Source: Pirellulales bacterium
Lineage (GTDB): Bacteria; Planctomycetota; Planctomycetia; Pirellulales; JADZDJ01
Reading direction: 5' to 3'
Length of the DNA stretch: 64,000 bases
Assembly: GCA_963738835.1 (NCBI GenBank)
Contig: CAVTYH010000001.1
Span: 161,755 to 225,754 of the forward strand
Part shown: positions 1 to 64,000 of the stretch, piece by piece
Layout of the letters: every line of letters begins with the position of its first letter
Numbering within the stretch: position 1 is the stretch's first letter
Notes under the pieces: model-generated
The model's input: the letters and a program-made list of their open reading frames with translations, nothing else
Told to the model about the DNA's origin: nothing
The model's database searches: none
Position numbers and translations under genes: made by a program

Positions 1-98
1 GCGCCCGGCCCTAGGCGCTAGAAACGTGAGGTACAGTTGGTGGAACAGTTTTCGCAACCGTCCCAAAGCCCCAAGGCTTTCCAGTCTTTCCGAGGTGC

Positions 99-126
99 TT
101 GACAGCCGGTTGATGAGTGCTAACCT
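99..126 (+). promoter_or_regulatory. sigma70-type promoter of the Cys-rich protein gene
   Basis: TTGACA (99-104), 16-nt spacer, TGcTAACCT extended -10 (118-126). Confidence 0.55.
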
Positions 127-338
127 AGCGTCCTAGCCTAGCTATTCGCGTTTGTTTGCGTAATCGGTAAAGCTTAAACAGGGCTAACTAAGCCGTTTAA
201 GCCGACAGACGCGATCAGCATAGGACCTAGGATTTTGGTTCCTCGCTTGGCGGCCGTCCCAAGCGGGGGCAAACGTCGGACGGCACCGTTGTGAGTTTGT
301 TACGCCAAGGTACCTGTTTTTTGTTGGAGGATTCGAGG

Positions 339-725
339 ATGAACCGTACTTTAATTCTGGGCATCGCGATGTTCCTCGCGATCGTCGGCATCGCCCTTGT
401 GGGCGGTGAAAAGGTGGCCGTCGCCGGTCACGGCTGCCACGGTTGCTGCTGCGGCGGCGACTGCTGCGGTGGTGGTGGATGCTGTGGTGGCGACTGCTGC
501 TGCGGTGGATGCCATTGCCATGGTGGCTTGTTCCATCATCATCGTTGCCACGGCTGCTGCTGTGGTGGTTCGAGCTGCTGTGGTGGTTCGAGCTGCTGTG
601 GTGGTGAGGCCGCTCCGGCCGCCGGTGGCGACAAGGGCGCTGCCCCTCCGCCGCCAGCCCCCATGACGTCGATCCAGAGCGATCGCGCTCCGTTCGCGTT
701 CTCGACGGTTAGCTTCCGTCGATAG
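339..725 (+). CDS. secreted Cys/Gly/His-rich small protein
   Basis: GGAGG RBS upstream; N-terminal hydrophobic signal; 21 Cys in CC/CCC-GG repeats; Pro/Ala linker; followed by a terminator. Confidence 0.8.
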   Translation: MNRTLILGIAMFLAIVGIALVGGEKVAVAGHGCHGCCCGGDCCGGGGCCGGDCCCGGCHCHGGLFHHHRCHGCCCGGSSCCGGSSCCGGEAAPAAGGDKGAAPPPPAPMTSIQSDRAPFAFSTVSFRR

Positions 726-786
726 TTCTCGGCGAACTGGCCGGTGCATGCCCTGTGTGCCGGCCACGCCAATGAGATCATAAAGG

Positions 787-818
787 CCGGGTCCCGTTTG
801 TCGGGACCCGGTTTTTTT
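787..818 (+). terminator. intrinsic terminator
   Basis: CCGGGTCCCG/CGGGACCCGG 10-bp perfect stem followed by T7. Confidence 0.85.
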
Positions 819-1001
819 GTTGCGCGGGCAAAAACCACTCTGCCTACCGTCCGTTCCAGACATTTGGTGCATTCTTGCCGCCACCGGCCGTGGGCCTGGT
901 CGGTGTAACATCCTCCCGCCGGCCACGCTCTTTATCGTATACGGGCGAACGATGTGTTCGCCTGAAAACGATAACAGCTCCCATTTATGGAGGATTGCGT
1001 C

Positions 1002-1472
1002 ATGAAACGGTTTCATAAGATTGCTTTGTCGGTGGTGTTTGCTTTCGGTGTTGCACTGGTACTGGCTCCCTTGACCGCCGAAGCGAAGAGCAGCGGCTCG
1101 AAGGGCTCGTGCGGCAAGTCGTTCAACTGTTGCAAGAATTACTGCCAGAGCTATTGCGGCAGCTCGTGCTACAAGAACTACTGCTACGATTATTGCTGCC
1201 CCAGCTACTGCTACCCGACTTGTTGCTCGTCGTACTGCTGCCCGACCTACTGCGAACCCGTGGTCGTCGAGAAGGTGATTGTCGAACCCCAGGTGGTTTG
1301 CCAACCGACGTACTGCACGCCGACCTACTGCACTCCCACGTGCTACACCCCCAGCTACTGCTCGAACTATTGCTCCAACTACTGCTACCCGTTCTGCGAT
1401 TCTTGGAAGGGCTGCTTCCATAACAGTTGCGGCAGCAAGATGATTCACACCAACTTCAAGAAAAGCAAGTAG
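1002..1472 (+). CDS. secreted Cys/Tyr/Pro-rich repetitive protein
   Basis: GGAGG RBS; signal peptide ending AEA; 25 Cys and 17 Tyr in xYC/PTYC repeats. Confidence 0.8.
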   Translation: MKRFHKIALSVVFAFGVALVLAPLTAEAKSSGSKGSCGKSFNCCKNYCQSYCGSSCYKNYCYDYCCPSYCYPTCCSSYCCPTYCEPVVVEKVIVEPQVVCQPTYCTPTYCTPTCYTPSYCSNYCSNYCYPFCDSWKGCFHNSCGSKMIHTNFKKSK

Positions 1473-1660
1473 TCCGACGTTTAACGAGTCGTGTAACAAT
1501 CGTTCTTCGGCTGAATCCGCGAAATATCCCTGTGATGCGGTGGCCCGATAGAAACCATGTTCACACTCGATCTCTCGTTCGCTTTGACGCCGCTGCCGGA
1601 GGTTTTCTTTCGGCAGCGGCGATTTTGTTTTGTAATCGCGCTGTGAACGGGCGCTCGGCG

Positions 1661-1753
1661 AATGCAAAATGCAAAGTGAAGTAGGTAGAATGAAGGCAGC
1701 AGTTTTTGCCTTCAGTTGTTCGTTCTGCCGTCTGCCTTCTGCTTTCAGCCTTT
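1661..1753. repeat. short-period (7-nt) tandem-arm hairpin repeat
   Basis: AATGCAA units and GAAGGCAG on the left; CTGCCTT-like units on the right. Confidence 0.55.
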
Positions 1754-1757
1754 CCTC

Positions 1758-3644
1758 ATGGCCGATCTCATTGCCCAAGGCCCTGAATTCTCGCAGCGTT
1801 GGCGACGCAGTTTGCCGACCGACAAGTCGGTCACCGTCGGCCGCCAATCGGGAGTTTGGTCGACGCCCTGGGACGATCACATCTCGCGCCAGCATGTCCA
1901 GATAACTTGGAACGGCACACGACTGCTCGTCGAGAGAATGCCGGCGGCGCGCAATCCTGTGTTTGCCCACGGTAAGGCGGAAACCACTTTCAAGATCGCG
2001 CCGGGCGAACACTTCGTCATCGGCAACACCACGTTTACGCTCTCGAGCGAAAAGATGCAGGTAACGCTCGACGCCCCGCATCCCGATCGAGAGCAAATCT
2101 TCAGCGCGGCCGAATTGCAGCAGGTCTCGTTTCGCAATGCTCATCAGCGCATCGAGCTGTTGAGCCGCTTGCCGGAAGTCATCAAAAATGCGGCCAGCGA
2201 AAACGAATTGTTCGTGCGGCTGGTCAACTTGCTGCTGGCCGGCGTGCCACAGGCCGATGCCGCGGCCCTCGTGGCGGTCGATATTAGCAGTGGGTGGCTG
2301 GGGTCGAGTGCCGCCGAGCCCCCAGGTGTTGACTCGCTGGGGGCTCCCGTTGGTCGACCCCAGCCACCCGACGATGCTATTTCTGCTTCCAACCCCAGCC
2401 ACGCAGCCACTACCCCGTCCGTTCGTGTCCTGCATTGGGATCGCCGCCGTCTGGCCGGAACCGCATTTCAGCCTAGCCAGCGTTTGATCCAGCAAAGCCT
2501 CGCCAAGCACGAAACCGTGCTGCACACCTGGACCGGTTCGCAGGCTAAAGATTACACCGAATCGGAAAGCATCGATTGGGCCTACTGCACGCCGCTGCCC
2601 GGCGATGCTTGCCGCGGCTGGGCGCTGTACGTGGCGGGCCGATTCGGTTTCAGCGCCGGGCGATTCAGGACATTCCGACGCTTCCGATTTGCGCGACGAC
2701 ATTAAGTTCACCGAAATGGCCGCCGCCACGCTCAGCAGCTTGCGCGAGCTGAATCGACTTGGCCGCCAGCAGGCCGGCCTCAGCCAGTTCTTTGCTCCCA
2801 TCGTGATGGAAGCGCTGGCCACGGACGATCCCGAGCGGGTTCTGGCGCGCGCGAAACCGAAGTCGCCGTGCTGTTTTGCGACCTCCGCGGTTTCTCGCGC
2901 ACCAGCGAACGCAGCGCCAGCGATTTGCTGGGCCTCTTGGAACGCGTCAGCAAAGCGCTCGGCGTGATGACGCACCAGATTCTCGATCACGGCGGCGTGG
3001 TGGGTGATTTTCAAGGCGACGCCGCCATGGGCTTCTGGGGTTGGCCGCTGCCGCAGAGCGATGCTTCGTACCGGGCCGCCCAGGCCGCGCTGGGCATTCG
3101 CGCCCAGTTCGAAGCGGCAGCCATGCAGCCCGAGCATCCGCTGGCCGATTTCCGCGTCGGCATTGGCGTTGCCACCGGTCGTGCCGTCGCCGGCAAAATT
3201 GGCACTGCCGATCACGTGAAAGTCACCGTGTTCGGTCCGGTCGTGAATCTGGCGGCGCGGCTGGAATCGATGACCCGCTTTGTGAACGCTTCGATTTTGC
3301 TCGATCCCGCCACGGCCAAAATTTTGCGCCAGCGGATGCCGCCGGAGTTGGGCCGCCTTCGCCGAGTGGCCATCGTGCGGCCTTACGGATTGAAATCGGC
3401 CGTGGAAATCAGCGAGCTCTTGCCACCGCAGCACGAATACTCTGAACTGACCGACGAAAACCTGCGCGATTACGAAGCCGCCCTCGATGCGTTCATCGCC
3501 GGCCAGTGGTCGCAAACTCTCGACCTCTTGCACCGCGTGCCCGCCGAAGACCGCGTGAAAGATTTCCTGACCGTTTTCATCGCCCAACACCACCGCACCC
3601 CGCCCGCCAACTGGGACGGCGTGGTGGTGCTGGAATCGAAGTGA
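1758..3644 (+). CDS. FHA + GAF-like + class III adenylate/guanylate cyclase, split by two frameshifts (near 2650 and 2850)
   Basis: FHA motifs VGR and ISRQH; cyclase motifs LFCDLRGFS, FQGDAAM, FGPVVNLAARLE; ORFs 1716-2705, 2605-2967 and 2868-3644 join. Confidence 0.85.
2292..2369. repeat. 78-bp palindromic element in-frame inside the cyclase gene
   Basis: 16-bp perfect outer inverted repeat GGGTGGCTGGGGTCGA/TCGACCCCAGCCACCC plus 10-bp inner GAGCCCCCAG/CTGGGGGCTC. Confidence 0.85.
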
Positions 3645-3649
3645 CATCG

Positions 3650-3737
3650 GGTCCGTTGTCCGTGGTCCGTAGTCCGTTGCAGTCAAGAACAGGCCGTCTC
3701 TCGTCAACAACTGACAACGGACCACGGACCACGGACA
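3650..3737. repeat. heptamer tandem-arm hairpin repeat
   Basis: (GTCCGTN)x4 then the complementary ACAACTG ACAACGG ACCACGG ACCACGG AC. Confidence 0.8.
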
Positions 3738-3744
3738 CGCGTCA

Positions 3745-4250
3745 ACAGACGCGCACGCACAAAAATAAAAATCGAGGCGGCGATGTTTGGAAAACGAGTC
3801 TGGAAAACTAGGCATTTTCGCAAAACATCGCCGCCTCATTGCCGCTTTGTAAATTGCAAGTCGATTGCACATTGTCATTTCTCTCGTAATTTCCCGAGCC
3901 GATTTGTACGAGCGCTGTGCCTGCCCGAGGCGACATACCCGGCCGCGAAACTCGGGAGGTCTCGCTTGTCTTGCGAGTCCTGAAGTGCAAGCTCTCTTGG
4001 CAATTCCCAGTGCCGCTCGGCAAGCGGCACCTACCGTTTGCCGAGTTTGCAATCGCCTTCTTGCATCATCGCGACCGCGGACAGACGCACGCAGCGAAAA
4101 AAGTCCGAAATCGAGGGTAAAGTGTTGGAAGAAAAAGCCTGGAAAATAAGGCGAATTTTCAAAACACTTTACCCTGACTTTACCCGCGCCAGATGCAAGT
4201 CGATTGCAAAATAATTCTTTGCTCGTAAATTTCCGCGTCGGCTTGCATCG
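3745..4250. repeat. two degenerate copies of a structured ~140-165 bp unit, offset 339 bp
   Basis: shared AAATCGAGG, CTGGAAAA, CAAAACA, TGCAAGTCGATTGCA and CTCGTAA at identical spacing; 15-bp and 13-bp perfect stems. Confidence 0.85.
4010..4045 (-). repeat. GTAG-type REP-like hairpin
   Basis: minus strand reads GGTAGGTGCCGCT-TGCCG-AGCGGCAC. Confidence 0.6.
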
Positions 4251-4511
4251 GTCGATTGCCTCTCCGATGTCAAAGATCGCTTCGGGCTGCCGACCGTACC
4301 TGCCTGCAGAACCCGTCGCAGTTCCAGTCGAAGATTATAGTGTACATAGGTATCAATTTTCAACCGGCGTTTTGGGCCAACCCAATTTTTAACCGCAGAG
4401 TGCGCAGAGAGGCAATCCGGCAAATCAGACGTTTGCAAAGCGACCGACGAAAGTTCGCCGGCTTCTATCCCGGAGGGATGTCAGCGCGGCACACAAGATT
4501 TAATCGTTCGT

Positions 4512-5696
4512 TCAGGGCAATTGGAAAGCTAGATTGCCGCTCGCATCCCAGGTTTCAATCGCGCATTTGGTCAGCGATTTGCGGAGTTGGACCGCCGCCG
4601 CCTCGGAAATGTGCGGTCCGACGCTAAGAGATTCCAAATTCACCAGCGGAGTTAGTTTCAGCAGACCTGCATCGGTGACAGGCGTGGCATGAATATCGAG
4701 GCGGCGCAGCGACTTGATTTTGGCCACCTCCTGGATATCGGCATCAGAGATTACCGAATTGTTCAATATGAGAATTTGGAGATTGGTTAGCGCCGCCAGA
4801 GCAGACAAGTTTCGGTCGCCGTTGCCTACGACTTGGAGTTGAAGTGTCTTCAAGTTTTTCAACGTGGCTACATGTCCCAGTCCAGCGGGCGAAATCGGCG
4901 ACGCACCCAACGCCAAATAACGCAGCTTGGCGAGACCACTCAAGTATTCAAGTCCATCGTCATTGGCGATGATGTCTGGAAGTTGCAACTCCTCCAGGTT
5001 TGTCAACCGTGACAGGTGCCTGAGGCCGTCGGTGTCGATCGTTGGACCTGCTACAAAAAAAAGTCGCTTCAGGTTTGAATTTCCCGAAATGTGTTTCAGA
5101 CCGTCGGCCGTGATGTTAGTTCGGATAATTTGCAGATATTGCAGAGCGGGCAACTTACCGAGCGATTGCAGTGTGGCGTCTGAAACGGTTGCGCCCGACA
5201 AGATCAACACGGCCAGATCTGGATTTGAATTGAAATAAGCCAGTCCTTCCGCGGTTACGCTCGTGTCTTGGAGGGCCAAAGAGTGGAGCTTTTGAATACC
5301 GGCGAGTTTCGCCGCACCGGCGTCGGTGATCCCGCGCCCACTTATAGCGACATCCTGTAATTTGGGCAGTTCGAGAAGCTGAGCTAAATCGCGGTCGGTC
5401 ATCGTGCTGGAGGCATAGCCGTTCACAGCCGCCACCGACGAAAATGCATCGTCGCCAATAATCCAGCGCAGCGGTTTCCACCCATAAGGCGATCGATCGG
5501 CAGCAGACTTGCCTTCAGCAATTTGCCAATCGTAGTAAATGGTGCAGCCCAGCGCCTGAAGCTGCGCTACGATCTGTCGTTGGTGATGAATTCGAACCAG
5601 CGTGCTCGTCAGCCAGCCGAAAAACACGCCAAGAATGGCCGTGGCGATCAGCAAAGTTCGCAATTTGAAACGTGGCCGCCAGTTCATAGCAAACAT
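4512..5696 (-). CDS. membrane-anchored leucine-rich-repeat protein, planctomycete type
   Basis: N-terminal RFKLRTLL + TM helix; repeated 24-aa LxxLxLxxTxvTDaGL units. Confidence 0.85.
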   Translation of the reverse strand: MFAMNWRPRFKLRTLLIATAILGVFFGWLTSTLVRIHHQRQIVAQLQALGCTIYYDWQIAEGKSAADRSPYGWKPLRWIIGDDAFSSVAAVNGYASSTMTDRDLAQLLELPKLQDVAISGRGITDAGAAKLAGIQKLHSLALQDTSVTAEGLAYFNSNPDLAVLILSGATVSDATLQSLGKLPALQYLQIIRTNITADGLKHISGNSNLKRLFFVAGPTIDTDGLRHLSRLTNLEELQLPDIIANDDGLEYLSGLAKLRYLALGASPISPAGLGHVATLKNLKTLQLQVVGNGDRNLSALAALTNLQILILNNSVISDADIQEVAKIKSLRRLDIHATPVTDAGLLKLTPLVNLESLSVGPHISEAAAVQLRKSLTKCAIETWDASGNLAFQLP

Positions 5697-5765
5697 TCTA
5701 ACCCACGCACCAACAGTAAACGATGCAGAAGGCTATCGGCGGGTGGCATGCCCACGGCACGCAGC

Positions 5766-5806
5766 GTAGCCCAGTCTCTCCGAGACTGGCAAGCGAGTTT
5801 CGGAGC
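5766..5806. repeat. GTAG REP-like element, CAGTCTCTCCGAGACTG family
   Basis: GTAGCCCAGTCTCTCCGAGACTGG; related copies at 18181 and 18586. Confidence 0.7.
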
Positions 5807-5879
5807 GATTCGCGCACAGTATCCAGGTCTCGGATCGAAAACCGCGGTTGGGCGATGATCAGTTAAATACTGTCACGGG

Positions 5880-7184
5880 TCAATGAGCGGCATTTGTTTC
5901 CAGCCCGGCCCGTTCGACAACGGCCGTGTTGTTGGCCTTGTCTGTTTCGGCGACGGTGTTCATCAAGTCGACAGCCACGAACAACCGGGTGAAGGGGGTC
6001 GATCGACCATCGGCCCCGTCCATCTTCAAAGCCGCTTGCGGCAACCGCAGGGTGACTTCTCCTGATTGGCCGGCGGCCAGCGATTTCACCTCGACCACCC
6101 CCCGCGGTGCATCGGCAGATAACTTGTCATCGATACCCGCCAGCACGCCCACTTGGAATCTAGCTGCGGCGTCGGTGCCTTGGTTACGGAACTTCACGGT
6201 GTAAGCAGGTCCAGCCACCAACGTGGCGGGGGACGCCAGTTGAATGTCTTCCAGCACCAGATCGGCGGCGCTGGCGATAACCGGTTTTGCAGTGGTGGTT
6301 ACTATGGAGTTAGTCGCTGGGATCGGTCCTGTACTGCCGACGGTCGGGTCGCCCATGCCAACCACCGGTACGCTGCTGGACGTGATCACTTGCCCGGATG
6401 GAAATTGATTGATTGGCCCGTTATTGATTCGCCCAGTAATAATAGGCACTGTGCCGCCACCAGAGGTTTTCCCACTTCCGCCGGTGCCGCCTGCGTTGCC
6501 GGCCGTGGCGGCCTTGAGGTCCGCATCGGCCTTGTCCTTGGCGGCCGTGGAAGCGTTAACTTTCGCGATGGCGGCGTTGTTACTGGCATTGTATAGACCA
6601 ACCCCTACACCAGCGTTTTCGACCGCCTTTTGCGCGCTCTGGACGGCCGCCAAATTTTCGGGGGTCGGGGATTTCGCATATGCAGTACTCGCGGCATCGG
6701 ATTTAGCAAACGCCTGGTCATACTTCGCTTGCGCGCTTCCGACTTGCCCCCGGGCGACCGACGCGGCGTTCTGGGCGTCAACGTAGGCCTTGTCGGCGGC
6801 GGCCTTGGCCGCCTGGGCGTCCATCACAGCCTTGGAGTCGACCTTCTTGTCCGCTTTCTTGGAGACACCTTTGTCGTTATTGAGCTTTTGCAGAGGCGTA
6901 TCCGTTTTCTTGGACAGGCCTTCCTTTAATCCCGCGGTCGGGTTGAGAGGCGCCGGGTCAACTTTCACTGGTTTGTCTTGGTGCTTATCTTGTTTGTCGT
7001 TTTGTTTGTCTTGGTGCTTGTCCTGACCGCTCGTTTGACTATTGCCCTGATTGTTCCCTTGATTGTTGCTTCCTCGGTTGTTGCTTTGATTGTTGTTGCC
7101 TTGGTGCTTCGGATCTGCTTGAGTCGAGCCGCCAATCACCAGAGCTAGACCGAGCGCGCCGACCATCCACGTAAACCGTTGCAT
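5880..7184 (-). CDS. secreted protein with low-complexity N-terminus and C-terminal CARDB-like Ig domain
   Basis: signal MQRFTWMVG..TQA; N/Q-rich and Ala-rich regions; ADLVL..VKFRNQG..AVDLMNTVAETDKANN. Confidence 0.75.
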   Translation of the reverse strand: MQRFTWMVGALGLALVIGGSTQADPKHQGNNNQSNNRGSNNQGNNQGNSQTSGQDKHQDKQNDKQDKHQDKPVKVDPAPLNPTAGLKEGLSKKTDTPLQKLNNDKGVSKKADKKVDSKAVMDAQAAKAAADKAYVDAQNAASVARGQVGSAQAKYDQAFAKSDAASTAYAKSPTPENLAAVQSAQKAVENAGVGVGLYNASNNAAIAKVNASTAAKDKADADLKAATAGNAGGTGGSGKTSGGGTVPIITGRINNGPINQFPSGQVITSSSVPVVGMGDPTVGSTGPIPATNSIVTTTAKPVIASAADLVLEDIQLASPATLVAGPAYTVKFRNQGTDAAARFQVGVLAGIDDKLSADAPRGVVEVKSLAAGQSGEVTLRLPQAALKMDGADGRSTPFTRLFVAVDLMNTVAETDKANNTAVVERAGLETNAAH

Positions 7185-7446
7185 GGGAACTCCCTTTGCT
7201 GCGTGGCAGCGTTTGGTTGAAGTGGGATGGTCAGATTTGATTAGGTGACTGTCCCGGAAAGAGAGAAGAAGCGCGGGAACAGTCAGGAAAGGAAAACGGC
7301 CATCCGGCCATATGAGCAAGCTCGATTGTATGAGCGTGTCGATCGAAGTCAATGAGTTGCGAATCGCTCTGCGGCGGGGACCAATTCCAACCACTTGGTC
7401 GGTGTCCGTTTCTGACACTTGTGCAGTCAATCTTTCGCTACTCGTT

Positions 7447-7893
7447 CTACTTTGTAGGCGGTCCGGCGACGGTCCAACGGATGACGTAGTAAATCGCTGG
7501 CGTGTCGCCGATGTTTTTGACGCCATGCGGGTCGCCGCTAGCTGCGAAAATCACGGAACCCGGGCCGACGCGTTGCGGCTGGCCGTCGACTTGGGTTTCG
7601 ACGGTGCCTTCTTTGACGATCACCAACTCTTCATCCACTTGCGGACGCGGCGGGTGCGTGGCGTCGCCGGGGTTGACGGTCGAGATGTGGCACTCGAGCA
7701 TTGCGAGCATTGCGGTGCGGCCATCGAACAGTTGTCGCTTCGAGCCGTACTTGGCGGTTTGCGCTTCAATTTTATTCACGTCGAAGACGGCCGACTTGAT
7801 AACGGGCTTGGCAGGCGTCTGCGCCCAGGCGACAGCCGCCAAGGTCGTGAGCGCGGCGGCGGAAGCAATGGCCAATTCTCGGCGAGTAAACAT
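7447..7893 (-). CDS. exported cupin-domain protein
   Basis: TRRE Tat-like signal; THPP..EELVIVKEG and PHGVKN cupin motifs. Confidence 0.8.
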   Translation of the reverse strand: MFTRRELAIASAAALTTLAAVAWAQTPAKPVIKSAVFDVNKIEAQTAKYGSKRQLFDGRTAMLAMLECHISTVNPGDATHPPRPQVDEELVIVKEGTVETQVDGQPQRVGPGSVIFAASGDPHGVKNIGDTPAIYYVIRWTVAGPPTK

Positions 7894-7941
7894 TGCTACT
7901 TTCTCCCTTCAGGTCTTACATGAGTTGAAAACTGTTTCAGA

Positions 7942-7977
7942 CCCCTCACCCCAGCCCTCTCTCAAAGGGCGAGGGAG
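7942..7977. repeat. CCCTCACCCC..CTCTC..GAGGG palindromic repeat
   Basis: near-identical copy at 21575-21610. Confidence 0.75.
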
Positions 7978-7996
7978 CATGTATTGAAACAGCTTC

Positions 7997-8221
7997 TTAG
8001 CCCACCAGCCAGTGGTAAACAACGTACAAACACAGCGCCGTGCCGATGATGATCAGCCACGATTTGCGGGCCGGCCGGACGTCTTCGTCGGAGAGATACT
8101 CTTCGCAATGTGGGCAGCGCTCGGCGTCTTCGTAAATTTCAGCGCCGCAGTGCGGACAGGGGAGGGTCGGTACCGTGGAGTCGCCGAATTCGTCAAAATC
8201 AACGTCGTCGCTGGCCGGCAT
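7997..8221 (-). CDS. small zinc-ribbon membrane protein
   Basis: CPHC-x10-CPHC, acidic N-terminus, C-terminal TM helix. Confidence 0.75.
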   Translation of the reverse strand: MPASDDVDFDEFGDSTVPTLPCPHCGAEIYEDAERCPHCEEYLSDEDVRPARKSWLIIIGTALCLYVVYHWLVG

Positions 8222-8224
8222 TTT

Positions 8225-8500
8225 TCACCACGGAAACACAGAGATCACGGGAGCCAGAACACAGAGATCACGGGAGCCAGAGCAGGTGAAGGGCAATTGA
8301 GCAAAAATCTTTTTGATTGGGAAGAGGGAATCAAAACTCGCGCAGAGACAGAGACGCTGAGAAGCGCAGAGATGCAGGCCAAGATCACCCCAAGTCGCAA
8401 AGGCACGAAGAGAAAAAGAGAATTTTGATTTCTCTGCGCCTTTGCGTCTTAGCGTGAAATCAATATGCAAGCTCCGCGCACTCTGCGTCTCTGCGCGAAC
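8225..8500. repeat. cluster of 8-9-nt-period repeats, including a perfect 23-bp tandem duplication
   Basis: AACACAGAGATCACGGGAGCCAG x2 (8235-8280); CGCAGAGA and complementary TCTCTGCG arrays. Confidence 0.75.
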
Positions 8501-8539
8501 AATTTGCCGAGTGCGGATTCCAGATTGTTTGCCAGCTTG

Positions 8540-8595
8540 GTGCAGCGGCCGGGCTCGGCCCGGTGCTGAGCGCGGAGCAAGCTCCGCCGCTACAC
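8540..8595 (-). repeat. GTAG REP doublet
   Basis: reverse complement of the element at 10187-10242. Confidence 0.75.
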
Positions 8596-8622
8596 GGATG
8601 TGGTTTGCACTCTAGCCGCTGG

Positions 8623-9219
8623 CTACCGGCCACCACGCGGCGGCATTGGCGGCAGGCCGCGTTGTTTGCGGCGGTCGTCGATGAGCCGGGTGTATTCGGC
8701 ACGTTTGGCGCACGATTCCGGCGTGCCGCGATCGAGTCGGCTGCGCAGGCGGCTCAAACGCTGCTCGTCGTTCACCGCGGGTTGGCGGTTCCCCTTCTTT
8801 CCGCCGTTTTGGGCGCCCGGCGGCGCTTTTCCACCGGCCCCGGCGGCTTGCTGGCGTTTGGCGAAATCGGCGGCCCGCTTATCCATCTGATCGATATCGG
8901 CATCGAGCGCCTTGTTACGTTCGGCCGGCGACATCGTCAAAATTTGGTCGACGTGTGATTCAAATCGCTTCTCGAACACCTCGCGGCCGGCTTCGAAGAC
9001 CGCGCGGCGTGCGTCGGGCGACAGCGATTCCATCTTGGCTCGCATTTGTTCGCGCAGCGCTTGGCGATCGGCGTCTTTCAAATTGGGGTCGGCCATTTTC
9101 TGTTGCAGTTGCTGCACTTCGGCGATGGCCGGATTGCTGGAGAACCAGCCCAAGAGCCACGCGGCGGCCAGCAACAGCGCGCTGAGCATGGTTCCAATGA
9201 CGATCACGCGTTTCCACAT
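8623..9219 (-). CDS. membrane-anchored helical hypothetical protein
   Basis: N-terminal TM, charged helical body, GGAG RBS. Confidence 0.7.
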   Translation of the reverse strand: MWKRVIVIGTMLSALLLAAAWLLGWFSSNPAIAEVQQLQQKMADPNLKDADRQALREQMRAKMESLSPDARRAVFEAGREVFEKRFESHVDQILTMSPAERNKALDADIDQMDKRAADFAKRQQAAGAGGKAPPGAQNGGKKGNRQPAVNDEQRLSRLRSRLDRGTPESCAKRAEYTRLIDDRRKQRGLPPMPPRGGR

Positions 9220-9256
9220 GTTGGATCACTCCTTGCCCGGTGATTCAAAATCTGGT

Positions 9257-9339
9257 CGAAAAGTCCAAAAGTCGAAGAGTCAAAAAGTGTGATTGCAAAC
9301 TTGCAACTCCGACGCTTGGACTTTTTGACTTTTTGACCC
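9257..9339. repeat. octamer tandem-arm hairpin repeat
   Basis: GTCGAAAA/GTCCAAAA/GTCGAAGA/GTCAAAAA then complementary TTTTGACT units. Confidence 0.75.
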
Positions 9340-9348
9340 TGCTCCTCC

Positions 9349-9888
9349 TCACTCCACGTGGCAATCTAAAAACACGATGTTGCGCGAAGTTGCTCCACCC
9401 ACCGGGCCGTGGAAATCGCTGAAGTCGTACGCCACTTGCACGTAAGCGCTTTTGATCGGTTGGCCCTTGGCGTTTTGCAGCACTTCGGGGCGGGTTTTTC
9501 CAGAGAGCGTCTTTTGGGCGTACTCATAACTTAGTCCTTCCGTGGGAAAGTATTTTTCGTCGTCGGGGCAATTGAACACGGTCTGATTTTCTTCGATGAA
9601 CTTGCCAAGCACTTTGGAAATCGGCGGAATGGTGGGCGTGACGCTGGGCAGAATCGCGGCGTCAGGAAACTTGGCCCGTGGACCGTGGGCGCTCATGTAG
9701 TTTTCGAGCGCCAGCCCGACTTGCCGCAATTGCGATTGGCACTGCGTGCGGCGTGCAGTTTCGCGCGCCCGTTGCACGGCCGGCATGAGCAACGCGATGA
9801 GACCGCCGATGATGGCGATGACGACCAAAAGCTCGACGAGGGTGAAGCCCTGCCGGCATTTTGCCGTTGTCGCTTGTACGTTTACCAT
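9349..9888 (-). CDS. DUF1559-type prepilin-like protein
   Basis: G|[13 protein letters not shown] methylation motif; [23 protein letters not shown]; C-terminal [10 protein letters not shown]. Confidence 0.9.
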
Positions 9889-10186
9889 TGTTATCTTTGG
9901 ATCGTCCGCGATCGGTTCTCTGCAACGGACCACGGACAAGGGACCGCAGACAGCATCTATGCGCATAGCATCTCTCCCTGCAGAAAATGATCTGCGATTT
10001 TTTTGCGCGGAAACGGAGGCAGAATGCGGCGCAGTGCCGCAACGGTGGGGGCTGGCGGGGTTAGTGTCTAGTTTCTCGCTGTGCTAGCGAGGTGCCCGGA
10101 GAAGTTCTAAAACATCGAACCCCAGGGTGAAATGAAAGTTTCGCGGAGGAAAAAATGGCGACTGGCCCTGCATCGCATTTTGCCAG

Positions 10187-10242
10187 TGTGTAGCGGCGGA
10201 GCTTGCTCCGCGCTCAAGCGCCGGGCCGAGCCCGGCCGCTAC
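10187..10242 (+). repeat. GTAG REP doublet
   Basis: GTAGCG-GCGGAGC-TT-GCTCCGC..GCCGGGCCGAGCCCGGC-CGCTAC. Confidence 0.75.
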
Positions 10243-10244
10243 GC

Positions 10245-11192
10245 TCAATCGCTACCCGCTCCGCCGCGCAGCAGCTCTTCGAGATGCACTTCAACACAAC
10301 CGGCGAGGATACCGGGGTTGTAACCGCCCTCCAGCACGCTGACCGTGCGGCCGGTGGCATGAACCTTGGCGATCTCCAGCACCATCTGCGAAAGAGCTGT
10401 GAAATCTTCGGTCTCCAATCCGAGCGAACCGACCGGATCGTCGCGATGGCTGTCGAACCCGGCGCTAATGATCACCAGTTGCGGCCGCAGTTGGTCGGCG
10501 AAGTTTTCCAGCGCCGTGCGGAAGCATGACCTATATTCGTCGCGCGGCGTTCCGAATTCCAAGGGCAGATTTAGCGTCGTGCCTAAGCCCGGACCGGAAC
10601 CGGTTTCATCGCTGTCCCCGGTGCCGGGATAAAACGGCCAGCGATGGATCGAGAAAAAACCCACGCGGCCATCGGTCCAAAACGCGTCTTGCGTGCCGTT
10701 GCCGTGATGCACATCCCAATCGACAATCAGCACGCGATCCAGAGCGTGCTCTGCGGTGGCCACTCGCGCACCGATAGCCACGTTGTTGAAGAGGCAAAAG
10801 CCCATAGCATCGGCAGCCAAAGCATGATGGCCCGGCGGCCGCACCAAGCACAATGCATTCTTGTCTTCGCCGCGAACCACTCGATCAATCGCGTCGACCA
10901 CCGCACCCGCGGCCAGCAGAGCCACATCGTACGAGGCTGGCGAAACCACCGTGTCGGCTTCAATCCGGCCGCCGCCATGTTGGGCAAAATCTTTCACACG
11001 GGCCGCGTATTCCGGCCGATGCACACGCGCTAATCGTTCCAGTGAAACCGGTTCCCACGGCTCACGACGGCATTGTGCCACGAGCCCCTGCCGCTCCAGA
11101 TGGCTGATGACCTGCGCCAGCCGCGCCGGTCGCTCCGGATGCGTGCCAGTGGCGTGATCGAGAAAGTGCGGGTGATAGTAAAGCAGGGTCAT
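10245..11192 (-). CDS. histone deacetylase family (class II/AcuC-like) protein
   Basis: HPERPAR, RPPGHHA, GFCLFNN, DWDVHHGNGTQ, SAGFD and LEGGY motifs. Confidence 0.95.
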   Translation of the reverse strand: MTLLYYHPHFLDHATGTHPERPARLAQVISHLERQGLVAQCRREPWEPVSLERLARVHRPEYAARVKDFAQHGGGRIEADTVVSPASYDVALLAAGAVVDAIDRVVRGEDKNALCLVRPPGHHALAADAMGFCLFNNVAIGARVATAEHALDRVLIVDWDVHHGNGTQDAFWTDGRVGFFSIHRWPFYPGTGDSDETGSGPGLGTTLNLPLEFGTPRDEYRSCFRTALENFADQLRPQLVIISAGFDSHRDDPVGSLGLETEDFTALSQMVLEIAKVHATGRTVSVLEGGYNPGILAGCVEVHLEELLRGGAGSD

Positions 11193-11489
11193 TGGAATAG
11201 GAGTACCTGGTGTCTGGTTGTCTGGCAGCGGGTTAGATTGTGATAAATCAACGCCAGCGAATGGCTTACGACGCTATTCAGCCATTCGTGTCTGCCTTGA
11301 CAGCACCGTCGAGCGGCAAGTACCCTTGAGAATGAAGAATTAGTGTATCCGGCGGTCGGCGGGTCGCCTCTCATCAGACCGCGGAACAGAGCAATTTGCG
11401 TTTCAATTCTACCGGTTTGTGCATTGTTCTGCGCGGTTATTCCGGAGAGAAAAAAGCGGTCTGCCGAATGGAGCCAGGGGAGCTAAATC

Positions 11490-12893
11490 ATGCGAAATGA
11501 AACACCTAAGCCAGGCCAATTTTTGATTGCCAGTGCGTGCAGTATCGCATTTCTGGCACTGCTGATGAATTGCTCGCCTGCCGTTGCGCAAAACTTCAAG
11601 CAGTTGCAGCCGGGGACAAGCAATGGTCGGCCCGTGAATACATGGGCGCCCCTGGCTTTGAGTGAAGAAGGAAAAGCCGTTGCCGAAACGCTCAGCGGCG
11701 CCCAACCATTCAATCCGGCAGCGTTCGACAAGTTCTTTAACGAGCTCATGTTTCCGTTGTTCGCTCAATATCAAGAAGTCAAAGTCGGCGCAAAAATGGT
11801 CAGCCCGCTCGTTGGCGGAACCGGCGGCGTCGAAAGCCCTGCGATCATGCGTCAGAGGTTCAAGCAGAATTATGTGCAGAAAGCGACGAATCCACAGATT
11901 CATCAACACCTGATTGACATCACCTTAACCAAGATGAATGAAATCGCCAGCGGCGAATTTCATCCAGTGTGTCGCTACAATGCGATGCTGATGATTGCCG
12001 ACTTGAACGAGGTAGAGCCCGACAGGCCATATAAGAAAGCGCTGGATGCGCTCTTGAAAGGGGCGACGGCGTCCACGTCGATCGATGCGGTGCGCGTGCC
12101 GGCGCTGTGCGGTTTAGTGCGGCAAGCTCACGCGGGAATCGCCGGCGCCGCCAGCGGCGAAGTCATTAACGCCATGCTGGCTCTGCAAGCCCAGCGCATA
12201 CCGCCAGCCGACCGCACGCAAGATGGGCACGATTGGATTTGCCGCCGCGCCATCGACGTGCTCGAAGCCATCGGCAGTCCGGGCCCCAACGGCGCCGTGC
12301 TAACAGCTCTGATGAAAACGGCGGACGATCCGGCCGCTTCCATCGCCGTGCGCACCACCGCCGCCCGCGCAATCGGCAACATCGCTTACTCACCGCCGCA
12401 AAACTTCAATGCGGCGCCGTGGATCAAATCGCTCGGCAAACTGGCGATCGATTGCTACAAGGCCGAGCTTGCCAATGCGGCCGGCCAGCACACGCCGATT
12501 GTGGCCGATCGTTTGAAGCAACAATTGACAGAAATTCGCACCGGCTTGGCAGGACCCGACGGCACGAAAGGAATGATCGTCCTGTCGGCGGGCGCGAAGC
12601 CGAATCAAGATCTGGCGCGGTTGTTGGTCAGTCAGATCGATAATCTGATCGCCAAGTGCAGCACGCCGCTAGCGGCGACGACTCCGCCGAAGATCGTGAG
12701 CATTTCGACGCCGCTAGGGACCTCCGATTTCATGGCCCTGCCGCCCGATCCGCAGAAGCCGTTGGCCGAAGCCCTGCAGAAAGCCGGCGACGAATTGGAG
12801 GCTGCCTTGCAACGTGGACCAGGAGCTGCGCCCGCTGCACCGGCTGCCCCCGGCGCCCTGGGGGGCGCACCAGGGGGTCAAAGCCCGTTTTGA
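11490..12893 (+). CDS. secreted alpha-helical (HEAT-like) hypothetical protein
   Basis: 467-aa ORF, signal peptide ending AVA, GGGGAG RBS. Confidence 0.75.
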   Translation: MRNETPKPGQFLIASACSIAFLALLMNCSPAVAQNFKQLQPGTSNGRPVNTWAPLALSEEGKAVAETLSGAQPFNPAAFDKFFNELMFPLFAQYQEVKVGAKMVSPLVGGTGGVESPAIMRQRFKQNYVQKATNPQIHQHLIDITLTKMNEIASGEFHPVCRYNAMLMIADLNEVEPDRPYKKALDALLKGATASTSIDAVRVPALCGLVRQAHAGIAGAASGEVINAMLALQAQRIPPADRTQDGHDWICRRAIDVLEAIGSPGPNGAVLTALMKTADDPAASIAVRTTAARAIGNIAYSPPQNFNAAPWIKSLGKLAIDCYKAELANAAGQHTPIVADRLKQQLTEIRTGLAGPDGTKGMIVLSAGAKPNQDLARLLVSQIDNLIAKCSTPLAATTPPKIVSISTPLGTSDFMALPPDPQKPLAEALQKAGDELEAALQRGPGAAPAAPAAPGALGGAPGGQSPF

Positions 12894-12940
12894 ATAAAGT
12901 TCACACATGGAAGTGTTTTCGAGAGGCGAAAGGATTCGCT

Positions 12941-15385
12941 GTGCCCGGCTCTAATTCTCAATGCCGCTTGGTTCTGCGTGCCGCCTGCTTGACGGCGGTC
13001 AGTTTGGCAACGTGTTTGCTGAGCGGTTGCCAGTCGGGCTTGCTGCCGCGCGGATGGGGAACTGCGCCCGATGGCAGCGCAAAGAAATCGACGCCCACCG
13101 AAACCCAGTCGGTTGCGAAGAAATCGCCGGCGACAAAGTCGATGGCCGATCCCTACCAGCCGTTGGCCGATGACAACTGGGTGTTGGCGATTGCCGCTCC
13201 CGATCAGACCGAGCCGCCGCGGTATCGCTGGCGGCATCATGTGCTCGACGATATTTTAGCCAGTCCGCGCGACAAACAACCGAATTGGCAAGTGGCGCTG
13301 CAATCGGAAAAGCCCATCGTGGCGGCCAATGCGGCAATTGCGCTCGCACGGCTCGGCGAAGGAGAGCCGGAAGAAGCATTAACAGCGGCGGTTCGCTCCA
13401 CCGAATTGAAGCTGCCAGTGCGTCGCGCCGCAGCCGAAGCCCTGGGCGATGTGCAATCAGAGGCCGCGGTGCAATCGCTGCGCGATCTCGTGGATCAATA
13501 CGGGCAGTTCACCGGCGAAGCCCGATCACGTTACCTGCCAGATTTGCACGCCGAGTTAATTCATGCGCTAGCCCGGCAGCCGCAGACAGCCACCGATGCG
13601 CGCATCGCCGCGGGGTTGAAAAGTCCTGCGCCGTCGGTGAAACGTGAAGCGCTGGATGCCTTGGCATTGGTGCCGACAGAGAAAGCACCCCCCTTGCCGC
13701 CGTTGGCGCTGGATCTTTCGACCGATAGCGATTTGCAAGTCCGCATTTCAGCACTCAAACTGCTGGTCGCGCGGCAGCATCCCCAGGCTGGCGACAAAGT
13801 GCTGCGTGGCTTGTCCGACTACGAATTGCCCGTGCGGCTGGCGGCCATTGAATTGCTCGGTCAAATCGGCGGCGACGAAGCCACGGCGCAGTTAAAGCGG
13901 CTGGCGAACGACTCGGCAGAGATGATTCGAGTTTCGGCCGTGCAGGCCTTGGTTAAACGCGGCGATCGCGACGCGGTGGAAGCGCGGGCCGGCGACAAAT
14001 CGTGGCGAGTACGCCGAGCCGTGGCAGACTCACTGGCAAAATATCCGGATCGGCGGTCCATCAATCTCGCGCAGCAGTATCTTGGCGATGCCAGTCTCGA
14101 AGTGCAGCGCGAAGCTGTCCGCTCGGCGGCCAAGTGGCCGGCGGAAAAAGCGGGCGCTGTGTTGTTTGCAGCCATCGAATCGTCCAGTTATCAAACTCGC
14201 AAAGACGCCGCCACGCTGCTGGCCGATTGCTGGCCGGAGGCGGCCGGCTTCCCGATCGACGCCCCGGCTCCGCGCCGTGCAGAACTGCTGGCCGAATTGC
14301 AAACCAAATGGAACCGGCAGTTCGGCAACATCGACCAGGCAGCAATTGCGGCCGCATCGAAACCGACAACGACAAAAATCTCTCCGCAGCAAGTTGAAAA
14401 GGTGACAGCGCTAATCGACCGGTTGGCCGATCGCCGTGCCGATCGGGCAGATCAGGCCGCCGCCATCGAATCGCTCGTGGTCCTGGGCGATGAATTGCCG
14501 CCGCTGGTGGATGCAGTTTTGGCCGAAGAGAATCACCCTTTGCCGGCGCAGCTTTACCGCGATGTGTTGCCCAAGTGCGGGAAAGAGTTTGAACTGCTGC
14601 GCCAAATGACCGACGGCGACTTGCCTGCACGCCGCACCGCCATAGCTGCACTGGCTAAGCAATCAGAGGGAAAAATCTTGCCCGTCGTGGCGGTCGTTCA
14701 CCTCAAAGATTTATTGCTCTCGGAAACCGATCCGGTCATGTGGCTCCAGGCTTTCAAGTTGATCGATCACGATCCGCGCAAACCGGCAGCGCTGTTGGCC
14801 GCAGCGGGTTTGAGTCACCCCGCGGCGGAAATTCGCCGCCGGGCGTGCGGATACTTCGCAACGTATCCCGATCCGGCGCGAACCGAATCGCTGCTGGCGG
14901 CCTTGTCGGACGAGAATGTCTCGGTGCTGCACGCCGCCTTGCAAGCGCTGGCTGAAGCGCAGCCCCCGGCCGATGTCGGCCCCGTCGAAAAAATACTGGC
15001 GCACGCCGATCATTCGCTGCACCTGGAAGCCGCGATTGTGCTGGTGCGCTGGAACCACGAAGCGGGCCGCGCGGCCCTGGAACGAATGGTCTCGGACGAC
15101 GATCCTCAGCTGCGCCGCAAAACCGCCCAGGCAATCGGCAAACTTGGCGATCCAGCTTTGACGCCGACGCTGATCAAGCTGCTCGACGATCAACAAGATA
15201 TCCGCCGTGCGGCCTTGGTGAGCCTCCGCAGCCTCGTCGGGAGCGATCCGCCGGGTATTTCGGCGTCTGGCGTGCAACCAGCTTCCTATGCCGCTGCCAG
15301 CGATGCTGATGGCTCCTCCGCCACACTGGCCGAACAAGCGGAAAGGTGGAAACAATGGTACAGTCGGCAAAATCGGCAGGAATGA
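12941..15385 (+). CDS. HEAT-repeat lipoprotein
   Basis: lipobox LLSG|C; many L.D....VR..A..AL repeats; GTG start inferred. Confidence 0.85.
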   Translation: MPGSNSQCRLVLRAACLTAVSLATCLLSGCQSGLLPRGWGTAPDGSAKKSTPTETQSVAKKSPATKSMADPYQPLADDNWVLAIAAPDQTEPPRYRWRHHVLDDILASPRDKQPNWQVALQSEKPIVAANAAIALARLGEGEPEEALTAAVRSTELKLPVRRAAAEALGDVQSEAAVQSLRDLVDQYGQFTGEARSRYLPDLHAELIHALARQPQTATDARIAAGLKSPAPSVKREALDALALVPTEKAPPLPPLALDLSTDSDLQVRISALKLLVARQHPQAGDKVLRGLSDYELPVRLAAIELLGQIGGDEATAQLKRLANDSAEMIRVSAVQALVKRGDRDAVEARAGDKSWRVRRAVADSLAKYPDRRSINLAQQYLGDASLEVQREAVRSAAKWPAEKAGAVLFAAIESSSYQTRKDAATLLADCWPEAAGFPIDAPAPRRAELLAELQTKWNRQFGNIDQAAIAAASKPTTTKISPQQVEKVTALIDRLADRRADRADQAAAIESLVVLGDELPPLVDAVLAEENHPLPAQLYRDVLPKCGKEFELLRQMTDGDLPARRTAIAALAKQSEGKILPVVAVVHLKDLLLSETDPVMWLQAFKLIDHDPRKPAALLAAAGLSHPAAEIRRRACGYFATYPDPARTESLLAALSDENVSVLHAALQALAEAQPPADVGPVEKILAHADHSLHLEAAIVLVRWNHEAGRAALERMVSDDDPQLRRKTAQAIGKLGDPALTPTLIKLLDDQQDIRRAALVSLRSLVGSDPPGISASGVQPASYAAASDADGSSATLAEQAERWKQWYSRQNRQE

Positions 15386-15657
15386 ATCGCGCTTAATCGC
15401 GGCCTATCGGCGGGATAGAATGCGATCAGTTCGACCTACGCCGCCGCAAGTGACAGCGTGGGGTGGCGTTAGACCAGTCCTGTTTTCTGCCCCTGAAAGG
15501 CACCCAGACAAAATTGACTCTAAAAATTGTTTTCCAGTGCATTGCGGCCAACTATAATGCGGCTCGTTGCGGTGTTTCGGTTTTTTGTTTGAGAGGCTAG
15601 GTTGGAGTGCGCTGTTGTCGAGATCACTTTTCGTGAAGCGCAATCCATTTTCTTTTG

Positions 15658-17739
15658 ATGAATCGTCAACTCATTCGACGGCAAAACCGTTACTTCTTTG
15701 AGCGCTTAGAAGACCGCCGTATGCTTGCGCTCAGTCTTGGCTGGGCCGCTCAGCTCGGCTCCACCAGCAAGGACCAAGCCAACAGCGTTGCGGTCGATGA
15801 CCTGGGAAACGTTTACGTTGGAGGCACATTTGGTGGCACGGTAGATTTCGATCCCGGAGCCGGAGTCGCAAACCTGACCAGCGCCGGCAGCGACGACGTT
15901 TTCGTAACGAAGTTTGCGGCCGACGGGACCTATCTATGGGCCCGGCGCTGGGGACGTTCTGGCACCGAAAGTCTGAGCGCATTGAAGGTGGATTCGCAGG
16001 GGAATGTGTACACGGTCGGTGCTGTCCAAATCGGTACAATCGATTTTGACCCAGGCCCCGGTACATTCAACCTCACAAGCGCCGGCAATTCGGCGTACGT
16101 CTCCAAACTCGACACCAACGGCAATTTTGTATGGGCGTGCTTGGCGAACTCTTCAGATTCAAGCACTAGTAGCGCTAAAATGGCAACGGCCCTGGCTGTG
16201 GACCATTCCGGCAATCTTTTGATTACAGGCCAATTTCCCGGCACCGTCGATTTCGATCCCGGCGCGGGGGTCGCGAATTTAACGAGTTCCAATTCGACCG
16301 ATATCTTTGTTTGGAAACTCACCACGAGCGGTCAGTATGTTTCGGCGCGCTGCGCCGGTGGTTTGCTTCTGGATATTGGAAATGGAATTGCTGTCGATTC
16401 CACCGACAATATCTACGTCACTGGCACGTTTGGAAACATTGTCGACTTCGATCCCGGCGCCGGCACTTTTAATATGAATGCCGGAAGCTTTGACGACGGT
16501 TTCGTTTGGAAGCTGGATGCGTCGGGCAATTTCGTTTGGGTCCAACAGCTCGCAAGCACGGATTCATTTACGGCCACCGACGTCGAGATCGATTCCGCCG
16601 ACAATGTTCTGGTGACAGGTGGTTTCTACAATACCGTAGATTTCGATCCTGGCGCTGGAACCTATCAACTAACGTCGACAGGCAATTACGATGTGTTTGT
16701 CGTCCAACTCACCTCCGCGGGTAATTTTAATTGGGCCCGCGCCGTGGGAGGCGTAGGACAAGACCTTGGCGCTCGGTTGGCATTTGATAGCCAGGACAAC
16801 GTCGTTGTCGTGGGTCAGCACTGCCAGTCAGCCGATTTTGATCCAGGGCCGTCGACGTTCGTTCTGCCCGGCGGACTCGGACTAACGCAACCCGATGCAT
16901 TCGTCGTTCGACTCACAAATAGCGGAAATCTGATCGACGCCTGGTCGACGGTCGTCGCCGGATTCACCTCGGGCAACGTGGCAACCGCCATTGCGGTCGC
17001 TCCCAGCGGCGATATGTATGTGTCCGGATTTTTCAGCAACACGGCCGATTTCGATACGGGTCCCGGCGTCTTCAATTTGACCGCTCCGGGATCGACCGGC
17101 GTGACCGATGCTTTCGTCGCCAAACTGCTACCGCCAGTGAAGGGCGACATCGATCGCAATGGCTCTCGCACCGCGGACGACATTCCGGCATTGCTCTCTG
17201 CGCTTACGGATTTGAAAAAATATCGCACAACCCAGCTTCTAACGGCTCCTGAGCTGCTCGATATCGCCGATATCAACGGCGATGCAGTTGTTAATAACTG
17301 TGATATTCAGGCGACGCTCGATTTGCTCATCAGCGATCAATCGGCCGGCCAGAGTGGTGGAACGGGCGCAAACGGTGAACAAGCGGAGTTGGCAGGTCCA
17401 TTTGCGCCAAGTGGCGTATGCGACGACATTTCCACTTCACAGCCGGCGGCAAACGTGCATTCAGCGCGACGCGCGGCACCTTCAGCGTCCGCCTTCGCGA
17501 TCGTCTCGCCGGCAGACCACGGGGGCTTAAATAGGCGTTCGAATGCTGTATTGGCGGGGGCGTCGTCAAATTCCCGACGTGTTGAGGTACGTAGTGCACT
17601 CGTCGATCAGGCACTCATTTCGACGCCGACATTTCGCGGCCGGCGTTTTCATTGGGCCACCGATCCATCCGCTGGCGGCGTCGAATCCTTCGAGCTTGAG
17701 CCCTCACATTGCTGGCACTTCGCAGTCCTCAGGCCGTGA
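15658..17739 (+). CDS. planctomycete extracellular protein with SBBP-like beta-propeller repeats and a dockerin-like domain
   Basis: FERLEDRRMLA leader; repeated D..GN.YVTG.F..TVDFDPG; GDIDRNG..ADDI and ADINGD dockerin repeats. Confidence 0.85.
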   Translation: MNRQLIRRQNRYFFERLEDRRMLALSLGWAAQLGSTSKDQANSVAVDDLGNVYVGGTFGGTVDFDPGAGVANLTSAGSDDVFVTKFAADGTYLWARRWGRSGTESLSALKVDSQGNVYTVGAVQIGTIDFDPGPGTFNLTSAGNSAYVSKLDTNGNFVWACLANSSDSSTSSAKMATALAVDHSGNLLITGQFPGTVDFDPGAGVANLTSSNSTDIFVWKLTTSGQYVSARCAGGLLLDIGNGIAVDSTDNIYVTGTFGNIVDFDPGAGTFNMNAGSFDDGFVWKLDASGNFVWVQQLASTDSFTATDVEIDSADNVLVTGGFYNTVDFDPGAGTYQLTSTGNYDVFVVQLTSAGNFNWARAVGGVGQDLGARLAFDSQDNVVVVGQHCQSADFDPGPSTFVLPGGLGLTQPDAFVVRLTNSGNLIDAWSTVVAGFTSGNVATAIAVAPSGDMYVSGFFSNTADFDTGPGVFNLTAPGSTGVTDAFVAKLLPPVKGDIDRNGSRTADDIPALLSALTDLKKYRTTQLLTAPELLDIADINGDAVVNNCDIQATLDLLISDQSAGQSGGTGANGEQAELAGPFAPSGVCDDISTSQPAANVHSARRAAPSASAFAIVSPADHGGLNRRSNAVLAGASSNSRRVEVRSALVDQALISTPTFRGRRFHWATDPSAGGVESFELEPSHCWHFAVLRP

Positions 17740-17989
17740 TCTCCACGAGCGTTGTCATCGCGGGTGGCCCGACATTTTGTCCGGAAGGCGCGAGCGGCAA
17801 GATAACTGGGGAGATAATACGGGACGAGTTCCCAAGAACTTTTCTCCGTTTGACACCTTTTCTCCGCCTCAAGCATGCTTGCCAACCAGCCGCAAACTAA
17901 AAGGTCCAAGGAATGACCGTCGCCAAAGCATAAAACCGAACGGGATGGCGATATTTCTCAATGGCCATGCTGCCGCACCGTAGTGAAAG

Positions 17990-18048
17990 GGAGGGAAAGA
18001 GGACATTGTACTTATCAGAGAAATTCAGAATGTCCCCCTTTTCTTCCC
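17990..18048. repeat. GGGGACATT/AATGTCCCC palindromic repeat
   Basis: AAAGAGGACATTGTACTT..AAATTCAGAATGTCCCCTTT imperfect inverted repeat. Confidence 0.65.
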
Positions 18049-18049
18049 A

Positions 18050-18175
18050 GAGTTGCGATGGGTCTGCAGCATCCAGTTGTTTCGGTGAATTGCCGACGTA
18101 GCGGTACAGTTTCACGGCGGCGGCGAAACCAACGTGTTTTTCATTTAGCCATTGCCCAACTTCGGGTTGTACGAG
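18050..18175 (-). pseudogene. degenerate Rhs-core C-terminal relic
   Basis: PEVGQWLNEKHVGFAAAVKLYRYVGNSPKQLDAADPSQL resembles the Rhs consensus P..GRW...DPiGf..G..NLYrYv.N.P....DPsGl. Confidence 0.7.
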
Positions 18176-18180
18176 CGGCA

Positions 18181-18234
18181 TGTAGGGCAGTCTCTCCGAG
18201 ACTGCCAGTCGAGTCTCGGAGAGACTCGGCTACA
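18181..18234. repeat. GTAG REP doublet, GTCTCTCCGAGAC family
   Basis: TGTAGGGCAGTCTCTCCGAGACTGCC-AGT-CGAGTCTCGGAGAGACTCGGCTACA. Confidence 0.8.
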
Positions 18235-18301
18235 GCCAGCGTCGGCGGCGAAGCGGCTACGATATTCATCCGTCCCATCGTCCTGCGGCTGCGAATGGGC
18301 G

Positions 18302-18589
18302 ATGCGGATCAGGGGATTCATCGGATATGAGACCAGTCCCGTTTTCTGCCCTCTGGCCATCACCCTAGCCGCCGCCATCATCCCGCGCCTGCAAGGCATT
18401 TTGCTAACGGTCGAGGCTCTGGCCTTCTTCATCATCGCAATGATGCTGCTGCCGAAACTGAAACTGTCGCAATTCATGAGCCCGCTGCCCGCAGGGATGC
18501 GAAGCGGAGGAACGATGCCGGGCACGACACAATCCACGCCGCCAACCTCACCGCCGTTTGACGACACGCCGCCGCCGGGCACTACGTAA
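18302..18589 (+). CDS. possible small membrane protein or gene fragment
   Basis: two hydrophobic segments plus a P/T-rich tail, lying between two REPs. Confidence 0.35.
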   Translation: MRIRGFIGYETSPVFCPLAITLAAAIIPRLQGILLTVEALAFFIIAMMLLPKLKLSQFMSPLPAGMRSGGTMPGTTQSTPPTSPPFDDTPPPGTT

Positions 18590-18739
18590 GCGAGTCTCTC
18601 CGAGACTCGCACGCGGTCCCGGCGCAGCCCGTTGGGGCAACGGATAAACACACCCTCACCGCGTAAAACGCTTGCCCCCTCAAACGCGGTAGGGCAGAAT
18701 GGGGTTCTCGCTTCGTTTTCCGCAGCAAAGGAATCGATC

Positions 18740-19362
18740 ATGCTTAACGTTCACGCTCAGCCAGTCGACACCCGCTGGAATGCTGCTCGCAGAGCCGATC
18801 GGACAATCCATGAAATGCTTGGGCTCGTAAAGGGCATTACTGCCGACGGAGTGGTTACCACAGAAGAAACACTCTCGCTTCGAAATTGGATTATCGCTAA
18901 TCCAGAGGCAGTTCAATCATGGCCGGGCGACGTTCTCTACCGACGCCTTGAGGACATCTTTGCCGACGGCGTCGTTGATGACACGGAGCGAAAGGAATCG
19001 TTCGAGTTTCTCCAAGACGTAACCGGAGAACGGTCATTTATCGAAGATGGAAATTCCGCAACCCGATTGCCACTCGACGCTCCGCCGCCGGCGCTTTTGT
19101 TCGAAGACAGGACATATGTATTCACCGGACGCTTTCTTTTTGGAACCCGTCGCGATGTGAGCAAGCTGTCTGCAAGCGCGGCGGTCTGTGCGAAAGCACG
19201 ATCACAAAACGCACGAACTTCCTAATCATCGGCAACCTTGGCAGCCGCGATTGGATTCACACATCGTTCGGTCGCAAAATTCAAAAGGCGGTGGAATACA
19301 AAAATAAAGGGGCGAGCTTAGCGATCATTGCCGAAGAGCACTGGACGCGTCAGCTAGTATAA
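18740..19362 (+). CDS. TerB-like N-terminal + BRCT-domain protein, frameshift near 19157
   Basis: two ADGVV acidic motifs; YVFTGRF..GTR; the shifted frame continues RGG..ITKRTNFLIIG..GRKIQKAVEY..IIAEEHW to TAA. Confidence 0.8.
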
Positions 19363-19469
19363 TTTCGCCTAACTATGCCTGTTACATCCGGATACCGATC
19401 CAAGGCGAGCGACCTTGTGAATAAGACCTGCCCCGTTTTCATTTAGTTTTCAAGAGATGCGGTAATACT

Positions 19470-20096
19470 ATGGCTCTTCCGACAGCATACCTAACTAGCA
19501 CAAAAAATCTTGAAGGCATTCTTAACGCTATGAAGACGGCGAAGGCGCCGCCTAAATTTAGCCAAGCCTTTCTTGAGTCACTTGAATTTAAGAGCAGCAG
19601 CGACAGGCTGATCATTGGTGTTCTAAAATCGCTCGGTTTTATAAACGAGCAAGGAATTCCTGTTGATCGCTACTTCCAATTCTTAGATCAGACCCAGTCG
19701 GCAAAGGTATTAGCCAAAGGAATCGAGGAAGGATATTCTGATCTTTTTCAAGTAAATACCAAGGCGAATGAACTGCCGAGCACAGAAATCAGGAACAAAT
19801 TAAAGACGCTTACGCAAGGAAAAGTCGGCGATTCAGTTCTCGATAAGATGTCCGCTACCTTTAAAGCATTGTGTGATCTTGCTGACTTTTCTAGCCGGAC
19901 TACTGTTGTGGTCGAACAAGCAAACGTCCCATCGGATCACCCTCTTCAACCACCGCCCGAAACGAAAAAGGATATTCAGAGACAGGTAAGCCTTGGCGGT
20001 CTCGTCTACAACATTCAGATACATCTTCCAGAATCTCGCGACCATGCCGTTTACGATGCGCTTTTTCGAAGTCTACGAGAACATTTACTCGAATGA
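19470..20096 (+). CDS. DUF5343-like winged-helix protein
   Basis: APPKFSQAFL..LEFKSSSDR..VLKSLGFI..G.P..RY..F; C-terminal YNIQIHLPES..YDALF. Confidence 0.75.
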   Translation: MALPTAYLTSTKNLEGILNAMKTAKAPPKFSQAFLESLEFKSSSDRLIIGVLKSLGFINEQGIPVDRYFQFLDQTQSAKVLAKGIEEGYSDLFQVNTKANELPSTEIRNKLKTLTQGKVGDSVLDKMSATFKALCDLADFSSRTTVVVEQANVPSDHPLQPPPETKKDIQRQVSLGGLVYNIQIHLPESRDHAVYDALFRSLREHLLE

Positions 20097-20674
20097 ATAA
20101 CGCCGATCAATTTTATGCTTTTGTCTTCAGAGGCTTGCTGTCCGAGGAAGCACTAGATTCAGCGGGGCGGACATTTCCATCAGTTGCCGCGAATTTGGAC
20201 CCTAGTGTTCAGGCCAAATTGTCGCTGGGCTCGCTTGATGAAGATTTTGTTGCGAAGGCGAATCGCATGGCGGTCGTATACACTGCTATAGCTGCCTTTG
20301 AGAATGGCACGCGGAAACTTGTTGAAAAAGTGCTAGTCGAAGCCCACGGAATCGATTGGTGGTCGACAAAAGTTTCTCAGAAGATCCGAGACAAGGCAGA
20401 AAACCGAAAAGTCGAAGAAGAAAAGTTTAAGTGGCACACGCCGAGAGGCGAGTCGCCAATTCACTATACCGATTTCGGTGAACTCGCAAATATTATTAGA
20501 CAGAATTGGGCGGATTTTGAGCCACACGTTCCATCTCTTGAATGGGTAGACAGTGTCTTCGATATCATCGAAAGATCGAGAAATGTAATAATGCACAGTG
20601 GACAGCTCGCGGAGCGAGACGTTGAGCGTGTCGGCATCAATATAAGAGACTGGGTTGCCCAAGTTGGTGCATAA
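20093..20674 (+). CDS. Swt1-family HEPN putative RNase
   Basis: FEN..R..V, DWW, YTDFGEL..II..NW..F and the RNVIMH (RxxxxH) motif; ATGA overlap with the upstream gene. Confidence 0.85.
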   Translation: MNNADQFYAFVFRGLLSEEALDSAGRTFPSVAANLDPSVQAKLSLGSLDEDFVAKANRMAVVYTAIAAFENGTRKLVEKVLVEAHGIDWWSTKVSQKIRDKAENRKVEEEKFKWHTPRGESPIHYTDFGELANIIRQNWADFEPHVPSLEWVDSVFDIIERSRNVIMHSGQLAERDVERVGINIRDWVAQVGA

Positions 20675-20763
20675 CGGTGTCGTAGCAGCAATTAGGGAAG
20701 GAAAAGGGAGAAGGCGTAGGTTGTCAGGAACCTTTTTTGGCCCGTAGCCCAGACCGGTGCCGT

Positions 20764-21294
20764 TCATTCAATCGCGGGCCGTTTCCGGCGATTGATTTCT
20801 GAAATCAGCAGCATCGAAGCTAGGCCGTAGCACAGCATCCAAAAGCCGCTGAAGGAGCGGAATTCGTAGCCGCAGGCTCGTTGGTATTCTGCGGCGGTGA
20901 TTTGGCGGATCGCTCGGCCGTGGCTGGCAATGGAGTACGTGCCATCGGCTTCATGTCGTGGGCCGCCGAGGCCGCAAACGAACTGGAAAGCCGCGATGTC
21001 GAAGACAGCGTTAATGAACAGCAGGATAGCCAGCCAACGCATCCACCTGGGGGCGTGGGCTACTAAAGCACGCCATCGGAACTGCAGTTCGGTTGGTCTT
21101 CCCGGGAGGGTAAACATCGCCGCAATGAGAACGACGAACATGCCGACGTGCAAAATCAGAGCGAAGTACGGCCACACCTGTTGAGTATCGAAACCGAAGA
21201 AGCTGCCGAAATGCGCGGCGGTGCTCACGGCAAAACCCAGTCCAGCCAGCAGGGCGAAAATCTTGACACCAATTGTTGGCAGGGCGCGTTTCAT
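20764..21294 (-). CDS. 4-TM membrane hypothetical protein
   Basis: four hydrophobic segments. Confidence 0.65.
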   Translation of the reverse strand: MKRALPTIGVKIFALLAGLGFAVSTAAHFGSFFGFDTQQVWPYFALILHVGMFVVLIAAMFTLPGRPTELQFRWRALVAHAPRWMRWLAILLFINAVFDIAAFQFVCGLGGPRHEADGTYSIASHGRAIRQITAAEYQRACGYEFRSFSGFWMLCYGLASMLLISEINRRKRPAIE

Positions 21295-21370
21295 GCCACC
21301 AGAATAACGCAACAATGCGGTAGGGTTCAAATCTTGTTTTTTGTGGGTAGTGGATTAGTTTGGTTTGCAA

Positions 21371-21426
21371 GTGTAGCCCTCACGCTCCGCGTGAGGGATT
21401 CTTCACGCAGAGCGTGAAGACTACAC
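21371..21426. repeat. GTAG REP doublet
   Basis: GTGTAG-CCCTCACGCTCCGCGTGAGGG-AT-TCTTCACGCAGAGCGTGAAGA-CTACAC. Confidence 0.85.
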
Positions 21427-21574
21427 TCAGACTGGCCCACCACCTTTTTGTGCGCGATAGGCTACGTGTCTCCGTGGTAGAAAATCCTCCCGCCTAGCCT
21501 GGAATGGCCCTTGACTTTGAATCGTATGTACACTAGTATACGGATTGGAGCTTAGTAGGCGGTAGGCGGCAGCA

Positions 21575-21610
21575 CCCTCACCCCGGCCCTCTCTCAAAGG
21601 GCGAGGGGAG
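21575..21610. repeat. CCCTCACCCC palindromic repeat, second copy
   Basis: matches 7942-7977. Confidence 0.75.
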
Positions 21611-21653
21611 GACGGCATGCAAGAGGCAATAGATGGCCGCTTTGAATGCACAA

Positions 21654-21874
21654 AACGACAAAATTCGTGGAATTATGTCGCAACGAAATTTGGAATTGCT
21701 CGGGAATTTCGCGATGAATCGGAAAATTGTTGCGACAGAATTCGGGAATTGTGCGCGAAAAAATCGATTTTCGTGTCGGTGCGACAAAATTGTGACGTTG
21801 CGGAAAGGCAAGTCGGCCACCGAGTTGGGCGCGGCGGCGGATCGGCGGAGTCGGAAATGGCGTGCGACAAAATT
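21654..21874. repeat. five copies of a TGCGACANAATT-like 12-mer
   Basis: copies at 21654, 21671 (inverted), 21731, 21780 and 21863. Confidence 0.75.
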
Positions 21875-22061
21875 GAAGGCAGAAGGCAGCAAGGCAAAAG
21901 GCAGAACCCCCGGGCGACTCGCCCGGGGCTAAATCGTCAATCTGGGCAAAATATGCGCTGGAAAAATCTGCAAAATCGTATGAACCGACTGGGCGTGCTT
22001 GCGTATTATGTGGAGGCATCGATGGCGGTTGGATTTCCAAATGAAATTCAAACCAGGGCCA

Positions 22062-22089
22062 TTGACACTTCAAATGGATTCATTAGAAT
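22062..22089 (+). promoter_or_regulatory. rRNA promoter
   Basis: TTGACA-16 nt-TAGAAT upstream of 16S. Confidence 0.75.
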
Positions 22090-22254
22090 CCTGAATCCTG
22101 GAGCGAGCGGCTCTGATAGTAAGGGCCGAACGATTCGGGGTTTTTTATTCCCTCGGCGCGGTGTTGGCCTGCTTGGCCGGCACGTTAAAGCAGATCAGGC
22201 TCTTGAGCTTGTTCTACGAAAGAGGGCCGATTCGGCTTCTGCCGTTTCGGATAT

Positions 22255-22266
22255 CGATCTTTGACA
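22255..22266 (+). promoter_or_regulatory. boxA antitermination site
   Basis: CGATCTTTGACA in the rRNA leader, similar to TGCTCTTTAACA. Confidence 0.6.
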
Positions 22267-22483
22267 ATTCGGTAGTTGACTTCTTTTGAGTTAGCCAGCA
22301 CAAGTGATTGTGACCGGCGGCTGGAGTTGCGTTTGCCTTCGGGCAACATTCTGTTTTCGGACAGAGTTAGCGTGGCTTTAGTCGTCATCCAACCAAGTTC
22401 AGACCATTTTGGTTTTTGGCTATTAACCCGGTGTCGTCGGCTTTGCCAGCAATGGTTGAGTCGGCGGCAGCGGTAAGCGTAAA

Positions 22484-24010
<1,527 letters not shown>

Positions 24011-24194
24011 TTTTTCCGACTCAGGAAACTCACGTTTCTCGAGTCGCCAAATTGTGGAGACAGTCCTTGTGCTGATAAGAAGTCGGCCGCGTTACATTGC
24101 CGGCACATGCAACTCTATGTGCCGGCCAATTGTTAATCTTCGGCGAGAGCCAAGGGTTAACAAACGCAGCAAACTACCGCATTGACTTTGATAG

Positions 24195-24232
24195 AGACCC
24201 GTGGGCCTTGCCAGACCCGCGGGTCTTTTTTT
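24195..24232 (+). terminator. terminator of the 16S-only transcript
   Basis: AGACCCGTGGG/CCCGCGGGTCT stem followed by a T-run. Confidence 0.85.
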
Positions 24233-24303
24233 GCGCTGAATGTGATGCTGAGCAATTTGTTCGGCCCGAGTATTTCAAAATTCCCCGAGCACTTCAAAAT
24301 TCG

Positions 24304-24332
24304 TTGACGCCGGGATGGTGGGCATGTACCAT
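24304..24332 (+). promoter_or_regulatory. sigma70-type promoter
   Basis: TTGACG-17 nt-TACCAT upstream of the PEP-CTERM gene. Confidence 0.5.
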
Positions 24333-24389
24333 CCCATCAGTGGCAATTGGTTGACAAGCACTGAACGACATCTTTGAGCGACTGCACCC

Positions 24390-25052
24390 ATGACAAGCAA
24401 CTGTGTTCACGTTGTGCCAGGCATTCCACGTTTATTGGTCATTTTTACCATTTCCGCCCTGTGCCTGGCGAAAACGGACCTAGGCCGCGCTGACGTCATT
24501 ATTTTTGACAACCTGAATACGCCTTCGCCGGACTCGTTTTTGGATGTCAAGTTTACTCAGTGGGATGCCCAAAGCTTCATCGTGGGAAACACCGCACTGC
24601 CGCTAAGCCTGGCTGAACTTAACATGCATGCCACAGACACTGGTGGTGGAAACTTCTTTCTGCGCCTGTACGACAACACAGGGGCCAACTTGCCAGGTTC
24701 GGTTCTCGAAACGCTCGCGGGAACTGCCGATCCGTTCAATGCCGGAATTTACAGCTACACAGGATCCACGCTATTGACGGCAAACGCTACCTATTGGATT
24801 GTTGCTGGAGTAAGCGCAGGGTCGGCGAACTACAAATGGAACTTCGAACTGCCTTCGATGGTCGAAGAAGGCTCAACCGTCGGTTCAACATTTTCCTTCA
24901 ATCAAGGTGCTACTTGGGTTACCCCAGCGTCGCCGCTGCTGACTTTTAACATGCGTGTTTCCGGCGTTCCAGAACCCAGCACGCTGGTGCTAATTGCGAA
25001 TGGCGTTGCCATCTTGGCGCTTCTCCGTTGGCGAAACCGACGTGCCGCTTGA
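24390..25052 (+). CDS. PEP-CTERM sorting-domain protein
   Basis: signal peptide; C-terminal VPEPSTL + TM + RWRNRR. Confidence 0.9.
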   Translation: MTSNCVHVVPGIPRLLVIFTISALCLAKTDLGRADVIIFDNLNTPSPDSFLDVKFTQWDAQSFIVGNTALPLSLAELNMHATDTGGGNFFLRLYDNTGANLPGSVLETLAGTADPFNAGIYSYTGSTLLTANATYWIVAGVSAGSANYKWNFELPSMVEEGSTVGSTFSFNQGATWVTPASPLLTFNMRVSGVPEPSTLVLIANGVAILALLRWRNRRAA

Positions 25053-25146
25053 AACGGCATCCGCTTGCAGTTTGGCTCCAATCGGCCGAAAATGCGGCCA
25101 GGCGGTAGAGTTCCGAAGTATCGGTGAGTCAAACCGCAAATCAGAT

Positions 25147-25518
25147 ATGTCCAACACCGTTGAATGTCCGCATTGTCATCATTTCAATGCCGTGCCGATG
25201 GCGGGCATTGGACAGTACGTTACCTGCCACGCGTGTCGCTGCAAGTACTACGTGTATGTGCCGCCGCTGGAGGAAGAGCGACGCAGTGCAACAATTGCCG
25301 AACCTGCGGTGACCAGTCACGAAGCGATTGCACGCGAATTCGACGAATCCGGATTGGCAGTTGCACGGCGCGCGGAAAACAACGTGATGTTCCGCCAGGA
25401 ATCTCTCCTGGCGACGATTCACGAAGACCTAGTCGATTTACGCCGACGAATTACGATCGCTTGCTTTTTGTTCGTTGTCTGCTGCTCTGCCATCATTGCC
25501 TCAGTGCTGCTGCGGTAG
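25147..25518 (+). CDS. zinc-finger membrane protein
   Basis: VECPHC..VTCHAC; C-terminal TM. Confidence 0.7.
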   Translation: MSNTVECPHCHHFNAVPMAGIGQYVTCHACRCKYYVYVPPLEEERRSATIAEPAVTSHEAIAREFDESGLAVARRAENNVMFRQESLLATIHEDLVDLRRRITIACFLFVVCCSAIIASVLLR

Positions 25519-25559
25519 GACTGTTTGCGCGAAATGGTCTGGCTCCGAACGCAAACCCA

Positions 25560-26774
25560 TCAAGATTCTCCCGCGGCCAATCGCAGACGAATTGGCGTTT
25601 CACGTCCGTCGCGGAGGACGGTAATCGTCACCTCGTCGCCGGGATGGAAACTATCGATAACAGAGAGAAAATCGTCGGCATTCAACGTCGGCTTTCCGTT
25701 CACAGCCACCACGGTGTCGGCCGTGCTGCGATCGATCGTTTGGGCTTCGTAAACAAATGGCCCTTGTCGCTTGCGTTCCTTCACGACTTTGAAACCGCGA
25801 ATGCCGGCCTGTTCGGCCGGACTGTTCGGCTGGACCGCGGCGATCAACAGACCACGCTCCGTATTGTAAACCTTGGCGATGCCTGTATCGGGCCGCGTGA
25901 CGTGGCCGTTGGCAATCAGTTCTGGCACCACGCGGGAAATTACGTTTGATGGAATCGCGAAGCCGATGCCTGTGTTTTGGCCGGTTTTGCTGGCGATGGC
26001 GGTATTCATGCCGATCAGTCGGCCGTGGCTATCGAGCAGTGGTCCGCCGGAATTTCCGGGATTGATGGCGGCGTCGATTTGAATGATTGATTTAATCGTG
26101 CGGTTGTTCCGCGCCGGCAGCGAGCGATTTAGGCTCGAGACAATTCCGGTTGTCAACGTGCGTTCGAAGCCGAATGGATTCCCGAGTGCAAACACGCGCT
26201 GTCCGACTTTCAATCGCGTGGAGTCACCGAAGTGCACTGGGAACAGCGAATCGGCCGGTGCGTCAATTTTCAAAATCGCGATGTCTGTTGATGCGTCCTT
26301 AGACACAACTCGCGCCGGGTAGTTCTTGCTATCGAACAGCGTGACTTCAATTTCCTTCGCGCCTTCCACCACATGGAAGTTCGTCAAGATGTGTCCTTGC
26401 TGATCGAGCACCGAGCCAGAGCCGGCCCCTTCCTGCACCACGTCGAGCAGAAACAATGAAGTGCCGCTGGCTTCGGTTTTGATATTCACCACGCTGCGGT
26501 TGCACGCTTCGTACACCGCGACGTTCACACGCTCTTCAGGCGTGAGTTCATCGGCGCCTTCAACGGTACGGGCTGGGCCGAGTGGCAACGGATTCCGGTT
26601 GCCTTCGGAGGCTCGGTCGGGAAATGCCACACGTTGCGCGGGAACGGTTTGGGCATTCGCTTCAGGCGTGTGAAGTGGCAGATTCCACCAGATGGAGGCA
26701 GCCACTGCGCCAATCAATGCCGAGCCGAGACAAATCGCAATTTGTGGTCGAATGGTACGCATAAAGACCTTCAT
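25560..26774 (-). CDS. HtrA/DegP-family serine protease with one PDZ domain
   Basis: LTNFHVV, DIAILKI and AAINPGNSGGPL triad motifs; PDZ SPAEQAGI. Confidence 0.95.
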   Translation of the reverse strand: MKVFMRTIRPQIAICLGSALIGAVAASIWWNLPLHTPEANAQTVPAQRVAFPDRASEGNRNPLPLGPARTVEGADELTPEERVNVAVYEACNRSVVNIKTEASGTSLFLLDVVQEGAGSGSVLDQQGHILTNFHVVEGAKEIEVTLFDSKNYPARVVSKDASTDIAILKIDAPADSLFPVHFGDSTRLKVGQRVFALGNPFGFERTLTTGIVSSLNRSLPARNNRTIKSIIQIDAAINPGNSGGPLLDSHGRLIGMNTAIASKTGQNTGIGFAIPSNVISRVVPELIANGHVTRPDTGIAKVYNTERGLLIAAVQPNSPAEQAGIRGFKVVKERKRQGPFVYEAQTIDRSTADTVVAVNGKPTLNADDFLSVIDSFHPGDEVTITVLRDGRETPIRLRLAAGES

Positions 26775-27312
26775 CGATCAAGTGTCAAAGTTGAGCGAAC
26801 AGTCATTAAAACCGCCTGTGCTTTAGCTTATCGCATTACGCCCCAAGGAACGGGCTAGGCTGCAAAAAAACATGCCGCACAATAGAACGATTATTTGTTG
26901 CCGGTGGAGGTCAGTGTCAAGACGCCTCTGTTAGGCCTTTCGCCAATGCGAAAAGTATTGTCCCGCAAGGTCTTTCGTCTAAAGCGATTGTCGTCGAATT
27001 CGCTTCCGATCGTTCCACGGAATGATGCATTTAGAGCTCACCCGAGGGACCGAATGGAACGCATATAATTGTAACATAGCGGGCATATCAGCGGACTCTC
27101 TTTCGTGGTGGCGGAAAATGGGTAATTCTCGTAGCGTAACGCTAGGCGAGTGAATACAATAGGCGTTGTCGGTTGAAGCTGAGTTCGTCGGCTTCGGCAG
27201 GCGCTTTTTCCCAGATTATTTCTAAATTCGTTCGATCAGCGTAAGCCGTTTTGTCGCGCCGGAACACGACGCGGTGTGCGCATTGGTTCATTTTTGGTGG
27301 GAGTACCAAGTC

Positions 27313-30300
27313 ATGTCGCGAATTCTTGGCAGGAACCTGGTGCTGGCACTCGTGGGATTAGTTGCCGTACCGAGCGTCATCTTGTCGGCGCCGCCCGCAA
27401 AATCGAGCAACGACGCAGCTCACTTGGAGGTGTACACCAAACCAGACGGAGCTTCGTACTTCGCCCTCAGCCTCATGCCGCAGACACCGCTGCCGGCGAG
27501 CCCAACCAGCGATGTTGTGATTCTATTCGACACCTCGGCCAGCCAGATGGGAGCGTATCGCGAGAAAGGCCTCCAGGCCCTTAGCGGCTTGTTGAAAACA
27601 CTCGGCGATAATGACCGTGTGCAATTGATGGCGGTCGATTTGAATGCCGTACCGCTCACGAAATCGTTCGTGGCTCCGCGGAGCGCCGAAATGACAGCGG
27701 CTGTTGAAAAGTTGCGGATTCGTGTGCCGCTCGGTTCAACCGACATGGAAGCCGCGCTGAAGGCAGTGGCAGATAGCTATCAATCGGCGCCGGTTGCACC
27801 GCGGGCCGCGGTCTTCATTGGCGATGGTCGAAGCAACGCAAATATGATGGGTGTCGACGTCGTCGGTCTCATCGATCGCTTGGTGAAAGACCGCATTGCA
27901 ATTCACAGCTTTGCGATTGGCCCGGCGCAGAATAGCGCGGTGCTGGCGGCACTGGCCAACCAAACCGGTGGGGTGGTTGTACTGGATGGCGAAAAAATCG
28001 CGGGACCGGAGGCTGGCGCCCAACTGACGCATGCGATTCATGAGCCGATCGTTTGGCCCACCGAACGACTTCTTCCGGCTTCGTTAACCGAAGTATATCC
28101 GGCCCATATGCCGCCGCTGCGATTGGATCGCGATACGATTCTGGTCGGCAAAGGCACGACTGACGGCGATTCTTCCGTGGAAATCAAGGGCGAGGCTGCC
28201 GGCAAGCCCATCGATATGAAATGGACCGTCAAAGCGGCAAAATCGGATGATGGCAATGCCTACCTGGTCCAGTTGGTCGATTTCGCCAAGGCCGACGGCG
28301 GCTACAGCTTGCCGACCATCGGCTCGGAAGGTTTGGCCGAAGCGCGACGGCTCTTGAATCTTGGGGCCAGCACGCTGGCGCAGTTGGGCCGCCAGGCCGC
28401 CGCGGCGGGCAATGTAGAGCAGGCCAAACAGTTCGTCAATGAAGCGATACGCCGTGATCCGAACGATCCAACGGCACTGGTTCTTAAAAGCTCGTTGGAT
28501 GATGGTGCCGCAGGTGGCGGAAAGGTACAGCTTACGGCGGCCGAGTCGCCAGTTTCGAATAATGGTGCTCCGCCGACGCCAGGCGATGCCTCGCCGCGTG
28601 ACGGCGATCTGCTCAATTCCATCGAAGAAACGCAACGCCTGATTTCGCAGAAGGTGATGACCGAAACGACTGTGGAATTGAATCGCCTGCGTGACCGCAT
28701 GACCAATGATCCGGCCGGCGTGATCGATCAGGCGAAGTTGCTCTTGGATCGTGTGATGCGCGTTTCGGAGCTCGGCAGCGAGCAGCGCACGATTTGCGCA
28801 GCCGCATCACCACTTTGCTGGAACAAGCTTCACAGCGTCGGCTGGAAAAGGAAGTTGCGGATGTGGAGCGCGAGCAAAATCGGGCGGCAGCGATCGAGCG
28901 CAAGCGATTGCTCAGCAATCTCGATCGGAAAGAAAGCGAATTGCAGGGACTCGTGAATCGGTTCAATTCGCTCCTGGAAGAGGGCTATCAAAACTTCGAT
29001 CAAGTGACCAACGAACAAATGCGTGCCATGGACCGTGATGCGGCGACTGAAATTCGTCGTGTTGGCAGCAATCCGTTTGGTCGTGAACCGGTGGTGACTA
29101 CGACCGCTCCGGCGTTCGCACTGCTCACGGCTTACAACGCTGAAAACCGCGCCATGTCGCGAGGCTGCCGAGCGTGGCTTCATGGATACGATGCATTTGG
29201 TCGATATTTCGCACATTCCTTTTCCAGACGCCCCGCCGATCGTTTATCCCGATGTAGCGTTCTGGCGAAAAATAACGGCGGATCGCAAGCAATATGCTTC
29301 GGTTGATCTGGCGAGCAATAGCCCGGCGGAACAACACATCCTCACTGCTCTGACCAACGATAAGACGACGTTGGAATTTACCGAGGTTCCACTCAATGAC
29401 GTCATTAATTACATCAAAGATCGGCACCACATCGAAGTCACGTTTGATGTGAATGCACTCAGGGATGCCGCGATTGATCCCACGGCATTGCCGGTCTCGA
29501 TCAATGTGCATGACCTGACGCTTCGCTCGGCGCTGAAGCTGATCCTCTCGCAGTTCCAATTGACCTACGTCATCGAAAATGAAGTGCTGCTGATTACCAC
29601 CAAGGACAAAGCCAACACGATGCTGAAGACCAAGGTTTATCCGGTGGCCGACTTGGTGTTGCCAATCCAGTCGCAGCAAGCTAATCCATTCCAAATGGGC
29701 GGGGGATTTGGCGGTGGTGGTGGTGGCGTCGGCATCGGCGGTGGCGGCGGCGGTGGCGGGTTCGGCGGCGGCGGTGGCGGGCTTGGCGGGCTGGGTGGTG
29801 GTGGCGGTGGTTTATTTGGCGGTGGCGGTTTCAATGTGCCAGACAATGCCGGCGTTCGTTTGCCGCCTCCGAAAAGCGGCGGCGCTTTTGCCGTTGGAGA
29901 CGATTTGACGCTGTCGCCTAAGAAGTCCGCCGATGCAAAGGCAGCTCCCACGGCCACAATTCCAACATCGGTCAAAGTACCGGCTGCAACCGTCAATCAG
30001 CCCATCGACAAATCGACTGCGGCAAGTTCCGCTGAGAAATCTGCCGTTCAAGCCGAGCAAATTGTTGTGAAGTCGGACGTCGATCCCGAAAAATTCTGGA
30101 ACGATTACTTTGCCAATCTTGCGAAGCCTGATGAAAAGCTGGCAGCGGAAACTGCCGAAAAGCGCAATGCCGCAGTTCGACAAGCGGCGAAAGAGTTGAT
30201 GAACGATAAAAGGTTCAATCATGTGACGGCACTCATTCATGGCGCCCTGCGCAATGGTTATGCTCAGCCGTGGATGTATGAAGCATTGGCTTTGGCAATG

Positions 30301-31479
30301 CAGGCGGACAATCAACCTAAGGAAGAGATCGAGCGGGCCCTAATGTCGGCGGTCGATTTTGCCAACTCGCCGACCGATGTGATGAATGTGGCAATTTACA
30401 TGGCACGCATCGGCCTCGACACGCGGGCCCTTAAACTCATGCGGCAAGTTGCGGCGATGGAACCTTTCCGCCATGAACCGTACATGCATGGCCTGCGAAT
30501 CGCGCAGCGACTCGGCGACACAGATGGCATTCGCTGGGCGTGCCTCGGTGTTCTGAGCCAGGCTTGGCCGAACGATAAGAAAGAGGTGGTTGATTCCGCT
30601 CGATTTGCCGCCGATGCACTGCTGGAAAAGCTTCGCAAGGATGGCAAATCGGCACAAGCCGACGACTTTCGCAAAGCATTCGACGCGGCTCAAACTCGCG
30701 ATTGCCGCGTAGTTATCAAGTGGACCGGCAATGGCGACATCGATGCCATTGTCGAGGAACCAACCGGCGCGATTTGTTCCGATCGCAACCCTCGCACGGC
30801 CGGCGGCGGCGTAATGCTGGGTGATACCTATGCCAAGTTCAAAACCTCGGACGATTCCAATGCCGAATATTCCGAGGAATATGTTTTGCCAAAGGGTTTT
30901 AGTGGACAATACAAGTTGCTGCTGCGGAAGCTGTGGGGCCAGGTGGCGACGGGCAAAGTGACCGTCGATGTATACACGCACTATGGTACGCCCAAGCAGG
31001 TACACGTTCAGCAGCAGATTCCCGTGAGCGAACGAGATGCGCTGGTCACGTTCGAGCTGGCTGATGGCCGCCGCACGGAGCCGCTGGCTCAAGCTCAATT
31101 GGCTACCGCGGCTGCCAATCAAGTGGCGGTCAATCAAGCGGTGCTGGCGAATCAGCTATCGGCGATTGACACTTCGTCGTCCGGCAGCAACTCAACCGGC
31201 ATCATCGGTGCGCCAGGTACAGGTGGCGTCGCAGCAAATCCATTTGGCTTGCCGTTTTTTCGCGCCGGCGCCGTGGGTTATCAGCCGGTCATCACCACTC
31301 TGCCCGAAGGGGCCAACATGACTGCGCAGGCGGTGATTTCGGCCGATCGCCGCTATGTACGCATTACGTCTACGCCGTTCTTCTCTACGATCGGGCCGGT
31401 CAACACGTTTAATTTTGCCACCGGCGGCGGCGGAACAACGTCAACTGGCACGGGCGCCGGAACCGGAACTGGATTCTGA
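27313..31479 (+). CDS. large secreted vWA/STN-like/TPR-like multidomain protein, two frameshifts (near 28790 and 29160)
   Basis: MIDAS DTSASQ and IGDG; LEFTEVPLNDVI..LRSALKLIL..YPVADLV; poly-Gly tract; W.GNGDID..VEEP.G; C-terminal AVISADRRYVRI..PFF. Confidence 0.75.
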
Positions 31480-31506
31480 TCGACAAGTTCACTTAACAGG
31501 CGAAGT

Positions 31507-32202
31507 TCATGCTCGCGCCGGATGCGCAACGATGTGATCGCATCGGTTATGGATTGCGCGCTCTTGCTCGGCTTCGTACGATAGCGCAAGCCGAACCATC
31601 AAAGCGTCGGCGGTATAAATCCGGCCAGTTGACGAGTTGAAATCCCCTCCGCGGGGATCCTGTGAAAGCATCTGGCCCAAATTACGGCCGTACGGCGTGT
31701 TGGTCATATACTGGATCATTTTGTAGCCGTCTGGGCCGCGAATCAGTGCTCGGACATTCTGCTCCCCCATAATCATGTGGCTGATCCGATCGATACGGTC
31801 ATATGCCAACGGGTATTTGCCCGACTGCCGCATAAACTTTCGACCCGCAGCAGTACGCAGCTCTCTCACAAAAAACTCATCTTCGCTGGGTATCATTCTC
31901 AAGATGTTGGCTTGATCTCGCACGTTCCAGCCGAGATGGTTCAAGGCGTCGAAGATTGGTTTGACTTGATTGCGAGAAATCAAATCTCCTGGCTTATAGT
32001 CGTTCAAGCTGGCAAACTGTTTTTCAATAACTTTTTGGACTTGCTCAAGACTGGGCAATGTCGGATCTGCAGCGTTTGCCACCGCAGAAATCAGGCAGAT
32101 TGCTGCTAGACAAATCGCCCAGACCGCTGCTCGGCGGTGGATACCAGCGGTCGGTCGCTGTAGGCCTCGGGAAGAAGCGATGATTGGAGGGATTGATGAC
32201 AT
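31507..32202 (-). CDS. secreted hypothetical protein (start uncertain)
   Basis: signal-like segment ..ISAVANA; long ORF. Confidence 0.65.
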   Translation of the reverse strand: MSSIPPIIASSRGLQRPTAGIHRRAAVWAICLAAICLISAVANAADPTLPSLEQVQKVIEKQFASLNDYKPGDLISRNQVKPIFDALNHLGWNVRDQANILRMIPSEDEFFVRELRTAAGRKFMRQSGKYPLAYDRIDRISHMIMGEQNVRALIRGPDGYKMIQYMTNTPYGRNLGQMLSQDPRGGDFNSSTGRIYTADALMVRLALSYEAEQERAIHNRCDHIVAHPARA

Positions 32203-32542
32203 CAAAACTAGAGTCGGTTTATCGCAAGTCATTAGCCACCAGGAAATAAGTGAATTCAACAGTTTCATCACAAATCTAGCTCACTTAAGAACTGTCCGAA
32301 CGGATAGGCACGATTTATGCACTGTAAAGCCGCCTCGTGAACCGAAATCAGCCAGTTTGTGTCTGAGTAGTCTCGGCGGAGCGATAATTGCCGGCCGACG
32401 GCACCGACATGACAGCACTGCCAGCTTTTCCAGATTTACATTTTGTAAAATCGGCGAAATCAGTTTGCATATGATCGCAGTCAGTCGTAAAATGAAGCCC
32501 CGGTTATTACCCGCGGGCACCACGGTAGTAGGAGATACCGGC

Positions 32543-32771
32543 ATGTCTAAGCCCGTTTATTACGTTCAAGAATGCCCCACTTGCGGTCGCAGGTTGCAAA
32601 TTCGTGTAGTGTATTTGGGCAAGCGCGTTGTTTGCCAACATTGCCTCGCGGAATTTGAGGCTTGCGATCCATCGGGCAAACAGCACACGCCTTCCGATTC
32701 GACGAGGGATTTGCTGCTGCGCTGAAGAGTTGCTGGCAACGGTCGGACGCCAACAGGCGATTAACGAATAG
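32543..32771 (+). CDS. small zinc-ribbon protein, probable frameshift near 32720
   Basis: AGGAG RBS; QECPTCGRRLQIR..GK.V.CQHC; the shifted frame gives AEELL..INE*. Confidence 0.7.
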
Positions 32772-32997
32772 CAATCGCCCAAATCTTCGCTTTAGGCGCA
32801 TTTGCGCTTGAGTGTCGAAATGAGGGAAGTGCCGTAGCCATTGCCGCTGGCATTTATTATCATCTCGCACCCGATTCTGGGGATTCAGTGCCTAGGGATT
32901 CTTGCCGGTTTGTCTAGCAGTACAAGCGGCAGCCCAAAGGAAATGAATTTTGAACGCGCTGATTGTCACCGCACTTAGGTCGTCGAGGAGGACGATC

Positions 32998-34146
32998 ATG
33001 GAATCGCTTAAACCGATCCTGCTTTTGATCGTGCTCAGCGGCGTCGCGTATGGCGTTTATGTTGCGCTGAATCGTGCGCCGTCTGTCGAGCCAACGACGA
33101 ACAATTCCTCGCAATGGAATACACCTCGCGGCGCCGCAGGTTCAGCAAATAGCACTGGCGGCGGACCGCAACGCGATGCAACGTCAGCTTCTACGGGCAG
33201 TCCTCCGCGCGATGCGAATTTGAGTTCTACTTCGAGCGACTTGGAGAAATTCCCAAAACCAATCGATTCTGCGAGACCAACACCAACAATCACGAGTTCC
33301 TCGCCAATCACTGGTCCAGGGATCTCGCTCCCCTTTGGTATTGGTTCTGGATCGATGCAGCAAACCGGCACTAATGATTCTGGCCGTCCAGAAAGTGCGC
33401 CGCCGACAACAACCGTTGCACCTGGGGAGGGGAGCATGGCTGGTGGGGTCTTGTCGACGCCGACTGGCCAAAACACGGCCGATTTGATTGCTCGTCACGA
33501 ATTCTCAGCATCGATGCGCAGTGCGGAATCGCTTGCTAAAGACGGCAAGCTTGTCGAGGCACTGCGCGAACTGTCGCGATGGTACGATCATCCCGCCGTG
33601 ACGCCGGAAGAACGGCCGAAGTTGGACAGCATGCTGAGCCAGTTGGCGGGCTCTGTGATTTATTCACGACAACACTGGCTTGCTTCAGCGTATGTTGTTC
33701 TTCAGGGCGATTCGCTGGAAAGCATTGCACAGCAATACGAGGTGCCGTGGCAACTGCTGGCCAAAATCAACGGTATCAGCAGTTCTAATTCGATCGTGCC
33801 TGGCGAAGAACTAAAAGTTGTCAGGGGGCCGTTCACGGCTCAGCTCAATTGCCAGCAAGATTGCCTGGCACTGTTTGTCGATGGTTTGTATGCTGGCCGG
33901 TTTCAGTTGCAAGGCGGGCGAAATCTGATGAAGCCGGAAGGTAAATACCCAGTTGCAAAAGTTGCAGCCGAAGATCCATCGAACCCCACGCACCGGCCAT
34001 ATATCAGCCTCGGTGGCGATTTGCAACTTCGAGTTCCGGACGACGCCAGCGTGCCAACGCCTGGAACGTTGGGTATCAGTCAGAGCGACATGAACGATGT
34101 GTTCGATATGCTTTCTTCACGCTCTGAAGTGACGGTCCGGCGGTAG
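32998..34146 (+). CDS. membrane-anchored LysM-domain protein
   Basis: N-terminal TM, S/P/T linker, YVVLQGDSLESIAQQYEV..LAKIN LysM. Confidence 0.85.
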   Translation: MESLKPILLLIVLSGVAYGVYVALNRAPSVEPTTNNSSQWNTPRGAAGSANSTGGGPQRDATSASTGSPPRDANLSSTSSDLEKFPKPIDSARPTPTITSSSPITGPGISLPFGIGSGSMQQTGTNDSGRPESAPPTTTVAPGEGSMAGGVLSTPTGQNTADLIARHEFSASMRSAESLAKDGKLVEALRELSRWYDHPAVTPEERPKLDSMLSQLAGSVIYSRQHWLASAYVVLQGDSLESIAQQYEVPWQLLAKINGISSSNSIVPGEELKVVRGPFTAQLNCQQDCLALFVDGLYAGRFQLQGGRNLMKPEGKYPVAKVAAEDPSNPTHRPYISLGGDLQLRVPDDASVPTPGTLGISQSDMNDVFDMLSSRSEVTVRR

Positions 34147-34244
34147 GATGTAACATTCCTGATTTAAGGTGTAGGATTTAGAACGTAAGCCAGCGGTACT
34201 GCTGGTAACATCCTCCATCACAAATCCCACATCCGACTTTCGCC

Positions 34245-34802
34245 ATGTACGATCGTCAGGCTCTCGTTGAATTAGTGAAGCAGTGCGCCTTGAAATTCGG
34301 CGACTTCACGCTGGCCTCTGGGAAGAAGGCGAAATTTTACCTCGACGGCAAACAAGTCACGCTCGATTCCAAAGGCGCCCTGCTGACAGGCGAAGGGATT
34401 TTGGATCTGCTCGATCACCAAGGTCCATTGCCGCGGGCTGTTGGCGGCATGTCGATCGGCGCTGATCCGATAACCGCGGCGGTCATCACCATTGCCGGGA
34501 TGCGCAATATCTCGCTGGCCGGCGTTCTCGTGCGAAAAGAGCCGAAGAGCCATGGCACGAACCGATTCGTGGAAGGTCCGGTGCAGCCAGGGGATACCAT
34601 CGCGATTGTGGAAGATGTGGTGACGACTGGCGGTTCGTCACTGCAGGCCATTGAACGGGTTCAGCAATTCGGCCTGAAAGTGACTTATGCGGTGGCGATT
34701 ATCGATCGTCTTGAGGGCGGTGCCGCAGCATTTGCCAAATTGGGAATTCCGTTTGCTAGCCTGCTTACGATTCGCGATTTTGGTATCGAACCGCCACAGT
34801 AG
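34245..34802 (+). CDS. pyrE: orotate phosphoribosyltransferase
   Basis: FGDFTLASGK, RKEPKSHG, IVEDVVTTGGS. Confidence 0.95.
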   Translation: MYDRQALVELVKQCALKFGDFTLASGKKAKFYLDGKQVTLDSKGALLTGEGILDLLDHQGPLPRAVGGMSIGADPITAAVITIAGMRNISLAGVLVRKEPKSHGTNRFVEGPVQPGDTIAIVEDVVTTGGSSLQAIERVQQFGLKVTYAVAIIDRLEGGAAAFAKLGIPFASLLTIRDFGIEPPQ

Positions 34803-34880
34803 ATGTCAATTGTTCGTTGTCCGTCGTCAGTTGTATGGGCTACTCAGCCGTTTAGCAATGGACCACTGACAACGGACAAC
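34803..34880. repeat. heptamer tandem-arm hairpin repeat
   Basis: GTTCGTT GTCCGTC GTCAGTT .. ACCACTG ACAACGG ACAAC; same family as 3650. Confidence 0.7.
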
Positions 34881-34965
34881 CTTTCGCTTGCTCCTTAGGC
34901 CCTGGCTGAAGTATCCTGGAGGCTGAGGGGCAGAGGACCAGAGTTGCGGCGAAAGAGGATGACCG

Positions 34966-36881
34966 ATGATGGGTTCAAACCTGAAATCACAAACGCCGCT
35001 GTTCTCAGTTTTTAATCGGGCGTCGCTGCTAGTTATTAGTTTCGCCTTGGCGGTTCCCAAGAGTTATGGAGCCGCCCCGGTCGAATCTGTGCAACAGGCC
35101 AGCGCCCCAGCGGCTAACTCCGAGCAGCTGTCAGCGCGAATAGCGAAGCTTGTCGATCAACTGGGCGACCCGCAGTATTTAGTTCGACAGGCCGCACAAG
35201 AACAGCTGCTGCGGCTTGGTCCCGACGCCTTTGATGCTTTGATTGCAGCCGAGAATAGCGAAGATATCGAGATTGCTTCTCGCGAAATATCTGCTACAGC
35301 TAATTCCTATCGATCGTGACTTCGACTCTCCGGAAGTTAAGCGTATTCTTCAAGGTTACGGACTTGTCGAAGAAGCCGGCCGACTGGCAAAGATCAAGCA
35401 ACTGGCAAATCTGCCCCAAGATTCTGGCGTAGCGGCGTTGTGCAGGTTAGTGCGCTACGAGAAATCGCAGGTTCTTTCCAAGCAAACTGCGCTGATCCTC
35501 CTTGCTCAAATGGGCGCTTCGCTGGAAGAGCGGTCATCACGGGCCAAAATCATCGGACCAGCCATCGCGAGATGCTCCAGGCCTGCAGCACGGTGGCTAC
35601 GGGCCTCGATTCAATACGATTTGAATCCAGAAGATGCTTTCAACGAATGGGACAAACTCATTGATGAGGAGGTTGCGACGCTCGACAGCTCGCCCAGCGA
35701 TACTTCGACAGATATCGTTTTGACCCTTGAACGGCGACAAGCGGAATTGCTTTTGAAGTTGAGTCATCGCGATCGCGCTATACAGGTTATGCGAAAGATG
35801 ATTGCGATTGAAAAGGGGGACGCTCAAGCCATCGAACAGTTGACCGATTGGTTGATCAAGCAACAGGCTCTGAACATGGTCGACGAAACCGCTAAACGGT
35901 TTGACGGCGCATTTCATACCAAGCCAGTGCTGCTTTATTTTCTGGCCGAGACGCGGGCACTCCAAGGCCAGAAAGATCAGGCCGAGGAGCTGGCTCGGCA
36001 GGCCGCTCAGTTGGTTCCAGCTAATGATCTGGCAGAGCGATACCGCGTGGCTGCCAAGTTGCGGCAACGCGGATTGTTTGAGTGGAGTGAACGCGAGTAT
36101 CGGCGGATCGCTGATTCCGCCCCGGACGAACCCGAGGGAATCGCCGCGCGGGTATCGTGTGCCGAAATGCTGCACGACCTGGAGCGTGAACATGACGCAG
36201 CAGAGATGCTGCAGAAGCTTATCGACTCAGTTGCCAAAAGCGTCGCGCCGGGGCAAAGAACTCAACAAGTGCGCGGCTTAGATTCCGACGCGCGATCGAT
36301 CAAATCGTGGATGCACTATTACCAAGCCTGCGATTACGAGCAACAAAAGCATCTCGAAAAGGAATGGATCGAATTAGAAAAATCCATTGGGCAGGATCCG
36401 ACCAACGAAGATGTGTTGATCGCTATGTATCACGCTTCCGTCAATGACAAATCGCGTCGGATGCGAGTGATGGAAATGATTCAAAAGACAGCGCAACCAC
36501 TGATTAATCAAATTTCCACTTTGGCCGGTCAGCCGGAAGAGGCTGTCTTGTGCAATCAATATGCATGGCTGATCGGAAATACGGAGGGAGATATCGATCA
36601 GGCCATCCAGTATTCGCACAGATCGATTGAGCTTGCGTTGCAGCGCTATCGAGGTGTCGACGACAGCGGTGACATGAACGCTTGGGACGATGCGACTACC
36701 CGCGAGCCGGCGGGATATATCGATACGCTAGCTCATTGCTATGCAGGCAAGGGCGACTATGAGAACGCCTTGAAGTACCAGATGCGGGCGGCTGAGTTGG
36801 AACCGCACACCATGGCTGATTGTGCGCGCGGTTGATGAATTCAAGACGAAATTGGCTGAGAGTCGACAACAAAAACAGTAA
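34966..36881 (+). CDS. secreted HEAT/TPR-repeat protein, frameshifts near 35280 and 36815
   Basis: LVDQLGD..YLVRQAAQ; NQYAWL and YIDTLAHCY..GDYENALKYQ..AAELEP TPR motifs. Confidence 0.75.
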
Positions 36882-36956
36882 TGGCTGAATCCATGGCTCG
36901 ATCGTTTGGCTGCTAATTCTTTCATTCGGATCAATCAGCTTCTAAAGGGGCAATCA

Positions 36957-37752
36957 ATGAAACACGTTCAAGTCGGCGATATTCGGATGGCGGTTGCAAC
37001 GGGTGGTCAGCGCGGGCATCCGTTGTTATTGGTCCACGGGTTTCCACTGTCGCACAAAATGTGGCAGCCACAGGTTGATTATTTCGTCGATCATTGCTGC
37101 GTGATTGCTCCTGACTTGCGTGGCTTTGGCGGAACCGATGTGACTTCAGGTGTCGTGATCATGGAGCAAATGGCCGATGATTTGGATCGCCTACTTGATG
37201 CATTGGCGATTCACGAAAAAGTCATTTTCTGCGGTCTGTCGATGGGGGGATACATCGGCTGGCAGTTTTGGCGGAGATATCGACATCGAGTGTTGGCCAT
37301 GATCCTGTGCGATACGCGAGTTGTGCCCGACACGCCGGAGGCAGCTGATGGCCGGCGAAAGCTGGCCAAAGTCACGTTGTCAGAGGGTCCGGCCGCGGCA
37401 GCCAAGGTGATGTTACCGAAAATGTTTGCTCCATCGACTTGGGATTCGCAGCCAAAATTGGTGGAGAGAGTACGGGAAATGATGGTTTTGAATCAGCCCG
37501 CTGGAATTGCAGCGGCGCGTAGAAGGTTTAGCGTTGCGGCCAGACGCCAGTGAGATTTTGCCGACGATAGATGTACCGACGCTGGTCATTGTCGGCGAGC
37601 ACGATTCCATTTCTACCGTCAGCGAAATGCGCGGCATCGCCGATGCAATACCGGACGCGGCATGGGTTGAAGTGCCCGAGGCCGGTCATCTTTCGAATTT
37701 GGAAAACCCGGCGGTGGTGAACGAGGCCATTGCCGAGTTTATTACCCTGTAA
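36957..37752 (+). CDS. alpha/beta-fold hydrolase, frameshift near 37520
   Basis: HGFP, PDLRGFG, GLSMGG nucleophile, VGEHD, AGHLS. Confidence 0.9.
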
Positions 37753-37815
37753 GTGCAGTCGATTTAACTACGCAGGCAAAGTAGTTCATTGCCGGCTGGG
37801 TACCGCCTAGATTTC

Positions 37816-38355
37816 TTACGGTAGCTGAAAGAGCGATTGGCTCTTTACAATTGCATAGTCGTCCGGAAATGTGTGAAAGGCTTGCACCAACAAGCAGCGA
37901 TTGCGCGTTTCCACGTTCACGTAGCTCATGGCGCCCATTGCCATTCGGCCGCTGGAATCGAAGCGGTGGAGCATACCTTGGCGGATGCCTTCCGCGGTGA
38001 GCTCGTGCTGATAGGTCCAGAAAACCTCGGGCTTCACGGGCTCCAGCTGAAAACTCATCTTGTAGCGCACACCACCACGGCACTCCATCTGATCGGCACG
38101 CTCGCCTTTCAGTCGATAGTGCAGCAGGCGGCGTTTTTGCGGCAGTTCATGTTGGGCGCTGCAAGCCACTTCCGTCAGAGTGACCCCGCCATAGCGCCAA
38201 GCAACCACGTGGCCGGCGCTGGTGATGTGGACGACCGCTTCGTAATCGCCACGGCTAACGCGACGTGTGGCGAAAATCTCGAACAACTCCGGATGCAACG
38301 GACGGCCGTAAAGCTGGAAAATCAACTCAGCAATTTTCGGTCGAACGGAAAGCAC
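37816..38355 (-). CDS. DUF2617-family protein
   Basis: R.LHPELF; FHTFPDD.AIVKSQSLF. Confidence 0.75.
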   Translation of the reverse strand: MLSVRPKIAELIFQLYGRPLHPELFEIFATRRVSRGDYEAVVHITSAGHVVAWRYGGVTLTEVACSAQHELPQKRRLLHYRLKGERADQMECRGGVRYKMSFQLEPVKPEVFWTYQHELTAEGIRQGMLHRFDSSGRMAMGAMSYVNVETRNRCLLVQAFHTFPDDYAIVKSQSLFQLP

Positions 38356-38607
38356 GGCTGAGGAGCCTTTCTACGGATGAACGAATCCGACTTAATGGTT
38401 TCAGGCGAGAGTCCGTTGATAAATTGCGGCGTTAAGCAATGTGTCTGATGCTCATTATAGGTCGAGCATGCGACTCACTCAAAGGGAGATTTCATAGCGA
38501 AAAAATGTTGCGCAAATCCTACTTGACAAATTTAAATTTGTAATTCCTATCGAGCAATTAGGCCTTGCTAGCAAAATCTCTCGTGTTGGAGTCCAGTCAA
38601 CGCAAGA

Positions 38608-38636
38608 GCCCGGTCTTCAGCCGGGCAATTTTTTTC
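38608..38636 (+). terminator. terminator-like hairpin
   Basis: GCCCGG-TCTTCAG-CCGGGC then AA and a T-run. Confidence 0.55.
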
Positions 38637-38695
38637 GCCGCTCGGTTCGAAATGTCATTGACTGCAGCGACGATTCAACAATCACAATGCGATTG

Positions 38696-39526
38696 TCAAA
38701 TCAGTCCCACTAGTATGTCGTAGGCAGCGTGTGTGCCCGCCGCGATGCCAAAGCCGCGATAGATGAAGAGGGCGGCAAAGAACAGGCCGGCAATCGTGCG
38801 GAACAGAAATGCATACCATTGAAACGGTTCGCCCAATGAGCCCAGGTGATGCGCGCTGGCGAAAATCAAGCTAGTAAGAACCGCTCCGCCTGCCAATGAC
38901 CAACCAGCAGCGCAACCGCACAAACGTAAAATCCAGGTAACTACCGGCAGCAAAATCAAGCGGAAGAGCAGTTCTTCGTAGATGCCGGCACCTATGAATC
39001 CCACAAACCGCCTGAACATGCTTTCCACCGCACCACCCAACGAGGCATGCACAACGGCCGCCGGCGTTTGATTGGTCACCAACGACAGTACGTTCGCTTG
39101 AACCCGCGCAATCACTACCAGTGACAAAGCCAGAAACGCACATTCCGCTAGCTTGGTGTACAGCGTGCTGGGCGATATACGCCACGGATCGCGCGTCAGA
39201 TAATGCCAACCCGCCAGCATCGCCACGGTCGCCGCCGGTAACAAGAAATATTGGCTAAAGCCGAGCAGATCCAACAGCTGTCTGAGCCACACGTCGGCGC
39301 CGTTTCGCATGGCTTGTGGGCCGAGCCAAAGAACACCCGCCTCATAAAACACAAGCAAAGGTGCCACGAACGCCAAACTTGTCAACGGTCGCCGCGACTG
39401 CTGCCAATAGTCTCCGCGGAATGTTCGTGTCGCTGCTAGATTGCCTGTGCCTGCCGCCTGCATATGGACTGTGGATCCGATCGCTCTTTTCTTTGCGCTT
39501 TGCTTGGCCGATCGAACGGCCCGCAT
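38696..39526 (-). CDS. CPBP (CAAX/Abi) intramembrane protease (start uncertain)
   Basis: EELLFR, FASAH and HAAYD motifs; multiple TMs. Confidence 0.9.
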   Translation of the reverse strand: MRAVRSAKQSAKKRAIGSTVHMQAAGTGNLAATRTFRGDYWQQSRRPLTSLAFVAPLLVFYEAGVLWLGPQAMRNGADVWLRQLLDLLGFSQYFLLPAATVAMLAGWHYLTRDPWRISPSTLYTKLAECAFLALSLVVIARVQANVLSLVTNQTPAAVVHASLGGAVESMFRRFVGFIGAGIYEELLFRLILLPVVTWILRLCGCAAGWSLAGGAVLTSLIFASAHHLGSLGEPFQWYAFLFRTIAGLFFAALFIYRGFGIAAGTHAAYDILVGLI

Positions 39527-39744
39527 TAGTTTTTTCGACCATTTGTTCAAAGACGCTTGAACTAGCCGCGGTGCAGCGTTGCGGTGAGAATTTTCGTTGC
39601 CAATGGAAGGCAGTTTCGACCTCAATCGTCCGCAATCGGTTGAGATCGAGATGGCTGCTCCGTAAATCCCCATTCCAACATCGGTGGCCTCGCCCCTATA
39701 ATCAGCAGCGCAAAACCAACACGGTTTCATTTCAAAGACCACTT

Positions 39745-40233
39745 ATGGGTAAATCTCCAGCTCCCTCCACCAAAATCCGCATATTGATTGCGGACGACAA
39801 CGCGCCAAATGTCGAGTTGCTCGAGGCATTCCTAGCCAGCGTCGATTGCGAAATCGCTGTAGCGGTCGATGGCCGTGATACGCTCGACAAGGTAGCAGCG
39901 TTCAAGCCCGACTTGATTCTGCTGGACGTAATGATGCCTAAACTCAGCGGCTTCGAAGTCTGCCGGAAAATCAAGCAGGACCCAGCCACCAAGGACATTA
40001 TGGTGCTAATGGTGACGGCGCTGAATGAGCTGGGCGACATCGAGCGCGCCGTAGAATCTGGCACCGACGATTTCATCAGCAAACCCGTTAACAAGCTTGA
40101 ACTGCTGAAGCGCGTGGAAAACATGTGCAAGGTGCTTAAACTAACCGACGAATTGGAGCGCCTGCGAAGGTATATCCAGAATATGGAAGACGAAGAAGAC
40201 GAGGATGGTCCAGCGGATGCCCCGCGCAGTTGA
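39745..40233 (+). CDS. single-domain response regulator
   Basis: ILIADD, LLDVMMP, VTA and FISKP receiver motifs. Confidence 0.9.
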   Translation: MGKSPAPSTKIRILIADDNAPNVELLEAFLASVDCEIAVAVDGRDTLDKVAAFKPDLILLDVMMPKLSGFEVCRKIKQDPATKDIMVLMVTALNELGDIERAVESGTDDFISKPVNKLELLKRVENMCKVLKLTDELERLRRYIQNMEDEEDEDGPADAPRS

Positions 40234-40296
40234 TTTCAAAGGGAAAGCCCGCGACTCTTCCTTCCCAGTGGTTAATCGCAAAACTCTCTTGCCAAA

Positions 40297-41007
40297 ATGG
40301 AAACGTCGCTGCACCGTGAATTGAAGCGTCTGTACGCTGGGCCCGAGGGTCGAACGGAAGTTAGGACTGGTAAATTCCGCGTCGACGCTATGATTGCTGA
40401 CGGCAACGGTGTGGAATTGATCGAGATTCAACACGGCCCCTTATGGGCGATCCGCGATAAGATTCAGAAACTCGCCAAACGACATCGAGTCAAGGTTGTG
40501 AAGCCGATTATCGGCCGTAAGCGATTAATCCGCTGCGGCCAGCTTGGCGGTCCAATCCTTAGCCGGCGAAATAGCCCCTCACATGGCCGGCTATTGGACG
40601 TGTTCGACGAGTTAGTCTATTTCACCCGGGTGTTTCCGCATCGAAATCTGTCGATGGAGGTCGTTCTAGTAGATATAGAGGAACGCCGACTTCCACCGCC
40701 CGTTCGCAGTCGTGGCCAGCGGCACGGGTGGCGGCGGAAGTATGTCATCGAAGATCAAATACTGATAGAGATCCGCGAAGCCGTGCGACTGGCACAACCG
40801 GCGGATCTGAAACAATTGATCGACTGTGCGCTGCCGATACCCTTTCACACCGGAGAGCTTGCGGCCGCACTTGACGTTGAGCGCTGGACTGCCCAGCGGA
40901 TCGCTTATGTTCTGCGGAAAGTCGGTGCCGCAACAGTGCTGGGCAAGCGGTGCGGCGCTTGGCTGTACGATTGGTGCAAGCCAGATCACGGAAGACGAGC
41001 AGCATGA
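40297..41007 (+). CDS. hypothetical protein, PD-(D/E)xK-like fold plus C-terminal wHTH
   Basis: E.SLH..LK; RVD..IEIQ; PFHTGELA..AQ..AY.L. Confidence 0.6.
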   Translation: METSLHRELKRLYAGPEGRTEVRTGKFRVDAMIADGNGVELIEIQHGPLWAIRDKIQKLAKRHRVKVVKPIIGRKRLIRCGQLGGPILSRRNSPSHGRLLDVFDELVYFTRVFPHRNLSMEVVLVDIEERRLPPPVRSRGQRHGWRRKYVIEDQILIEIREAVRLAQPADLKQLIDCALPIPFHTGELAAALDVERWTAQRIAYVLRKVGAATVLGKRCGAWLYDWCKPDHGRRAA

Positions 41008-41017
41008 TGTACTTGCA

Positions 41018-42283
41018 TCAGGTGCTCTCAGCGACTTCTGTCTCGAAGAAGTGCTCTACGCCGTCGGCTTTGGCGATGACCGTGATGCCCTTTTCGGTAA
41101 CCGTGAAACCGCGAGCCCTGTCTTGCTCCGGATCGTAGCCGATCATCGTGCCTGGCGGAATTCGCACCGCTTTGTCGATGATTGCTCGCCTGACACGTGC
41201 ATGTCGCCCAATATCGACTCCTTCAAACAAAATAGATTCTTCGACCTTGGCATAACTGTTAACCCGTACGTTGGGTCCCAAAATCGACCTACGAACCTGA
41301 CCACCGGAAACAATGGACCCTGAGCAGACGACACTATCGAGTGCCTCGCCACGGCGTGCCTCGGCACCTTCTTCCGCGAAGACAAACTTGGGAGGCGGAT
41401 AGTTTGGCTGATAGGTGCGAATTGGCCACTGCATATCGTACATGTTCAGCAGCGGATCGACGGCGACCAGATCCATATTGGCTTCAAAATAAGCGTCCAA
41501 AGTGCCCACGTCGCGCCAGTAAGCATCTTGCTTGCGGTTTTCGTCGCGGAATGGGAACGCCAGCACTCGGTGGGTATCGACAATCGACGGAATAATGTTG
41601 TGTCCAAAGTCGTGCTGGCTGTTGGGTTGCGTAGCATCCAAGCACAACTGTTCGAACAGAAATCGTGAGTTGAAAACGTAAATTCCCATCGATGCCAAAC
41701 AATGCCGCGGATCACCGGGAATCGTTTTGGCGTTAGGCTTTTTCTCTTCAAATCCAACAACGCGACTGGAATTATCGATTTGCATCACGCCGAAATGCCT
41801 GGCCTCTTCGAAGGGTACTCGCAGCGCGCCAACGGTCACATCTGCCTTCTGGTCGAGGTGAAACTCGAACATCGTGCGATAATTCATCTTATAAATGTGA
41901 TCGCCGGCCAGAATGACGACATAGTCGGGCCGCTCTTTTTCCAACGTGTAGATGTTCTGATAAACGGCGTCAGCTGTGCCCTGGTACCAGTGTTCGTCGA
42001 TGCGCTGCTGCGGTGGCACGACATCGACGAATTCGCCCAATTCTCGGCTCATAAGCTGCTTCCAACCTAGGCTGAGGTGCCGATCCAGGCTCATCGCTTT
42101 ATACTGCGTGAGCACTAGGACTTTACGAAGTCCGCTGTTCAAGCAGTTTGACAGCGTAAAATCTATAATGCGATACAACCCACCGAAAGGCACGGCTGGC
42201 TTTGCACGATCGCGAGTCAGCGGTTCCAGCCTTGTGCCTTTTCCGCCTGCGAGAATCACGGCCAAAACGTTGTGTCGCCGCAT
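41018..42283 (-). CDS. glgC: glucose-1-phosphate adenylyltransferase
   Basis: [51 protein letters not shown]. Confidence 0.97.
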
Positions 42284-42485
42284 CGGCCCGTCGTACCCAT
42301 ACTGCATCATCGGCCTCCAAATTCGTTGCCAGAATAGGTCATTCATTCTAACGGCCGCGTCATACGTGCCAAAGGGGCCGACGGTTCTCAAAATGAAACG
42401 ACGTTTCCAGCCGACGTGAGCATTAGATGTGACCTGCGAAATCCGCATTCCAATCGAACTGCCGCAACACATGGGCTGTTTTGGC

Positions 42486-43583
42486 TTACGTCAAGATTTC
42501 CCTATACATTGCTGAGTACCGAGAAATCATTTCGTCCTGCCGATGGAATTTCGCGACACGCTGCTGGCCGGCGATGCCGAGTCGTCGCGCCAAAGTCGAA
42601 TTCTCGAGCAACGGTAACGTCCAGCGGGCAAATCCAGCACGCTCCGTGGTGGGAACTAGGTAGCCCGTTCTTCCAGGAATGACTAATTCTCGATTTCCGC
42701 CAGCGTCGGCGGCAACCACTGGAACTCCGGCAGCCATTGCTTCGAGAATAGCGATTGATTGCCCTTCGTTTGCGCCAGGCTGCCAAAGGACATCGATACG
42801 CGCTAAAAGTTGCGGCACGTCGTTGCGTGACCCCAGGAAATGAACCCGTTCTGGCACTCGGTTCAACCAGCGGTACCGCTCAAGCGATTGCCGCTGCGGT
42901 CCTTCGCCGATCATCAACAGATGCGCCGGTATTCCAATGGCCTTCAGTTGATCGGTCGCCCAAATTAATTCCTTCAATCGTTTTCGATAAATGAGGGAAC
43001 CCACATATGCAATGAGCTTTGCATTGGCCGGTAGCATCAGCTGCATGAGCAAGTCGTTACGGTCTGTTGCTGGCGACAACGCGGGACTTACACCGCTCTG
43101 GATGACAATAGATTTTTCGGGCGGCAAACCGCGACTAAGATAGAACTGCCTAACGGCGCATGAGTTCGTGACGATGCGACTCGTTCGCCTAGCTAAGTGC
43201 CGATCGACCGCCAGCTCCAAATCGGTTTTCCAAATATCGATGCTTTGTTCTGTGGCCACGATTCCCCGCACGCCAGCCAACAGTGCGGCAATTCGGCCAA
43301 CGGTGTTGGAATCAAACAGCCAGGTGTGAACTAAGTCCGGCTTTAGCCGTCCGATAAGTCGTCTTAAACGCCAGATCGCAATCGGATCACATCGCCAGCG
43401 CTGGCTAATTATGAACGGCTCGATACTGCGACCCCGAAAATCATCGGCAGCCGGGCCGCCGTTGCTGAGAGCAGCCACATGCACGTCGAATTCCTGCCGT
43501 GGCAAACCGGCTGCCAAGACGGCCAATTGCCGTGTCGTTCCGCTGCGAGCAAGCGATGGAATGATGTGTAGTATTCGAGGCAT
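42486..43583 (-). CDS. glycosyltransferase family 4
   Basis: GT-B fold; EGQSIAILEAMAAGVPVV. Confidence 0.9.
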   Translation of the reverse strand: MPRILHIIPSLARSGTTRQLAVLAAGLPRQEFDVHVAALSNGGPAADDFRGRSIEPFIISQRWRCDPIAIWRLRRLIGRLKPDLVHTWLFDSNTVGRIAALLAGVRGIVATEQSIDIWKTDLELAVDRHLARRTSRIVTNSCAVRQFYLSRGLPPEKSIVIQSGVSPALSPATDRNDLLMQLMLPANAKLIAYVGSLIYRKRLKELIWATDQLKAIGIPAHLLMIGEGPQRQSLERYRWLNRVPERVHFLGSRNDVPQLLARIDVLWQPGANEGQSIAILEAMAAGVPVVAADAGGNRELVIPGRTGYLVPTTERAGFARWTLPLLENSTLARRLGIAGQQRVAKFHRQDEMISRYSAMYREILT

Positions 43584-43598
43584 CGCAGCTGCGTGATT

Positions 43599-44132
43599 TC
43601 AATGCGCTTTCGCCCCGATTTCATGATCTTCAAGCGCTGCAAGGTACGGCAAATTGCGGTAGGCGTCTTGGTAATCCAGGCCGTAGCCAACGACAAACGC
43701 GTTAGGTATCTCAAAGCCAATATGATCGGGCTCTTTCATGACCGCTTTTCTGCCATGTTTTCGCAGCAACACAGCACACCGAACGGTCGCCGGTTCGTGC
43801 TTGTGCAGTTCATCGATGAGAGCAACTAGAGTTTTGCCAGTGTCGAAAATATCGTCTACGAGAAGGACATGCTGTCTCTTCACGTCCGGCAGCAAATCAA
43901 AGTTGATCGTCAATTGGCCAGGATCGATCGAAGCACCTCGATAACTTGAGGCCTGAACTAATCCAACGCGCAGAGGCATCCTGAGGCGTCGGATTAGATC
44001 GGCCAGCAACACGATACTACCTGTAAGCACGCCGACAATCGTTAGTGACCGGTCAGCATAAAAATCGCCAATCTCTTTGGCAAGGCGGTCCACCCCGGCG
44101 TGGAGTTCATCGGCAGTGAGAATTGTTTTCAC
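43599..44132 (-). CDS. hpt: hypoxanthine phosphoribosyltransferase
   Basis: VLTGS..ADL, LLVDDIFDTG, FVVGYGLD..YRNLP. Confidence 0.95.
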   Translation of the reverse strand: MKTILTADELHAGVDRLAKEIGDFYADRSLTIVGVLTGSIVLLADLIRRLRMPLRVGLVQASSYRGASIDPGQLTINFDLLPDVKRQHVLLVDDIFDTGKTLVALIDELHKHEPATVRCAVLLRKHGRKAVMKEPDHIGFEIPNAFVVGYGLDYQDAYRNLPYLAALEDHEIGAKAH

Positions 44133-44237
44133 GGGTTCCTTCCAGCTGCTGGCAGGCAAGCAAAACGACTAGAAACGATCATTTTAGCGGGTCCGGTGGC
44201 GGCACGATAGAGCTTGAATTGTTCGCGGATTTACGAC

Positions 44238-45137
44238 TCATTTTTTGTCCCTCTCGTTTGGTTTGTTTTGCCTCTCTTTTCGCGCGATAGTCGCCGCAAA
44301 CGTGACGAGATGTCGGAGCGTATCGCAATACGCGGCGTACGTCATTTGTTGGCGCAACTCCGCTGCAAGTGCTCGCCCACCGACCGCGACCGGCACATTT
44401 TTGTCAGCGGCGACTGCTGCAATTTTCCGGTAATCCCTCAGAAATCGTTTTGCATCTTCCACGAACGAAATACTGAGCCAGAGCATTTCTGGCTGCTCAT
44501 TTTGCATTGCAGAACAAATCGTTTCCACTGGCATTCCCGTGCCCAGTGAATCTGCCCGCCAGCCATTTTCTCGCAGTGCGATTTCGACCATCGTCGTGGG
44601 AAGATGATACTGGTCGCCTGAAAGGGTGCCACCGATCGCGCGTGATGCATCTTCCCGTGGCTGGCCGATAACCGAGCGGAGTGCAAACAGTGTTTTCAAG
44701 CAAATCTCGCAGCCACGTCGCTCTTGATACACTTCAATATCGCCACACTCCCAATGGTTGCCAATTGAGTGGAAAGCTGCGGCAATTACTTTATCACAAA
44801 TGTCCACGGCCGATTGGCGTGACAGATACAAATCAAAGACGGTCCGCCGTGCGAGTTCTTCGTCGCCCTGTTCGAGCGCCTCGCACATTTGGCCGATTGC
44901 CCGATCGATAACAAGCATTCCTTTTCCCGTGGTCGAAGGGAGGCCCAGCACTTCTGGCCGCAAGAGCGACTGATCATTGTTACGCAAGAATTGCATTACG
45001 GTGTCCAGCGGTAGGCGCCGATGACCTCCGGCGGTACGGCGGGTCTGTAGGAGCCCTTGATCGCACCATCGCTTCAGCGACGACTCGCTAACGCCCATGG
45101 CCAGGGCAACTTGCCGGGGGGAGAGCAGCTGTTCCAT
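44238..45137 (-). CDS. MerR/Xis-type HTH + B12-binding-like (CarH/LitR-like) regulator
   Basis: GVSESSLKRW..RTAGGHRR; IG..W..G helical bundle; Rossmann motifs SLG and VGGRA. Confidence 0.85.
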   Translation of the reverse strand: MEQLLSPRQVALAMGVSESSLKRWCDQGLLQTRRTAGGHRRLPLDTVMQFLRNNDQSLLRPEVLGLPSTTGKGMLVIDRAIGQMCEALEQGDEELARRTVFDLYLSRQSAVDICDKVIAAAFHSIGNHWECGDIEVYQERRGCEICLKTLFALRSVIGQPREDASRAIGGTLSGDQYHLPTTMVEIALRENGWRADSLGTGMPVETICSAMQNEQPEMLWLSISFVEDAKRFLRDYRKIAAVAADKNVPVAVGGRALAAELRQQMTYAAYCDTLRHLVTFAATIARKERQNKPNERDKK

Positions 45138-45270
45138 TCAATTCACCGTGAACGTTTTGCTCGTTTCAGAGCTAAAGCGAGGTTCAATTGTTACCTCATA
45201 AAACTTTAGGCAGTCCAGGAGCAAGCCGCTAGTTTGAATTCTCAAACATTGTGGCGATAACAGGTTACAA

Positions 45271-45331
45271 TTCAAATAACTGATTTGAACCATTTATTGG
45301 CTTGACGGTTGCGATGCCGTGACTGTAACAT
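45271..45331 (+). promoter_or_regulatory. fasciclin promoter with an upstream inverted repeat
   Basis: TTCAAAT-5-ATTTGAA (45271-45289); TTGACG-18 nt-TAACAT. Confidence 0.45.
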
Positions 45332-45496
45332 AAATGAACGATATGACCGAATTTTGAAAGAAGTCATGATCGCTCTCATTCAACCCGGTAGAACTTTTCG
45401 CCGGACCGAAATAACAAATCACAGGTCCCGACGTCAGGTCGTTCAAACTGTTTGTCGCAACTTGTAGGTCCTTTCAATTCTATGGAGTCGAAAAAC

Positions 45497-45997
45497 ATGA
45501 CTGTTCGAAAAACACTTCCGATTGTTGCCGCGCTTGGCTTGGCATTCATTGTTATTTTGTCGACTGTCGTCGGCGCTGAAAAGGCGGACAAAATGGACAT
45601 TGTCGATACGGCGGTCGCCGCCGGTTCGTTCAAGACCTTGGCCACCGAGCTGAAGGCTGCCGGCTTAGTCGAGACTTTGAAAAGTGACGGCCCGTTTACT
45701 GTCTTCGCCCCGACCGACGAAACGTTTGCAAAACTACCTGACGGAACGTTGGAGTCGTTGCTCAAAGATAAAACAAAACTCACCGCGGTGCTGACGTATC
45801 ACGTCGTGCCCGGCAAAGTGATGGCTGCGGATGTCGTGAAGCTGAAATCCACAAAGACTTTGCAGGGCTCACCAGTAACCATCAAGGCATCAGGCAAAGG
45901 TGTAAAAGTGGATGATGCAAATGTCGTGAAGACCGACATCGCATGCAACAATGGCGTGATCCATGTGATCGACGCTGTACTCATTCCGAAGCAGTGA
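45497..45997 (+). CDS. secreted fasciclin (FAS1) protein
   Basis: [42 protein letters not shown]. Confidence 0.95.
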
Positions 45998-46187
45998 GGC
46001 TTTTTCGGTGTTTCCCTATTTCGGAGCGACTTCGCCGGTGCGCCGCTTGCTAGAAATGTGCTGCTTGCAATCCAGCAGCACTCGAAATGCGGTGCCCGGC
46101 GAGATTCGCATTAATTGCTTTGCTTATCGATCGTATTAATGAGTATCGCTCTCCAAAGTATCGATTTATCATTTGAAAGCATCCATT

Positions 46188-47210
46188 ATGATCGCAGCAT
46201 ATACAAGATCCTGTGCAACCCCTGGCAGGGTGTCAGATCTCGCTCCTTCAAAGCAAATCGGAACAAATCGGTCCGAAAAGAACGGCAGAGCCGGCAGTCT
46301 AAAAAACAAGAAGCGAGCTTCTGCATCGACGATCACACCGATCGACTACATTTACAGCCCGGAATTCGATCAGGAATCCGCCGACCATGAAATACTGCAG
46401 GAATTGGAGACGGCGTCCAATTCTACGGTCGACTATCCCTTGATAGATCAGACTGGGCCAAAACGTTCGACGCTTCCAGCCTATCTCGCAAGGTTGTACG
46501 ACGTTTTCCTGCTAACGCCCGAAAAAGAGCGAGATTTGTTTCGGCGATACAATTATCTCAAGTTTAAAGCTACTCGGCTGCGTACGAGTCGTATCGCTGG
46601 ACGGTCGGTTGCAAATCGATCTCAACGTATCGATCAACTACTTGCCGAAGCCAACGCCATCAAAGAGCGATTGATTAGCGCGAATTTACGGCTAGTTGTT
46701 TCGATTGCCAAGAAATTTGTTAATGCTGACAATAGTTTTGATGATCTTGTGAGCGATGGAAACTTGTCGCTCATGCGCGCCGTCGAAAAGTTTAACTACC
46801 ACATGGGAAATCGCTTCAGCACCTACGCAACTTATGCAATTCGGCGGAACTTTTACAGGACGATTTTGGGCCGACGGCACCACCGGGAGCGCTTTGTGTT
46901 CGACGAACAGACTCTAAGTGCAGCGCCAAGCCAAGTTTCCCGGCAGTTACTGTCGGTTACACAAGTGATCGACGTGCGGAGACATCTAGAACAGATGATG
47001 AAGCAACTGGACAATCGCGAGCGATTGATCGTCCAGCAGCGATTTGGACTCGACCAGCCGGTCGTCAAATCGTTTAAACAGCTGGGCAGTGAATTGGGGG
47101 TTTGCAAGGAGCGGGTTCGGCAAATTCAAGCTAGAGCGATTGCAAAACTTCGAGTGATGGCGGACGACCGGAAACTTGATGAACTGATCAATTGTGACCT
47201 TCAAAGTTAA
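46188..47210 (+). CDS. sigma70-family RNA polymerase sigma factor
   Basis: ANLRLVVSIAKK, DGNLSLMRAVEKF..GNRFSTYAT, KERVRQIQ. Confidence 0.92.
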   Translation: MIAAYTRSCATPGRVSDLAPSKQIGTNRSEKNGRAGSLKNKKRASASTITPIDYIYSPEFDQESADHEILQELETASNSTVDYPLIDQTGPKRSTLPAYLARLYDVFLLTPEKERDLFRRYNYLKFKATRLRTSRIAGRSVANRSQRIDQLLAEANAIKERLISANLRLVVSIAKKFVNADNSFDDLVSDGNLSLMRAVEKFNYHMGNRFSTYATYAIRRNFYRTILGRRHHRERFVFDEQTLSAAPSQVSRQLLSVTQVIDVRRHLEQMMKQLDNRERLIVQQRFGLDQPVVKSFKQLGSELGVCKERVRQIQARAIAKLRVMADDRKLDELINCDLQS

Positions 47211-47220
47211 CGAGGCAGCA

Positions 47221-49099
47221 TCACTTCGTTGCAGCGGTCAGATCTGCTTCCAGGTTATCGAGACGGAGTCTGAGTCGCTGTTTGGTATCGTCAAGCTTTT
47301 TTAGGGAGCCGATCTCAGCTTCATCGACGTTTGCTGCGGAAGACTCCGACGCGAAGAGGTAGAACTTAATCTTCGGTTCTGTGCCAGACGGACGGATGGC
47401 GGCGCGGTTGCCGGGTGGCGCGAGGTCGAAAATCAGTAAGTCACTTGGGGGAACTGCGGGATTCATCACGCTGCTACTAGGCGATTCTGTAGTGATAATC
47501 TGTTGAGTGAGATAATCACGAATCTGGGTGACCGACAGTCCACCCAGTGTTCGCGGCGGCGAACCGCGAAGTCGTTCCATAATCGCTTTCATACCTGCCA
47601 CCCCGTCGACACCCGGCATCGTACGACTGACCGTTTTCTCCTGATAGCAGCCATATCGCAAATACAATTGATCGAGCTGCTCGTGTAGCGTACGCCCTTG
47701 AGTTTTGCACTCCGCTGCCAGTTCTGCCAGAAGCATCGCAGCCACGGCGCCATCTTTATCGCGAGCGTAAGTGCCGGCCAAATAGCCGTGGGCTTCTTCA
47801 AAGCTGAACACAAACTTCTCTGGCCCCACTTCATCGATCAAACTGCCGATCCACTTAAAGCCCGTTAGCACGTCACCGAAGGCTCGTACTCCGAATTGCT
47901 CCGCCACGCGGCAAATCATATCACTTGTGACCAATGTTTTGATCACGTAGTGCTCCGGAGTAAGGCGGCCAGACCCTTGCAAACGGCGCAGCAGAAATTC
48001 CCCTAGCAATACGCCGATTTGATTGCCCGTAAGCGATCCCCACTGCTGATTGATTGAGGCTTCCCTTTGGGCTTTAGCATTTATAAGCGGTGCAGCGCAA
48101 CCGATGCGATCGGCGTCGGGATCGCTTGCAAACACCAATTCTGCGCCAGTTTGTTGGGCGTGATGAATCAGCGCATCAAAGACGGCTGGATTTTCCGGAT
48201 TGGCGACATTCGCTGGAATGTTCGGAAAGTCGCCGTCGGGGTTAGCGTGCGGTTCGTAGACTTGCACATGCCCAAATCCATCGGCTCGAAGCACGGGCAA
48301 GACCGATGTTAGCCCGACGCCGTGCAGTGGGGAGTAGAGAATTTGCAAATCGCGTGGCCCGGGTTGTGATTGTAGCAACACGGCCTGGTGGTAACGAGGA
48401 TCAATTTCCTGTTGGCAAAAATGAATCTGGCCGGCTGCAAATGCGTCTGCAAACGCGATTCGCTTAATTTCCGTCACGTTAGAGACGCATTTAATTACGC
48501 CTTCATCGTGTGGCGGTCGCAGTTGTCCACCCGTCGCCCAAAACACCTTGACAGCATTGTCGCTTGGTGGGTTATGGCTGGCGCTGATCATGATGCCGCA
48601 GGTGCAATGCTTGTCGCGGACTGTGAATGACAATTCGGGCGTAGGGTGGTAGTCGTCGAACATCAAAACTTCAAATCCGTTGGCAACCATGATGCCCGCG
48701 GCAGAGTTCAGCAAAATGCCGCGACTTGTGCCGTGTATCGTAAGAAATCGCACAACGAAATTGTGAACTAGTCGTTGCATTGACTTGGTGCACATAATCG
48801 GCCAAGCCCTGAGCGCTTTCGCCAATGGTACGGTCGTTAATGGCATTCGTGCCAATCGGGTACATTCGACCGCGACGCCCCGCCGTGCCAAAAGGGATGG
48901 TCGTCCAAAACAAATCTTCCAACTCCGACCATCGGCCTGCGGCGATGTGCTCCAGCAGTACGGGCAAGTAGTCCGCGTATTGGCGCTGAGTCAGCCAGAT
49001 GCGGATGTTTTCCAAAGCGCTCGCAGATATGTGACCTTTGGATTTCGCAAGATTAAGCGCGAAATGCCCATCTTTTGCATTTAATGAGAATTGTGACAT
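47221..49099 (-). CDS. phosphoglucomutase/phosphomannomutase, frameshift near 48700
   Basis: FGTAGRRG, ISASHNP, DPDADR, TGFKWI, RPSGTEPKIKFY. Confidence 0.92.
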
Positions 49100-49183
49100 G
49101 CTCAAATTGTAACGAGCGATGGGCACATTCTCACGATGGTAAAAAACCGTGATTCGGACAGCGGTTTCAAATTGCCGATTCTC

Positions 49184-50038
49184 TTATTTGCCGCAGTAGT
49201 CGATGGCGCGGGCGATTTCGCTTTTCAAATCGGCCCGATCGACAATGCGGTCAATAAAGCCGTGCTCCAGCAAGAATTCGCTGGTCTGAAATCCTTTGGG
49301 CAGTTCAATACGAATGGTGGCTTTGATAGTTCGCGGACCGGCAAATCCGATCAAAGCTTTTGGCTCGGCAAACACTAAATCGCCCAAAGAGGCAAAACTG
49401 GCGGCGACGCCACCCATAGTCGGGTTTGTGAGTACAGAAATGAACAGACCTCGGGCTCCGTGATATCTTGCCAAGGCGGCAGAAACTTTCGCCATCTGCA
49501 TCAACGACAGTATGCCCTCGTGCATCCGAGCGCCACCGCCGGAGCCGCTGATAATAATTAGTGGCAGGTTGTACTCGGTGGCCTTTTCCACGAGTCGGGC
49601 CAGCTTTTCCCCCACGACCGAGCCCATGCTACCCATGATGAAGGCCGAATCGGTGACGCCGAATGCAACGCGCTGCGCACGAATCATGCCGGTGCCAACG
49701 AGAGCTGCGTCGGTAAGTCCCGTGCGAGCTTGCTCCGCTTTGAGCCGCTGGGCATACGGTTTCTTGTCAGCAAAACCCAAAGGATCGGTCGGCATCAGTT
49801 CGCCGAGCCATTCTTCAAATGTGCCCTCGTCGAGAACCTGTTTTACTCGCACTAGCGCCGGCACATAAAGATGATAGCCGCACTCGGGGCAGACGTTTTG
49901 ACGGCGTTCGGCTTCCTTCTTGTAGATGGTTCCCTGGCAGCCGGGGCACTGCAGCCAGAGTCCTTCTGGGACCCCTCGTTTCTGGCGACGAGGCGCAGGT
50001 TGGTCGCCGGTGACTGTTTCTAGATTGCCAAGAGCCAC
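49184..50038 (-). CDS. accD: acetyl-CoA carboxylase carboxyltransferase beta subunit
   Basis: PEGLW.QCP.C..CPEC; [10 protein letters not shown]; GGARMHEG; GFAGPR. Confidence 0.97.
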
Positions 50039-50205
50039 GGTAGCTCCCTTAACCACTTAGGGCTGCATTCATCCGAGCGTTGTGTTTGCCGCGTAAATTG
50101 ACGCAATGAGTGATCGGGCCGAGGTGAACGGCGATGGATATTGATACTATCGGATTAGTAACCATAAATCCACCGAATGTCACAGGATCTCGAGTGGGTA
50201 AGCTA

Positions 50206-50859
50206 TTAATGCCGCTCGATCACAGTGCCTCGGTAGATATAAGTCGATTGCCCATTTGAATTGGCTGAAGCTTTCATGCGTTCGGCGGCAGTTATGGCGA
50301 AGTCTGGTTCCAACGGCACGAGATCAAATTGGCAGGAATTCGTCGCGTGCCACAGATCACCTAATTCAGAGCCGTCGATTCGATTGCGAACGAGGCTTGC
50401 TAGCGGCTCGGGCGCTATCAGCACGATAGTTCCGGATCGATGCTTGCGGGCCAACTTCTCCAGGTTGTCGTCGATGCGTTCGGCCACCTCCGCAATCATT
50501 TCACCATCGGGCGGATGAACCATTTCGGGGTGCTCTTGCCACTGCTTATAAACCTTGGGTTGCTTGTGGCGCACCTCTTCCACCAACATTCCCTGCCAAA
50601 GGCCAAGATTTATATTAGATAATCGATCGAGTCGTTTAGGCTTCAAATTAAGTGCCCGACCCATGATAGCCGCTGTCTCTTCTGCTGGGGCACCGGCACT
50701 CGAGTATATCGCCGTCGGTACATGGGTCCGAAGTTGTTCGACAGCTTCGGCAGCTTCTTTGTGACCCGTGTCGTTTAACGGAATATCGAGCGTGCCTTGG
50801 ATCCGGCCTTGGAGATCGTAATCGGTGCAGCCAGAACGAACCAGAATCAGTTTCACCAT
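50206..50859 (-). CDS. histidine-phosphatase-fold protein lacking the catalytic His
   Basis: LILVRSG.T....GRIQG..DIPL; G.WQG; RHG replaced by RSG. Confidence 0.85.
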   Translation of the reverse strand: MVKLILVRSGCTDYDLQGRIQGTLDIPLNDTGHKEAAEAVEQLRTHVPTAIYSSAGAPAEETAAIMGRALNLKPKRLDRLSNINLGLWQGMLVEEVRHKQPKVYKQWQEHPEMVHPPDGEMIAEVAERIDDNLEKLARKHRSGTIVLIAPEPLASLVRNRIDGSELGDLWHATNSCQFDLVPLEPDFAITAAERMKASANSNGQSTYIYRGTVIERH

Positions 50860-51366
50860 AAATCAGTGTTGAAAAAATCACTCGAACCACGGAGACGTGC
50901 AACGCCCATGGGCCCCTTGGAAACCAATGCGACTAGATAGGATCGCCCTGGGCGGCTGTGCCACCACGTTCTGCGCCGCAATCCCACGCAAACAAAATAC
51001 CGTCCGATCGCAGGGCGTATTCGCTAAATTGTTGAGGATCACGAATGTGACTTTAGAAGAACCGGAGTGCGAAACCGTTTGAGCGATTGCCCACCGCGGG
51101 TACCACAGCAAACGGATTATTGTGATGATTGCTGACCGATCTGGCACTCCCAACAAACTCCCTTTGTCTCGCTCCAGGCAACTCGCTGCTCGATTAGCAG
51201 GCTTGTAACACTGGAAGACATCCCTGATTATAGTTGAGCTTGCCGGTTGGGTACACGCGAGAATCTAGTTCCAGCATGTAAACAACTTCTCTGTAAAGAG
51301 TTGCAGCGCAAACAGTTCCAACGTGCTGCCTCAAGGTCCCCCCGTCCGGCTGGTCCAGTGAAGTAT

Positions 51367-52087
51367 CTACTGACGCTGTAGATCATCGCTACGGGGAAGA
51401 TCTTCGAGGCTTCGTAAATGAAACAGCTTCAGGAACCGGGTGGTTATAAAGTATCGGCGCTTTGACGTCTTTCCTTCGGATCGTTCTATACGCAGGAGCT
51501 GTCGGCCCACTAGTTGACTTAAGATGTGGCCGCTTGGGGTGCCTCGTAAACGCGACACGTCGTCCCCGGAAAGCGGCTCGTGATAAGCGATCAATGAAAG
51601 CACCTCGACGGCAGCTGCTGACAGACGTGCCGCTCGGATTCGGCCGAAAAATCGATTCCGCAGCGATGCAAAATCGTTCCGCAGTGCCAATCGATAGCCG
51701 GTGCCATCCGACACAATTGAATACGGGCAGTCATTTGCCTCGTACTGCAAATTGAGCCGCGGAAATTGCATGATCTATTTGCTCGACGCTAACGCCGCGC
51801 ACGGCTGAGGCGACTTGCTGGCTCGTAACGGGTACATTATCCGGTCGGCCAACAAACAAGACCGCCTCAACAATTGTTCGCGCATTGATGGAATCGATTG
51901 CATCGACCACCACCGATTCCTCAGCTGATGGCGGCACGGTTTCGTTCGCTTCGGCAGGCGAATTCAGTTCCGTCGAGATTGGACGATCTTTCCGACCAAG
52001 CATGACCGAGAATGCCTGGCTTAGCTGATCTAGTGTCATTCCGCCGGTGTTAGTTCGGCGATCGGCGTCATTTGATGTTGATGACAT
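51367..52087 (-). CDS. scpB: SMC-Scp complex subunit ScpB, frameshift near 51765
   Basis: IVEAVLFV; RLSAAAVEVLSLIAYHEP..RG; TTRFLKLFHL.SLEDLP. Confidence 0.88.
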
Positions 52088-52317
52088 TGTGACGCACTAT
52101 ACGCCAGCCAGTGTTGAAATGCAAGATGATATTGTGTCGGTCAACAGGGCACGAAATCTGTCAACGACCTATAGTCCGTCGACGACACAATCTCACAGGC
52201 CGGCAGAGACAAGCCATCGCGAAGGCATCTGCCTCAGGAGCCGTTGCTAAGTCAGCAAAGAAATTGTCGAAAATGGAATCGCCCTAAGCCAAGATAAGTT
52301 CAGCAGTTGATATGGCT

Positions 52318-52694
52318 TTATGCGTGGCCGGCGAAGATCCTCCGTCCCCCGTCGATTGGCAGGCACACGCCGGTAATGAAGTGGTTATCGATGAGGTGTA
52401 TTACAGCCAGGGCGATGCTCTTCGCGCTCCCTTTGTGCTTCACCAACGTCGCGTCGATGGCTTCTCGGCGTTCGGCTTCAGGCAAATCGGGTCGAAGCAT
52501 CACTTGACCGGGCAGGATGCAGTTGACCCGCACGTTTGGGTTGCGGGTGCCCGGATCGCCGCGACGGCCGAAGTGCAATACTGCAAAGCCAAATAGTAGC
52601 CACGCGCGGTCAACTCCTTGGCTACATGCCAGCCTATGCGGCTTTTTCCGATGCCGGTAACCAAAGCGACTGCGGATGAAATAGAAATACTCAT
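52318..52694 (-). pseudogene. pteridine-reductase-like SDR with a large internal deletion
   Basis: VALVTG.G..RIG joined out of frame to VRVNCILPG..FITG..LPIDGG; the YxxxK region is missing. Confidence 0.8.
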
Positions 52695-54502
52695 CGTTTG
52701 ATTACAAGCGATTTTTCGTCCGAGGCAACGGTCAGCCGATTGCCTGATACCGCCGGCAGTCGCACCGTGACAATCGTTCCTTCATCGCGACGGGTTGAAA
52801 TGGCGATTGATCCACCATGCGCTTCGACAATCGATTTGCAAATCGGCAAGCCAAGACCGTTGCCACCAGCGGTGCGCGATCGTGCTTTGTCCACGCGATA
52901 GAATCGCTCAAACACATGCGGTAATTCGTTCGGCGAAATGCCAACGCCCGTATCGCCAACATTGATCACTGCTTCGTGATTGTCGATTGACGCCTGTAGC
53001 GAGACTTTCCCTCCGTCGACGTTATAAAAGATAGCGTTGCTCAGCAAGTTGGTTACGAGTTGCGCCAGTCGATCGGGATCGCCCTTTACAACTACCGGCT
53101 CACCTTGCACGGTCACACTCAGGTTACGCTGGGCTGCGAGCGGCTCCAGCAAAGCAGCCGAATCCTCCAACAATTGCTTAAGATCAATTTGAACGGAGCG
53201 CAGTTGGAGCTTTCCGGCGTCAGCCCGAGCGAGAACCAGCAAGTCGTCGACCAGCAGCTTCATCCGCCGCGCAGCCCGAAAGCAGGTTTCCAGAGTCTCG
53301 CGGTAGTCCTCTGCGGACCGAGAACGGTTTAGGGCCAGTTCAGTATGCGTGAGCACGACCGACAATGGAGTGCGCAATTCGTGAGAGGCATCAGCCGTAA
53401 ACCGCATTTGCTCGTCGATCGCCGATTGCAACCGATCGAACATGGCATTGAGCACCCGGCCCAGCGCCGCTAACTCGCTGTCGGTGTCGGCAACGTCAAT
53501 TCGCTGACTCAAATTCGTCGCGGAAATGGAAGCGGCGGTTTTACTCATCTTCTCGATGGGTTTCACCGCTTTTCCCGAAAGCCACCATCCGCCGATCAAT
53601 CCAGTTGCAAATACCCCCAAGCCTGTCAAAACCAGCACCAAAAGTAGTCTGCTCAATTCGGCGGTTTCGCGCTCTATCGACCGGCCGACAAGAATTCTAG
53701 TCTGTTCCGGCCCTTCGAGAATCAACTCACGAAAATGTCCTCGCTGCTGGGCTCGAAAATCCATGTCAGGACGCATCGGCAGCCGTATCGGAGGCGGCAG
53801 TTCACTAGGGGTGGCTTCTTCTTTGAGCACATCGCCGTTGGCGGCCCAAATGGTGAAATACGGTCCCTGGCTCTCCTCCGTGAAGCGTTCCACAAACGAT
53901 TGCGGCAAAGTAAGCATGCGCCTGATCTGTTCCGGCGAAATCGGCCGGGGCGGTGGCTGAAGTCGTGGTTGACGATCGTCGCGGGAACCTTGATCGAGAC
54001 CACGATTCGGATCCGGACGCTCCGGATCAGGGCGGAATCCTGGGTCTGAACCACGTAACTGACCCGGGAAGGGTCGAATGTCATCGCGTGGCGGCGGGCG
54101 GTCATCGCCAAATCGTTGATCACGGCGCGATGGCTGATCGTCATTATAGCGTTGCTCGTTAGGCGGCGGCTGTCCATTACGCGTCTGCGGATTTTGAAAT
54201 GGAGGATTCCGAAACAGCGACGGATTGTGTGGAGGCGGATTGTTGATTCCGGGACGCCCATCGAGCGGCGGCAAATTGGCATCGTCTGGCGGCATTCCTC
54301 GGAATCCGTTTTGCAAGATTGGACGTGGAGTGCCCCGCATCGCACCATCCAACGTGCGTGCGGCTGACAAAAGTTCGACATCAATCTCGTCGTACCGAGC
54401 CTTGCTAATTTCCAGATACAAGACCGTACCAAACCCTGCTACCGCCAGTAGCAAGATGAGTGCGTGCCACGCTTGTAGCCGCCAGCGGAGCGATTTGAAC
54501 AT
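52691..54502 (-). CDS. HAMP sensor histidine kinase
   Basis: two TMs, HAMP, FTADASHELRTPL, NLLSNA, DTGVGI, FERFYRVD, GLGL. Confidence 0.95.
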   Translation of the reverse strand: MFKSLRWRLQAWHALILLLAVAGFGTVLYLEISKARYDEIDVELLSAARTLDGAMRGTPRPILQNGFRGMPPDDANLPPLDGRPGINNPPPHNPSLFRNPPFQNPQTRNGQPPPNEQRYNDDQPSRRDQRFGDDRPPPRDDIRPFPGQLRGSDPGFRPDPERPDPNRGLDQGSRDDRQPRLQPPPRPISPEQIRRMLTLPQSFVERFTEESQGPYFTIWAANGDVLKEEATPSELPPPIRLPMRPDMDFRAQQRGHFRELILEGPEQTRILVGRSIERETAELSRLLLVLVLTGLGVFATGLIGGWWLSGKAVKPIEKMSKTAASISATNLSQRIDVADTDSELAALGRVLNAMFDRLQSAIDEQMRFTADASHELRTPLSVVLTHTELALNRSRSAEDYRETLETCFRAARRMKLLVDDLLVLARADAGKLQLRSVQIDLKQLLEDSAALLEPLAAQRNLSVTVQGEPVVVKGDPDRLAQLVTNLLSNAIFYNVDGGKVSLQASIDNHEAVINVGDTGVGISPNELPHVFERFYRVDKARSRTAGGNGLGLPICKSIVEAHGGSIAISTRRDEGTIVTVRLPAVSGNRLTVASDEKSLVIKR

Positions 54503-54566
54503 TGAATATGTGTCTGAGTGTCTGATGTTTGATATTTGGCTGGTGTGTGCCTTGAGCTTCAGATAT

Positions 54567-55241
54567 TTAGACACCGGAATTCGAACATTCCAGGCCAATC
54601 AGATATCCTTGCCCGCGGCGCGTCACGATGAAATCCTTGCCGAGCTTCTTGCGTATGTTCGAGACATGCACGTCGGTCAGGTTCGATAGTGTATCGTCGT
54701 TCTCGTCGAACAGATGGTCGTAGATCATCGAACGCGAAACTAATTCGCCGCGGTGCATTGCCAGCAGTTCGACCAAGGCATACTCACTAGCGGTCAATGC
54801 AACTAGCTGGCCGGTTTTGGTGATCGTACGCGCGACTGTATCGATCACAACGCCATCAACTTCAATTTTTGGAGATGCCTTGCCCGTGGAGCGTCGAATC
54901 AGGGCTCGTAACCGCGCCAAGAGTTCGCGCACCGCAAACGGCTTGAGCAGATAGTCGTCGGCGCCGGAATCCAGACCACGCACCCGATCGGCCAACGCAT
55001 CGCGGGCTGTAAGAATCAGCACCGGCGTCAATTTTGATTTCCGCAACTCTTCGAGCACCTGCCAGCCGTCTTTGCCGGGCAACATTAGATCGAGCAAGAT
55101 GGCATCATATTCCCAACTCGTCGCCTTGAACAAGCCGTCATTGCCGTCAGCTGCAGAGTCCACCGCGTAGCCTTCTTCACGCAGCGAACGGACAATAGCT
55201 CGCTGCAAATCCGGCTCGTCTTCAACAACTAGCACCCGCAC
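54567..55241 (-). CDS. OmpR-family response regulator
   Basis: VLVVEDE, LLDLMLP, LTARD, ADDYLLKPF, wHTH TRRGQGY. Confidence 0.95.
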   Translation of the reverse strand: MRVLVVEDEPDLQRAIVRSLREEGYAVDSAADGNDGLFKATSWEYDAILLDLMLPGKDGWQVLEELRKSKLTPVLILTARDALADRVRGLDSGADDYLLKPFAVRELLARLRALIRRSTGKASPKIEVDGVVIDTVARTITKTGQLVALTASEYALVELLAMHRGELVSRSMIYDHLFDENDDTLSNLTDVHVSNIRKKLGKDFIVTRRGQGYLIGLECSNSGV

Positions 55242-55679
55242 GTGTGCCTCAAAGTAGAAATTTGAAAACAAAACCACGAGGGACACAGGAAGTCGCGACG
55301 GATCGCCAATTTAAGTCGCGTGCTCGCTGTGGTCCCCCGTGGCCGTATCAATTGGGTGTTTGATGCAGTATACCTTCGCTCCAGGTGGAAAGGGAGTTAC
55401 GCTGCGGTGGTAAAACCGATTGGATCAGACGCCAAAGCCTGGTCAACAACCCTTGGATTCCAGCTCAGCATTCGGTTGACCGCGTCAACCATCCCTGACA
55501 CACCGCGTGGATCGGTAGTGCTTTCAGCTGCCGGCTTCAAAATCTGGCTACCAGGCAGTGGGGCAGCGGAATTCGCAAGCGAATTCGACTTCCCGCTGGG
55601 CGGATTGCACGGAGGAGGTGTCGGAGTTCCAACCGGCAGCGGGGTCACCAATGCTGGCATACCCAATCGATCCCATCAA

Positions 55680-56777
55680 TCAGCGGATCGCCACGGGTAA
55701 TGGTAATTGTGCGGCTAGTGATTGATGTTTGATTCCTGCCTGTCGGCAAAACGGCAATTTGGTACTTGCCGGTTCGCACTCCTTCGGCCACGCCGAAGCG
55801 ATAATTGCCTCGCTTGTTGCATGGGATCCGGAGCGTGCGTCTACCTGATCCGCGCTTTCAGCCGATGCGTGCCGGCTGTGATTGGCATCGCCGTCTGGTC
55901 CGTGTCCTTCCGCACGATCATCGTCTGGTGGCCCGCGTCTCTCGTCCGGCGGTGGTCCCCGCCGGTCGTCATCTTGCGGTGGCCTTCGTCGAGTGCCATC
56001 GAGCGGCGGACCACGGCGATCATCGTCTCGTCCACCAAGCCGAGTGCGACGGTCACCTGGTGCACCAGGTCCTCCACGGAATCTATCAGATCCGCCGGGA
56101 CCAGTGCGGAAGCCATCGGGACCGCCCAATCGATCGGGGCCAACGGCCGGCCCGCGGCCATCGACACGATCGGCTGGACGGCGATCCATTGGGCCGCGGT
56201 CTTCGGGCCTGCGAGTATCTTGACCACGTCGATCATCTGGTCCATCTGGTCCGCGTCGATCATCACGTATTTCCGGCCCTCGGCGCATCACATCTTGAAG
56301 CTGAGCGACTTGGTCCGCTGTTAAGATTGATTTCAGCTTCGAGTGCACGTCTTGCTGCAATTCGTCCAGTTGCTTTTTTTGCTCGTCGCTCAAATTCAAA
56401 TGCTCACGAGCAAACGGTGGAAGCAACATTCCAATTTCCGGTCGTGGCGGTGGACCGGCAGGCTGGTTGCCATCTCGAGCGCCGTCCCGCGGGCCGCGAA
56501 ATCCTTCAGGACCACGATCACGCGGTGGCGGACCGTTGCCTCGATTTGGCGGACCATCGTCTGGCGCTTGCCGATCGTCCGCCCGTGCCCGATTATCGTC
56601 GCGTGTCGGCCTGCGATCGTCCGGCGGCGGTCGGCGGCCATCGCGCGGTGGACCATCGTCTCTGGCGGCCATTTGATCGTCGGTCGCCGGCGTCTCCGCC
56701 GAAGCTCGAAGCCCCACTGCGGCGACTACGGCGAAGCATGCCGCGAGGCTGCACAGTGTCCATTTGCGTGTTGTCAT
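55680..56777 (-). CDS. secreted R/D/P/G-rich protein with a Spy/CpxP-like helical core
   Basis: AGGAG RBS; signal peptide; LNLSDEQKKQL..ILTADQ; DDRRGP repeats; 3' end uncertain. Confidence 0.7.
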   Translation of the reverse strand: MTTRKWTLCSLAACFAVVAAVGLRASAETPATDDQMAARDDGPPRDGRRPPPDDRRPTRDDNRARADDRQAPDDGPPNRGNGPPPRDRGPEGFRGPRDGARDGNQPAGPPPRPEIGMLLPPFAREHLNLSDEQKKQLDELQQDVHSKLKSILTADQVAQLQDVMRRGPEIRDDRRGPDGPDDRRGQDTRRPEDRGPMDRRPADRVDGRGPAVGPDRLGGPDGFRTGPGGSDRFRGGPGAPGDRRTRLGGRDDDRRGPPLDGTRRRPPQDDDRRGPPPDERRGPPDDDRAEGHGPDGDANHSRHASAESADQVDARSGSHATSEAIIASAWPKECEPASTKLPFCRQAGIKHQSLAAQLPLPVAIR

Positions 56778-57063
56778 CGTCTGCTCCTTAAAAAGATGGG
56801 CTACAAAATCGTTATCGCCATTGTGACGGGTCTCGCAGCAAAAAAGACCGTGTAAACGCACTCCCAACCACCCGTCGTTGCCTGCCGACATCCAATAATA
56901 TAAGGGTTGAAACCTTAAGCCATCGTGAAGAACCGATGGTGTCAAAATATTATCAAGAGGCGAATTATTTCGCCGATCGGGTAGTTTAATAGCAACTCCT
57001 CAGACGGGATTTGCCCGTTTCAAGGCTGAAAAGTCGGTTTCCGTTCCGATAGAATCAAACGCT

Positions 57064-57486
57064 ATGAGAACGTTCACCAAAGAAATCTGGATGCTCGTAC
57101 CCGAACGCCGGGCAATCGTTTCCGTTCACGACGAAGTAGAACGGCTCGTCGCAGAGAGTGGCGTTCAAGACGGCCTCGTACTTGTGAACGCCATGCACAT
57201 CACGGCCTCGGTGTTCATCAATGACAATGAAACCGGGTTGCATCATGATTACGAGGTGTGGCTAGAACAACTTGCACCATTCAACCCGTCGGCAAAGAAA
57301 TATCAGCACAATGCCACCGGCGAAGACAACGCCGATGCCCATTTGAAACGCCAAGTGATGGGCCGCGAAGTGGTAGTGGCAATCACAGACGGCAAGCTGC
57401 ATCTGGGACCGTGGGAGCACATCTTTTACTACGAGTTCGACGGCCGCCGCAGAAAACGCATTCTGGTCAAGATTATCGGAGAATAG
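57064..57486 (+). CDS. yjbQ: YjbQ (UPF0047) family protein
   Basis: [30 protein letters not shown]. Confidence 0.92.
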
Positions 57487-57562
57487 ATGGGCCGATAATT
57501 CGACGTGCGAACATTATTAATATGCTCGTCCGATGAGTGCCGAATTGGGCTAGCGCGAACTG

Positions 57563-58456
57563 CTAACGTCGCAATTGCTGTTGGTTGGACTGCTGCATTC
57601 TACTAACAGTCGGTGGGACGTCGGGCAGTAGAACTTCTCCGGCGATTTCATGTCGCCACATTGGGCGACCGCTTCGCTTGTCGCTGGCTTCCAAGGTGCG
57701 GCGGATAATTTGAATTCCGCCGGGCACGTTTTCGGTACGCTCGCTCACGCGCAGCCGTCGGTCGCCGACGTCGGTGAACTGTGCGAGTCGATTTTGTTTG
57801 AGTGGCTTGGGCACATCGTCCACCGTGACAGTTGCGCGACCGCTGTCCAGATCAACACGCGCCACTCCGGTGCCGGTTTTCTTCGCGGCGGCCATGATTT
57901 CGGGCGTGACTTTCGGGCCTGGCTGGATGAACTGGCGATATGCTTCCCAGCGCAGCACGAGCTGGCCATCTTCAATCGATGGTGCGGCAGCGAACGTCAG
58001 ACCGATGCCGCCATCGATGGCGATCCAATCGGGGAACACCGCCGGCTCCGACTGCGACCGGACTTTGCCGCTGGTCGTATCGAACACAATGATGTTCATT
58101 ACGTTGGGTTGCTGTGCATGCGGCCCTTGCGCGACAAGCCGGTTGCCATCAAGCGCCACCGGACGTACGGCTGCTTTGCTATCCCACACGGTTTGACCAT
58201 TGGTCATGTCAAGGGCTTCGATCATGTCGCCCGATCCAGCGATGTAGGCAGTTTTTCCCGCGGAATCGGCCACGCCGCCGGGGATGATGGCCCAGTCGAC
58301 CGAGCTAAGTTTCGCAGGCTCACCATCTTCGGCGCGGGCCGTTGGAGTGCAAAGCAGCACCAGCAAAGCAGATGCAGCCGAAAAACTCAGCCCGCCCAAA
58401 CGTGAAACCATCCAGCGAATAAACACAGCGACACCCTCCATGATAGTCGAACGCAA
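57563..58456 (-). CDS. secreted PQQ-like beta-propeller-fragment protein
   Basis: signal peptide; ALD..G..VW and D..SG..W motifs. Confidence 0.65.
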   Translation of the reverse strand: MRSTIMEGVAVFIRWMVSRLGGLSFSAASALLVLLCTPTARAEDGEPAKLSSVDWAIIPGGVADSAGKTAYIAGSGDMIEALDMTNGQTVWDSKAAVRPVALDGNRLVAQGPHAQQPNVMNIIVFDTTSGKVRSQSEPAVFPDWIAIDGGIGLTFAAAPSIEDGQLVLRWEAYRQFIQPGPKVTPEIMAAAKKTGTGVARVDLDSGRATVTVDDVPKPLKQNRLAQFTDVGDRRLRVSERTENVPGGIQIIRRTLEASDKRSGRPMWRHEIAGEVLLPDVPPTVSRMQQSNQQQLRR

Positions 58457-58460
58457 CTGC

Positions 58461-58496
58461 GGAAAGAAGTTCGACAGGGCGGCCCACCCTGTCGAA
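58461..58496 (-). terminator. terminator-like hairpin after the EPS cluster
   Basis: TTCGACAGGG/CCCTGTCGAA 10-bp stem, then CTTCTTT on the minus strand. Confidence 0.55.
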
Positions 58497-58571
58497 GGGG
58501 CCGCAATTTTAGCGGTTTAGGCCGGATCGCCAAAGATCAGGTTTATCGCAAGAATGCGAGTGTTTCAGCGG

Positions 58572-59387
58572 TTAGCCAGCAATGCATTCGCGCCACAGCA
58601 ATTGCGGGAAAATCCAGGCATCGCGGAGGTAGCGTTTTGCCAGGCGACGGGGTTCGCTTGCTAACCGATGCAGCCATTCTAGGCCGACACGCTGCATCCA
58701 CACTGGTGCCCGCGTTTTTTCGCCGGCGAGGAAATCGATGGTCGCGCCGACGCATAGTGCCACCGATGCGGCAATTCGATCGCGGTTGGCGCTAACCCAC
58801 AATTCTTGTTTCGGCGCGCCCAGCCCCACGACGAGTACATCGGGCTTGGCCGCAGCGATGTGCATCAGAATACGATCGTTTTCGCAATCATCTTTTTCGA
58901 ATCCAATTGGCGGACTGTACGTGTCGACAATCTGAACAGCCGGCCAACGCTCGGCAATGCTCTTCGCGGCACGATCGGCAACGCCGGGTGCTGCTCCGAG
59001 CAGAAACACACGCAGTTGAGAAATTTGCTGGTTCTGTATTAGAGTGCCACTGGCCCTGCCAGTGCTTCCCGGCATGATGCTTGCGTGCGAATTGAACATC
59101 TCAAAAAATGCCGGCACTAAATCGCTGCCAGCCACGCGCTCGGGGATGCCAAGCCGCAGCAATCGTGACGCAACCAGCACCGGGAAGCCGTCGGCAAGCA
59201 CCATGCTGGCATCGGCATAGGCCTGCCGTAATCCGGCGTGCTCTTAATACATCACAGCATGATCAAGATTCGGCGTGACAACATATCGGCATTGCCCGTC
59301 GGGGCGATGCACCCAATCGAGCAGCCGCTCAATTGCCTGCGGCATCCGCACAGCGTCGATCTGCATGCCGAACAATTGAACCGTCAT
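58572..59387 (-). pseudogene. WecB/TagA/CpsF glycosyltransferase with an in-frame TAA at 59244-59246
   Basis: VVTPNLDH upstream of the stop; ADG, RVAGSDL, GLGAPKQE and GLEWLHRL..EPRRL downstream; ATGA overlap with the preceding gene. Confidence 0.8.
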
Positions 59388-60607
59388 TGAATCTCCCCGC
59401 GTCTTTGCGTCTTTGGAGTTCGATCGTCATTCAAAACCATTCGATACACGTCCGCCACGCCTTCGGCCATTTTCCGATCGGAAAACCGCACTTGATGGCT
59501 CGCGATAGCATTGCGTCGCAGCATCTGCCAGTTGTGGCTACCTTCGATCACCGAAGTGATGCTGTCCGCCAGCTTTTTCGGGTTGCCGGGTTCGACGAGC
59601 AAGCCCTCATGGCCGTGGTGGATGCAATCGGCGATGCCATCAACGCGGCTGCCGATCGACGGCACTCCGGCCGACATGGCTTCTAGCACTGCCATTGGCA
59701 TGCCTTCGGCCAACACGCTGGGCAGAATCATCAAATCGATGGCGTCCAGCTCGGCATCAATGTTTTTTTGAAAGCCGCGCCACTCGATCAGCTTGCCAAT
59801 GCTCAATTCATCCGCCAGCCGTCGCGCTTGCTCCTGGTAGTCGTTCGTTTCAAATCCGCCGATTAGCCGCAGCCGTACCGGCAAACCACGACGATGCAGA
59901 AGCGCAAGCGCTTCGAGCAGAATCTCCAAACCTTTTCGCGGTCGGAACAGGGCTACGCTGCCAAGTGTCCACGATTCGTGAGGCGTCGGCCGATCTTGAT
60001 GTTCCGTTCGTCCCGGCACTCCGTTGGGCACCAAATGCACGCGGCTTTCGTCTACTCCCCAAGTATGAAGGTACCGTGCCGCCGTCGGCGAAACGACGAT
60101 CACCGCCGCGGCATGGTAAAGGCTGAACGATTCGGACTTCGTTGCGAACCAAGTTCGCCAACCGCTATTTATTTCCGTGGCAGTGTGGCCGTGTACATGA
60201 TGCACCAACGGCACCCCGGTGAGCCGTGCAGCAATCTGACCGACCAGCGCAGCACGGGGTGTGTGTGTGTGAATCAGATTGATTTGCGTCTCTCGCACCA
60301 GGCGGGCCAGTCGCCAAGCGGCGCGCAGATCGAATCGCCAGCGCATCGGCACTTTGGCCAGCGGCGTCAGTTGCGATCGCCGCATTTCCGGAAATCGGTT
60401 GGGCTTGACGCAGGCGAAGCCAACTTCGACGCCGAATTCCGGCAACCGAATGGCGAGCAAATCTTGCACGCGCTCGGCCCCGGCATAATGCTCGCCGTTG
60501 ACGACTTGCAGCACACGAATTGCGGTTGCAGGATTCGTGATTGGCTCGCCGCGCAGATAGTCTCGATTTCCAATCCGCGGCGTGAGCAGCAGCGATTCTT
60601 CCGGCAT
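59384..60607 (-). CDS. glycosyltransferase family 4
   Basis: GAER, HTH, RKGL, LPS..EGMP..LEAM. Confidence 0.9.
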   Translation of the reverse strand: MPEESLLLTPRIGNRDYLRGEPITNPATAIRVLQVVNGEHYAGAERVQDLLAIRLPEFGVEVGFACVKPNRFPEMRRSQLTPLAKVPMRWRFDLRAAWRLARLVRETQINLIHTHTPRAALVGQIAARLTGVPLVHHVHGHTATEINSGWRTWFATKSESFSLYHAAAVIVVSPTAARYLHTWGVDESRVHLVPNGVPGRTEHQDRPTPHESWTLGSVALFRPRKGLEILLEALALLHRRGLPVRLRLIGGFETNDYQEQARRLADELSIGKLIEWRGFQKNIDAELDAIDLMILPSVLAEGMPMAVLEAMSAGVPSIGSRVDGIADCIHHGHEGLLVEPGNPKKLADSITSVIEGSHNWQMLRRNAIASHQVRFSDRKMAEGVADVYRMVLNDDRTPKTQRRGEIQ

Positions 60608-60776
60608 AGTAATTCGCTTGGAATGATCGCGGACGAATACCCGCGAGGATTTGCAAATGCGGAACGACAGCACAACCGATTCGCTCTCAACAACGCTACG
60701 TCACAAATACGGCTGATGCGGCGGAGAATCGCAGTGCAATCGCTACCGCTAAACCGCTAGCGGATTGAAACCGCCG

Positions 60777-61592
60777 TCAATAAGCACCTTTGCACGTGAT
60801 GACAGTTAGCGGTGTGCGCACCAACAGCTTGATGTCGGTCCAGAGCGTTTGATTGCGGATGTACCAAATGTCGAGCCGCACCCAATCTTCGAAGCCGATG
60901 TCGCTGCGGCCGCTGACTTGCCATAAGCACGTCAGGCCCGGCTTGACGGCCAGACGGCGGCGTTGCCACGGCTGGTACTTGGCCACTTCCCTGGGCACCG
61001 GCGGCCGGGGACCGACCAGGGCCATGTCGCCTAGTAGCACATTCAACAGTTGCGGCATTTCGTCGATGCTCGTTTTTCGCAGCCAGCGACCTAAACGGGT
61101 GACTCGTGGATCGCAGCGGCTTTTGAAGATCGGCCCATCTTTTTCATTCTGCACCAAATACTGCAATTTGTCGGCATTGAGCCGCATCGTGCGAAACTTG
61201 AACATGAGAAATCGCCGGCCGCAGTGTCCCACCCGCTCTTGCGAAAAGAGCGGATTGCCCCGCGTGGTGATCGTGAGAATTATTAGAACCGTCAGCAGAA
61301 TTGGGGACAGAAGAACGAGGAATGTCAGCGCGCCGATGATGTCCATCGCCCGTTTGACGGCCTGATATTCTGTCGAACGATTCCCATCGGCCCAAATCAT
61401 CGGCTGTGGAAAAATCGCTGCGGGCACCACGGATCTTCGTACCCGTGGTGCAACGATCCGGTGTGAAATTGTTCGAGGCGGCGAGAAAGAGCTGCCGGGC
61501 GTTAGCACTCCAGCGGTGCCTGCATCGTCGGCCCAGAGTCGATGGATCGCGGGTCGGCATTTCGAGAGCGATCGGCTCAATCGTTTTAACAT
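60777..61592 (-). CDS. priming sugar transferase (polyprenyl-phosphate glycosyl-1-phosphate transferase); start uncertain
   Basis: KRAMDI, KFRTM, DPRVT..G..LRKTSIDEMPQ..GDM.LVGPRP, KPGLT. Confidence 0.93.
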   Translation of the reverse strand: MLKRLSRSLSKCRPAIHRLWADDAGTAGVLTPGSSFSPPRTISHRIVAPRVRRSVVPAAIFPQPMIWADGNRSTEYQAVKRAMDIIGALTFLVLLSPILLTVLIILTITTRGNPLFSQERVGHCGRRFLMFKFRTMRLNADKLQYLVQNEKDGPIFKSRCDPRVTRLGRWLRKTSIDEMPQLLNVLLGDMALVGPRPPVPREVAKYQPWQRRRLAVKPGLTCLWQVSGRSDIGFEDWVRLDIWYIRNQTLWTDIKLLVRTPLTVITCKGAY

Positions 61593-61777
61593 TCGAGTTC
61601 CTGATTCTCGTCATGAGTTTCGTGGAAGGGGGTTGCCATGAAGAAAAGCAAGGCCCATGCCTGCGACGAAAAGCATGTAAGCTGCCACCGTAAGTACCCA
61701 GACTCCAATCGCTTGCGGCTTTGTGGCCTGTGCCGTAGACCAATTCTGCGTGTCGTTGACGCCACACGTTGTTGCAA

Positions 61778-63185
61778 TCAGGCAACCGCGTGTTGCCGTC
61801 GCTCAACGTCGGCGGATTCGCCATTCGGCGAGGAGGATTCACGCTCTATTGACAAGCGATTGGTACATGCCGCCAACCCAGAAACAGTGCCCGCCATGAA
61901 GAATAGCAGCAGGTTGACGCCGTCGATGATATTCGTGTCCTGAAACATCGCGTTGGGAAAGTACGCTCCGATCAGCGTTAGCAGCAGCAATCCGGCCTGA
62001 CGCACCGCCAACGGTGGCGCGTTGCCCTCCAGACGCGCCAACCATTTCGAATCCAAAGTGCAATGAGTAGTACAAACAGTCCCATGCCAATCAAACCGGT
62101 CTCCACCAAGAGCGCCAGAAAAGCATTGTGTTGTACATAGGGCAGTGCTTTTTCCAGCGGCAGCTCACTGGATCGGTCGGCTAGGTACGGCAATCGCTCG
62201 CGATCGTATTGCCCGAGGCCACATCCTTGCAGCGGTCGATCCTGGAACATGTCCCAAGCAATTTTTGCCAAGATGGGTCGCAACTCAGCCGAATCGGCCG
62301 AAGCCGACGCTTCCAATTTTACGTCGCGTTTCAAATTCCACACGCTATCCCATGCAACCGCCAACACCACGACGCCCGCCAAGCCGCCGCAACCAAGCAG
62401 CAAATTGCGCCACTGGCGCGGCACACTAAGCCCAACAAAGATCGCCAGCCCGAGACCGCCTCCCATCCAGGCGCAGCGAGTAAGCGTGGCATAAATTCCG
62501 GCGACCGACAGGGCGGTGAAACCGAGCAACAGCAACTGCCCGTAGCGTCCCAGCCGTGGCCAAAACGTGAGCGTCGCAGCCAGGCAAATCGTAAGATAGA
62601 TGCCCATTTCGGCTGGGTGCAAAAAAGGCCCGCGGGCGCGTCCAAAGTATTCGGTTGTCGGCGCGGCAATGTACTGCGGAAAGACGGCCCACCACTGCCG
62701 AGTTAGCTCGGCCACAGCAGTGAAACCAAGATAAACACCAAACACGGTCAGCGTGCCAAACGTCCAGCGCATGGTACGCTCGTCGAGCGGCGATTGCGCG
62801 CGATCCAATACACTGCCGCAGGCATCATCCAATAAAACAACAATCGGGCCACCGGCTGATTGTTGTGATCGTGCCAATCGTGCGTAAATGTGCTGAGTGC
62901 AAGCAGGCCAAGAAACGCAATCAACACCCATTCCGCCGCCCCCAGTGGCTTAGGATCTGCTATGGCCCAGCGGCGATGCACCATATAGGCAACTGCCACG
63001 AGCGCGATGAGTGCCCTATCGCTGGTCAGCGGAATTGGGGCTCCTTCGAGATGCCAGAACTGATAGCCGAAGCATGCGCCGGCGACGATTGCTGCCAGGC
63101 AACCGCCAATCAGAGAACCGCGCAGCACAAACCAGCTGGTCCAAACCAGCGCGACCGCGGCGGCGATGAGCAGCAGAAAATCCAT
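61778..63185 (-). CDS. O-antigen ligase/Wzy-like membrane protein, two frameshifts (near 62780 and 62020)
   Basis: many TMs; RARGPF, T.TR, HNAFL..LVETGLIG. Confidence 0.85.
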
Positions 63186-63212
63186 TGTATCTCGCAAATA
63201 GCTCGCACCTTT

Positions 63213-63268
63213 GGGTGCCACTGGTTTTGCCAGTGAATATCACCACTGGCCAAAAGACTGGCAGTGCA
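63213..63268. repeat. GTGCCACTGG..GCCAGTG palindromic repeat
   Basis: 18/21 match to the in-gene copy at 59044-59064. Confidence 0.7.
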
Positions 63269-63280
63269 AGCTGGCGAAGA

Positions 63281-64000
63281 TCAACGAGAGGCGGCCAATT
63301 TTGACAGGGCCTGCTTCAAAGATAGGTTGCCGGCGTGAAAGGCGTGCCCCTTCATCGGGAGGTAGCTTTGGGAAGGCCGTCCCTTGACGACCAGTGTCGG
63401 ATGCTGCACCGGATGTTCGCTCGGCTGAAGGACGAAGTCGTCCGCTACATCAACCGTAGTCGAAGCAACTTCTGCTTCCGCTGGAACCTCGACGTCCGAT
63501 TTTGACGGTTGCACCGTTAAGAACATCAAGCCCAATCCAACGATGAATCCACCCAGCAAGCCGCCCAATACGATCGTCGCCTTTCCTGGGCCAACGGGTG
63601 CATTGCCGGCTACCGGCGTGTCGATCGCGGCAATCAAGCTGGCCGTGCGAGCGGCAGCCTGGCTCGCTCGGGCTTCGGCCAGTTGTTGTTCCGCGGTTTT
63701 GACGATGTCGGCCTGCTGATTCCGCTCAGCCACGACATTAGAGTACTGAGCCCGCATCGCGGCGAGTTTCGCCAACCGTTCGCGAGCACTGTTCAGTTGC
63801 GATTCGAGCAAATTAACGCGTTCCTGCGACAACCACATTTCGGCTTGCACGCCGACGATTGCCGAGTCGATTTCACCACGCACATGTGTTTCAATTTCCT
63901 GCTCCGAAATCTTCGCGGCCATGACCGATGGGTGCAGATCGGTCAGATTGCCTGACAACTGAGCCGTACGAAGCTGAGCATCAACCAAACCATCCTTGAG
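63281..64000 (-). CDS. GumC/Wzc-type polysaccharide co-polymerase, 5'-truncated by the window edge
   Basis: T..HP.V motif, coiled coil, ID.P....P..P + Gly-rich TM. Confidence 0.85.
   Translation of the reverse strand, partial: LKDGLVDAQLRTAQLSGNLTDLHPSVMAAKISEQEIETHVRGEIDSAIVGVQAEMWLSQERVNLLESQLNSARERLAKLAAMRAQYSNVVAERNQQADIVKTAEQQLAEARASQAAARTASLIAAIDTPVAGNAPVGPGKATIVLGGLLGGFIVGLGLMFLTVQPSKSDVEVPAEAEVASTTVDVADDFVLQPSEHPVQHPTLVVKGRPSQSYLPMKGHAFHAGNLSLKQALSKLAASR

Follow-up and report, generated by a model that had tools for sequence, protein, structure and literature searches.

The stretch of DNA examined here, to which we refer as the window, consists of 64,000 nt of a Pirellulales genome and corresponds to C1:161755-225754 in an assembly of 5.97 Mb, 12 contigs and 57% G+C. 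The locus of interest lies between two convergent genes, a cyclase-domain gene that ends at 3644 on the plus strand and an LRR gene that ends at 4512 on the minus strand. Between them, the stretches 3768-3906 and 4107-4245 align without gaps at an offset of 339; mean column identity in the pairwise alignment of the two stretches is 78% over 202 columns, and a repeat search returned a direct repeat of 52 nt, spacing 339, across both units. The features of the locus are given below, with positions counted from the first letter of the window; where no other basis is named, the feature was taken from the sequence itself.

3746-4379, minus strand: whole mosaic non-coding element, 635 bp (model R1 matches at 3746-3862 and 4084-4201; body and right end by reading against a 20-element alignment)
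3746-3862, plus strand: unit 1, the outermost hairpin unit (model R1, 94.5 bits, E 6e-25; nhmmer, 88 bits)
3755-3772, minus strand: A-run on the plus strand, equivalent to a T/U-run directly after hairpin 1 on the minus strand
3774-3837, no strand assigned: hairpin 1, a 15-bp perfect outer stem continuing into an inner stem (arms 3774-3788 and 3823-3837, 100% complementary; folds)
3778-3783, plus strand: box 0 of unit 1, X = CGGCGA
3828-3833, plus strand: box 1 of unit 1, TCGCCG, in the 3' arm of the stem
3839-3844, plus strand: box 2 of unit 1, TTGCCG, the 3'-arm repeat 11 nt downstream, with one mismatch
3855-3869, no strand assigned: near-palindromic 15-mer TGCAAGTCGATTGCA, first copy (word counts in window and genome)
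3883-3889, no strand assigned: CTCGTAA motif, first copy
4084-4201, plus strand: unit 2, the inner hairpin unit (model R1, 74.3 bits, E 3e-19)
4114-4175, no strand assigned: hairpin 2, a 13-bp perfect outer stem (arms 4114-4126 and 4163-4175, 100% complementary; folds)
4117-4122, plus strand: box 0 of unit 2, X = GTAAAG
4167-4172, plus strand: box 1 of unit 2, CTTTAC
4178-4183, plus strand: box 2 of unit 2, CTTTAC
4194-4208, no strand assigned: 15-mer TGCAAGTCGATTGCA, second copy (word counts in window and genome)
4222-4228, no strand assigned: CTCGTAA, second copy
4334-4363, minus strand: sigma-70-like promoter site TTGAAA-18-TATAAT, 11/12, aimed at both hairpins (promoter scan; homologous sites in other elements)
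4370-4379, no strand assigned: TTTTGGGCCA, the recurrent right terminus of the family (sequence; 20-element alignment; right junctions)

A preliminary description of the locus had presented each unit as a six-letter box X followed by its reverse complement, a 5-nt word and the reverse complement again. Its coordinates and its spacers of 44, 5, 10 and 13 nt all match the sequence (the 5-nt word is CCTCA in one unit and CCTGA in the other), and we were able to reproduce both the perfect stems of 15 bp and 13 bp and, 11 nt further on, the second copy of the 3' arm. Two occurrences of the 15-mer TGCAAGTCGATTGCA lie in the window, where 0.29 are expected with up to 2 mismatches, at least two being reached in 4 of 100 shuffles, and its only exact matches in the 5.97-Mb genome are the two window sites. 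Both strands of the window units fold better than shuffled sequence (z of -3.7 to -5.6), with minus-strand folds of -41.3 and -41.9 kcal/mol for 116 nt. Given the direct repeat, the 15-mer and the folding statistics, we consider that the unit pair lies beyond chance.

A 14-nt word at 4046-4059, between the units, is 93% complementary to the near-palindromic 15-mer (with 4197-4210 and 3858-3869); because of this third related word, a long transcript could allow pairing between the spacer and either module. Motifs akin to CTCGTAA, of the type CTCG(G/T) followed by A-rich sequence, were found by reading in hairpin loops and downstream of other copies. Directly after the cyclase stop codon, at 3648-3739, lies a long inverted repeat of GTCCGTG-type heptamers, with 41-nt arms that are 80% complementary and inner 23-nt arms that are 96% complementary; arrays of such heptamers also adjoin many outer units elsewhere in the genome. 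The cyclase-domain gene (1716-3644, plus strand) is a single open frame of 590-592 aa in two related genomes, while the window copy has an in-frame stop at 2703-2705 and an Arg-rich, apparently out-of-frame stretch around 2640-2870, and may be a frameshifted gene or an assembly error. On the minus strand, an open frame of 1233 aa (351-4052) runs across the plus-strand genes and unit 1; it has no Pfam match and is most likely a spurious antisense frame. A scan of positions 1-10000 of the window for tRNA and tmRNA found none.

The preliminary description had allowed for there being no further copies of the unit. Sought genome-wide, with BLAST and then with an nhmmer profile search, 116 non-overlapping units were found at 65 loci, which comprise 37 doublets, 7 triplets and 21 singles, with spacings of 119-381 nt. 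Units within a locus are always co-oriented (mixed orientation in 0 of 44 multi-unit loci), and since this holds for all 37 doublets and 7 triplets, two collinear units are the standard family layout and not a peculiarity of the window. The two window units have a private downstream part in common, yet their boxes are typical of different sub-lineages. According to crude codon-model gene calls, 59 of the 65 loci are intergenic and their orientation relative to flanking genes is unbiased (38/27 upstream, 32/33 downstream). Within 4 kb of the 65 loci no enzyme family recurs, in line with a non-autonomous element; the recurrent neighbours belong to common paralog families only, e.g. LRR proteins and ABC ATPases. 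With 116 units and no enzyme gene recurring beside the loci, the suggestion that the units belong to an unnamed non-autonomous repeat family is borne out. A second repeat family, of the hairpin type ctccctc...gggagagggccggggtgaggg, is widespread beside units (L001 1190-1260 and many other loci), and words like this hairpin are seemingly in frame in a protein, as two GRGQGEG stretches in the ORF at L001 2-997, upstream of the element there.

Pairing among the boxes was analysed in 62 distinct aligned copies (60 loci plus the two window units) drawn from 77 distinct box combinations, against shuffle controls, which leave kinship among copies in place, and slid-partner controls, which do so too. 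Box 0 with box 1 and the inner stem has 76.1% of cells paired (68.8 +/- 0.8 shuffled; slid partners 42-51%) and a covariation score of 0.274 (0.167 shuffled), and box 0 with box 2 has 70.6% of cells paired (59.0 +/- 1.1 shuffled; slid partners 32-54%) and a covariation score of 0.325 (0.145 shuffled); in each register the observed score was reached by 0 of 500 shuffles. Single pairs show several compensated states, e.g. columns 40/103, with CG 33 times and AU 26 times. It follows from the shuffles that X is complementary to either downstream box above chance, as had been proposed. We also asked how often a whole copy obeys the rule, using 72 distinct gap-free triples of 8-nt cores (one mismatch and G.U allowed; copies with a gapped box dropped), with the following result:

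Observed triples (n = 72): both boxes fit, 16; box 1 only, 18; box 2 only, 7; neither, 31
Box 0 permuted: both boxes fit, 3.7; box 1 only, 8.4; box 2 only, 3.1; neither, 56.8

Independent variation of the three boxes, which the preliminary description had named as an argument against itself, holds for a large minority of copies; over the aligned copies as a whole, the boxes covary above the shuffle and slide controls. The three-box rule is a real property of the family, but a loose one; the 31 of 72 triples in which neither box fits imply either a weak constraint or a large number of dead copies. One sizeable subfamily has a box 0 (GGGTAAAG) that is perfectly complementary to box 2 and fits box 1 only via G.U pairs, and in a second genome that carries the family, G010, the two downstream words change places between copies. 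RNAalifold gave no consensus structure (0 pairs) on the 62-copy alignment.

There are 43 distinct 8-nt box-0 cores in the family, and the X variants form a continuum of 1-3-nt steps. In 332 copy pairs at least 85% identical outside the boxes, per-site differences amount to 0.193, 0.201 and 0.142 in boxes 0, 1 and 2 and to 0.093 outside the boxes. The proposal that the architecture is kept while the box varies is therefore upheld by the 43 cores and by boxes about twice as divergent as the rest. The further proposal that X is an address, conferring specificity on a recombinase or transposase that reads it, is not supported, given the continuum of 1-3-nt steps and the 31 of 72 triples without a fit; most likely, X is just the fast-changing middle of a hairpin stem and not a code read by an enzyme. 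As to how the boxes change, one copy is 97% identical to the composite copies (described below) outside the boxes, yet is changed at 4 of 8 box-0 positions and in the adjacent loop flank, and other members of the family also have its changed box. The pattern suggests that copies recombine at their conserved flanks. Such box shuffling accounts for the many mismatched copies, and the window units, with their shared downstream part and boxes of different sub-lineages, agree with it. Pairing must also be restored, either by selection for the hairpin or by repair templated by the folded strand.

The units form the left end of a non-coding mosaic element of 0.3-1.4 kb. In 20 elements (560 nt aligned), a conserved non-coding body, with a long hairpin that sometimes holds nested insertions, comes after the inner unit, and the body ends in a conserved sigma-70-like promoter block on the opposite strand and then the terminus TTTTGGGCCA. 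For 58 of the 116 units there is an antisense promoter-like site (at least 10/12) 90-650 nt downstream that is aimed at the unit; the same stretch holds a same-sense site for 7 of 116, and the 620 nt upstream hold a promoter-like site on either strand for 0 of 116. In the window one site was found where shuffles gave 0.4 +/- 0.6, and the promoter scan detected homologous sites in two other elements (9 and 10 of 12). On the minus strand the hairpin is directly followed by GATTTTTATTTTT. An A-run before the unit (at least 9 A in 13), which is a T-run on the other strand, is present in 86 of 116 units; by position, it is found at 42 of the 44 outermost units, at 31 of the 51 inner ones and at 13 of the 21 singles, and 14 of the inner units that lack it (1 A of 13) are near-identical copies by reading. 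Because both the promoter-like sites and the T-runs belong to repeated sequence, their counts do not represent independent events.

Read along the minus strand, the window element consists of the promoter-like site (4363-4334), the body, hairpin 2, whose T-run is the weaker one, a spacer that contains the private 15-mer, and hairpin 1, whose T-run is strong. In a predicted minus-strand RNA of 578 nt both hairpins are intact in the fold, and a stable hairpin directly before a U-run, a feature of intrinsic terminators, is found on the minus strand. A terminator scan did not call the hairpins, in the window or in two other elements, on account of its loop limit of 3-8 nt. We favor the minus strand as the one transcribed because the only promoter-like sites pointing at the hairpins do so from that strand; judged by these sequence signals, the strand read in the preliminary description is probably not the transcribed one. 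Small minus-strand ORFs, which in some copies end in the TAA of the GGGTAAAG box, were considered and rejected, as other box variants are without the stop and 1-nt indels break the frame. Frame-breaking 1-nt indels are also found in the element body, by reading of the 20-element alignment.

About 13 composite copies of up to 1.37 kb, starting exactly at the unit, are present in different genomic contexts with 92-98% identity and nested right ends. The left junctions of these 13 near-identical copies are ragged, their right termini recur and are not inverted copies of the left end, and neither terminal inverted repeats nor a target-site duplication were seen at their junctions. A covariance model found the family in its own genome and in 1 of 40 related genomes (G010, of the same family and another genus, with 25 matches) and did not find it in a same-genus genome that is 91% complete; as only 89 candidates were scored per genome, weak copies may be missed. 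A strict pattern, which may miss diverged relatives, gave one chance match, in a Bacteroidales record, among 185,579 species genomes, and the same pattern, with the same proviso on diverged relatives, gave 15 matches in metagenome contigs, likewise by chance, 0 of which fit model R1. Downstream of its cyclase ortholog, the same-genus genome has a different gene (DinB_2) and no unit; since synteny differs, this does not amount to a clean empty site. Some G010 elements (L068, L072, L074, L076 and L078) carry, about 100-130 nt past the unit, a fourth box-like word, GGGGTAA-A/G-TCGGG, which is complementary to the unit's box 1 or box 2. A conserved TGTCAAGG comes after this word, which may represent a second unit that has been truncated.

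In our reading, a single copy of a mosaic, non-coding and lineage-restricted element supplies both window units, one as its inner and the other as its outer hairpin module. The most likely role of the hairpins, to which we assign a probability of roughly 0.5, is that of a terminator-like pair of a non-coding transcript borne by the element. Under this working model the element would make its own minus-strand non-coding transcript, which in the window would start near 4327 and would be about 230 nt long if it ended after hairpin 2 and about 570 nt long if it ended after hairpin 1, reading on to hairpin 1 being possible because hairpin 2 has the weaker T-run. The hairpins would serve as terminator and 3'-end structure and would shield neighbouring genes from the element's promoter. 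X would be the variable middle of the hairpin stem, with no enzyme reading it, and the second reverse complement of X would be an 11-nt duplication of one stem arm that provides a second pairing register, so that a copy could still fold if either box fits. Copies may recombine with each other at the conserved flanks and so shuffle the boxes; selection for a stable hairpin, hairpin-templated repair or the two together would then presumably bring complementarity back. In G010, six loci were examined and none has a promoter-like site of at least 10/12, and by reading no A-run abuts the unit; the terminator reading may for this reason be specific to this genome's branch.

An alternative view is that the elements are palindromic DNA in decay, purely selfish and without a function for either the cell or the element itself, that covariation stems from shared descent and from gene conversion between arms, and that the promoter is a passenger. 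The failure of both boxes to fit in 31 of 72 triples, the lack of an RNAalifold consensus and the occurrence of the elements in a mosaic with other repeat types would all be expected on this view, as would the restriction of the family to 2 of 41 genomes, and the shuffle controls do not remove relatedness. The slid-partner controls keep relatedness, however, and they too fall far below the observed pairing. Furthermore, diverged copies retain promoter-like sites of 11-12/12, 42 of the 44 outermost units retain the T-run, and 43 box variants, many of which have matching partners, need some process that restores pairing. We consider that decay without function is unlikely.

We regard as improbable the possibility that the hairpin is a site acting at the DNA level, namely the end of a non-autonomous mobile element recognised by a trans-acting single-strand transposase or recombinase, with the variable box pairing within the DNA as in IS200/IS605 ends. 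Each unit does have one inverted copy of the box and two direct copies, the latter one helical turn apart, and there is covariation in both registers; the family has a high copy number with near-identical copies in different contexts and is patchily distributed among relatives, and searches of the genome gave 10 matches for the Y1 transposase family and 13 for tyrosine recombinases. Against this, a unit lies within 8 kb of only 3 of the 10 Y1 matches, and the four best Y1 genes (233-249 aa; three near-identical copies and one other) are flanked by their own inverted repeats, which are unlike the units. The 4 kb around the 65 loci contain no recurrent enzyme family, and there is no replication-strand bias, the orientation being concordant with GC skew at 36 loci and discordant at 29. 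The left junctions are ragged, with no target duplication or terminal inverted repeat seen, and 43 box cores could not be read by one enzyme as a protein-binding site. The idea of an enzyme address fares no better in particular, since the Y1 transposase-like genes have other flanking inverted repeats and the element body has fewer additional copies of X or its complement than are expected from permutations (4 and 2 counted, 8.8 and 9.3 permuted).

With regard to the Y1 genes themselves, one type of unit is 800 bp long and holds only a 249-aa Y1 gene (RAYT/IS200-like) between inverted repeats of about 20 bp. Its three copies in this genome (G000) are 98.5-99.4% identical and are located at C9:608020-608819, C2 about 246198-247000 and C7 about 100742-101530 (L063-L065). 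A fourth, diverged Y1 gene (L066 1438-2139) has different inverted repeats. The 800-bp units resemble the TIR-associated tyrosine transposases named in PMC3733652. A RAYT/REPIN link was rejected on the grounds that the Y1 genes carry their own flanking repeats. Two other enzyme types were set aside by reading of coordinates: the genome's 3 GIY-YIG nuclease matches include none near a unit locus, and its 13 tyrosine-recombinase matches are not enriched near loci, the nearest being about 5.5 kb away.

A regulatory RNA on the plus strand would place the variable box in yet another role. An A-rich tract, GAGG, 5-7 nt and ATG or GTG would constitute a ribosome-binding site and start codon sequestered by the hairpin, with box 2 providing a second state, and the whole would act as a translational switch for a short leader peptide. 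Box 0 on the plus strand does fall within GAGG-N5-7-ATG/GTG, with a start-like codon at the aligned position in 99 of 103 distinct copies, and an upstream gene lies on the same strand at 38 of 65 loci, making read-through possible. The plus strand is also the one toward which the box 0:box 1 helix leans as the folded strand, with 109 G.T to 61 A.C pairs, and the hairpin alone is slightly more stable there (mean -21.5 vs -19.6 kcal/mol; more stable on plus in 60 and on minus in 33 of 94 copies), although with box 2 included there is no difference in stability between strands. However, the open frame is not conserved, many copies ending after 12 codons and the frame being shifted between subfamilies; a small plus-strand ORF starting at box 0 was accordingly rejected as a candidate (2-270 codons, median 41). 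GAGG and ATG are equally explicable as parts of a palindromic stem, the same words being found on the minus strand, and neither a promoter-like site in the 620 nt upstream (0 of 116 units) nor an orientation rule relative to neighbouring genes is in evidence. We consider such a switch quite improbable. The strand evidence as a whole is mixed, with promoter-like sites and the T-run speaking for the minus strand and the G.T excess and stability for the plus strand.

Finally, it is highly improbable that the minus-strand RNA is programmable, with the tandem X boxes just upstream of the terminator as an exchangeable seed or guide, the 3' arm of the terminator as a built-in target mimic and the RNA toggling between self-paired and target-paired states, in which case each of the 43 box variants would direct the RNA to a nucleic-acid target of its own and neighbouring hairpins of an element would be maintained as orthogonal.

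Bacterial genomes commonly contain structured intergenic repeats. To our knowledge, few such families have been characterised outside the Proteobacteria, and for most of them we know of no established basis for hairpin maintenance. The present family offers a useful system in several respects: (i) it has more than 100 copies in a single genome; (ii) one segment of the stem evolves about twice as fast as the rest and still pairs with two alternative partners; and (iii) the element brings its own strong promoter-like site and a terminator-like end. It thus lends itself, as a natural system, to the question of what maintains such hairpins, be it selection, recombination between copies or self-templated repair, and it could show how mobile promoters are insulated in planctomycete genomes.

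How does the family compare with systems already known? The preliminary description had left room for a match to a described Rfam family; in a permissive search with the locus and three whole elements, no family reached its gathering threshold. The best match over a unit was suhB/mmgR on the minus strand (20.3 bits against a threshold of 41), and the three whole elements gave sub-threshold matches to microRNA precursors and one to an sRNA (whalefall-1, 18.2 bits against 37). A limited literature search found no description of such an element in Planctomycetes.

With integron attC sites and CALIN arrays the units share a structure that is kept while sequence varies and a co-oriented array. The attC core-site consensus is RYYYAAC / GTTRRRY. 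Unlike attC sites, the units have no core sites (by reading) and three boxes only, with no fourth upstream of box 0, and unlike integron arrays they have no cassette ORFs between them and no integrase recurring nearby. IS200/IS605 ends are hairpins with short flanking words in which pairing links a guide to the cleavage site, and the units are similar to them in being hairpins with short flanking words whose pairing could set specificity. They differ in having no adjacent TnpA/TnpB gene, dozens of box variants in one genome and no replication-strand bias. In common with intrinsic (Rho-independent) terminators, the units have a stable hairpin and a T/U-run directly after it, on the strand served by the promoter-like site; they depart from these in their very long stem (about 25 bp with bulges) and duplicated arm, and they are not called by a consensus scan. 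Neisseria Correia elements, ERIC and pneumococcal BOX are short, non-coding, structured intergenic repeats, some of them modular (BOX) and some with promoters or terminator action. In contrast to these MITE-like repeats, the elements here measure 0.3-1.4 kb and have hypervariable stem boxes, and neither a TIR nor a target duplication was seen.

The nearest counterparts of the family are REP/BIME/REPIN elements, together with MITE-like repeats that bear a promoter or terminator. According to PMC3733652, REPs are palindromes of 20-40 bp with a GTAG or CGTC tag at one end. REPINs consist of two inverted REPs, and the RAYT gene has the same repeats on its flanks. Like REP, BIME and REPIN-RAYT systems as they are presented in PMC3116915, PMC3337134 and PMC3733652, the present units are high-copy, lineage-specific, non-autonomous intergenic palindromic hairpins in mosaics with other motifs; in these three papers, REP/BIME hairpins are proposed to act as terminators or mRNA stabilisers. 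Unlike REPs, our units are hairpins of 62-64 nt in which one arm is duplicated, with ATCGAGG and CCTCA on their flanks and, by reading, no GTAG/CGTC tag; unlike the inverted pairs of REPINs, they are co-oriented (0 of 44 loci mixed); unlike RAYT-flanking REPs, they do not flank the Y1 genes, which have other repeats; and unlike either REPs or REPINs, the element carries a promoter-like site. The family seems not to be a new system guided by RNA or addressed by a recombinase. It is a further variety of REP/BIME/MITE-like repeats, one that fails the defining features of REPs and REPINs.

Follow-up and report, generated by a model that had tools for sequence, protein, structure and literature searches.

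The gene pair and its surroundings

The 64,000-nt stretch of Pirellulales DNA that was analysed, referred to below as the window, carries a cassette of two intact genes, A and B, on the plus strand at positions 19470–20674 (Table 1). Gene A encodes a DUF5343 protein, and gene B encodes a HEPN protein of the Swt1 type. The stop codon of A and the start codon of B overlap in the four nucleotides ATGA. Both reading frames and their overlap agree with the original prediction, and its remark that the cassette is richer in AT than the flanks is also confirmed. The GC content of the cassette is 0.462, compared with 0.556 for the window, which makes it 9 points lower. The 1205-nt cassette is the GC minimum of the window, and equally low sliding windows make up 0.4%. 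The GC3 values of the two genes are 0.42–0.47, compared with 0.56–0.67 in six other genes of the window. The GC content of the cassette is foreign.

Table 1. Positions in the window of the two genes, their parts and the features around them.
Feature	Position	Strand	Basis or location
Intergenic region upstream of A, with GCCTAAC at 19367-19373	19363..19469	+	weakly recurrent 7-mer
Gene A, 208 aa, DUF5343 / PDC-M34A	19470..20096	+	ORF, Pfam, PADLOC
A residues 1-143, helical two-lobe domain, winged-helix-like first lobe	19470..19898	+	AF2, VIA-align
A residues 144-174, variable Pro-rich disordered linker	19899..19991	+	pLDDT, column identity
A residues 175-208, conserved strand-helix tail LGGLVYNIQIHLPESRDHAVYDALFRSLREHLLE	19992..20093	+	invariant residues, column identity
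ATGA overlap, A stop / B start	20093..20096	+	ORFs, related loci
Gene B, 193 aa, Swt1/Abi2-clade HEPN / PDC-M34B	20093..20674	+	Pfam, PADLOC, AF2
B residues 1-48, conserved N-terminal extension (YxFxFRGLLxEEALDxxGR)	20093..20236	+	beyond Pfam HEPN model
HEPN Rx4H motif RNVIMH, R163-H168 of B	20579..20596	+	sequence, 57 distinct pairs
Frameshifted gene	18737-19362		inside patch between dispersed repeats
Membrane-protein gene	20764-21330	opposite to A and B	inside patch between dispersed repeats
16S rRNA gene, lone	22484-24002		1.8 kb downstream of pair

The description of the patch as repeat-bounded holds in part. Dispersed repeats lie on both sides at a distance (approximately 17852–18578 and 21329–21878), and further copies of them occur in the same genome and in its relatives. 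However, no pair of direct or inverted repeats was found to bracket A and B as an insertion scar. The patch between the dispersed repeats also holds a frameshifted gene and a membrane-protein gene, and neither of them adjoins any other A–B pair examined. No empty insertion site was found in the same-genus genome, because this genome has only the 16S rRNA gene and its leader in common with the window. At gathering scores, Rfam yields only the 16S rRNA gene in the window, a search that an uncurated RNA would escape. The neighbourhood further carries a gene for a DUF1559 protein; we take genes of this type to be Planctomycetota-style. The impression that the gene upstream ends in a BRCT domain received no support from Pfam.

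The region upstream of A was compared with its counterparts at related loci. The 7-mer GCCTAAC is present, in either orientation, in 9 of 68 distinct upstream regions, and no 7-mer reached nine in 200 shuffles. A looser 10-mer was found in 16 of the 68 regions against a shuffle maximum of 14, which is not above chance. Apart from this weak GCCTAAC signal, the operator search in the 68 regions returned only Shine-Dalgarno words. No universal operator is apparent, the 7-mer being confined to the nine regions. The sequence upstream of A yielded no convincing match to a sigma-70 site.

Anatomy of the two proteins

Residues 7–143 of the product of gene A match the Pfam family DUF5343 (PF17278) above the cut-off, with an E value of 1.7e-44, so that the assignment made in the original prediction was correct. 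The protein has 2616 homologues at E ≤ 1e-3. The best 120 homologues of A and the best 120 of B show approximately 55–75% identity. As far as the few names given allow a statement, the family spans many phyla, with identities of 50–60%. The AF2 model of A has a mean pLDDT of 76.5. It consists of a helical body at residues 1–143 (pLDDT 80–92), a segment with pLDDT below 50 at residues 144–181, and a helix at residues 192–207. The protein had been described as a winged-helix-like body followed by a linker and a terminal strand–helix element. The body, the linker and the helix are all recovered, but the predicted strand YNIQIHL is absent from the model of the A monomer.

The fold of the body was compared with solved structures by VIA-align. 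Matches over the whole domain were obtained to the recognition domain of FokI (Z 6.2, 142 residues aligned), to 3bhw (chain 3bhw_B; Z 5.9, 136 residues), to BrxA (7zge_A; Z 5.5, 135 residues), to SspB (Z 5.4, 139 residues) and to N.BspD6I (Z 5.3). In addition, residues 11–77 align with many winged helices of the MarR type (Z 4.4–5.5). All of these Z scores are below 8, the range which the tool calls a common arrangement, and they are therefore read as a hint at the fold only and not as family membership. The matches hint that A may bind nucleic acid. The two-lobe winged-helix arrangement of A residues 1–145 aligns with BrxA of BREX systems and with the FokI recognition domain over 135–142 residues, but there is no sequence similarity (7–11% identity), and neither of the two proteins has a linker and a tail like those of A. 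No BrxA match for A was obtained in Pfam or PADLOC. Foldseek searches of the PDB with the models of A and B returned nothing at E ≤ 1e-3, profile searches of PDB sequences with the parts A1, A2 and A3 gave nothing meaningful, the ESM Atlas provided no usable match for A, and NCBIfam holds no family for A or B.

The linker is the variable part of the protein. Its column identity in 57 distinct pairs is 0.18–0.25, and its length is 30–50 aa in the 44 of these 57 pairs in which both anchor motifs were matched. The cluster representatives P0382 (447 aa) and P0384 (556 aa) contain the same domain and the same tail with approximately 270–380 Ala/Pro-rich residues between them. The variation of the linker from 30 to approximately 380 aa between conserved ends can be read as the behaviour of a tether.

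The tail, with the 33-aa consensus LGGLVYNIQIxLPESRDxAVYDALFRSLRxHLL, has a column identity of 0.78–0.85 and equals the domain 1–143 in conservation. L178, Y180, I182, L186, P187, V194, Y195, F199 and H205 are invariant among 30 sequences. The tail is also retained in the distant A-like proteins of three loci (L013, L015 and L017) and in P0313, P0332, P0357 and P0392. Four versions of the isolated tail matched no Pfam family even at E ≤ 10. The tail may resemble the first strand and helix of the ribbon-helix-helix fold.

For residues 65–192 of the product of gene B, the score with the Pfam family HEPN_Swt1 (PF18731) is 42.1 bits, the cut-off being 27.5 (E 1.2e-10). This is in line with the predicted Swt1-type HEPN domain. 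At E ≤ 1, the Pfam scan of B gave in addition a weak RiboL-PSP match and no match to Abi_2. B has 2301 homologues at E ≤ 1e-3 and is present as a single copy in its own genome. The AF2 model of B (pLDDT 87) displays an all-helical HEPN fold. The closest solved fold is that of the HEPN toxin AbiF in complex with its RNA (PbAbiF, 8vz6_B; Z 8.8, rmsd 4.0, 138 residues aligned), followed by a Cas nuclease (Z 7.0), Csm6 (Z 6.6) and HEPN domain proteins (Z 6.0–6.2). The C-terminal domain of yeast Swt1 matches the B fold with Z 5.4.

The RxxxxH motif that had been recognised in gene B, RNVIMH, occupies residues 163–168. E70, E160, S162, R163, N164, I166, M167, H168 and G170 are invariant in all 57 distinct full pairs. 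The catalytic residues R163, N164 and H168 are thus intact, and B is predicted to be a HEPN endoribonuclease. The N-terminal extension of B is conserved as well (invariant Y8, F10, G14, L16, L21, D22 and R26) and is modelled with a pLDDT of 54–75. Pfam returned no family for residues 1–48 even at E ≤ 10.

Pairing, distribution and neighbourhood of homologous loci

For the comparison of related loci, 85 sequences with an A gene were gathered: 80 metagenomic, three genomic and one viral locus in addition to the window. The three genomic loci came from a single-protein scan of a genome collection and not from the alignment. At least 300 nt are available beyond the A stop codon in 73 of the 85 sequences, which were regarded as informative. 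An in-frame B start lies directly downstream of A in 70 of these 73 loci. In two of the remaining loci (L066 and L072) B is present only as out-of-frame pieces, and in the third one (L085) an IS transposase (rve) occupies its place. The 4-nt overlap between A and B is found in 58 of the 70 loci and, once identical copies are removed, in 47 of the 57 full pairs. This indicates that the pairing of A and B is obligate and that the two genes are translationally coupled. A single run of complex prediction from alignments of A and B, with scores of 0.21 and 0.00 where the mark is 0.32, speaks neither for nor against a complex. The inter-protein mutual information in the 57 pairs, a set too small for this purpose, was not concentrated in the A tail or the B N-terminus among its top pairs.

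The distribution of the family is sporadic. A sample of 401 genomes of the phylum contains 7 in which DUF5343 was detected. In the set of 31 relatives it was found in the own genome only, with none in the one genome of the same genus, the ten of the family and the 20 of the order. The viral collection contains one A locus, which adjoins a serine recombinase; this rarity on viral contigs neither supports nor excludes a role in defence. The genes flanking the pair in the window are not conserved next to other A–B pairs, and the cassette is self-contained. The pattern is that of an accessory cassette that has been moved horizontally.

The neighbourhood of the pair was scanned for defence genes at 31 loci, taking up to five ORFs of at least 90 aa on each side (245 ORFs in all). 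The other 58 ORFs of the window served as a crude control, and the sample is too small to decide on an enrichment. At E ≤ 1e-5, PADLOC matches were obtained for 33 of the 245 neighbouring ORFs, distributed over 15 of the 31 loci, compared with 6 of the 58 control ORFs, all six being partial-domain matches. At E ≤ 1e-30, the numbers are 13 of 245 and 0 of 58, which corresponds by estimate to p of roughly 0.06. No defence neighbour is present in 16 of the 31 loci, and among the 58 ORFs of the window no defence gene was found. An enrichment of defence neighbours is thus not established, and the association is anecdotal. The defence-island enrichment of homologues, which the original prediction had named as a check, is not significant here. 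This agrees with a remark in the available text of Payne et al. (10.1101/2024.01.29.577857), according to which candidates of the embedded kind are less associated with other systems.

Individual loci nevertheless combine the pair with genes of this kind. At one locus (L057), the pair separates hsdS from hsdM in a Type I restriction–modification (R-M) operon. At two loci (L031 and L042), genes for a CapH/CapP-like HTH protein and an M78 peptidase lie directly upstream of the pair. Neighbours at other loci encode SspA/SspD (Ssp/Dnd), a type IIG enzyme, PD-T4-6-type Ser/Thr kinases, a TIR and an Mrr_N protein, SIR2, and ABC-ATPase candidates. Furthermore, an IS adjoins A in L085. The pair itself has a recombinase as its neighbour in L018 and a zeta-toxin-like kinase gene in L002.

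Relation to catalogued systems and possible mode of action

Both proteins match the components of a candidate system in PADLOC-DB v2 over their full length. Residues 1–206 of A align with positions 1–207 of the 208 positions of the PDC-M34A profile (PDLC04589; E 3e-78), and residues 1–192 of B align with positions 1–191 of the 192 positions of PDC-M34B (PDLC04592; E 6.3e-77). Judged by sequence, the locus is a member of the PADLOC candidate system PDC-M34, with both components present, adjacent and on the same strand. The original prediction had considered the pair as possibly new, and PADLOC had been named beforehand as the check on this point. In view of the full-length match to the catalogued PDC-M34, the claim of novelty fails. 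Although the locus is real, it is not new: it is an instance of a catalogued candidate defence system. The reading as a candidate anti-phage or toxin–antitoxin system, on the other hand, remains the best one.

According to the available text of Payne et al. (bioRxiv 10.1101/2024.01.29.577857), the PDCs are 145 candidates for phage defence, made up of one gene or of several and untested in that work, which were derived by guilt-by-embedding in BREX, DISARM and Type I R-M systems and were added to PADLOC; the main text, as far as it was available, does not discuss PDC-M34. A literature search on PDC-M34, DUF5343 and PF17278 found no paper, and a search on Swt1 and HEPN yielded, apart from one unrelated preprint, only Anantharaman et al. 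2013. In the available text of papers testing or analysing other PDCs, PDC-M34 is not mentioned. No experiment on the A/B family and no solved structure of either component were found in the literature searched. The additions made here are modest and concern the way in which A is built and the other partners that A-like proteins have. The pair of the window has the same composition as PDC-M34. At L057 a homologous pair lies inside a Type I R-M operon, whereas the pair of the window stands alone, none of the 58 ORFs being an R-M, BREX or DISARM gene.

Other systems close to the cassette are toxin–antitoxin systems with HEPN toxins. In the available text of the respective sources, AbiF is described as a toxin whose HEPN active site is blocked by an RNA partner encoded upstream (PMC13064643), and Abi2 and Swt1-like HEPN domains are grouped together (Anantharaman 2013). 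Like B, the toxins of the AbiF/AbiD (Abi2) type III systems are HEPN proteins with a partner encoded just upstream, and they provide the nearest solved fold. The antitoxin of these systems is a non-coding RNA, whereas the partner gene in the cassette is a conserved protein-coding gene of 208 codons for amino acids. The AbiF chain has 297 aa compared with the 193 aa of B, and Pfam places B in HEPN_Swt1 and not in Abi_2. By analogy, A would play, as a protein, the part of the upstream RNA of AbiF.

HEPN-MNT (HepT-MntA) and other HEPN toxin–antitoxin systems of types II and VII are two-gene operons that encode a small HEPN RNase with an Rx4-6H motif and, upstream of it, a neutralising protein. 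The cassette shares the two-gene layout and the motif with HEPN-MNT. However, A is not a nucleotidyltransferase, Pfam giving only DUF5343, and toxins of the HEPN-MNT type score lower against the B fold than AbiF does (5yep, Z 5.6; 8xdj, Z 5.2). The small bicistronic and coupled operon with the upstream partner first, as in type II systems, is also a feature of the cassette. Type II antitoxins consist of a folded nucleic-acid-binding domain, a disordered segment and a short C-terminal element. In this general layout, A appears to resemble a type II antitoxin.

We propose that this instance of PDC-M34 is a self-contained, horizontally acquired abortive-infection module of the toxin–antitoxin kind, and assign to this reading a probability of about 50%. 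A would be made first, from the same transcript as B and with coupled translation. It would hold B inactive, in line with the suggestion in the original prediction that the partner controls a putatively dimeric RNase, and the tail is the likeliest point of contact. A change during infection would free the RNase B. The trigger may be the binding of foreign nucleic acid or protein by the domain of A, or the loss of a labile A. The winged-helix domain of A could act as a sensor, as an autorepressor or as both. Active B would then cut cellular or phage RNA, growth would stop, and protection against phage may result.

The order of the genes, with the putative antitoxin first, the 4-nt overlap and the disordered region in A would equally be expected of a plain type II toxin–antitoxin module serving addiction or stress. 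In such a module, A would be a labile antitoxin and autorepressor and B an RNase toxin, and the pair would be selfish and confer no protection against phage. The 16 of 31 loci without a defence-like neighbour and the non-significant enrichment are consistent with this explanation, and the IS, the recombinase and the zeta-toxin-like kinase gene at L085, L018 and L002 suggest mobile or toxin–antitoxin-rich neighbourhoods. The embedding of the pair in the Type I R-M operon of L057, the CapH/CapP-like regulators directly upstream at two loci and the fact that the family was picked up by guilt-by-embedding argue against it, and we regard it as rather unlikely. The boundary between toxin–antitoxin and abortive-infection systems is blurred, and the plain addiction module therefore differs from the proposed abortive-infection module in its biological role and not in its chemistry.

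It is also conceivable that A is a targeting adaptor and not an inhibitor. The winged helix would bind nucleic acid such as foreign DNA, the tethered B would cut nascent transcripts nearby, and B alone would be harmless or inactive. The whole-domain matches of A to DNA-recognition modules of restriction and defence proteins (Z 5.3–6.2 over 135–142 residues) point in this direction. A linker of up to approximately 380 aa with both ends conserved suits a tether that reaches and cuts, and A-like proteins keep the tail while pairing with different partners. The Z scores are low, however, and inhibition would account just as well for the conserved N-terminal extension of B and for the tight stoichiometric coupling. 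An adaptor function seems quite improbable. The 16S rRNA gene 1.8 kb downstream raises the question of a housekeeping pair for RNA processing tied to this gene; certain HEPN proteins of eukaryotes, Las1 among them, process rRNA according to the available text of Anantharaman 2013. DUF5343 was not found in any of the 30 relatives searched, the same genus included, and the same-genus genome retains the 16S rRNA gene and its leader without the pair. The cassette has a foreign GC content and is separated from the 16S rRNA gene by the opposite-strand gene and dispersed repeats, and the other loci were neither selected for nor noted with rRNA genes nearby. In view of the sporadic distribution, a role in rRNA processing is very unlikely.

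In a sample of the phylum, the three distant A-like proteins of L013, L015 and L017 match PDC-M34A with E values of 6e-48, 7e-15 and 1e-14, and none of the partners encoded downstream of them matches PDC-M34B. In L013, the partner is from a family that comprises 1346 homologues and in which the HEPN-like motif RNExAH is invariant; the precomputed Pfam accession of this partner is PF27235. An hhalign comparison of this partner with B gave a probability of 0.13, so that no homology is detectable between the two. The L013 partner was not found on viral contigs, and only one close copy of it is present among the 401 genomes of the phylum. In L015, the partner is flanked by a DrmA-like ATPase fragment and a type II methylase. 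In L017, it shows a match to DUF4145 below the threshold, and a SIR2 protein is encoded upstream.

These observations lead to the tentative and still doubtful suggestion that DUF5343 regulates RNase effectors in a modular and tethered manner. It would be composed of a tandem winged-helix sensor, an entropic linker of 30 to approximately 380 aa and the 33-aa strand-helix tail, which would dock on the conserved N-terminal extension of the effector. The same A module would serve the Swt1-type HEPN protein of PDC-M34 as well as at least one further large partner family, that of the 1346 RNExAH homologues, and would be a protein counterpart of the antitoxin RNA of AbiF. If this is true, the A module reaches beyond the catalogued PDC-M34 to the RNExAH partner family. 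For the window itself the cassette matters little, as it is a textbook-looking instance of a catalogued candidate. The A/B family is large, with approximately 2600 homologues of A and 2300 of B at E ≤ 1e-3, and the characterisation of the pair could show how a protein, and not an RNA, controls an AbiF-like HEPN RNase.

Surroundings of the pair in the window

The DUF5343 gene (A, PDC-M34A) and the Swt1-type HEPN gene (B, PDC-M34B) lie between two patches of short repeats, which recur in many copies, 80-95% identical, both elsewhere in this genome and in genomes from its family and order. The gene that directly precedes A changes its reading frame, and neither of its two pieces belongs to a Pfam family. 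In its homologues from two same-family genomes (loci L101 and L102) the frame is kept throughout. The gene is either a frameshifted pseudogene or the product of an assembly error. The complete bacterial 16S rRNA gene located further downstream looks like an unlinked rRNA gene, since no 23S, 5S or tRNA gene was found in the whole 64-kb window, including the 40 kb downstream of the 16S gene. Synteny with a same-genus genome is limited to the 16S gene and its leader.

Features in the window and in the fetched loci (L-handles; genome of the phylum sample in brackets)
Feature	Position	Strand	Remarks
Short dispersed repeats, several families	~17852-18578 and ~21329-21878		Partly palindromic (e.g. 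18181-18234, 21369-21438, 21569-21607)
Gene directly 5′ of A	18737-19362	+	Frame change at ~19138-19150
GCCTAAC upstream of A	19367-19373	Either orientation counted	From word counts of upstream regions
16S rRNA gene, bacterial, complete	22484-24002	+	1501 bits
PDC-M34A-like gene, then 180-aa partner	L013 10034-11163 (G162)		Partner family P0393-P0512
More distant DUF5343 protein	L015 10019-13108 (G062), with neighbouring genes		Same strand-helix tail
More distant DUF5343 protein	L017 392-4148 (G215), with neighbouring genes		Same strand-helix tail
A without B	L085 9944-11680	IS transposase on opposite strand	rve, HTH_21
HTH_31 and Peptidase_M78 genes 5′ of the pair	L031 1510-2612; L042 4964-6108	Same strand as pair	PADLOC capH and capP matches

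Variants of A and its partners

The linker of A, approximately 30 residues long in the window, is expanded to an Ala/Pro-rich stretch of about 270-380 residues in the cluster representatives P0382 and P0384, with no change in either N-domain or tail. In the homologue P0300 (391 aa), a partial DUF5343 domain and the tail follow the apparent end of an ABC-ATPase/TOPRIM-type protein in a single reading frame; it represents either a genuine fusion or an error of gene calling. The tail is also retained in two more distant DUF5343 proteins. The neighbours of the one in L015 are a type II methylase and an uncharacterised ORF that appears to be frameshifted; those of the one in L017 are a weakly DUF4145-like protein and a protein with a SIR2 domain. 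The 180-aa partner of the A-like protein in L013 belongs to a separate large family (1346 homologues) with an invariant RNExAH motif. It carries the precomputed Pfam assignment PF27235 and lies outside the coverage of the PADLOC PDC-M34B models. This gene pair may represent an uncatalogued sister system.

Upstream elements and neighbouring genes

The only informative locus without B is L085, where the place directly after A is taken by an IS transposase gene, as though an insertion had removed B. Upstream of A, the most widespread word is GCCTAAC, which occurs in nine of the 68 distinct upstream regions (the window, L027, L032, L035, L055, L056, L058, L064 and L065); this count was reached by no 7-mer in 200 shuffles. 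The word is a possible cis-element but occurs too seldom to serve as a general operator. In L031 and L042, two unrelated metagenomic contigs, genes for an HTH_31 protein and an IrrE-like Peptidase_M78 protein are located directly upstream of the pair. These proteins match PADLOC capH and capP, and the arrangement hints at damage-responsive transcriptional control in some hosts.
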